In this document: positions 1 through 27,068 of the stretch, in pieces | Layout of the letters: every line of letters begins with the position of its first letter | How positions within the stretch are numbered: position 1 is the stretch's first letter | DNA from: Actinomycetota bacterium | GTDB taxonomy: Bacteria > Actinomycetota > UBA4738 > JBBDTT01 | Length of the DNA: 27,068 nucleotides | Assembly (NCBI GenBank): GCA_040904285.1 | Contig: JBBDTT010000181.1 | Coordinates: 1-27,068 of the forward strand | Direction: 5' to 3' | Notes under the pieces: model-generated | Told to the model about the DNA's origin: nothing | Database searches by the model: none | The model's input: the letters and a program-made list of their open reading frames with translations, nothing else | Position numbers and translations under genes: made by a program

Positions 1-2
1 CT

Positions 3-143
3 CTCGACGCGCTGTGGCCGATCCCGCTGATCGCGGTTGGCCTGGCCATCGCATTCGCGGCGGCCAGGCCGAGACGGTCCGGCCGCGACCCCAGGGACGA
101 ATCTGGTCAGGGCTCGGGCGGGAGGGACTCGTCCCGAGCCTAA
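3..143 (+). CDS. 3' end of a membrane protein (partial, runs off the left edge)
   Basis: Frame from position 3 reads LDALWPIPLIAVGLAIAFAAARPRRSG...SRA*, a hydrophobic TM-like helix followed by a basic tail. Stop TAA at 141-143, followed by a second TAA. Confidence 0.6.
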   Translation, partial: LDALWPIPLIAVGLAIAFAAARPRRSGRDPRDESGQGSGGRDSSRA

Positions 144-285
144 TAATCGGGCCCGATGAGAGCTGCCGGAAGGCCACCAGGGCTCCCGCATCACCCAAAC
201 CCCACGAGTCGCTGGGTCAATGTCTGGACTTCAGGGTCCGACTGAGTTCGGATCAGGGGCACAGACGCAAGGCCGCGTAGCCGCT

Positions 286-378
286 ATCTTCGACCGAAAC
301 GTGGGACTCGAGGGCGTCCCGGACGGCTATCGGGCGATGGCCGACCGTGAGTCGATCAAGGTCATGGTGACGCCATGA
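286..378 (+). pseudogene. C-terminal relic of a zinc-dependent alcohol dehydrogenase (MDR family)
   Basis: Translates as IFDRNVGLEGVPDGYRAMADRESIKVMVTP*, matching the typical MDR/Zn-ADH C-terminus (VFD...GYRAM..R..IKV). No ADH-like sequence or start codon is recognisable upstream. Confidence 0.6.
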
Positions 379-390
379 AGGGACCCGAGC

Positions 391-404
391 CTGCCGCGCG
401 GCAG
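391..404. terminator. GC-rich palindrome, possible terminator hairpin
   Basis: Perfect palindrome CTGCCGCGCGGCAG 12 nt after the ADH-relic stop. No U-tract. Confidence 0.3.
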
Positions 405-587
405 TAGGCCAACGACCTGAGGCCCACGAAGACGCTCGTTACGGGACCGGCGGAAAGCGTCGTTCCAGCCGAGCAAGGTCGTGCAAGACGGACCGTCGCC
501 GCCTGGGTCTGGGGGTTCGAATGGGTCCTGCCGAGGGCACAGCGACGCCCGGCGAGACGCTATTCGAACCCCGTTATTCGCTCGACC

Positions 588-1490
588 TCACGAGGCGCGT
601 CGGTCCGCAGCCTCCTTGGATCCCGACCTGCGGCCGGCACGCTTGAGCTCGTCGACGAACTTCAGCGCCTCCCGACGGACGTGATCCGACAGCCGCGGAT
701 CGATGATGCTCTTGATCCTGGCCGCCTCGATATCACGTGCCGCCTTGGTCTTGAAGTCGAGGATCAGCTCCGCGGCGCTCAGCACCTCGTCCATCTCGGG
801 GTTCTTCGTGAGGGCCTTGGCGACCGTCCCGGGCGCCTTGACGAGGGCTTTCACCGAGCCCCCCGGCCCCGGCGTCAGCGACGAGAAGACCTTGCTGGCG
901 TTCATGGCCTCATCGATCAGGTCGAACTCATCCGGGTCCAGCAAGTGGGCGACGAACCGGGCGTGCTCGTCCATGATGTTGCTCCAGAAGGGCACGACCT
1001 CTTCCCGCTCGTACTCGGACTCGCGTCCGCCGAGCTGCTCGAGCCGGCGAACCCAGCGCTCGGCCTCGTGGCGGGTGTGATCGAAGAAGAGCGGCCAGAC
1101 GAGGCTCCGCAGGGTGCCGTTGCGCTGCGCGTCGCCGAGCGTGGCCTTGTACTCGATGAACGGCTTGATCTTGTCGACGATGCCCTTCGTGAATCGGGAA
1201 AGGCTGCCGGCATCGGGCGGGCCGGCTGCATCGACCTGCTGATGGAGCCGCTCGAAGTCCCGCGAGAACCGCAAGGCCTGGGTCCGCTCCTGGGGGGCGA
1301 GCTCCTTCGGCATCAGCAGGGCGAAGAACAGGCCGTGCTCGGACATGATGTCGGTCGCGAAGCGGGCGTCTGCCCAGGCGTGATGGGTCGGGTCCTGGTC
1401 GTCCTCGCGGGGCACGACGACCGGCTTCTCGAACGGCTTCTCCACCCGTCGGTTGCCGCTGCGCGTGTACGTCGTGAAACCACGGATCAT
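588..1490 (-). CDS. DUF2935 domain-containing protein (two repeats)
   Basis: Repeated motifs IMSEHGLFFALLMP / IMDEHARFVAHLLDP and DHTRHEA / DHVRREA. ATG at 1490 is preceded by an AGAGGGGG SD-like sequence. Confidence 0.8.
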   Translation of the reverse strand: MIRGFTTYTRSGNRRVEKPFEKPVVVPREDDQDPTHHAWADARFATDIMSEHGLFFALLMPKELAPQERTQALRFSRDFERLHQQVDAAGPPDAGSLSRFTKGIVDKIKPFIEYKATLGDAQRNGTLRSLVWPLFFDHTRHEAERWVRRLEQLGGRESEYEREEVVPFWSNIMDEHARFVAHLLDPDEFDLIDEAMNASKVFSSLTPGPGGSVKALVKAPGTVAKALTKNPEMDEVLSAAELILDFKTKAARDIEAARIKSIIDPRLSDHVRREALKFVDELKRAGRRSGSKEAADRRAS

Positions 1491-1551
1491 GCCGATCCCC
1501 CCTCTGGGCGCTCCATACCGCCTCCCCCTCGGCCGGCCTTCCACGGCTCGT

Positions 1552-1761
1552 TCATGACTCGTTGTAGTCCTTCTTGGGCTGGTCCAGGTCGCCGGCTCGC
1601 TGCTGGATCTCGATCAGCTCCAGCAGGTTCTTCTTGGCCTCGGCCACGCCGGCATGTTTGATGGTGTCCGTCTGTCCAGCCTTCTTGAGATCGTCCTCGA
1701 CGATGTTGGCTGGATCGCCGTGGGCCTCATACGGAAGCTTGCAGCCGCACGTGTAGCACAT
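1552..1761 (-). CDS. Small hypothetical protein with N-terminal CxxCxC + His motif (putative metal binding)
   Basis: MCYTCGCKLPYEAHGD..., SD-like AAAGGGA upstream, GC-rich third codon positions, co-oriented with DUF2935. Confidence 0.75.
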   Translation of the reverse strand: MCYTCGCKLPYEAHGDPANIVEDDLKKAGQTDTIKHAGVAEAKKNLLELIEIQQRAGDLDQPKKDYNES

Positions 1762-1968
1762 GGCTCATCCCTTTCTCGAGTCGCGGCACAGAGTCGCCCG
1801 GCCGGACCTCCACCGCGTGTGCGAGGATCGCCCGTCGAGGAGAAGCGGGGAAGGAGAACCTTGAACCGACAACTCGGCCATCGCCGAGGCCCCTCACCGG
1901 GCGCTGTGGACCTGCGCTTGAGACCGTACCTTCCCCACGGGCTACCGGGCAAACTTCAGTAGACTCGT

Positions 1969-2580
1969 ATGTGTGCTGATTCGGCGCGACGCGGCAAGTA
2001 CCGGCTCCGGCGGCGGGCCGAAACGATGCTCCAGACCCGCCGCCGAATCGCCGAGGCCGCGCTGGAGCTCCATGCAAGCGTCGGGCCGGCCGAAACCACC
2101 ATCGCCGCCATCGCCGAGCGGGCGGGTGTGCAGCGCCAGACGGTCTATCGCCACTTTCCGGATGACCTCGCCCTGTTCGAGGGTTGTGTTGAGCTTCAGG
2201 TGAGCAAGGACCCGCCGCCCGACCCCGAGCCTTGGCGGCAGATCGCCGACCCGCGGGAACGCCTCACAGTCGCCCTCGCCGACGTCTACGCCTATTTCCG
2301 AAGAGGCGAGAACATCTTGGCGAACATCTCGCGCGACATGCCGGCGTTGCCCGCGCTCCGGCAAGCCCATGAGGGCGTCACCGAGCACTGGGTCACGCTC
2401 CGGGACGTGCTGGCCGAGGGATGGGGAGTTCGCGGACCGCGCCGCACCATGCTCGTGGCCGCAATCGGCCACGCCTTGGAGTTCACCACCTGGCAGTCGC
2501 TCGTTCGACGACAAGGCCTGTCGGCCAAGAAGGCCATCGCGGTCATGGAAGAGTTCATCGCCTCGATCGTGGGTTCATGA
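1969..2580 (+). CDS. TetR/AcrR family transcriptional regulator
   Basis: N-terminal HTH: RRRIAEAALELHASVGPAETTIAAIAERAGVQRQTVYRHFPD. Confidence 0.9.
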   Translation: MCADSARRGKYRLRRRAETMLQTRRRIAEAALELHASVGPAETTIAAIAERAGVQRQTVYRHFPDDLALFEGCVELQVSKDPPPDPEPWRQIADPRERLTVALADVYAYFRRGENILANISRDMPALPALRQAHEGVTEHWVTLRDVLAEGWGVRGPRRTMLVAAIGHALEFTTWQSLVRRQGLSAKKAIAVMEEFIASIVGS

Positions 2581-2593
2581 ACCGTATCTGTGG

Positions 2594-3070
2594 CTAGGCC
2601 TCCCCCAACCGATCCTGCCAATACTTCTTCCGTGCGAGGCGCCACTGATCGGCGGCCGCGTTCACGTCGGCGGCTCGCGGACCCGAACTGAGCCATTCGA
2701 GCAGGGCGGGAACCGCGTCTCGCCACGCCACGCCCGGCGGCCACTGCCCGGGCAGCGGTTCTTCGAGTGGCCACGGCGCCGGATCCAGCGCCCGTTGGTC
2801 ACCCGTCATCGCCGCCAGGAGAACGTCCAGCGGCTGGGTGTTCATGCCGTCCGGTTGGATATCGCACGTCCATTGCGAGCGGTCCCGGACGATGGTCACG
2901 GTCTCGGCTCCGCCTCGCGCGAGCTCCACGACGACGTCGCCGAATCCGGCGTCCGGGCCTCCCGCGGTCCGCTCGAGGACGAATCCGTTCGCGACGAGCC
3001 AGTCCAGCGTCGCCCGCACGTCGTCGTTGGCGGCCTCGCGCGCGTACTCGAATACCTCGTTGGTGGCCAT
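2594..3070 (-). CDS. Hypothetical protein (158 aa)
   Basis: MATNEVFEYAREAANDDVRATLDWLVANGF... fills the gap between TetR and SDR with protein-like composition. The upstream part of the 349-aa ORF is the antisense shadow of the SDR. Confidence 0.65.
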   Translation of the reverse strand: MATNEVFEYAREAANDDVRATLDWLVANGFVLERTAGGPDAGFGDVVVELARGGAETVTIVRDRSQWTCDIQPDGMNTQPLDVLLAAMTGDQRALDPAPWPLEEPLPGQWPPGVAWRDAVPALLEWLSSGPRAADVNAAADQWRLARKKYWQDRLGEA

Positions 3071-3133
3071 CGGATCCCGCTCCCGATCGGGCAGTATGGA
3101 GGCCTTGAACCGACCCGGAAGGATCAGGCAAGC

Positions 3134-3970
3134 ATGAGCTCCGCCGAGCCGCCGGCCGATCGCCCTCGGGGGTCGCGCCTCGAAGGGAAGGCCGCGGTGA
3201 TCGTGGGGGCCGGGCAGACCCCCGGCGCCACGATCGGCAACGGCCGCGCCACCGCGCTGCGCTTCGCCCAGGAAGGGGCGCACCTGCTGCTCGTGGACAG
3301 AGACGACACCTCGGTGAAGGAAACCGAGGCGATGATCCTCGACGCGGGAGGTCGGGCCGAGGTCGTGGTGGTCGACATCGCCGGGCCGGACGGGCCCGCG
3401 GAGGTCCGTTCGCGCGCGCTGGAGGCGCTCGGACGCATCGACATCCTGCACCACAACGTGGGTATCGGCGCCGGAGACAACACCCCGACGAAGCTCACCG
3501 AAGAGGCGTGGGATCGGATCATCGACGTGAACCTGCGGGCGATGTGGCGAACGTGCAAGGAGATCGTCCCCATCATGCGCGCGCAGAACAGCGGCGCCAT
3601 CGTGTGCGTCTCGTCCATCGCGGCGGTGGCGTCGGCGCCTCATCTCACCGCGTACAAGGTGTCGAAGGCCGGCGTGAATGCGCTGGTGCAGTCCCTCGCG
3701 ATGACGAACGCTCGCTACGGCATAAGAGTGAACGCGATCATGCCCGGGCTGATCGAGACCCCAATGGCCGTGGACGCCGCGGCACAGGCATTCAACCTCT
3801 CGCGCGACGAGGTCGCGCGCGCACGCGACGCGATGGTCCCCCTCGGGAACAAGCAGGGCACCGCGTGGGACGTCGCGAACGCGGCCCTGTTCCTCGCCTC
3901 GGACGAGGCGGCGTTCATCACCGGGGTCTGCCTCCCCGTCGACGGCGGGCAGAGCGCGAAGGTGGGCTGA
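3134..3970 (+). CDS. Short-chain dehydrogenase/reductase (SDR, FabG-like)
   Basis: Gly-rich cofactor loop VIVGAGQTPGATIGNGRA, NVG, SS, YxxxK (YKVSK), IRVNAIMPG, ITGVCLPVDGG. Confidence 0.92.
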   Translation: MSSAEPPADRPRGSRLEGKAAVIVGAGQTPGATIGNGRATALRFAQEGAHLLLVDRDDTSVKETEAMILDAGGRAEVVVVDIAGPDGPAEVRSRALEALGRIDILHHNVGIGAGDNTPTKLTEEAWDRIIDVNLRAMWRTCKEIVPIMRAQNSGAIVCVSSIAAVASAPHLTAYKVSKAGVNALVQSLAMTNARYGIRVNAIMPGLIETPMAVDAAAQAFNLSRDEVARARDAMVPLGNKQGTAWDVANAALFLASDEAAFITGVCLPVDGGQSAKVG

Positions 3971-3976
3971 GCGGGT

Positions 3977-4537
3977 CTACGGGAACTCGGGGAGGCCGGG
4001 CTCCGGCTCCACGCCCAGGGAGTTGAGTGTGAACGCGGCCAGGTGGTACTGCCCGACGACCATGCAGACCTCGATGAGCTGCCTGCGGTCGTAGAACGCG
4101 GCGAGCCGCTGCCACGTCGCGTCGGAGATCACCGAATCCGCGTGGAGCTCGTCGGCGGCATCGAGCAGCGCGATCTCGCTCTCGGACCATCCCTGCCGGT
4201 CGTTTCCGGCGAGCCGCTCGATCTCGTGCTCCGTCAGCCCGGCATTCAGTCCCAACCCCACGTGCTGGCCCCACTCGTACTCCGCCCGGCAGTGCATCGC
4301 GGTTCGCAGGATCAGCAGCTCGCGGTCGCGCGCGGGCAGCTCGCCTGCGAACAGCAGCGTTCCGCCGAACGCCGCCCATCGCTTCAGGAGCTTCGGATGA
4401 TGAGCAAGCGTCGAGAAGATGTTCATCTCCGAGCCGTCGGGGCGACGGAGCATGCCCGCGAGGAGCTCCTGCGTTCGCTCGTCTCGGTCACCCGGGGGGA
4501 CCGGGGGTATGCGTGGCGCCACGGGCGGAAGCATCAC
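3977..4537 (-). CDS. Carboxymuconolactone decarboxylase / AhpD-like family protein
   Basis: NIFSTLAHHP, LPARDRELLILRTA, CRAEYEWGQH, LLDAADELH, LIEVCMVVGQY. Start at 4537 or 4534. Confidence 0.85.
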   Translation of the reverse strand: MMLPPVAPRIPPVPPGDRDERTQELLAGMLRRPDGSEMNIFSTLAHHPKLLKRWAAFGGTLLFAGELPARDRELLILRTAMHCRAEYEWGQHVGLGLNAGLTEHEIERLAGNDRQGWSESEIALLDAADELHADSVISDATWQRLAAFYDRRQLIEVCMVVGQYHLAAFTLNSLGVEPEPGLPEFP

Positions 4538-4593
4538 ACGGTCGCTGATCCTCCGAGTCGCGCTCGGGTCCGGAGTCGGCGATCCTGTAGGCC

Positions 4594-5676
4594 ATGAAGC
4601 GAGCCGCGCCGCTCATCCTGGGGATCGCCGCCGTCGTGCTGGCGGCCGTCGTCGTGTTCGCGGTGGTCCGCCCCGAGGGAGGACCCGGGCCGGACCCGAC
4701 CGCCGGCTCCAGCACTCCCGCGACGTCGCCGGCCGGGAGCCCTCGGCCCGATGTCGGGATCGAGGACGCGCTGCCGCTTGGCACGATCGCGCCGGACTCC
4801 TTCCCGGAGGGCGACCCCTGCCCGGACGGCCATGCCTGCCGCCCGTTCCGTGTCGCCTGCCCGGGCGTCCGGGAGGACGCACGCGTTTCCATCGCGGTGG
4901 CCGAGCCGCGCGGAGAGGCGCGCGGCGCCGTCGCGCTGTTCTCCGGCGGCGGCGGCCGGGAATGGTGGGTCGACGAGGGCTCCACCGCGTCGTTCGTGTC
5001 GGACCTCCGCGACGAAGGCCTCGCCGTGGTGCAGATCCGCTGGAAGGACGAGTGGCTGGGCGCATCGTCCGGGGAGATGGCCGGCCCCCACCGGCTGGCC
5101 TGCCGGTCGGCCACCGCGATCCGCTGGATCCACGACGAGGTGTACGTGCCCCTCGGCCTTGCCGCCCCCGCTCCCGGCCGGTGCGGTTTCTGCCTGAGCG
5201 GCAGCAGCGGCGGCGCTTCGCAGATCACGTACGCGCTTGCGTTCTACGGCATCGCGGACCTGGTCGACGTCCTGGTGCCCACGGGGGGGCCGCCCCACGC
5301 CGCCCTCGCCCAGGGCTGCCTGCGCGACCCCGCGGAGGAGGCGTACTGGTACGCGGGCTCGAGCACCCAGACCATCGACACGTCCTGGGGCTTCCGCGGA
5401 GGCGGAGGCCCGTGCGTCTCGAACGACCCCGGCTTCCGCCCGCGGTGGCTCGAGGCCAGCGTCGACCTCGGCGGCAGCGACTACGCGTATCCCGAGACCC
5501 GCGTCCGGGTGATCATCGGCCAGCGCGACCGCGTCCGCCCCCACGCCGAGGATTACGTCGCGCGCCTGCGCGAGGACGGGACCGACGTGGCCCTGGAGAT
5601 CGTGCCCGGCATGGGGCACGCCATCGCGTCCTCGCCCGACGGCCTGGAGGTCCTCCGCCGGATCCTGGTCGCCTGA
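4594..5676 (+). CDS. Secreted or membrane-anchored alpha/beta-hydrolase-fold protein
   Basis: N-terminal signal/TM helix, Pro/Ser/Thr-rich linker, GxSxG elbow (SGSSGG), late Asp (GQRD) and His (GMGH). Confidence 0.7.
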   Translation: MKRAAPLILGIAAVVLAAVVVFAVVRPEGGPGPDPTAGSSTPATSPAGSPRPDVGIEDALPLGTIAPDSFPEGDPCPDGHACRPFRVACPGVREDARVSIAVAEPRGEARGAVALFSGGGGREWWVDEGSTASFVSDLRDEGLAVVQIRWKDEWLGASSGEMAGPHRLACRSATAIRWIHDEVYVPLGLAAPAPGRCGFCLSGSSGGASQITYALAFYGIADLVDVLVPTGGPPHAALAQGCLRDPAEEAYWYAGSSTQTIDTSWGFRGGGGPCVSNDPGFRPRWLEASVDLGGSDYAYPETRVRVIIGQRDRVRPHAEDYVARLREDGTDVALEIVPGMGHAIASSPDGLEVLRRILVA

Positions 5677-5686
5677 GCCCCGGGCC

Positions 5687-6523
5687 TCAGATCGCGCGCT
5701 TCCGGTACCGCCACACGGCGAGCGGCGCGAACACCGCGACGATCCCGACCATCCACAGGATCGCCGGGATCAGGTTGTCCGCCAGCGGCGGCTCACCCGG
5801 CCGGACCCCGAGCATGAGCCCCCGGGCGGCCTCGGCGACCTTCGTGATCGGGTTGGCCTCCGCGAAGGCCCGGAGCGGCCCCGGCATCGACGCGGCCGGG
5901 ACGAACACGGACGAGGCGAACGTTATCGGCAGGATGATCATGAACGCGCCCGTGTTCACGGCCTGGGGGCTCTTCGCCAGGATGCCGATGAACCCGAGCG
6001 GCCAGCACACGGTCATGCCCCACGCCCACACGAGCAGCACCGAGCCCACCGCGCCGCCCAGGCCGCCGGTGAAGCGGAACCCGAGCACCATGCCGAACCC
6101 GACGATTACGAACGTCCCCCACAGGATCAGGACGCTGTCGGCCATGATCCGGCCGGCGACCACCGACGAGCGGGCGATCGGCAGCGACCGGAACCGGTCG
6201 ATCAGCCCGTGCTCGAAGTCGTTGTTGAGCCCGAGCGCCGTGCTGAACCCCTGGAACGAGATGCCCTGGATCAGGATGCCGGGGAGGGCGAACTGCAAAT
6301 ACTCCCGCCAGCCGCCCTCGGCGATCGCCCCGCCGAACACGAAGACGAACAGCGTCAGGAACATGAGCGGCTGGACGGTGGCCCCGGTGAGCTGCTCGGG
6401 GTCCGACTTGATGCGGATCAGATTGCGGCGGGCGATGCTCGCCGCGTTGCGGATGGCCGTGCCCGGTCCGAGCCGGCGGGCCGCAGGGACGGCGGTGGTG
6501 GTGGCCGCGGTGGTGGCGCTCAT
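5687..6523 (-). CDS. ABC-2 transporter permease (DrrB-like)
   Basis: RNLIRIKSDPEQL...QPLMFLTLFVFVFGG, GLIDRFRSLPI, FASSVFVP...MPGPLRAFAEANP. ATG at 6523 overlaps the upstream TGA (ATGA). Confidence 0.88.
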   Translation of the reverse strand: MSATTAATTTAVPAARRLGPGTAIRNAASIARRNLIRIKSDPEQLTGATVQPLMFLTLFVFVFGGAIAEGGWREYLQFALPGILIQGISFQGFSTALGLNNDFEHGLIDRFRSLPIARSSVVAGRIMADSVLILWGTFVIVGFGMVLGFRFTGGLGGAVGSVLLVWAWGMTVCWPLGFIGILAKSPQAVNTGAFMIILPITFASSVFVPAASMPGPLRAFAEANPITKVAEAARGLMLGVRPGEPPLADNLIPAILWMVGIVAVFAPLAVWRYRKRAI

Positions 6524-7506
6524 GCCCGGCTCCTCTCCGGCTCGCGCTCGGGTTCCTCCGCCGGGGCGCTCTCGGCGGCGTGTCCCGTGAGGGACAGGAA
6601 CACCTCGTCCAGGCTCGCGCGGCGCAGGGCCAGGTCCTCGACCGTGACCCCCGCCTTCTCCAGGGCCAGCACGACGGGCCCGAGCACGGAGGGGTGGGCC
6701 ACCGAGGCGCTCACGAAGTCCTCCTCCTCGCGGAGGGAGCTCGCCGGCTCGGCGAACTCCCGCAGCACGCGGGCGGCCTTGCCGCAGTCGGCGATCGCGG
6801 GGTGGACCTCCAGGACCAGGCCGCCGACCTGGGCCTTGAGCTCGTCGGAGGTTCCCTCGGCGATCACCCGGCCGTGGTCGATCACGACGATGCGGTCGGA
6901 CAGCCGGTCGGCCTCGTCGAGGTACTGCGTGGTGAGCAGCACGGTCGTGCCGCCCGACACCAGCCCCCGGATGAGCTCCCACAGCTCGAGGCGGCTCCGC
7001 GGGTCGAGTCCGGTCGTGGGCTCGTCGAGGTAGAGGAACCGGGGGCGACCCACGAGGCTCGCCGCGAGGTCGAGCCGCCGGCGCATGCCGCCCGAATAGG
7101 TCTTCGCGATCTTGGTCGCGGCCTCGGAGAGGTCGAACGTCTCGAGGAGCTCGTCCGCCCGCGCCCTTGCCTCCGCCTTCGCGATCCCGAGGAGCCGCCC
7201 GATCATGTAGAGGTTCTCGCGGCCGGAGATCATCTCGTCGACTGCCGCGTACTGGCCGGCCAGCCCGATGAGGCTCCGCACGGCGTGCGGATCCTTCACG
7301 ACGTCGTAGCCACCGACGGTCGCCCGCCCGGCGTCGGGCTCGAGCAGCGTGGCCAGGATCCTGATCGTCGTGGTCTTGCCGGCCCCGTTCGGGCCGAGCA
7401 GGCCGAAGATCGATCCCTCGGGGATGGACAGGTTGACCCCGTCGACCGCCCGCACGTCTCCGAAGGTCTTGACGAGCCCCTCGGTCTCGATCGCCGCATT
7501 CGCCAT
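6520..7506 (-). CDS. ABC transporter ATP-binding protein (DrrA-like)
   Basis: Walker A GPNGAGKT, signature YSGGM, Walker B LYLDEPTTGLDP, H-loop TTQY. SD AAGGAGG upstream of ATG 7506. Confidence 0.92.
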   Translation of the reverse strand: MANAAIETEGLVKTFGDVRAVDGVNLSIPEGSIFGLLGPNGAGKTTTIRILATLLEPDAGRATVGGYDVVKDPHAVRSLIGLAGQYAAVDEMISGRENLYMIGRLLGIAKAEARARADELLETFDLSEAATKIAKTYSGGMRRRLDLAASLVGRPRFLYLDEPTTGLDPRSRLELWELIRGLVSGGTTVLLTTQYLDEADRLSDRIVVIDHGRVIAEGTSDELKAQVGGLVLEVHPAIADCGKAARVLREFAEPASSLREEEDFVSASVAHPSVLGPVVLALEKAGVTVEDLALRRASLDEVFLSLTGHAAESAPAEEPEREPERSRA

Positions 7507-7620
7507 CCGCGCCTCCTTCGCTCGCCCGGTCACAACCCTGGAACCGGCCGCGCGATTCCCAACCGAAGTTCGACCGCGCGAAGCCCCGACCGTATCGGAT
7601 CGGCCGGGAATCGCGACCCC

Positions 7621-8688
7621 TCAGGCTCGCGCGAAGCGGAACATCCGGTTCGCCAGCACGAACGAGACCACCACCCACCCGGCAAGCATCAGCAGTTGGG
7701 GACCGGTCTGGGTGATCGAGAGCCCGTCCACCGAGACCGTCCTCAGGGCTTCGAGCAGCGGGGTGAGGGGGAGCCACCGGACGACGGCCTGAACGACCTC
7801 GGGAAGGTCCTCGGTCGGGAAGAACACGCCCGAGAGGAACATCATCGGCAGCGCGACCGCCTGCGCGATGCCCTGGGCCGCGTCGGGGTTCGAGGCTCGG
7901 CCCGCGACGGCGAACCCGATGTTCAGGAACACCAGGTTCGCAACGGTGGCCAGCACGAAGATCCACAGCACGTTGCCGTAGACGTTCGCGCCGAACGCGA
8001 ACACCCCCACCGCCAGGATGAGGCCGGCCTGGAAGACCGACAGCACCAGCCGAGCCAGCACCTGGGACACCAGGAACTTCGACGGCCGGAGCGGCGTTGC
8101 CAGGATCCGCTTCAGGATCCGCTGCTCCCGGTACCGGGAGATCGAGATGGCCATGCCGGTGATCGCGAAGTTCATCACGCCCATCGCCACCAGGCCCGGG
8201 AGCAGGAAGTCGTAGTACTCGATCGAGCGGCCCTCGACGCCCACGGCCTCGATGGCCAGGGGCGGCCGGTCCACCCCGGCCAGACGCAGGTTCAAGCCGC
8301 CGACGATCCGCTCGATCGCCGACAGCGCGAACTGGTTCGACTCGAAGTTGCTCTGGTTGTAGAGGACGTCGATCCGGGCCGGACCGCGGGACGGCTTCGG
8401 CACCGCCAGCACGACGTCCAGATCGCCGTCGGTGACGTCCCCCCGGGCCGCGTCCAGGTTCGCGCGGGCCTCGACCTCGAAGGACTCCACCTCCCGCAGC
8501 CCGGACACCAGGGCGTCGCCGACGTCGGACTCCGACTCGGCGACCACGCCGATGGAGACCTCCGGCGCCTGGGAGAAGTCGAACAGGCCGAACACCACGG
8601 CGAAGATCACCGGGAACGCCATCGCCCAGAACAGGGCCTGCTTGTCGCGGTACAGCATCTTCACGCTCGCCACGAAGAGCCTGCGCAT
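7621..8688 (-). CDS. ABC-2 transporter permease with extracytoplasmic domain
   Basis: MRRLFVASVKMLYRDKQALFWAMAFP, YYDFLLPGLVAM, YREQRILKRILATP, FLSGVFFP. Alternative GTG start at 8697 (GTGA overlap). Confidence 0.88.
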   Translation of the reverse strand: MRRLFVASVKMLYRDKQALFWAMAFPVIFAVVFGLFDFSQAPEVSIGVVAESESDVGDALVSGLREVESFEVEARANLDAARGDVTDGDLDVVLAVPKPSRGPARIDVLYNQSNFESNQFALSAIERIVGGLNLRLAGVDRPPLAIEAVGVEGRSIEYYDFLLPGLVAMGVMNFAITGMAISISRYREQRILKRILATPLRPSKFLVSQVLARLVLSVFQAGLILAVGVFAFGANVYGNVLWIFVLATVANLVFLNIGFAVAGRASNPDAAQGIAQAVALPMMFLSGVFFPTEDLPEVVQAVVRWLPLTPLLEALRTVSVDGLSITQTGPQLLMLAGWVVVSFVLANRMFRFARA

Positions 8689-8693
8689 CGTAC

Positions 8694-9647
8694 TCACTCC
8701 CTCAGGCTGCGGCCGGTCGTGGACAGGAACACGTCCTCCAGGGTGGCAGGCGTGACCTGGACGTCGTTCAGCTCGATCCCGCGTTCCTTCACCAGATCCA
8801 TCAGGGGGGTGAGCGACTCCTGGGCCCGGGCCACCGAGAGCTCGTAGCGATACGACCCGTTGGGCGACTCCGCGACCTCGGCCACGCCCGGCAGGCGCTT
8901 CAGGGCCCGCACGTCCACCCGTCGCGTCGCCTCCAGACGGATCCGGTAGGCCGTGGGGAGCTGCTGGATCAGCCCGATGGGCGTATCCAGGGCCTGGATG
9001 ACCCCGAGGTCGATGATCGCGACCCGGTCGGCCAGGACCTGGGCCTCCTCCATGTAGTGCGTGGTGAGGACGACGGTCTTCCCCTCCTCCTGCCTGATCC
9101 ACGAGATGAAGTCCCACAGGTTGCGCCGGGCCTGCGGGTCGAGGCCCGTCGTGGGCTCGTCCAGGAACACCACCTCGGGGTCGTTCACCATCGAGGCCAC
9201 GATCGAGAACCGCTGTGCCTGTCCGCCGGAAAGCTCCCGAACCAGCGCCTTGCGCTTCTCCAGGAGCCCCACCTTGTCCAGCAGCTCCTGGGGAGCGACG
9301 CGCCGGGGGTAGAACGAGCCGAACAGGTCGAGGATCTCCTCCAGCGTCAGGTAGTCGAAGTACGCCCCGGCCTGCAGCTGGACCCCGATGCGTTCCTTCA
9401 TCCGGCTGCGGTCGCGCTGGGAGTCCATCCCCAGGACGAAGGTCCGCCCCGAGCTGGGGGTCTGGAGGCCCTCGATGATCTCCAGCGTCGTGGTCTTGCC
9501 GGCCCCGTTGGGCCCGAGGAACCCGAACACCTCGCCGCGGTTCACCGTGAACGACACGCCGTCGACCGCCCGCAGCTCGCCCCCACCCGGGGCCGGAAAC
9601 GTCTTCACCAGGTCCCGGACCTCCACCGCCACCTCTGTCCCGGTCAC
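8694..9647 (-). CDS. ABC transporter ATP-binding protein
   Basis: GPNGAGKT, LSGGQ, VFLDEPTTGLDP, TTHY. GTG at 9647 overlaps the padR stop (GTGA). Confidence 0.92.
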   Translation of the reverse strand: MTGTEVAVEVRDLVKTFPAPGGGELRAVDGVSFTVNRGEVFGFLGPNGAGKTTTLEIIEGLQTPSSGRTFVLGMDSQRDRSRMKERIGVQLQAGAYFDYLTLEEILDLFGSFYPRRVAPQELLDKVGLLEKRKALVRELSGGQAQRFSIVASMVNDPEVVFLDEPTTGLDPQARRNLWDFISWIRQEEGKTVVLTTHYMEEAQVLADRVAIIDLGVIQALDTPIGLIQQLPTAYRIRLEATRRVDVRALKRLPGVAEVAESPNGSYRYELSVARAQESLTPLMDLVKERGIELNDVQVTPATLEDVFLSTTGRSLRE

Positions 9648-10210
9648 GTCATCACCTCTTCCTGAAGCGCCCTGAGCACCTCGTCGCACCACCGGATCGA
9701 GTGGCGGCAGCTGGACAGCCCCGCCCGCAGCGTCAGGTACGGGAACGCCGCGAACGGCTGGCCGCGGAGCGTCGGCTCGAGGGCCTCGAGCTCCGCCAGC
9801 TCCGCCGCGCTCCGGTCCCGGTACTCGCGGACCTGCTCGATCAGGCGGTCCCGGTCCATGTACCGGCCGAAGAAGACCTTCACCAGGAACGGGCTCTTGA
9901 ACGAGTCCTCCTCGAGGGGCGACTCGTCGAGCCACCGCCGCAACGCGGTCTCCCCCGCCGGCGTGATCGTGTAGTTGCGCTTGTCGGGACGGTCGGTCTG
10001 GGCGATCTCCCGCTCCCGCGCGTACCGGAGCTGGACCAGGCGGCGGAGCTCCGAGTAGATCTGGCTCTTCGCGGGGCTGAAGAAATGGCCGACGGACGCG
10101 TCCACAAGCTTCTTCAGGTCGTAGCCGGACTGCTCGCCGAACGTGAGCAACCCGAGGATCGCCCACGTCCCCGCCGGGAGCTTTGGAAGCGCCTCTCGTC
10201 CCTTCGCCAT
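9644..10210 (-). CDS. PadR family transcriptional regulator (with Vir_act_alpha_C-like C-terminal helix)
   Basis: AILGLL...SGYDLKK...SQIYSELRRL...KRNYTITPAGETALRRWL, FLVKVFF. Confidence 0.9.
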   Translation of the reverse strand: MAKGREALPKLPAGTWAILGLLTFGEQSGYDLKKLVDASVGHFFSPAKSQIYSELRRLVQLRYAREREIAQTDRPDKRNYTITPAGETALRRWLDESPLEEDSFKSPFLVKVFFGRYMDRDRLIEQVREYRDRSAAELAELEALEPTLRGQPFAAFPYLTLRAGLSSCRHSIRWCDEVLRALQEEVMT

Positions 10211-10239
10211 TCCCCACGTCCTTCGTTACTTAGTTTCGC

Positions 10240-10268
10240 TCGAACTAGTTCGATTTGGACTAGTTCGA
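10240..10268. promoter_or_regulatory. Tandem palindromes, putative PadR operator
   Basis: Perfect 14-bp palindrome TCGAACTAGTTCGA (10240-10253) and a 12/14 copy TTGGACTAGTTCGA (10255-10268), between divergent padR and the small ORF. Confidence 0.55.
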
Positions 10269-10276
10269 AGGAAACC

Positions 10277-10531
10277 ATGGAACGCCGGCCCGTGTCAACC
10301 CGGGACCGGACGGGAAGGCTGCACGGGGGACGAGAGTCCTCCCGGTCGAGCGTCCGGGACATCTCCTCCGGCCGGCGAGGAGGGCTGCGGTCCCACTCGG
10401 GGCCCGGGGGACGCACGCGCGACCAGCTCTACAACGAGGCCCGGGACCTGGGCATCGAGGGACGCTCGAAGATGACGAAGTCGCAGCTCCTCGCGGCGGT
10501 CAACCGCAAGGGCGGACGCAGGTCCGCCTAG
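10277..10531 (+). CDS. Small basic protein with C-terminal Rho-N-like helical motif
   Basis: DISSGRRGGLRSHSGPGGRTRDQLYNEARDLGIEGRSKMTKSQL, a motif seen in small actinobacterial proteins. SD AAGGA before ATG 10277. Confidence 0.7.
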   Translation: MERRPVSTRDRTGRLHGGRESSRSSVRDISSGRRGGLRSHSGPGGRTRDQLYNEARDLGIEGRSKMTKSQLLAAVNRKGGRRSA

Positions 10532-10534
10532 CGA

Positions 10535-12145
10535 TCAGGCGAAGAACCGGCCCGCGATCTGGTCCGCGGTTCGCGCGGCCAGCGCCTGGAGGGTGAGGGT
10601 CGGGTTCGGCCCGCCGAGGCCGTTGACCAGGGCGGCGCTGTCGCCCACGAACAGTCCCTCGACCTCGTGGGCCTCGCAGCCCGTGTCCACCGCGCTCGTC
10701 GCGGGATCGTCGCCCATCCGGAGCGTCCCCATGATGTGGGTGAAGTAGGCGGGCTGGACGTTCGTGCGGTGAACGGTCCGGGCACCGGCGGCGCGGAGGA
10801 TCTCCGCGCCCTTGCGCGCGAGCCAGTCCTGGCGCTCCACCGACGTGGGCGTGGGGTTGTAGGTCACCTTGGGCACCGGGCCGTTCTCGTCGGGGCCCCA
10901 GTCGTCCGCGATCGTCACGCGGTTCTCCGGGGCCTCCTCGTCGTCGGTGCACACCACCAGCGTGAGCGACCGGGAGTAGTCCGCCACCCGGCGGGCGGCG
11001 TCGGCGCCCCAGCCGCGTCCCACCGTCTCCCAGGGCTCTCCCGTCACAGGCTCGTCCCAGAACCCGTGCCCCGCGTTCATGATCAGCGCGAACGACTGGG
11101 GCCCGACGCCCTGGGTGAACAGCGTCCCGCCCTGTCCGGGGAAGTCGGCCCGGGCCATGGTGACCTGGCCGACGTCGGGGCGGACCTCGCGGTCGAAGAT
11201 GCCGGTGACGAAGTCCTGCAGGTGCATGGTCAGGTACCGCCCGACCACGTCCGTCGAGTTGGGCAGCCCCGAGTTCAGCCACAGCCGGGGCGACTCGATG
11301 GCTCCCCCGGCCAGGACCACCACCCGGGCCTCGGCCTCCTCGACCTCGCCGGTCTCGGTGGAGCGCCACCGCACGCCCCGGACCCGGGCCCCGCGGTCGC
11401 CGCCGGACTCGAACAGGATCGCGGTCGCGAACGCGTCGGGGACGACCTCGCAGTTGCCCGTCTCCACCGCCGCGGGCACGTAGCTGACGTTCGTCGAGCG
11501 CTTCGCCTTGCGCTCGAGGGGCGCGCCGACCGGGTTCGGGCACCCCTCGATGCACCGCCCGCACATCGTGCACCCGTCGACCTCGGGATAAGTCAACGGC
11601 CCGCCGGGCGTCATCTTCGCGATCGGCAGGATCGCGTTGTACGTGGGACGCCACACCGCGGTGCCGTTCACGTCCTTCGACTCGCTCTTCGGCAGGCCGA
11701 CCGCGTCGCAGCCGGCGGCGAACAGGGCATCCTTGGTGGCCAGGTCGGACACCATCGAGACCGGCAGGAACTCCTCCACCCGCTCGAAGTACGGGACCAG
11801 GTCCGCGTACGACATCGGCCAGTGGCCGTCGATGGCCGACGGATACGGCCGCGCGGAGATGCCGTTGTAGTGCTGGGTGGTGCCGCCGACGCCCGCCAGC
11901 TGGCGGATCAGGCCGACGCCGTCGCGGCGGCGCACCCACGGGGGCTTCGTCCGGTCCCCCGGGCCCCAGCGCAGGCGCCCGTCGCCGAGCGCGCCCATGT
12001 AGTCCTACAGGAGCGAGTAGTCGCGGTCCGGGTCGAGCCACGGACCCGCCTCGAGCATCAGGACCTTGATCCCCCGCTCGGCGAGCTCCCGGGCGACGAC
12101 GGGTCCTCCGCCTCCCGCCCCCACCACGATGACGTCGGGGCTCAC
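10535..12145 (-). pseudogene. GMC family oxidoreductase interrupted by an in-frame TAG at 12005-12007
   Basis: GTG start at 12145: VSPDVIVVGAGGGG...VLMLEAG...DYSLL*DYMGALGDG...GVGGTTQHY...CTMCGRC...VVLAGGAIESPRLWLNS...HIMGTLRMG...NPTLTLQALA. Both halves are in the same frame. Confidence 0.8.
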
Positions 12146-12579
12146 GCGTCCGTCCGGTAGACGGGGTGGCCACGCGACGGCCCGGGATAGCCGACCTCGT
12201 CCCAGGACGCCGGCGGATCGAGGCGCCCGGTGGCGCGGTCGTAGCCGGTCCATTCCGAGTACACGCCGCCGTAGGTGAACACCAGGATCGCGTCGACGAT
12301 CTCGACGATGTCCTGGCTCTCCTCCATGGACATCAGACGGAGCACCTGCTGGCGGTCCTCGATGGAAAGGTCCTCGAACACGGACCCGGCGGCGACGTCC
12401 GAGGCGTAGGCGTTCAGCATGATCTCGAGCAGGTCGAGCATCCCGGGGAACGTGACCTCGATCTGCTCGACCACGTGCCGCTCGACGCCCAGCTCCGCGG
12501 CCCCGGGGCCGGACACGGTCGAGGGGAGGACCGCCTCGACGGCGGCCCGGATCGCGGCGACGGAGGACTCGGCGGCCAT
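12142..12579 (-). CDS. Gluconate 2-dehydrogenase subunit 3-like protein (GMC partner subunit)
   Basis: FEDLSIEDRQQVL, TYGGVYSE, SWDEVGYPGP. Its stop overlaps the GMC GTG start. Confidence 0.75.
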   Translation of the reverse strand: MAAESSVAAIRAAVEAVLPSTVSGPGAAELGVERHVVEQIEVTFPGMLDLLEIMLNAYASDVAAGSVFEDLSIEDRQQVLRLMSMEESQDIVEIVDAILVFTYGGVYSEWTGYDRATGRLDPPASWDEVGYPGPSRGHPVYRTDA

Positions 12580-12613
12580 GGGGCGGGAGCGTACCCCAGA
12601 GGCCCGAACCGAC

Positions 12614-13384
12614 CTAGACCTTCTCCTCCGGCCCGAGCTCGACGGCGACGCTGATCTCGAAGGCGTCGTCCTGCGGGGCGTAGCCGACGACCTCCCGAGC
12701 CCGGCCGATGTCCATGCGCTTGTAGCGGTTGTCGCTGAGGGCGTGGAGGACCTCGAACCGGACGGAGTCCGGCGCCGTCACGCAGCGATGCACCAGCTGC
12801 GCCATGTCGCGCTGGGTGATGACGATGTCGAGCAGCTGCGGGTTCCTCGAGTGGTGCAGCTCCTCCAGCCGCCCGGGCGGCACGTAGGCGCCGATGCGCA
12901 GGGCGATGCACGACAGCCCGTGCTCGGCGGAGTACGCCCCGCACAGCGCCTCGCCGAACACCTTGGTCGCCCCGTACGCCGAGTCCGCCCACGGGGCGTC
13001 GTGCTCGTGCACCTGGCGGTCCACCGGGTGGCCCATGATCGCGTGCACGCTGCTCGCCCAGACCACGCGCCGGACCCCCTCGAGCCGGGCCGCCTCGAAG
13101 ACGTTGATCTGCCCGAGGAGGTTCGGCTCGACGAGCTCCTCCCACGGCGCCTGCCAGTTCGCGTTCGCGGCGAGCGAGATCACGCAGTCGGCGCCCCGGA
13201 ACGCCTCGCGGACGGACGCCGTCTCGGCCAGGTCGAACCGGACGACGTCCGGGAAGCGATCGTCGGCGAAGTCCTCCGCATGCACGGCGAGGCGGAGGTC
13301 GTAGGCGTCTCGGTAGTTGGCGAGGTACTCCTCGCGGAACCCGGCGCCGATCGTGCCCTCGGCGCCGGTCAGGACGACCAGCAC
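12614..13384 (-). CDS. NAD-dependent epimerase/dehydratase (extended SDR, uronate dehydrogenase-like)
   Basis: VVLTGAEGTIG, RVVWASSVHA, YGATKVFGEAL, LRIG, SDNRYKRMDI. GTG start. Confidence 0.85.
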   Translation of the reverse strand: MLVVLTGAEGTIGAGFREEYLANYRDAYDLRLAVHAEDFADDRFPDVVRFDLAETASVREAFRGADCVISLAANANWQAPWEELVEPNLLGQINVFEAARLEGVRRVVWASSVHAIMGHPVDRQVHEHDAPWADSAYGATKVFGEALCGAYSAEHGLSCIALRIGAYVPPGRLEELHHSRNPQLLDIVITQRDMAQLVHRCVTAPDSVRFEVLHALSDNRYKRMDIGRAREVVGYAPQDDAFEISVAVELGPEEKV

Positions 13385-13391
13385 CGGGGGC

Positions 13392-14300
13392 TTACGCCCA
13401 GCCGGCGGCGGCGATCACGTCGGAGCTGCGCAGCTTGGTGAGGGCCTCGCGCTCGATCAGGCGGACCCGCTCCCCGGAGATGCCCAGGCGGCGGCCCACC
13501 TCGCGCAGGCTCATGGGGTGCCCGTCGCCGAGGCCGTATCGCAGCGCGATGACCTGGCGCTCCCGCGGGTCGAGCGTGTTCATGACGGCGCCGGCCATCT
13601 CGTCGCGGAGCATGGCGTCCTCGACCTGGTCGAGGGGGGACTGCTCGTCGGCCTGGATGATCAGCTCGCCGAGCTCGGTCTCCTCCCCCACCGGGGTCTG
13701 CAGGCTCACCGGCTCGCGGCCCTCGGCCTCGAGCAGGCGCACGACCTCCTCGACCGGGATCTCGAGCGCCTTGGCCAGCTCGTCCGGCTTCGGGTCGCGC
13801 CCCAGGGACTGCGACAGCTGGATGAAGGTGCGGCGCAGGCGCCGGACCTGGTCGTGGACGTGCACGGGCAGCCGGATCTGGCGGCCCTGATCCGCGATGG
13901 CGCGGGTGATGGCCTGGCGGATCCACCACGTGGCGTACGTGGAGAACTTGAAGCCGCGCCGCCAGTCGAAGAGCTCGACCGCGCGCATCAGCCCGACGTT
14001 GCCCTCCTGCACCAGGTCGAGCAGGGGCAGGCCCTGGCCCTGGTACTTGCGGGCCACGGACACGACCAGGCGGAGGTTGGCCTTGATGAACCGCTGTCGG
14101 GCGGCCTCGCCCTTGCGGGCGGCCTCCTTCGCCTTGCGGATGGACTGGGGCGACTTCATGCGTCCGGCCGCCAGGCGCGCCTTGGCCTCCTCGCCATACT
14201 CGATGCACATGGCGAGCTCGACCTCCTCCTCCTTCGTGAGGAGGGGCTCCTTCACGGCCGTCTCGAGGTACAGCCCGAAATCGTCGGTGGTCTCGCTCAC
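13392..14300 (-). CDS. RNA polymerase sigma factor, RpoD/SigA-like non-primary sigma-70 (no region 1.1)
   Basis: Region 1.2 DDFGLYL...[11 protein letters not shown]; region 2 [13 protein letters not shown]...[15 protein letters not shown]...[23 protein letters not shown]; region 4 [23 protein letters not shown] at 14300 with GGAG upstream. Confidence 0.9.
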
Positions 14301-14383
14301 ACGTCTCCGTTTCTCACTCTGCCCATGGTGCAACGCCGCGGCACCCCGCGAAAGCCCTCCGGGGCGAATTTCCCGTGCAGGTT

Positions 14384-14401
14384 GGAGCCTTCCCAGGCTC
14401 C
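14384..14401 (-). terminator. Hairpin just downstream of eamA
   Basis: GGAGCCT-TCCC-AGGCTCC, 7-bp stem, 6 nt after the EamA stop. No U-tract. Confidence 0.4.
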
Positions 14402-14407
14402 GGGGAC

Positions 14408-15376
14408 CTAACCGCTCGCGCGCTCCTCGGCCACCGCCGGCGCTTCGATCGGCGCCGGTACGGGCTCCGCGCGTCGAGCGCTTGCTCCCAGCACGATAAG
14501 GGCTACCGCCCCAATGATCAACGCGGCCGCCAGGATGGTCATTCCCGAAACCGGCTCGCTCAGGATCAACCACCCCAGAAACACCGCGATCATCGGGTTC
14601 ACGTACGCGTACGTGGACGCGACCTGGGAGCTCGTGTTGTGCAGCAGCCACGAGTACGCGCTGAACCCCGCCAGCGATCCGGCCACGACGAGGTAGGCGA
14701 AGGCGAGCAGCGAGGCCCTCGAGAACGCCTCGAGATGGACATCCGCGACCTCGCCGGTGGCGATCCCCGCGAGCGTCAGCAGGGCCCCTCCGGCCAGCAT
14801 CTCCAGGCCGGTGGTGACCATCGGCCGTCTGGGCAGGGCGAGCTTCGGGGCCAGGACCGAGCCGAAGGCCCAGGAGATCGAGGCGAACACGAGCGCGAGC
14901 GTGCCCGCCAGGTTCACGGCCCCCCCGTCCGCGCCCGAGGTCCGGGCCAGCAGCACGGTGCCGGCGAAGCCGAGGGCGAGGCCGATCCCCGCCCGCGCCC
15001 GGATCCCCTCGCGGTCCCGCCGCGCGGCGAACAGGGCCATCCAGATCGGGACGGTGGCGACGATGAGCGCGGCGACGCCCGAGGACACACGCTGCTCGGC
15101 CCACACCACGCCGCCGTTGCCTCCGAGCAGCAGCAGGCCGCCCACGATCGCCGCGGCCCGCCACTGGGGCCAGCCCACCCGGTCGCCCTCGGCATCCCCG
15201 CGCCGGATCGCGAACGCCAGCAGGACCGCGCCCGCGACCAGGAACCGCGTCCCGGCCATCAGGAAGGGCGGCAGCGTCTCGACCGCGACGCGGATGGCCA
15301 GGTAGGTGGAGCCCCAGATGACGTAGACCGTGGCGAGCGCGAGCGCGATGCGCCTCGCGTCCGTCGTCCTCGTCAT
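14408..15376 (-). CDS. EamA/DMT family transporter (YedA-like)
   Basis: [64 protein letters not shown]; about 10 TM segments. Confidence 0.92.
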
Positions 15377-15442
15377 TCGAGAGCCATTGTGCCCCACGTC
15401 CGGAGAAACGCAGGACGGACCCGGAAGTGAAGCGGGTGGAAG

Positions 15443-16525
15443 CTAGAGAGAAAGTCGCGGCCGGGGCTGGGCCGCCACCAAAATGAGTGACAATTCCTCG
15501 GGCGGTACCCCTGCCTCAGACGCGATGTCCAACAAGGTGTGGCCGGCTTCCTCCGCTAGGCGAACGGCTTCAGAAAGAAGCCGAGGTGCCTCTGGAGGAC
15601 CGAGGTTGCCGGGCTCATCGACACGCCACCCACGCGCGGATAGACCCTTTGATGCCCTGATGTATTCAGGCTCCTTCATTACGCGCAGCGTGCGCGCACG
15701 GTAGAGCAGCGAAGCAATCGATGTGCCCCAGCGGCCCTTCAGGGCCAAGAGTCGATTCCAGTCCACCCTTGCAGGCAGCTCATTGCGAATATCGCGCTGT
15801 GGCATCAGAAGCGCGGCGGCGAACTGTTGAGCCTGTCGCTCCGCCTCGGCTTGAGGGTAATCCGGGCCGTGCATCACGAGGTGTCCGAGTTCGTGAGCGG
15901 CATCGAATCTGGAACGATCGCGCTTCCCCTTATCTGCGCCAAGCAGGACCACCGGATGATCCTCAAACGCAACGGAGAAAGCATCCACCTGCCGGGTCGC
16001 CAAGAGCGGACGCGCCAAGAGAACCCCATGGCCCTCCATCAACGCAGCGACGTCGGCGACGGGTCCGGCATCGAGGCCCCACTGTCTCCGCACCTCTTGC
16101 GCCAGCATTTCTATTTGGTCAGGGCCGTCCATCGGCGTCGCGGATAGCTTTGGAACTTCGACTGCTGGCAGATCTACATATCGGCCTAGCGCGGCTCCGA
16201 AGCGTCTTAGGATCGCGGCGAAAGCTCGAGCTCGTCTGCGTTCCTTTGCCGGAGCCGTCCTGAGGCTGCGGAAGAATGCAGTGGCGACGCCGCTTGATCC
16301 ATCTGTGGCAAAGAACTGAAGTGGGAATCGAAGCTCCCGACCTATATCCTCCAGCGTTCCAACGGACGGCCGTACCAGACCTTGCTCTATCTGGCTGATT
16401 GCTGCGCCGGAGATACCCGTCAGCCTCCCTAGTTCGACCTGTGTGAGCCCGCGAAGTTCGCGCGCCAAACGCAGTTGGGAGCCGTCGAACAGATCTCGTA
16501 CGCCGCGTGGGTCCAGGCTCCCCAT
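15443..16525 (-). CDS. XRE-family HTH fused to ImmA/IrrE-family Zn metallopeptidase (DUF955)
   Basis: [35 protein letters not shown]; FRSLR; VDAFS; [16 protein letters not shown] (HExxH); [14 protein letters not shown]; [12 protein letters not shown]. Confidence 0.9.
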
Positions 16526-16531
16526 TGCTTA

Positions 16532-16537
16532 AGTGTA
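16532..16537 (-). promoter_or_regulatory. -10 element (TACACT) for a probably leaderless regulator mRNA
   Basis: Minus strand reads TACACT-taagca-ATG: a TAnnnT hexamer 6 nt before the start codon, with no SD. Confidence 0.5.
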
Positions 16538-16599
16538 GGCAGATAACCTCGCGCCTCGATGAAGCCAATCGGGATTCAGGGTCGATTTTATAAGTAGCG

Positions 16600-16644
16600 T
16601 GATATAATTAGGGGAGAGGATTAAGCGCGCTACCCTACAGGAGG
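16600..16644 (+). promoter_or_regulatory. Extended -10 promoter (TGnTATAAT) and SD for the nucleotidyltransferase operon
   Basis: TGaTATAAT at 16600-16608; AGGAGG at 16639-16644, 5 nt before ATG 16650. Confidence 0.65.
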
Positions 16645-16649
16645 GATCT

Positions 16650-17666
16650 ATGTCAATTGAAGACTGGCTGCGGAAAGCCCGTGAGGCGATCGAGGTAACC
16701 GACGACGAGCTGAAGGAGGCGCGGCGTCGGCGGGAGCTTATTGCGGAGGAGCTGCGGGTTGAGTTCCCTGGCGCTCGGGTCTATTTCAACGGCTCCCTCG
16801 CGCACGGTGACGCGCTGGATCCGCTCAGCGATTTTGATCTGGGGGTGGTCATCCCGGACCCAGCCCAGCAATTCGGTCCTGGCAAGGCCAGTGCTGACGA
16901 GCTCAAGACTCGTGCATCCGGCGCCATTCGGCGGGCTCTGATCGCCGAATACCCAAAGCTGCGTGTTGAGGTCGAGGGCCGCAAGCGGTCTCTCCTCGTT
17001 CGCTTCTCGCACCCGGTCACTCCCCGGGCCACGGACTTCACCGGTGACGTGATCTGCGCCGTCGACCATCCTGTTCGCGGGCTCTGGATCCCGAAGGATT
17101 CCACATGGGACCGGTCGGATCCCGAAACGCACACGAGGCTGGTTCTCGAAGCCAATAAGAAGACGTCCGCGGGCTTCGCGAAGACGGTCCGTTTGCTGAA
17201 GTACTGGAACGGGGCTCATGACGGGGTCTTCTGTTCGTGGCATCTGAAAGTCCTCGCGCTACCTACGGTCTCTTCGGGGCCGCAGATCGACAGTCTTCGA
17301 AGCTTCTTCGCTGGAGCCATCCGGCAGGTGACGGCCGGCCCGACACCTGACCCCGCCTTCGTTGGCCCATCCATCCTCCCCCAAGTAGACGCCGAGGAAG
17401 CCGTCAAGCGACTCCGGGAAGCCCTGGATCTCGTCGAGGCCGCCATCAAGGCCGAGGCAGAGGGACGTCCGCTGGGCGCCCAGGCGGAGCTGTCAAACCT
17501 GTTGCCTGAGATCGTGCCAGCTCCAGACTCTTCCTCGCTCCGTGATGAGGAGCGCGATGCCGCCAAGGCCCGCTTGGCCTCACGCGGATCCGTCTCGGTG
17601 GGGAGCGGGACCGAAATTTCCCTACCCCGAAACAGGGGGTGGAGCGACGATCCCTCTCCGAACTGA
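16650..17666 (+). CDS. cGAS/DncV-like nucleotidyltransferase (CD-NTase/SMODS), putative CBASS cyclic-oligonucleotide synthase
   Basis: Pol-beta fold motifs G48-S49 (FNGSLAHG), D61-x-D63 (SDFD) and D133 (FTGDVI), then GLWIP, WDRSDPETH, VRLLKYWN, SWHLKVLA. Adjacent to an E2-like gene and a TM gene. Confidence 0.8.
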   Translation: MSIEDWLRKAREAIEVTDDELKEARRRRELIAEELRVEFPGARVYFNGSLAHGDALDPLSDFDLGVVIPDPAQQFGPGKASADELKTRASGAIRRALIAEYPKLRVEVEGRKRSLLVRFSHPVTPRATDFTGDVICAVDHPVRGLWIPKDSTWDRSDPETHTRLVLEANKKTSAGFAKTVRLLKYWNGAHDGVFCSWHLKVLALPTVSSGPQIDSLRSFFAGAIRQVTAGPTPDPAFVGPSILPQVDAEEAVKRLREALDLVEAAIKAEAEGRPLGAQAELSNLLPEIVPAPDSSSLRDEERDAAKARLASRGSVSVGSGTEISLPRNRGWSDDPSPN

Positions 17667-17709
17667 ATCCGCTATCGGTCTGACGTGGACGAGCCCTGAC
17701 CCGCAGGCC

Positions 17710-18198
17710 ATGCTGACTTTCGAATGGGATGCCAGAACCAATCTTCGGGAGTCTCTCGTCGCCTCCTACCGTCCCACCATCACGAGGTATCTGATCCGCG
17801 ACTTGTGGGTTCCCGGCGACCTTCCGCAGGATCTGTCCATTGAGTTCTGGAGGCATCCGCCGTATGAGACCTACGGGCTCGCGCCTCATGACTATCCTCT
17901 GGTGTACAGCTGGACCCCGCGTCTCCGAAAGCACGCGTTCTGCGCTGGCCCGAGATGCCTTTGCAAGACAAGGCGTAGGCAGCGGAGGCGGACTCCGTCC
18001 TCGGACCCGAAGCACAGCGGACCGCTTTGCCTCTGGTACCCCCGCGATGAACGCTCGAAGCGCTGGACGTATTCTGACGGTCTGTATGCGCTCGTGGAGA
18101 TCGCGAGACGGCATCTCTTCTTTGAATTGGAGTATTCGATCTCCAGGATCTGGCTTGGCGAAGAGGCACCTCACGGCATTCCGGGCGCAGCGGCATGA
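17710..18198 (+). CDS. Stand-alone prokaryotic E2-like (UBC-fold) protein, as in type II-short CBASS
   Basis: YPLVY...KH...PLCLWYP...RW...L...HL..E...W.GEEAPHG pattern with putative catalytic Cys at codon 18028-18030. Start uncertain: ATG 17710 or in-frame ACG 17647. Confidence 0.7.
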   Translation: MLTFEWDARTNLRESLVASYRPTITRYLIRDLWVPGDLPQDLSIEFWRHPPYETYGLAPHDYPLVYSWTPRLRKHAFCAGPRCLCKTRRRQRRRTPSSDPKHSGPLCLWYPRDERSKRWTYSDGLYALVEIARRHLFFELEYSISRIWLGEEAPHGIPGAAA

Positions 18199-18701
18199 TG
18201 CTCGCTGGCGCCGTGAATTGGCACGAGACGTTTTGGGGCGCCATCGCCGTGCCAATGGCGGCGGCTGCCCTCGCGGCCCTCGTTGCGGTATGGGGCTACA
18301 GACGGGAGCAGTGGACGAAGCGTCGCGATGCTCTGAGAACACTCTTTAGCGAGGCACTTCGAGCTGTGTCTGATTACCAAGAGCTTCCCTACCTGATCAG
18401 ACGCCGATCGAAGACCTCACCTATGACCGCTGCGGAGTTGATCGCGCGCGCCAGCGATGTTCAGACCCGCCTGGACCTCCACGTGGCTCGGCTACAACTT
18501 GAGTCAAGCGAGTTGGGCGAGGCCTACTTGCACCTCGTCCGGACGGTTCGGTCTGAGGCAGGGCCGCAAATGACCGATGCCTGGAGATCGCCCACTATTC
18601 GAAGCGACAAGGGCGTCCCCCTGGGGCTTGCGTACCCGCGAGATGCTACAGAGCGGGCTAGGGCAGCTTGCCTTGTAGTGATGCGGGCACACCTGGCGTA
18701 A
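18195..18701 (+). CDS. Single-TM hypothetical protein, putative CBASS effector
   Basis: TM segment FWGAIAVPMAAAALAALVAVWGY followed by a helical soluble domain (LFSEALRAVSDYQELPYLIRRR). ATGA/TGATG overlap with the E2 stop. Confidence 0.7.
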   Translation: MMLAGAVNWHETFWGAIAVPMAAAALAALVAVWGYRREQWTKRRDALRTLFSEALRAVSDYQELPYLIRRRSKTSPMTAAELIARASDVQTRLDLHVARLQLESSELGEAYLHLVRTVRSEAGPQMTDAWRSPTIRSDKGVPLGLAYPRDATERARAACLVVMRAHLA

Positions 18702-18709
18702 ACAGCGGA

Positions 18710-18724
18710 GGCGGGCTGCCCGCC
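18710..18724. terminator. Hairpin between the convergent effector and etfA genes
   Basis: GGCGGG-CTG-CCCGCC; no U-tract. Confidence 0.35.
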
Positions 18725-18749
18725 GCCTGCATGGGAGTGACCAGGTGGG

Positions 18750-19712
18750 CTAGCCCTTGCGCTTCTTCACTTCCTCCGTCAGCTGCGGGAGGATCTTCAG
18801 CGCGTCGCCCACGACGCCGAGGTCGGCGATCTTGAAGATCGGGGCCTCGGGGTCCTTGTTGATGGCGATGATCCGCTTCGACTCCTTCATGCCGACCAGG
18901 TGCTGGGTCGCGCCGGAGATCCCGACCGCGATGTAGACGCTCGGCTTCACGGTCTTGCCGGTCTGCCCGACCTGGTAGCTGTACGGCACCCAGCCGGAGT
19001 CGACGATCGCCCGCGTGGCGCCGGTGGCGGCCTTGCCGATCGCGGCCGCGAGCTCCTCGATCAGCTTGAAGTTGCTCGCGTCCTGCAGACCCCGGCCGCC
19101 GGACACCACGACCGCCGCGTCCTCGAGCTTCGGCCCGGTGGCCTCCTCCTCGTGGCGCTCGGTGCGCTTCGCCTTCTTGAGGTCGTCTCCGATCTCGGCG
19201 TTGACGGCGACGACGTTCGCCGATCCTCCGCTCGGTTCCGCCGGGAACGACTTCGGGCGGAAGATGACGAGCTTGGGATCGGGACCGCCCAGCTTCACGT
19301 CCACGATCTTCGTGGCCCCGAAGATCTGTGTCTGGGCCGTGTCCGTCGAGGGCAGATCGCTCGCGTTGCTCATCAGCGTCGAGCCGGTGAGGGCCTGCAG
19401 GCGGCCGGCCACGTCGCGGCTCGGGTAGGTGAGGCCGAACAGGATCAGGTTCGGCTGGTGCTCGTCGACCAGCTGCTTCAGCGCGTGCGCGGCCGGCTGC
19501 GCCAGGTGGTCGTCGTAGACCGCGTCGTCGCTCGCGTAGACGGTCGCCGCCCCGTGCTCGCCGAGGGTGGCGGCGGCGTCGGTCGCTCCGGGCCCGAGGG
19601 CCACGGCGGCCACCTCCGCCCCGTCGATCGAGCGGGCCTTGGTCAGCAGCTCGAGAGCGCCCGAGTTGACCTTCCCGCCGGTGACGTCCGCGTAGATCCA
19701 GATCTTGGCCAC
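18750..19712 (-). CDS. etfA: Electron transfer flavoprotein alpha subunit
   Basis: [64 protein letters not shown]. Confidence 0.95.
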
Positions 19713-20483
19713 CTAGATCACCTTCGCTTCCGCCAGGAGGTCGGCGATGCGCGAGGCCGCGTTCCCGTCGTCCTCGATGACCTCGCCCGCCGCCTTCTCC
19801 GGCGCGGCGTTCACGGCCTCGACGGTCTGGGTGGGCTGGGTGTCGGCCTCGGCCAGCCCGAGATCGGACACTGTCACCTGGTCCACAGGCTTCTGCTTGG
19901 CCTGCATGATGCCCTTGAGGGTCGGATACCGCGGCGAGTTCGCGCCGGCGGTGACGGTGATGACCACGGGCGCCGGCGCCTCGACCACGTCGTAGCCGGT
20001 CTCGGTCTGGCGCTGGATGACGATCGTCCCGTCCCGGTTCTCGATGTGCTTGGCGAACGTGAGCGCCGGCACCCCGAGGAGCTCGGCCAGGGTCATCGGG
20101 AGCGTCCCCGTGTAGCCGTCGGTGGACTCCACCCCGGCGATCACGACGTCGAACCCGGCGCGCTGCACGGCGGCGGCGAGCACCTTCGCGGTCACGAGTG
20201 CGTCCGAGCCCTTCAGCTGCGGGTCGCTGATCATGACGCCCTTGGCGGCGCCCATCGACAGGGCCTTGCGGATGGCCTGGGTTGCGCCGGCCTCGGGCCC
20301 CATGGACACCACGGTGACCTCTCCGCCGGTCGTGTCGGCCAGCTGCAGCCCGGCCTCGACGCCGAACTCGTCGCCGGGGTCGAGCGAGCCCTCCACGCCC
20401 TCGCGCTTCAGGAGGAAGTCGTCGCCCATCTCGGGCACCCCCTCCGGGTTCGGTACGAACTTCGAAAGGACCACGACGTTCAT
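19713..20483 (-). CDS. etfB: Electron transfer flavoprotein beta subunit
   Basis: MNVVVLSKFVP, VVSMGP, ALSMGA, DALVTAKVLAAA, AGVESTDG, PRYPTLKGIMQAKQKP. Confidence 0.95.
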   Translation of the reverse strand: MNVVVLSKFVPNPEGVPEMGDDFLLKREGVEGSLDPGDEFGVEAGLQLADTTGGEVTVVSMGPEAGATQAIRKALSMGAAKGVMISDPQLKGSDALVTAKVLAAAVQRAGFDVVIAGVESTDGYTGTLPMTLAELLGVPALTFAKHIENRDGTIVIQRQTETGYDVVEAPAPVVITVTAGANSPRYPTLKGIMQAKQKPVDQVTVSDLGLAEADTQPTQTVEAVNAAPEKAAGEVIEDDGNAASRIADLLAEAKVI

Positions 20484-20537
20484 CGATCAACCTACCTTCC
20501 GGTAACTTGGCCCGCGGAGAATACCCGAAATGCGCGC

Positions 20538-20990
20538 TCAGCCCCCCGCGATCTCCCGCTCGGAGCGGCGGACCCGCAGGTACCGTCCCGGCTCCTCCGC
20601 CGGCTCGAACCCGAACCGCGCGTAGAGCCCGTGGGCGTCCTTCGTCCCCAGCAGCCACTGACGCAGCGACTGCAGCTCCGGATGCGACATCACGGTCTCG
20701 ACCAGCCAGACCCCCAGGCCCAGGCCGCGATGCGGCTCCAGCACGAACACGTCGCACAGCCAGGCGAAGATCGTGAAGTCGGTGACGACGCGGGCGAACC
20801 CCGCCTGCGCGCCCGAGGCGTCGTAGAGGCCGAACGGGAGGGACCGCTCGATGCTGCGCGCCACCCGGTCCCGGGTCACGCCCTCGGCCCAGTAGCTCTC
20901 CCGGTCCAGGAAGCCGTGGATCACGCCGAGGTCCAGCCGAGCCGGGTCCGTGGAGATCGCGTAGTCCCCGCGGCGCCACTCGAGGGGCAT
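20538..20990 (-). CDS. GNAT family N-acetyltransferase
   Basis: ISTDPARLDL...SYWA...GFARVVTDF...LCDVFVLEPHRGLGLG...DAHGLYARFGF. TGATG overlap with DUF309. Confidence 0.92.
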   Translation of the reverse strand: MPLEWRRGDYAISTDPARLDLGVIHGFLDRESYWAEGVTRDRVARSIERSLPFGLYDASGAQAGFARVVTDFTIFAWLCDVFVLEPHRGLGLGVWLVETVMSHPELQSLRQWLLGTKDAHGLYARFGFEPAEEPGRYLRVRRSEREIAGG

Positions 20991-21466
20991 CAGATCGTGG
21001 GGGGTTTGAACCGCCCCGGGTCCACGACCCCCCGGGCCTGCCGGTCCCGCCCGGCCGCTTCGGCCTCGATGGCGTCTGCGTGCTCGAGGGCGATCCGGGA
21101 GACGCGCTCGGTGTCCACGCCCTCCGTGCCCGCCGGATACCTCGCGACCCGCCGCCCGCCCCGGCGGAGCAGGGTCTTGGCGCCGTGCGCGTTGCCGCGG
21201 TGCAGGTGGACGTAGCCGGCCCCGATCTGGGACAGGCCCTTGAAGAGCTCCTCCTCGGGCGTGTCCTTCCGCTGCTTCCACACGGTCTCCCACGCCTCGT
21301 GCGCCGGGAAGAAGCGTCCGGCCTTGAAGTGTTCGCGGCCGAGCCGGTGGTTCTCCTCGGGGGTGAGGGCGTCGAAGTCCTCGAGGTCCAGCCGGTCCTC
21401 CGCGTCCCAGGGCTGGGGACGGCCGAGCTCGTCCCGCGGCCGCCGCGGTTTCTTCGGGCCCGTCAT
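20990..21466 (-). CDS. DUF309 domain-containing protein
   Basis: GRFFPAHEAWETVWK...LFKGLSQIGAGYVHLHRGNAHGA. Confidence 0.85.
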   Translation of the reverse strand: MTGPKKPRRPRDELGRPQPWDAEDRLDLEDFDALTPEENHRLGREHFKAGRFFPAHEAWETVWKQRKDTPEEELFKGLSQIGAGYVHLHRGNAHGAKTLLRRGGRRVARYPAGTEGVDTERVSRIALEHADAIEAEAAGRDRQARGVVDPGRFKPPTI

Positions 21467-22606
21467 CTAGAGCTCCTCGGAGTGCTCGGCGATGCGCGCC
21501 TCGTCGAGCTCGATGCCCAGGCCCGGACGATCGGGGAGGCGGACGTTGCCCTCGGCGTCCAGCCGGAAGGGCTCGGTGAGCATCGCGTCCCGGCCCTCCG
21601 GGGTCCACCCCGGCGGGTCGAACGGGAACTCGGCCCACTCGCAGTTGGGGCTCGCCGCCATCACGTGCAGGTTCGCCGCCAGGCCCACGCCGTTCGTCCA
21701 CGTGTGCGGCGCGAACCCGAGGCCCGCGTCCTCGGCCAGGCGCGCGACGTCGCGGCCCAGGCGGATGCCGCCCGACAGCGTGGCGTCCGGCTGGAGGATG
21801 TCGACGCTCCCGTGCCCGATGAGCTCCTCGAACCCCGTGTAGTCCGAGAGCATCTCCCCCGCCGCGAGGGGGACGCTCGTGCGTCCGCGAAGCTCCGCGT
21901 ACTCGGCGTACGCGTGCTGGTCGAGGGGCTCCTCCAGCCAGGTCAGCTCGAAGGGCTCGACGGCGGAGGCGAAGGCCGTCGCGCGCTCGAGGTCCCACTC
22001 GGGGTAGGGCCCGAACCCGTGGACGCGCCAGCCCTGGTTGGCGTCGACCATGACCGCCATGTCGGGGCCGACGGCCTCGCGGACGGCTCGCACGACCGCC
22101 ACGTCCTCCTCGAGGGTGGGGAAGCGAACGCGGAGCTTGATCCCGGCGAAGCCATCGTCCCGGCGCTGTACCGCTCGCTCGGCGTTCTCCTCGGGCGAGC
22201 GGAGCTCACCCGTCGAGCAGTACGCGCGGACACGGTCCCGTTCGCCGCCGAGGACCCGATACACGGGCTCGCCCCGGGACTTGCCGATCAGGTCCCACAG
22301 GGCCAGCTCGACGTGCCACGCCCGGATGCCCAGGACCCGGGTCGCGCTCCGCAGGATCTTGAAGATGTCGTCGAACTCGGCCTCGGGGTCGCGGCCGATC
22401 AGGAACGCCCGCAGGAGGTTCACCGGCCCCTTCGCCTCGTCGGCGAACGCCACACCGGCGGCGATGCCCTCGTGTCCCTCGTCGGTCTGCAGGCGATAGA
22501 GCGCGCACGAGTTCATCGACATGGGGAAGCCGGGGATCCACGACGGCGTGAACGGCGCCTCGAGCGGGAAGTGGCAGAGCTGGACGCGGATGCCGGTGAT
22601 CTTCAC
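21467..22606 (-). CDS. Mandelate racemase/muconate lactonizing enzyme family (enolase superfamily)
   Basis: LQTDEGHEG, VELALWDLIGK, RVRAYCS, GIKLR, MVDANQGW, WLEEP, LAAGE, ILQPD, FAPH. GTG at 22606. Confidence 0.9.
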   Translation of the reverse strand: MKITGIRVQLCHFPLEAPFTPSWIPGFPMSMNSCALYRLQTDEGHEGIAAGVAFADEAKGPVNLLRAFLIGRDPEAEFDDIFKILRSATRVLGIRAWHVELALWDLIGKSRGEPVYRVLGGERDRVRAYCSTGELRSPEENAERAVQRRDDGFAGIKLRVRFPTLEEDVAVVRAVREAVGPDMAVMVDANQGWRVHGFGPYPEWDLERATAFASAVEPFELTWLEEPLDQHAYAEYAELRGRTSVPLAAGEMLSDYTGFEELIGHGSVDILQPDATLSGGIRLGRDVARLAEDAGLGFAPHTWTNGVGLAANLHVMAASPNCEWAEFPFDPPGWTPEGRDAMLTEPFRLDAEGNVRLPDRPGLGIELDEARIAEHSEEL

Positions 22607-23067
22607 GGCTCGGGGTCCTCGAGGTCCTCGATCGGCTCCACGGGCTCGACCGGCCGGCGCCGGGGCCAGACGAGCCGGAGCAGTGCCGCGACCAGGATCC
22701 CCCCGCCCAGGGACGCGGCGAACGCGGGAAGCGGCGAGGGGTCCTCGTCGCCGATCCGCTCGTAGTCGATCCCCACGACGCTGTCGCAGAACCGGCTCGG
22801 GACCTGGCCGCCGTCGACGAAGGCCACCGCGCCCTCCCGGCAGTTCACCGGCGCCGTGACCGTGTAGCCGCCGAGGAACACCAGGACGCCGACGGCGAGC
22901 GGCCAGAACGCGCGGGGGTCGGGACGGAGCGGCGCCAGCATCGCCAGGAGCGCCGCCAGCAGGATCAGGACGGACCCCACCGAGGACAGCAGGACCAGCC
23001 CCGCCGCGAACGACAGCAGGACGATCGACCACAGGATCCCGGCGGGAAGCACGCCGCGCCTCGCCAT
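22603..23067 (-). CDS. Hypothetical membrane protein (about 4 TM)
   Basis: Several hydrophobic segments and a Cys pair in a loop; GTGA overlap with the downstream gene. Start at 23067 or 23076. Confidence 0.7.
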   Translation of the reverse strand: MARRGVLPAGILWSIVLLSFAAGLVLLSSVGSVLILLAALLAMLAPLRPDPRAFWPLAVGVLVFLGGYTVTAPVNCREGAVAFVDGGQVPSRFCDSVVGIDYERIGDEDPSPLPAFAASLGGGILVAALLRLVWPRRRPVEPVEPIEDLEDPEP

Positions 23068-23134
23068 GGCGGGCATTCTGCCACCCGGCGGCCCTCGTCT
23101 TGGCGCTCGTGCCCCGCGGTGGGAAGCTAGCGAG

Positions 23135-24001
23135 GTGGACGTCGTCGTGTTCGAGGACCGGCCCGAGCTCCGATCACCCCTCCTGGTGTGCGCGTTCGGC
23201 GGTTGGAACGACGCCGGCGAGTCGGCGAGCGGAGCCCTCCAGTTCCTGCGCGACCGGTGGGGCGCCCGCCGGTTCGCGTGGATCGACCCGGAGGAGTTCT
23301 ACGACTTCCAGGTGAACCGTCCGACGGTCCGGCTCGTGGACGGCGTCACCCGCCGGATCGACTGGCCGGCGGCGGAGTTCTTCCACGCCGCACTGCCCGA
23401 ACGCGACATCGTGTTGTTCTCCGGCCTGGAGCCCAGCGTCCGGTGGCGGACGTTCAGCGAGGCGATCGTCTCCACGGGGATGGACCTCGGATGCGAGCGG
23501 CTCGTGACGCTCGGCGGCTTTCTGGCCGACCTTCCCCACACCCAGCCGATCCGCGTGACCGGGTCCGCGCCGACAACGGACGAGGCGGAGCGCCTGGGCA
23601 TGTCCGCGTCGCGCTACGAGGGCCCCACCGGAATCGTGGGCGTCCTGCACGAGGCGTCCAACCGCCTGGGCCTGAGCTCGATCAGCCTGTGGGCCGCGGT
23701 CCCCCACTACCTGCCGAGCGGCCCCAACCCGAAGGCGGCGCTGGCGCTGGTCGAGCGCCTGGCGAGGGTGGCCGAGGTGGACGTGCGCACCGACGACCTC
23801 GCCCGGGCCGTCGTCGGCTGGAGCGAGCGGATCGACGGCATCGTCGCCGAGAACGCGGAGCTGACCGACTACGTCGACCGGCTGGAGACCGCCGCCGATC
23901 TCACGGGTGACGACGTCCCGGACATCCCCACCGGCGACGAGCTCGCGAAGGAGCTCGAGCGGTTCCTCCGCAGCCAGCCCGGGGAGGACCCACCGGGATG
24001 A
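23135..24001 (+). CDS. PAC2 family (proteasome assembly chaperone-like) protein
   Basis: AFGGWNDAGESAS, IDPEEFYDFQVNRP, LEPSVRWRTF, LGGFLADLPHTQP, SRYEGPTGIVGVL, LWAAVPHY...PNPKAALAL. GTG at 23135. Confidence 0.9.
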   Translation: MDVVVFEDRPELRSPLLVCAFGGWNDAGESASGALQFLRDRWGARRFAWIDPEEFYDFQVNRPTVRLVDGVTRRIDWPAAEFFHAALPERDIVLFSGLEPSVRWRTFSEAIVSTGMDLGCERLVTLGGFLADLPHTQPIRVTGSAPTTDEAERLGMSASRYEGPTGIVGVLHEASNRLGLSSISLWAAVPHYLPSGPNPKAALALVERLARVAEVDVRTDDLARAVVGWSERIDGIVAENAELTDYVDRLETAADLTGDDVPDIPTGDELAKELERFLRSQPGEDPPG

Positions 24002-24771
24002 GCCGGCTGTCGCGACTGCTGACCTCCCGCACACAGGAGATCGAGCCGCACGAGGGCCCCGTCGGCGAGTCCGACGAGCCGGGCGTGGCGGCCGGGGGCA
24101 AGAGCGGGACGCTCCGGGCCGCCATCTTCGGCATCAACGACGGGCTGGTCTCGAACCTGTCGCTGATCATGGGCGTGTCGGGAGCGGGCGTAGGGCGCAC
24201 GGCGATCCTGGTGGCGGGCATCGCCGGCCTGGTGGCGGGGGCCTTCTCGATGGGCGCCGGGGAGTACGTGTCGATGCGGGCCCAGCGGGAGCTCTTCGAG
24301 CGGCTCATCCACATCGAGGCCCACGAGCTGGCCACGCAGCCCGAGGAGGAGCGCCGCGAGCTCATCGCGCTGTACCGGCGCAAGGGCATGCCCCGGCCGG
24401 TGGCCGAGGCCATGACCGACGCGGTCATGCGCGACCCGAAGGTGGCCCTCGAGACGCACGCCCGCGAGGAGCTCGGCCTGGATCCGGACGAGCTGGGCTC
24501 CCCCTGGGGCGCGGCGTTCAGCTCGTTCGCGACGTTCTCGATCGGCGCGCTCGTGCCGCTCGCGCCGTTCCTGTTCGCCTCCGGGACGCCCGCCACGGTG
24601 ACGGCGCTGGCCTTGGGCGGCGGCGCGTTGTTCGGCGTGGGCGCGTCGATGTCGCTCCTGACCGGGCGGGGGGCGTGGTTCTCGGGCGGACGGATGCTCG
24701 CGATCGGCTCGGCGGCGACCGCCGTGACCTACGGCGTCGGCCGCCTGCTCCACGTCGGCGGCGTCACGTAG
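23998..24771 (+). CDS. VIT1/CCC1 family iron/manganese transporter
   Basis: LRAAIFGINDGLVSNLSLIMGV, AGAFSMGAGEYVSM, HAREELGLDP, AFSSFATFSIGALVPL. ATGA overlap with PAC2. Confidence 0.92.
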   Translation: MSRLSRLLTSRTQEIEPHEGPVGESDEPGVAAGGKSGTLRAAIFGINDGLVSNLSLIMGVSGAGVGRTAILVAGIAGLVAGAFSMGAGEYVSMRAQRELFERLIHIEAHELATQPEEERRELIALYRRKGMPRPVAEAMTDAVMRDPKVALETHAREELGLDPDELGSPWGAAFSSFATFSIGALVPLAPFLFASGTPATVTALALGGGALFGVGASMSLLTGRGAWFSGGRMLAIGSAATAVTYGVGRLLHVGGVT

Positions 24772-24774
24772 CCC

Positions 24775-24790
24775 CCCGCCCGAAGGCGGG
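24775..24790. terminator. Hairpin between the convergent VIT1 and pgl genes
   Basis: CCCGCC-CGAA-GGCGGG. Confidence 0.45.
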
Positions 24791-24792
24791 CC

Positions 24793-25446
24793 TCACGCGG
24801 GGACCGCGTCCGGGGTCGCCACCAGGACGACCTCCTCCGCGCGGATCCGGCACGCGGGAAGGTCGGGGTCGCCGCCGAGCAGCCGGCCCACCGGCCCGCG
24901 CTTCGAGGCGCCGCTCACCAGGAACAGCGCCAGCCGGGCCGCCGACAGCACCGGGACGGTCAGCGTGAGTCGCGGATAAAGGGGTTCCATGCCCGGCTCG
25001 TCCACCCGGACCACCCATCGGTCCATCACGTCCAGCTCGGGGCGGCCGGGGAACAGCGAGGCCGTATGCCCGTCGTCGCCGATGCCCATGAAGCAGAGGT
25101 CGATCCGGGGGACGCCACCCTCGCCGAAGTGCGCGCGCAGGTCGGCCTCGTAGGCGTCCGGCTCGCAGGCGGCCCCGTTCATCGGATGGACGACGGCCGG
25201 CACGCGCGCGAGGAGGGCCTCCGAGGCCATGCGGAAGTTGGAGTCGGGGTGGCTCATCGGCACGCAACGTTCGTCGACCATGAACGCGTGCACCCCGTCC
25301 CAGTCGTAGCCGCTCCGGGCGAGGGCCTCGTACGCCGGCCGCGGCGTGGAGCCACCCGACAGGGCGATCGTGCGCGGCGCCGCCTGGAGGAACTGCCGGA
25401 CGGCCTCGCCGGCGAGGTCCTCGGTGACGACCAGCCGGCTCCTCAC
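24793..25446 (-). CDS. pgl: 6-phosphogluconolactonase
   Basis: IALSGGSTP, MVDERCVP...DSNF, MGIGDDGHTASLFPG, RLTLTVPVL, LVSGASK. GTG at 25446. Confidence 0.93.
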   Translation of the reverse strand: MRSRLVVTEDLAGEAVRQFLQAAPRTIALSGGSTPRPAYEALARSGYDWDGVHAFMVDERCVPMSHPDSNFRMASEALLARVPAVVHPMNGAACEPDAYEADLRAHFGEGGVPRIDLCFMGIGDDGHTASLFPGRPELDVMDRWVVRVDEPGMEPLYPRLTLTVPVLSAARLALFLVSGASKRGPVGRLLGGDPDLPACRIRAEEVVLVATPDAVPA

Positions 25447-26981
25447 GCCGACTCGAGGTCGGACAGGTGCACCCGGGCGACGCGGCGCCCCCCGGCGCGC
25501 AGCGCGCGCAGGTCGCCGAGCGCCTGCGCCTGGATCAACCGGCCGAAGGTGAACGGACGCCCCGGGATCTCGGCGTCCTCGACCGGCTCGTCGTCGACCT
25601 GAACGAACACCCCGTTGGGCGGTCCGCCCTTGTGCAGCTGGCCGGTCGAATGCAGGAACCGGGGACCGAACCCGACGGTGGTCGCGGCCCGCAGGCGATC
25701 GCGCAGCCGCATCCGCGCGGCCTGCAGCCGGTGCTCCATGTCGTCGTTGGGCGGCAGATAGGCGTGGATGGCCAGGTAGTCGCCCGGCGCCAGGTGATTC
25801 AAGAGCGGGTCCAGGTCGTCGAAGGGCTCGGGCTCCACGGCGCCCTCGTCGAGGATCGCCTGCGTGGCGTCCTTGGCGGCCTGCACGTCGGGCTGGTCGA
25901 ACGGGTTCACCTGCAGGGCCCACCCGGCGATGGCCGTGGCCAGCTCCCACCGGAAGAACTCGCGCCCCAGGCCCCGGGCGTCGGACGTGGCCCCCTCGAT
26001 GCGCACGATCGGGTGGCCGGCGGCGTCGAGCGAGGACACCTGCCAGTCGGCGTCGCCGTCGACGTAGCCGATGAAGAGCCGGTCCCCCCCGTAGACGTCC
26101 GGCGAGCCGACCTCCTCGCCGGCCACCGGCAGGATGCCGCGGCCGCGCTTGCCCGTGGACTCCGCGACGAGCTGCTCGATCCACGGCCCCAGCGGGGCGA
26201 GATCCTCGGGAACCACGAGCGTGAGCTTGTCCCGGCCCGCGAGGGCGGCGGACCCGATGAGGGCGCCGAGGCGGACCGCCGGATTGTCGGCGGGCGGCAC
26301 GTCCGGGCCGCAGGCCGTCGCCATCTCCGCGGCGCCGTCGAGCAGGGCCTCGAGGTCGAGCCCCAGGAGCGCGCCCGGCACCAGACCGAACGCGGACAGC
26401 GCGGAGTAGCGGCCCCCGACCTCGGGATCCCCGGCGAACACCTCGCGGAAATCCCGCTCCCGGGCGACGGTCTCGAGGGGCGAGCCGGGGTCGGTGACGG
26501 CGACGAACCGGTGGCCGTTGCCCACCTGGCTCCAGAACCGGTCCAGCTGGCACCGGGTCTCGAGCGTGGTCCCCGACTTGCTCGAGATCACGAACAGCGT
26601 CCGGTCCAGGTCGAGCGAACGCTCCACGGCGTGCAGGTGGTCGGGATGGGTCGTGTCGAGGACCTCGAGCTCCGGGCCGTCACCTTCGGTGCCCAAGACC
26701 CGGGCCAGGACCTCGGGGGCCAGGGTCGAGCCGCCCATCCCGCACAGGACCACGCGGGTCAGCCCGTCGCCGGCCGCCCGCGCGGCGAAGGAGCGCAGGG
26801 CCGCGACCTGGCCGCGCATGCGGTCGTGCACGTCCAGCCACCCGAGCCGGTCCGCGATCTCGGCCGGATCCGAAGACCAGACGGTGTGGTCGCGGGCCCA
26901 CACCCGGCGGACCACGTCCTCGGCGCGGAGCCGCTCCAGCGCCTCGTCCACGCGGGCGGCCAGCGGGCCGGGGAGGCTCAC
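25443..26981 (-). CDS. pgi: Glucose-6-phosphate isomerase (type found in Tal-Pgi fusions)
   Basis: RLGWL, VVLCGMGGSTL, SKSGTTLET, VAVTDPGS, VGGRYSALS, EQLVAESTGK, NPFDQPDV, GPRFLHSTGQLHKGGP. Confidence 0.88.
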   Translation of the reverse strand: MSLPGPLAARVDEALERLRAEDVVRRVWARDHTVWSSDPAEIADRLGWLDVHDRMRGQVAALRSFAARAAGDGLTRVVLCGMGGSTLAPEVLARVLGTEGDGPELEVLDTTHPDHLHAVERSLDLDRTLFVISSKSGTTLETRCQLDRFWSQVGNGHRFVAVTDPGSPLETVARERDFREVFAGDPEVGGRYSALSAFGLVPGALLGLDLEALLDGAAEMATACGPDVPPADNPAVRLGALIGSAALAGRDKLTLVVPEDLAPLGPWIEQLVAESTGKRGRGILPVAGEEVGSPDVYGGDRLFIGYVDGDADWQVSSLDAAGHPIVRIEGATSDARGLGREFFRWELATAIAGWALQVNPFDQPDVQAAKDATQAILDEGAVEPEPFDDLDPLLNHLAPGDYLAIHAYLPPNDDMEHRLQAARMRLRDRLRAATTVGFGPRFLHSTGQLHKGGPPNGVFVQVDDEPVEDAEIPGRPFTFGRLIQAQALGDLRALRAGGRRVARVHLSDLESA

Positions 26982-27067
26982 GCGGACGTCAGCTCGTCGA
27001 GGGCGCCCCGCAGCGTCTCGTACCGCCGCTCGCCCAGGCGCCTGCGGACGCGCGCCTCGACGTTGGC
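26978..27067 (-). CDS. 3' end of a gene running off the right edge (possibly MarR-like regulator)
   Basis: ANVEARVRRRLGERRYETLRGALDELTSA*; the stop overlaps the pgi GTG. The MarR guess rests only on the C-terminal helix pattern. Confidence 0.5.
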   Translation of the reverse strand, partial: ANVEARVRRRLGERRYETLRGALDELTSA

Positions 27068-27068
27068 C

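Follow-up and report, generated by a model that had tools for sequence, protein, structure and literature searches.

A four-gene actinobacterial island of the E2-only CBASS kind encoding a 1TM effector and a single-chain HTH-M78 protein

Membrane effectors make up the largest class of effectors in CBASS. Proteins with one transmembrane helix (1TM effectors) are counted among these membrane effectors (PMC12480259). The mechanism of E2-CBASS has been described for the Serratia marcescens pair SmCdnG-SmE2 (PMC12948482; PDB 8HSB), in which a CD-NTase (oligonucleotide cyclase) of ∼400 amino acids is followed by a stand-alone E2 protein with a catalytic cysteine and by neither E1 nor JAB, the C-terminal extension of the cyclase contacts the E2, and the effector gene comes next in the same operon; clade G accounts for 74% of the cyclases of E2-CBASS. 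The CapH and CapP proteins, a switch of CBASS that responds to DNA damage (Escherichia coli MS115-1 and Thauera sp. K11; PDB 7T5T and 7T5U), combine an XRE helix-turn-helix (HTH) protein with an M78 HExxH peptidase and are encoded divergently from the CBASS operon, with the promoter region in common, and CapH is cleaved at F82-R83 (10.64898/2026.05.16.725639). Lau et al. 2022 (bioRxiv 10.1101/2022.04.27.489752) listed 15 CBASS with CapH-CapP fusions but did not study them; at least four of these are actinobacterial type II-short systems (Table S1), and a Streptomyces system of the type II-short/1TM kind is reported as well. The same order of HTH, M78 domain, and helical C terminus is found in the RmrA protein of RosmerTA (PADLOC PDLC03943-03956), whose partner is RmrT.

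The window analyzed here, 27,068 nucleotides (nt) of contig JBBDTT010000181.1 from an Actinomycetota metagenome-assembled genome (MAG; 62% complete), contains a four-gene locus of an already catalogued CBASS kind, which is E2-only, acts through a membrane effector with a single helix, and has its repressor and peptidase in one protein (Table 1). The open reading frames (ORFs) were as the original prediction had described them from the DNA alone, namely, a divergent HTH-HExxH regulator (termed REG herein), a nucleotidyltransferase (NTase) with the GS, DxD, and third D residues, an E2 with an LCL cysteine, and a one-TM protein, and PADLOC, proposed there as a check, matched all four proteins (9e-116, 6e-26, 1.5e-45, and 5e-95 for the cyclase, E2, effector, and REG, respectively). 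The PADLOC models, neighborhood conservation, and a controlled complex prediction agreed on the type II-short architecture that had been proposed. The further claim that the combination of effector and regulator is an unrecognized one stood insofar as neither has been characterized experimentally, but the effector matches a PADLOC model (PDLC00666, 1.5e-45) and fused regulators are listed by Lau et al. Since PADLOC-type tools should already detect the cyclase, E2, and effector, the locus adds little to the catalogue of defense systems; it is a compact, intact example that could help to open two neglected questions, those of the 1TM effectors and of the single-chain HTH-M78 regulators. We consider it very probable that this 3.3-kb horizontally acquired cassette is a CBASS of the E2 type (type II-short) that brings about abortive infection by the mechanism proposed below.

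Table 1. Features of the CBASS island and their positions in the window
Feature	Position	Strand	Basis
Horizontally acquired island with the whole cassette	15412..18753	.	Synteny, GC, and GC3
REG, single-chain XRE HTH and M78 (ImmA/IrrE/CapP-like) metallopeptidase regulator, 360 aa	15443..16525	-	Pfam, PADLOC, AF2/Foldseek
Divergent promoter region	16526..16649	.	Extended -10, SD, shared 8-mer
CD-NTase (oligonucleotide cyclase), 338 aa	16650..17666	+	PADLOC Cyclase PDLC00779, 9e-116
Cyclase C-terminal tail (residues 325-338), R329-G330-W331	17622..17663	+	Homologue alignment, complex model
Stand-alone E2, 162 aa, catalytic C107	17710..18198	+	PADLOC E2 PDLC00869, 6e-26
Lineage-specific Cys/Arg-rich insertion, ~25 aa, between E2 H75 and C107	17935..18009	+	Homologue alignment
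1TM effector (168 aa) with an N-out TM helix (~14-34) and a cytoplasmic four-helix bundle	18195..18701	+	PADLOC '1TM' PDLC00666, 1.5e-45

The island is a low-GC segment that breaks an otherwise conserved synteny. Nucleotide comparison with a genome of the same genus (G401, locus L030) showed that synteny ends at 15411 and restarts at 18754, with a different, lipoprotein-like ORF of 190 amino acids in the slot of that genome. The GC content is 0.61 to 0.63 in the island versus ∼0.71 in the flanks, and GC3 is 0.63 to 0.73 versus 0.93 to 0.96. Only the four genes lie between the syntenic core genes, with no room in the island for a further ORF of ≥60 amino acids, and the reported lack of E1, JAB, HORMA, and TRIP13 genes was borne out for the whole island (15412 to 18753). 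A match to the Prok-JAB family was found on another contig (C12) that is unlinked to the island; matches to this family were present in 8 of 14 control genomes. A shared insertion site for the cassette was rejected, because the flanking genes of the window were absent beside the cassette in every other locus. An Rfam search of the window gave no match.

Neighborhood comparison found the cyclase-E2-effector trio conserved in 8 loci, and a scan with the effector alignment gathered 80 named actinobacterial loci, 50 of which contain the trio, so that the conservation check suggested in the original prediction turned out positive. A divergent HTH and M78 module accompanies 12 of these 50 trio loci (2 fused and 10 split).

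The PADLOC cyclase model PDLC00779 covers the CD-NTase over its full length (9e-116), and G48-S49, D61, D63, and D133 are invariant among nine homologues. When compared with PDB, a profile of the nine homologues matched the solved CdnD (Pseudomonas aeruginosa, 6P82, 4e-27), CdnC (6e-8), and CdnE, with anything else at E values of 0.67 or worse and no clade G entry at an E value of ≤1. Judged by this ranking of PDB matches, the nearest solved relative is P. aeruginosa CdnD and not a clade G enzyme; in this affinity to CdnD/CdnC and in its length of 338 versus ∼400 amino acids, the cyclase differs from SmCdnG. The NCBIfam model CBASS_cyclase_b gave 90 bits, below its cutoff of 200 bits. A search of the phage collection with the cyclase returned no match, and a scan of the genome contigs with the single cyclase sequence gave no confirmed relative. 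Pfam alone (NTP_transf_2 at 3e-5 and SMODS sub-threshold at an E value of 0.029) and the RefSeq label of plasmid homologues, which is 'nucleotidyltransferase' only, would fit a non-signaling Pol-beta enzyme (such as a toxin-antitoxin MNT or a CCA-adding enzyme) in an operon that is not CBASS, an outcome that the original prediction had named among its refutations. This reading is extremely unlikely, however, in view of the full-length PADLOC match, the profile matches to CdnD, CdnC, and CdnE, and the finding that in the related loci an E2 gene and a gene for a CBASS-type effector invariably come after that of the cyclase. In the CBASS reading, the cyclase would make a cyclic oligonucleotide upon infection, which may be a cyclic trinucleotide, since its nearest solved relative, CdnD, makes cAAA.

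For the E2 gene, the start codon is most likely ATG 17710 and not GTG 17542, because the homologues start at this codon, as does the PADLOC E2 model (158 positions); the cyclase stop is therefore followed by a gap of 43 nt instead of an overlap of 125 nt. The three genes are co-directional as described, and the E2 stop overlaps the effector start (ATGA), by which translational coupling is retained. No model in Pfam, NCBIfam, or PHROGs matched the E2. The best PDB match of its profile was the E2 of Serratia E2-CBASS (8HSB_B), with the cysteines aligned at a weak E value of 0.14. It is thus only remotely similar to SmE2, from which it also differs in a 25-amino-acid Cys/Arg insertion. L106-C107-L108 and H75 were invariant among 12 homologues, as were W109, D113, and W119. 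A complex model of cyclase and E2 scored 0.71 (best control, 0.00), a mark that 58 of 80 solved complexes attained, versus 2 of 110 mismatched pairs, although the score may in part reflect solved E2-CBASS complexes memorized by the model. In the modeled interface, the cyclase tail (residues 298 to 337, with 325 to 337 included) packs against E2 residues 74 to 78 and 107 to 110, the region of catalytic Cys107, suggesting a contact between cyclase extension and E2 like that of SmCdnG-SmE2, with G330 as the small residue ahead of a presumably dispensable tail. R329 is invariant among the homologues; after it come G/A/S, an aromatic residue, and a tail that varies from 2 to 9 amino acids, and the alignment and the model together make R329-G330-W331 the likely site of putative E2 processing and attachment. 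By homology with Serratia CdnG-E2, the E2 would bind the C-terminal region of the cyclase, trim its tail after G330, and keep the cyclase, joined covalently to Cys107 or by an isopeptide bond, in a state by which its activity is controlled. This transfer of the Serratia mechanism is an extrapolation, because the cyclase is not of clade G and falls below the NCBIfam cutoff (90 versus 200 bits); as a non-clade G E2-CBASS, the locus would be a test of how general the covalent cyclase-E2 control of Serratia is.

The insertion of ∼25 amino acids lies beside the E2 active-site loop and might alter or impair the E2. It is in frame (the other two frames were no better) and is missing in 10 of the 11 other aligned homologues; that of L025 has an insertion at this site, but an unrelated one. 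Full-length cyclase was lost in 10 of the 80 related loci and several show split effector genes, so this type of cassette does decay, and an insertion unique among 12 homologues would suit a decaying or inactive passenger that was disabled by it or by other changes. We nevertheless regard such a passenger as very unlikely, for none of the four ORFs is disrupted, no invariant catalytic residue has been lost, the ATGA coupling is kept, and the insertion lies outside the confident cyclase-E2 interface of the complex model.

The third gene of the operon has the position of the effector gene of SmCdnG-SmE2 and, unlike that system, encodes a 1TM protein. The effector has one hydrophobic segment (approximately residues 14 to 34; KD hydropathy, 2.1), with no K/R before and five after the TM, and its AF2 model is all helical (pLDDT 93). 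It belongs directly to the '1TM' class of CBASS effectors (Millman et al. 2020; PADLOC PDLC00665/00666), with which it agrees in operon position and size, with no difference at the family level. With 1013 clusters (50% identity, E value of ≤1e-3), this family is a large one that serves at least three CBASS architectures and also directly follows other cyclase clades, several of which reuse it. Neither a Pfam model nor a solved structure, ligand, published mechanism, or characterized relative was found for it. The effector itself gave sub-threshold noise or nothing in Pfam and NCBIfam, nothing in PHROGs, and no significant Foldseek match in PDB. Matches to 4HB sensor domains (Z of 8 to 10, below the ∼13 that helical bundles reach by chance) were rejected as generic helical-bundle likeness.

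Somewhat doubtfully, we propose that the 1TM protein might represent an unstudied class of cyclic-oligonucleotide receptors, in which a cytoplasmic four-helix bundle, unrelated to SAVED, STING, CARF, and the Cap15 beta-barrel, would bind the signal via a conserved Arg/aromatic patch and bring about membrane disruption by one TM helix. In the CBASS reading favored here, the signal would be read by the cytoplasmic bundle of the 1TM protein, with R48, R69-R71, R119, Y61, Y66, and W130 as candidate contact residues, and the effector would then oligomerize and damage the membrane. Ligand binding by the bundle is conjecture, because the only likeness of the bundle is to four-helix sensor domains of a generic kind.

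REG combines in one polypeptide of 360 amino acids the two functions that CapH and CapP divide between them. Pfam matched HTH_3 (1.4e-12) and Peptidase_M78 (2e-17), with HELGH at residues 211 to 215, and the best PDB matches of its AF2 model (pLDDT 91) in Foldseek were CapP (7T5T, E value of 1.3e-5, over 173 columns of CapP's 278 residues) and IrrE, with a TM score of 0.80 for the CapH N-terminal domain. Together with the divergent orientation and the promoter region that REG has in common with the CBASS operon, these matches upheld the proposal that this actinobacterial locus has a regulator like CapH/CapP. H211, E212, H215, E229, and F85-R86 were invariant among 30 homologues; those of 360 to 440 amino acids are fused HTH-M78 proteins as well, and the Actinomycetota have at least 1680 clusters (90% identity) of such single-chain regulators. 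The conserved Phe-Arg pair lies ∼13 residues past the HTH and resembles in sequence the F82-R83 cleavage site of CapH. Unlike CapP, REG lacks a GAF domain, because its C terminus is all helical (only helices at residues 285 to 351 of the AF2 model), and it lacks the cysteine switch, which only some CapP have, because it contains no Cys. The ssDNA-sensing groove can therefore not be assumed for REG. The published model of CapP activation rests on the GAF domain and the cysteine switch, and single-chain HTH-M78 regulators adjoin every CBASS type sampled, yet have neither.

RmrA models matched REG better than any others did: 14 of them cover its full length (best, PDLC03955 at 5e-95), far ahead of capP (4e-16) and capH (1e-8), and the NCBIfam 'spr1629 family repressor/antitoxin' model also matched, below its cutoff. 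In one related locus (L015), a Gp49/HigB-like toxin and an HTH protein occupy the REG slot. Both findings would accord with two independent neighbors, in which REG is a RosmerTA-type antitoxin, or an orphan, beside a CBASS operon that has no regulator. Unlike in RosmerTA, however, no RmrT-like toxin gene lies beside REG, whose neighbors are a syntenic core EamA gene downstream on the same strand and the CBASS operon upstream, and it is this operon that is its conserved partner: fused REG of ∼50% identity takes this place in L016, L019/L047, and L048, the divergent arrangement of REG and CBASS is also seen in L023 (26%), 10 Streptomyces-type loci as well as L017 and L046 have a split CapH and CapP pair instead, and all three sampled REG homologues elsewhere are divergent to CBASS of type II or III. 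We therefore regard independent neighbors as distinctly unlikely and REG as the probable regulator of the CBASS operon. REG would repress the operon via its HTH, and self-cleavage by the M78 domain upon a stress signal, plausibly at the invariant F85-R86, would inactivate it; the signal need not be ssDNA, since REG lacks the GAF domain of CapP.

In the divergent region, the near-consensus extended -10 that had been reported ahead of the operon is present at 16600 to 16608 (TGATATAAT, TGaTATAAT) and is assigned to the cyclase-E2-effector operon with this box as the sole basis of the promoter call; a scan for two-hexamer promoters gave 0 sites, because there is no -35. Two related loci have TGnTAnnnT-like boxes at approximately this position, and the cyclase ATG is preceded by the SD GGAGGG (16641 to 16646). 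The operator search of this region found no exact inverted or direct repeats and no conserved palindrome. An imperfect 8-bp inverted repeat (16609 to 16637) was dropped as an operator, being kept in neither L016 nor L019. The sole 8-mer that the region has in common with its counterparts in these two loci is AAGTGTAG at 16531 to 16538, which on the minus strand gives TACACT, a -10-like box 6 nt upstream of the REG ATG.

The island at positions 15412 to 18753 of the window contains four intact genes and encodes a CBASS of the E2 type whose switch resembles CapH/CapP. PADLOC-DB holds models for all four encoded proteins: the cyclase (the CD-NTase) matches Cyclase PDLC00779 (9e-116), the stand-alone E2 matches E2 PDLC00869 (6e-26), the effector matches Effector "1TM" PDLC00666 (1.5e-45), and the single-chain regulator REG matches RmrA, the RosmerTA antitoxin (PDLC03955, 5e-95), as well as capP (4e-16) and capH (1e-8). 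In Pfam, REG contains the HTH_3 and Peptidase_M78 domains of the divergent HTH-HExxH regulator predicted here, and the cyclase matches only NTP_transf_2 and, below threshold, SMODS; its score with the NCBIfam model CBASS_cyclase_b (90 bits) is below the 200-bit cut-off. The catalytic motifs read from the DNA are conserved in homologues, with G48, S49, D61, D63, and D133 invariant among nine aligned cyclases and H75, L106, C107 (the catalytic cysteine), W109, D113, and W119 invariant among 12 E2s. From the family matches and these invariant residues, the nucleotidyltransferase does not belong to a non-signaling family. In 50 of 80 named genomes (all Actinomycetota), the effector gene is preceded by a complete cyclase-E2 pair; together with the PADLOC matches, this conserved neighborhood supports the type II-short CBASS assignment of the original prediction, which is correct.

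Genes and intergenic region of the CBASS island (window coordinates)
Feature	Position	Strand	Length	Basis of start
REG	15443-16525	-	360 aa	
Intergenic region between REG and cyclase			124 nt	
Cyclase (nucleotidyltransferase)	16650-17666	+	338 aa	
E2	17710-18198	+	162 aa	Homologues and 158-position PADLOC E2 model
Effector	18195-18701	+	168 aa	

The trio is packed and co-directional as predicted, the effector ATG sharing bases with the E2 stop codon (ATGA), and it lies behind an extended -10 box (TG-A-TATAAT, 16600-16608) 41 nt upstream of the cyclase ATG, with GGAGGG just ahead of this start codon. A generic two-hexamer promoter scan found no sites because a -35 element is absent; TGcTAGAAT and TGgTAAGGT occur at a similar position in two related loci. 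The longest E2 ORF begins with a GTG at 17542, within the cyclase gene, and the E2 start was placed at ATG 17710 since the homologues and the PADLOC model begin there. The public gene call for REG (P0172) is a 229-aa product from an internal methionine without the HTH domain, so automated annotation may overlook the repressor half of this protein. REG homologues align from residue 9 onward, and a TACACT box is located 6 nt upstream of the REG ATG, suggesting that the REG mRNA is probably leaderless and that the 360-aa ORF is probably the real gene.

REG is not a stray neighbor, as fused homologues recur divergently upstream of the same trio, with ∼50% identity in loci L016, L019/L047, and L048 and 26% identity in L023. 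Ten Streptomyces-type loci, as well as L017 and L046, have separate CapH and CapP genes at the REG position. All three sampled REG homologues (47 to 54% identity) are divergent to CBASS operons (two of type III, one carrying S-4TM and the other SAVED, and one of type II carrying E2-E1-JAB), and the family comprises at least 1,680 clusters at 1e-20. In a metagenomic cyclase-E2-1TM copy (L015:238-1622, minus strand), the regulator slot holds a Gp49/HigB-like toxin gene and a 341-aa HTH protein (PADLOC PDC-M03B) and no HTH-M78 gene. Lau et al. (10.1101/2022.04.27.489752) report 15 CBASS with CapH-CapP fusions, and their Table S1 lists at least four actinobacterial type II-short systems with fused CapH-CapP and phospholipase effectors and, as its sole "1TM" entry, one Streptomyces type II-short/1TM system in which capH is a separate gene and capP is truncated.

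The AlphaFold2 model of REG (pLDDT 91) best matches Thauera CapP (1.3e-5), followed by Deinococcus IrrE/PprI; for the N-terminal domain, CapH is one of many HTH proteins matched. Unlike CapP, REG has a purely helical C terminus (residues 285 to 351) in the model, with no GAF domain, and in contrast to the CapP activation model, it has no cysteine at all. An AFFRSLR segment lies 13 residues past the HTH; its F85 and R86 are invariant in 30 homologues and recur in every fused regulator that was aligned. E. coli CapH is cleaved between F82 and R83 (10.64898/2026.05.16.725639), and by analogy we propose that REG might cleave itself at the F85|R86 bond.

With the single cyclase sequence, only Pseudomonas aeruginosa CdnD entries were found in the PDB (2e-15). 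A profile of the nine cyclases matched CdnD 6P82 best (4e-27, almost full length), with E. coli CdnC (6e-8), another CdnD, an Enterobacter cAAG synthase, and a CdnE at lower ranks, and it found no clade-G protein in the PDB. Clade G accounts for 74% of E2-CBASS cyclases (Xiao et al., PMC12948482), suggesting that the cyclase belongs to the minority outside this clade, an affinity drawn from PDB matches and not a clade placement. A CdnD-like cyclase in this setting bears on how far covalent E2 control extends. In the Serratia system (SmCdnG-SmE2), the E2 binds the C-terminal region of the cyclase, removes the residues after its C-terminal glycine, and is then covalently linked to it (PMC12948482). 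The cyclase studied here has an R329-[G/A/S]-aromatic motif near its C terminus (RNRG-WSDDPSPN); in 9/9 cyclases, an invariant Arg is followed by G/A/S and an aromatic residue, after which the tail varies and is 2 to 9 residues long.

Structure prediction supports binding of the cyclase to E2, with a complex score of 0.71 (three runs, 0.71, 0.74, and 0.71; best control, 0.00), part of which may be model memory because a similar complex has already been solved; 58 of 80 solved complexes attain this score mark, as do 2 of 110 mismatched pairs. The interface predicted with confidence comprises cyclase residues 298 to 337 and E2 residues 11 to 13, 33 to 37, 74 to 78, and 107 to 110 and the C-terminal helices, so modeled that the cyclase tail would sit on the region of the catalytic cysteine. 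Outside this interface, E2 carries a 25-aa in-frame Cys/Arg-rich insertion (AFCAGPRCLCKTRRRQRRRTPSSDP; window 17935-18009, residues ∼76 to 100) between H75 and C107, with three extra cysteines and RRRQRRR, flanked by a repeated AAGCAC (Lys-His). It is absent from 10 of 11 other aligned homologues; in the remaining one (L025), an unrelated insertion occupies this site.

The effector has the single hydrophobic segment expected of a one-TM protein (residues ∼14 to 34), with no Lys or Arg before it and five in the next 16 residues, and its C-terminal part should thus be cytoplasmic, judging by this charge distribution. In the AlphaFold2 model (30-sequence alignment; pLDDT 93), the TM helix extends as a long stalk (residues 9 to 62) that packs with helices 79 to 103, 105 to 131, and 150 to 167. 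Foldseek found no PDB match to this model at an E value of ≤0.001, and matches in AlphaFold DB and the ESM Atlas were uncharacterized clusters only, mostly actinobacterial. The top VIA-align matches were kinase and chemoreceptor sensor domains with a four-helix-bundle fold (Z, 8 to 10); they lie below the informative level for helical bundles and were rejected. Strictly or almost strictly conserved positions include R48, Y61, E63, P65, Y66, R69, R70, R71, R119, E121, and W130, an arginine/aromatic set that would suit a nucleotide ligand.

An exhaustive profile search found 1,013 clusters of the effector family at an E value of ≤1e-3, 750 of them at ≤1e-10. In L111 and L106 (Actinoplanes/Winogradskya), the effector directly follows a cyclase of another model without E2 (type I-like; PDLC00789 at 1e-130 in Actinoplanes-type loci), and in L097 (Virgisporangium), an E1-E2-JAB fusion is followed by a cyclase and the effector, forming a full type II system; the cyclase models in these three loci are PDLC00789/00788. 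Because it is paired with different cyclases and E2 contexts, the effector is a modular CBASS effector. The family may act in a conflict system other than CBASS as well: one member directly follows a 755-aa protein with the Pfam "probable sensor domain DACNV" (L043:1631-4492), and neither a cyclase nor an E2 lies close to it. The combination of effector and regulator had not been recognized as characterized, and this holds in part: each component and every pairwise combination is already catalogued, but the papers found on 1TM effectors count them, and none among these papers studies one. The biochemical interest of the cassette lies in the ligand and killing mechanism of the effector and in what triggers a fused regulator that lacks a GAF domain.

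GC content drops from ∼0.71 to 0.61 to 0.63 across the four genes, and their third-position GC is 0.63 to 0.73, versus 0.93 and 0.96 for EamA and EtfA on either side. A genome of the same genus (G401) preserves the gene order DUF309-like, GNAT-like, EtfB, EtfA, EamA, and its nucleotide similarity with the window ends at 15411 and restarts at 18754. The unpublished genome G088 is one of the rows of the Etf synteny comparison, and none of the conclusions depend on it. Between EtfA and EamA, G401 (L030, G401:C3 ∼2460-3173) carries another gene, an unrelated 190-aa Pro/Ala-rich lipoprotein-like ORF with the host GC of 72%, so this position may be a variable hot spot. None of the flanking genes recur beside the cassette in other genomes, and integrase, repeat, and credible tRNA are all absent from the island borders. 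An ARAGORN call of an 87-nt tRNA-Gly(tcc) at 7978-8064 (minus strand), under long ORFs, is probably a false positive; Rfam found no tRNA at gathering score in the whole window. The source genome is a MAG (62% complete), which also encodes, on another contig and unlinked to the island, a Prok-JAB family protein (G000:C12:7866-8213, minus strand) of a family common in control genomes.

Cyclase relatives are found on actinobacterial plasmids, e.g., the mobilizable Sinomonas plasmid pSA01, and RefSeq names such plasmid-borne genes "nucleotidyltransferase" and "hypothetical protein." On the linear "Variovorax sp. PBS-H4 plasmid 2" (L132, NZ_LR594676.1), a 45.5%-identity cyclase lies beside an Lsr2-family gene and is followed by two co-directional hypothetical genes, E2 and effector candidates by position alone. 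Since Lsr2 is an actinobacterial hallmark, the assignment of this plasmid to a betaproteobacterium looks doubtful.

Follow-up and report, generated by a model that had tools for sequence, protein, structure and literature searches.

A single-helix membrane protein as the putative effector of a predicted E2-only CBASS cassette from an Actinomycetota bacterium

Membrane proteins form the most abundant class of CBASS effectors (PMC12480259). How could such a protein work when it has one transmembrane (TM) helix, followed by a small helical domain that resembles no known sensor? This is the question raised by a short gene in the DNA that we analysed, a stretch of 27,068 nucleotides from an Actinomycetota contig (JBBDTT010000181.1), henceforth the window. 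A second question comes with it, namely whether this gene represents a new type of effector or another member of a class that is already catalogued.

The cassette and its surroundings

The gene stands last in a set of four, spanning positions 15443-18701 and coding for an HTH-peptidase regulator, a CD-NTase, a lone E2 protein and the putative one-TM (1TM) effector. The features of the region are the following.

15443..16525, minus strand: divergent regulator, CapH/CapP-like in a single chain, joining an XRE-type HTH to an M78/ImmA-IrrE metallopeptidase (Pfam and PADLOC)
16526..16649, no strand assigned: AT-rich divergent intergenic region with TGATATAAT, extended -10-like (read from the sequence)
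16650..17666, plus strand: CD-NTase (cGAS/DncV-like oligonucleotide cyclase), 338 aa (PADLOC Cyclase model PDLC00779, E 9.3e-116)
17710..18198, plus strand: stand-alone E2-like regulator (Cap2-short), probable start ATG 17710, 162 aa (PADLOC E2 model PDLC00869, E 5.6e-26)
18195..18701, plus strand: 1TM CBASS effector gene, 168 aa (PADLOC Effector-1TM match)
18710..18724, plus strand: short G+C hairpin just 3' of the effector stop, possibly a weak terminator without a T run (fold)

The last gene is an intact open frame in the ORF list and translation of the window, and a six-frame search of the whole genome finds it in a single copy. The start codon (ATG, 18195-18197) and the stop of the E2 gene (TGA, 18196-18198) share two letters, so that the ATGA overlap seen in a preliminary description of the locus is borne out by the coordinates of the open frames. 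That description had also assigned the effector slot of CBASS to this gene, and a CD-NTase and an E2 gene do lie upstream.

The cyclase, besides its PADLOC match, is recognised by the NCBIfam model CBASS_cyclase_b with an E-value of 2e-25, which falls below the cut-off of that family. CdnD of Pseudomonas aeruginosa (PaCdnD) makes a cyclic trinucleotide. Its structures (6P8U/6P82/6P8J, E 1.9e-15) are the nearest solved ones to the cyclase of the window; yet PaCdnD is too distant for the product to be assigned from this likeness, and it is a weak guess, by analogy, that the signal might be a trinucleotide here too. The three entries belong to clade D, as identified through PMC8096243.

The E2 open frame reaches back to a GTG at 17542, overlapping the cyclase by 125 nt, while, past the cyclase stop, an in-frame ATG first occurs at 17710, with no obvious Shine-Dalgarno sequence. 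In relatives, the E2 open frame as a rule meets the cyclase stop or runs across it. The protein matches PDLC00869 in two stretches, a pattern that is consistent with an insertion in E2, and a search against the sequences of solved structures returned no match to it. The regulator carries signatures of both its moieties (Pfam HTH_3, E 1.4e-12; Peptidase_M78, E 2e-17) and matches PADLOC RmrA at E 5e-95, with capP and capH matches too. A similar regulator adjoins about 8 of 24 homologous loci. In the window it is one fused divergent gene, unlike in some plasmid cassettes (L033, 436-2227, and L037, 126-2122) where the HTH and ImmA/IrrE genes are separate and lie on the cyclase strand.

As for expression signals, a GGAGGG Shine-Dalgarno sequence precedes the CD-NTase ATG in the divergent region 16526..16649, where a scan for consensus promoters found no full -35/-10 pair. 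Downstream, the fold of 18696-18750 (-25.7 kcal/mol, z -1.45) is not significant, and a terminator scan did not find the hairpin at 18710..18724. The cassette is flanked by a gene for an EamA transporter (14408-15397, minus strand) and by the ETF alpha/beta genes (18750-20483, minus strand). Its G+C content of 0.58-0.65, in a trough extending from 15250 to 18750, compares with 0.70-0.74 outside, and this trough between housekeeping genes suggests that the cassette was probably acquired recently by horizontal transfer. Neither an integrase nor repeats are visible in the immediate flanks.

Bounded by the EamA and ETF genes, the cassette contains no E1 gene, no JAB gene and no second effector candidate. 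A lone E2 next to a CD-NTase, with neither E1 nor JAB, is the arrangement of type II-short (E2-only) CBASS, and, as judged from its gene content, this is the type of the cassette at 15443-18701. The prototype of the type is the cGAS(CdnG)-E2 system of Serratia marcescens with its 2TM-SAVED effector (bioRxiv 10.1101/2022.05.25.493364; PMC12948482). Both systems combine a CD-NTase with a stand-alone E2, in the absence of E1 and JAB, and end with a gene for a membrane effector. They differ in several respects: the Serratia effector has two TM helices and a SAVED domain, whereas in that of the window a single TM helix precedes an all-helical domain; the cassette of the window has no exonuclease gene; its E2 has no sequence match to solved E2 structures; and its cyclase is nearest to the clade D enzyme PaCdnD rather than to a cGAS-like enzyme.

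Class membership and genomic company

Had the gene coded for a novel effector, as the preliminary description proposed, no catalogue should know it. This is not the case. The CBASS set of PADLOC-DB holds two models named "Effector, 1TM", and the protein matches both, PDLC00666 at E 1.5e-45, with its residues 9-167 on positions 12-171 of the 174 of the profile, and PDLC00665 at E 2.7e-27. The same two models match every one of 142 diverse relatives, the full-length representatives of the effector family from which our main alignment (A2) was made. The Millman 2020 classification of CBASS includes "1TM" among its effector categories, and the term is used in this sense in bioRxiv 10.1101/2022.04.27.489752 and PMC12480259; the latter lists it among the membrane effectors, which together account for more than 40% of CBASS effectors. 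With PADLOC models of its own and a category used in classification papers, the family is already catalogued, and from its profile matches the effector of the window is a further member of it, not a new type of gene. It has the full-length HMM match, the single N-terminal TM helix, the size of about 170 aa and the position directly downstream of CD-NTase and E2 that go with the class, and no feature sets it apart from this class, which is defined bioinformatically. The window thus adds one more intact example of the 1TM class, and the defence cassette that holds it is an ordinary one, of a type already classified.

General domain libraries are less informative. In Pfam and NCBIfam no family reaches threshold against the effector, the best Pfam matches below threshold being TPR_21 (E 0.025), DUF4381 (E 0.11) and DUF4760 (E 0.15). 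No Pfam family covers the group of 142 relatives, and Pfam finds no domain in ten longer relatives that were searched for informative fusions. SLATT gives no match to the effector at E<=1 in Pfam, and the effector has one TM helix where SLATT proteins have two or more; a marginal match to SLATT_fungal (E 0.009) appears in 1 of the 142 relatives. The reported lack of any patatin, nuclease, TIR, SAVED, STING or Cap15 signature stands, since none was found with Pfam, NCBIfam or PADLOC and the structural model described below has no strands. In the literature that we searched, no paper gives a structure, a ligand, a mechanism or a published experiment for the 1TM class, and neither a paper on Mycobacterium abscessus CBASS nor one on the structure of E2-CBASS has anything on 1TM effectors. 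The residual interest of the locus lies here: in that literature the class is mechanistically uncharacterised, and the features that we give make it directly testable.

Relatives are many. An exhaustive phmmer search, counted in clusters at 50% identity, gave 560 clusters at E<=1e-3, and with the threshold set to E<=1e-10 the number is 182. To see in what company the gene is found, a six-frame search was run on an unbiased sample of 401 genomes of the same phylum, 16 kb were taken around each match, and the six-frame open frames in the neighbourhood were searched both with an HMM of the family and with jackhmmer, for which the cyclase, E2 and regulator of the window served as seeds. The distribution is sporadic, the family being present in 12 of the 401 genomes, that of the window included. 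A pattern scan of genome contigs with an alignment of the family (A1) gave 2 loci, and a scan of viral contigs found no relatives. Plasmid homologues, annotated "hypothetical protein" in RefSeq, were examined from tblastn matches. The counts are as follows.

Genome-derived loci: 13 assessable, CD-NTase adjacent in 12, E2 in between in 11
Metagenome contigs with enough flank: 2 assessable, CD-NTase adjacent in 2, E2 in between in 2
Plasmids (tblastn matches examined): 9 assessable, CD-NTase adjacent in 8, E2 in between in 8

Taking the three sources together, a CD-NTase adjoins the gene in 22 of 24 assessable loci and an E2 gene lies in between in 21, a short contig that ends inside E2 (L032) having been left out of the CD-NTase assessment. 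Homologues found mostly apart from CD-NTases would have spoken against the role of effector; with these counts the adjacency is the rule. One locus (L023) has the effector followed by the cyclase, with no E2. The weakest match (L027, E 4e-5) has neither cyclase nor E2, and its high-GC map of open frames is ambiguous. Among plasmids the exception is L040, a split orphan. The 1TM class appears to be carried by plasmids and islands of Actinomycetota, nearly always in the company of E2-only CBASS.

Some of these loci deserve a word of their own. The orphan lies at 3842-4631 of L040, from the Streptomyces avidinii plasmid NZ_CP108617.1, where it is annotated as two overlapping hypothetical CDSs and is for this reason probably frameshifted; no CD-NTase or E2 lies nearby, and its neighbours code for an ISAs1 transposase, a macro-domain protein and a CHAT-domain protein. 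Contig 1 of one genome (G384) holds two CD-NTase-E2-1TM cassettes about 136 kb apart (L021 and L022), a divergent HTH-peptidase regulator being adjacent to one only, while the other has a partial regulator match some 5.6 kb off, at the edge of the locus. In another genome (G204), the CD-NTase match upstream of E2 and the 1TM gene (L020, 7050-7502) is only about 150 aa long, suggesting a truncated or frameshifted cyclase. A metagenome contig (ERZ27272687 k141_101510; L028, 1-8516) carries the same three-gene CBASS inside a defence island, with an SNF2/ResIII helicase bearing a NOV_C domain on one side and a DUF1156 / DUF499 / HEPN_Swt1 set on the other.

Fold model, topology and conserved residues

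What can a protein of this size look like? The AlphaFold2 (AF2) model computed on the alignment of 142 relatives has a pLDDT of 95.1 and a pTM of 0.84. It is all-helical, without strands, and its helices cover residues 9-62, 64-69, 79-103, 105-131 and 150-167. A hydropathy window detects one hydrophobic segment, at residues 12-35, and 145 of 170 relatives have exactly one such segment. In the model, helix 1 holds the TM segment and continues about 27 residues beyond it, into the bundle. The protein is accordingly modelled as a membrane-anchored antiparallel four-helix bundle, its helices packing back and forth, and the one N-terminal TM helix followed by a helical domain that had been read from the sequence agrees with both hydropathy and model. 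Three parts of the protein can be placed on the DNA of the window.

18231..18299, plus strand: TM helix, residues 13-35, with a small-residue stripe (hydropathy, family conservation)
18300..18698, plus strand: predicted cytoplasmic antiparallel four-helix bundle, residues 36-168 (AF2 model)
18375..18407, plus strand: signature Y61-x-E63-x-P65-Y66-x-I-R69-R70-R71, end of helix 1 and distal loop (conservation)

Orientation is suggested by charge. Over the 142 relatives, lysines and arginines average 4.6 in the 15 residues after the TM helix and 0.3 before it, and they are more numerous after than before in 141 of them. By the positive-inside rule, this excess argues for an N-out/C-in topology that leaves the bundle in the cytoplasm. 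The TM helix itself has a conserved face. Positions 20, 23/24, 27/28, 31 and 34 form a stripe where G, A, S or T is present at 59% (position 20) or at 70-94% (the others), flanked by 70-88% of bulky aliphatics, and the periodicity peaks near 100 degrees. Small-xxx-small patterns of this kind are typical of helix-helix packing in TM segments. When two copies of the protein were submitted to prediction of a homodimer with the same alignment, the score was 0.00 against a mark of 0.42, which is evidence in neither direction.

The bundle, too, is unevenly conserved. The signature falls in the peptide ALRAVSDYQELPYLIRRR, residues 54-71 of the effector; it is kept in 75-94% of the 142 diverse relatives and is invariant among 23 close relatives. 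The most conserved residues of the family are R43, A54, A57, Y61, E63, P65, Y66 and R69-R71, then Y111, L114, R119, G123, A129, W130 and D138. From the order of the helices in the secondary structure of the model, Y61 to R71, W130 and D138 should lie together at the membrane-distal end, and S87, Q90, R119 and G123 a few turns below this tip. Helix order and conservation, taken together, lead us to infer that it is the distal third of the bundle that is most conserved. Position 79, one of the predicted tip residues, is Arg in 75% of relatives and Ala in the effector of the window. The fold model, the conserved tip motif and the small-residue TM stripe are what is new here for a 1TM effector. 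They provide handles for studying the class: a fold of high confidence, a topology, a candidate ligand site and a candidate helix-packing face.

No recognisable sensor fold emerges from comparison of the model with known structures, just as had been supposed at the outset. Against the PDB, Foldseek found nothing below E 0.68, and a profile search of PDB sequences with the effector family nothing below E 0.47. The AFDB clusters gave members of the family and an entry labelled DUF4760 (TM 0.75, E 8e-5, 20% identity), and in a shape search of the ESM Atlas all clusters returned, at TM about 0.9, were unnamed ones from Actinomycetota. Among the comparisons were four-helix-bundle (4HB_MCP-type) sensor domains, found in chemoreceptors and in histidine kinases: Tar/Tsr, PcaY, TorS and HK9 (PDB 3VA9, 6S18, 3I9W, 1LIH).

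Proposed mechanism and its alternatives

The cassette has no other effector candidate, and the 1TM gene is thereby designated as its effector. The explanation that we favour, and to which we give a probability of roughly 0.75, is that of a type II-short CBASS effector of the 1TM class acting as a nucleotide-gated, oligomerising membrane disruptor. Upon infection by a phage, the CD-NTase, under the control of E2, would make a cyclic oligonucleotide. This signal would bind the predicted basic and aromatic cluster at the membrane-distal tip (Y61, E63, Y66, R69-R71, R119, W130 and D138), possibly at an interface between effector subunits. Binding would alter the packing of the TM helices along their conserved small-residue face, and the resulting oligomer would abort the infection by making the inner membrane permeable or by depolarising it. 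The analogues of such a device would be the cyclic-nucleotide-gated proteins with one or two TM helices, Cam1, Csx23 and Cap1 of type III CRISPR systems and the Cap13-15 TM effectors of CBASS.

For the 1TM effector, the most plausible reading is that it acts on the membrane as an oligomer. Cam1, Csx23 and Cap1 seem to be its closest functional precedents, the TM effector of the Serratia E2-CBASS being another. Each of the three forms a tetramer and binds cA4; in Csx23 and Cap1, one ligand occupies a central pocket formed by four subunits (bioRxiv 10.1101/2025.11.13.688252). They share with the effector a design in which a short TM segment is joined to a small cytoplasmic sensor; they depolarise the membrane as oligomers, as the effector of the window is presumed to do. 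Their sensors, by contrast, are CARF, CARF-like or mixed alpha/beta domains where that of the window is an all-alpha four-helix bundle, and there is no relation of sequence or fold between them and this effector. It counts against the proposed site that no nucleotide-binding fold or motif is recognisable in the effector. A bolder version of the mechanism would make the bundle an undescribed all-alpha receptor of cyclic oligonucleotides, with its Y-x-E-x-P-Y-x-I-R-R-R/W130/D138 tip, perhaps intersubunit, gating a single-TM pore, in a module that might be shared with the KilB and DUF4760 proteins; we hold this as a tentative proposal, with the odds somewhat against it. Were it true, the KilB 'kil/spread' proteins and DUF4760 would gain a membrane-permeabilising role.

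The link with E2, being nearly obligate, leaves room for an activation that may depend on E2 rather than on a nucleotide, and makes this the main rival. The 1TM protein would then serve as a membrane anchor, or else as partner or substrate of E2 and the CD-NTase, and be activated or recruited by E2-dependent conjugation. It speaks in favour of this rival that, of the 22 loci linked to a CD-NTase, 21 have an E2 gene separating the cyclase gene from the 1TM gene, and that no nucleotide-binding fold is recognisable, but one locus (L023) does pair the 1TM gene with a CD-NTase in the absence of E2, the cassette would be left with no other candidate for its effector, and in the E2-CBASS that has been studied the target of E2 is the cyclase rather than the effector. 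We regard this alternative as unlikely.

Less likely still is a reading suggested by a family of plasmid proteins. The effector might belong to a broader KilB/DUF4760-like group and be a constitutively toxic membrane protein of the 'kil' type, kept in check at the level of transcription by the HTH-peptidase regulator rather than gated by a ligand. The likeness first appears in a feature search of the ESM Atlas, where the effector falls next to a cluster with PF27072 (KilB) on 55% of its members, at a score of 0.95 and with 197 of 256 features shared. For comparison, we aligned 37 KilB homologues headed by P0176, a protein 95% identical to KilB of plasmid pIJ101 (148 aa). We know of no published fold for KilB. 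Modelled on this alignment (A3), P0176 has a pLDDT of 95.1 and helices at 2-65, 69-96, 98-112 and 120-146, on the same plan as the effector, and six entries are common to the AFDB top-30 lists of the two models, a DUF4760 entry among them. An hhalign comparison of the effector alignment with that of KilB gives a probability of 68% (E 4.8e-5, 101 columns), though at 13% identity and with the signature motifs left unaligned; against a single KilB sequence the probability is 0.8%. Precomputed annotations place PF27072 on all KilB homologues and on none of the close 1TM relatives, and the 1TM clusters are not among the results of an Atlas shape search with KilB.

What KilB (PF27072) and DUF4760 (PF15956) have in common with the effector is, in sum, an N-terminal TM helix with small-xxx-small spacing, an arginine-rich four-helix bundle of about 130 aa, and fold neighbours in AFDB. 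They differ in having no significant sequence relation to it and in conserved motifs that are not those of the effector; DUF4760 scores 12.7 bits (E 0.15) where its gathering cut-off is 25, and we found nothing useful on it in the literature. KilB, moreover, sits in plasmid transfer and spread loci, not beside CD-NTases. Judging from the models, effector and KilB share an architecture and may be distant kin or convergent. Simple helical bundles converge easily, and the tight linkage of the 1TM gene to CD-NTases argues for dependence on a signal, so that we give little credence to a constitutive toxin and retain the nucleotide-gated effector. In the KilB model, the TM helix, whose G10 and G14 are invariant in the alignment, is continuous with the four-helix bundle (kilB of pIJ101 lies at 1988-2431 of locus L035), and the AFDB neighbours of the KilB model include entries labelled DUF4760 and LemA.

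Finally, the window is rich in long spurious open frames owing to its high-GC DNA, and one might ask whether the gene is a chance frame, or a decayed one that has lost its function; this is effectively refuted by the homologue set, with its 560 clusters and its protein-level conservation of invariant motifs, to which are added the full-length HMM match and a fold modelled at a pLDDT of 95.
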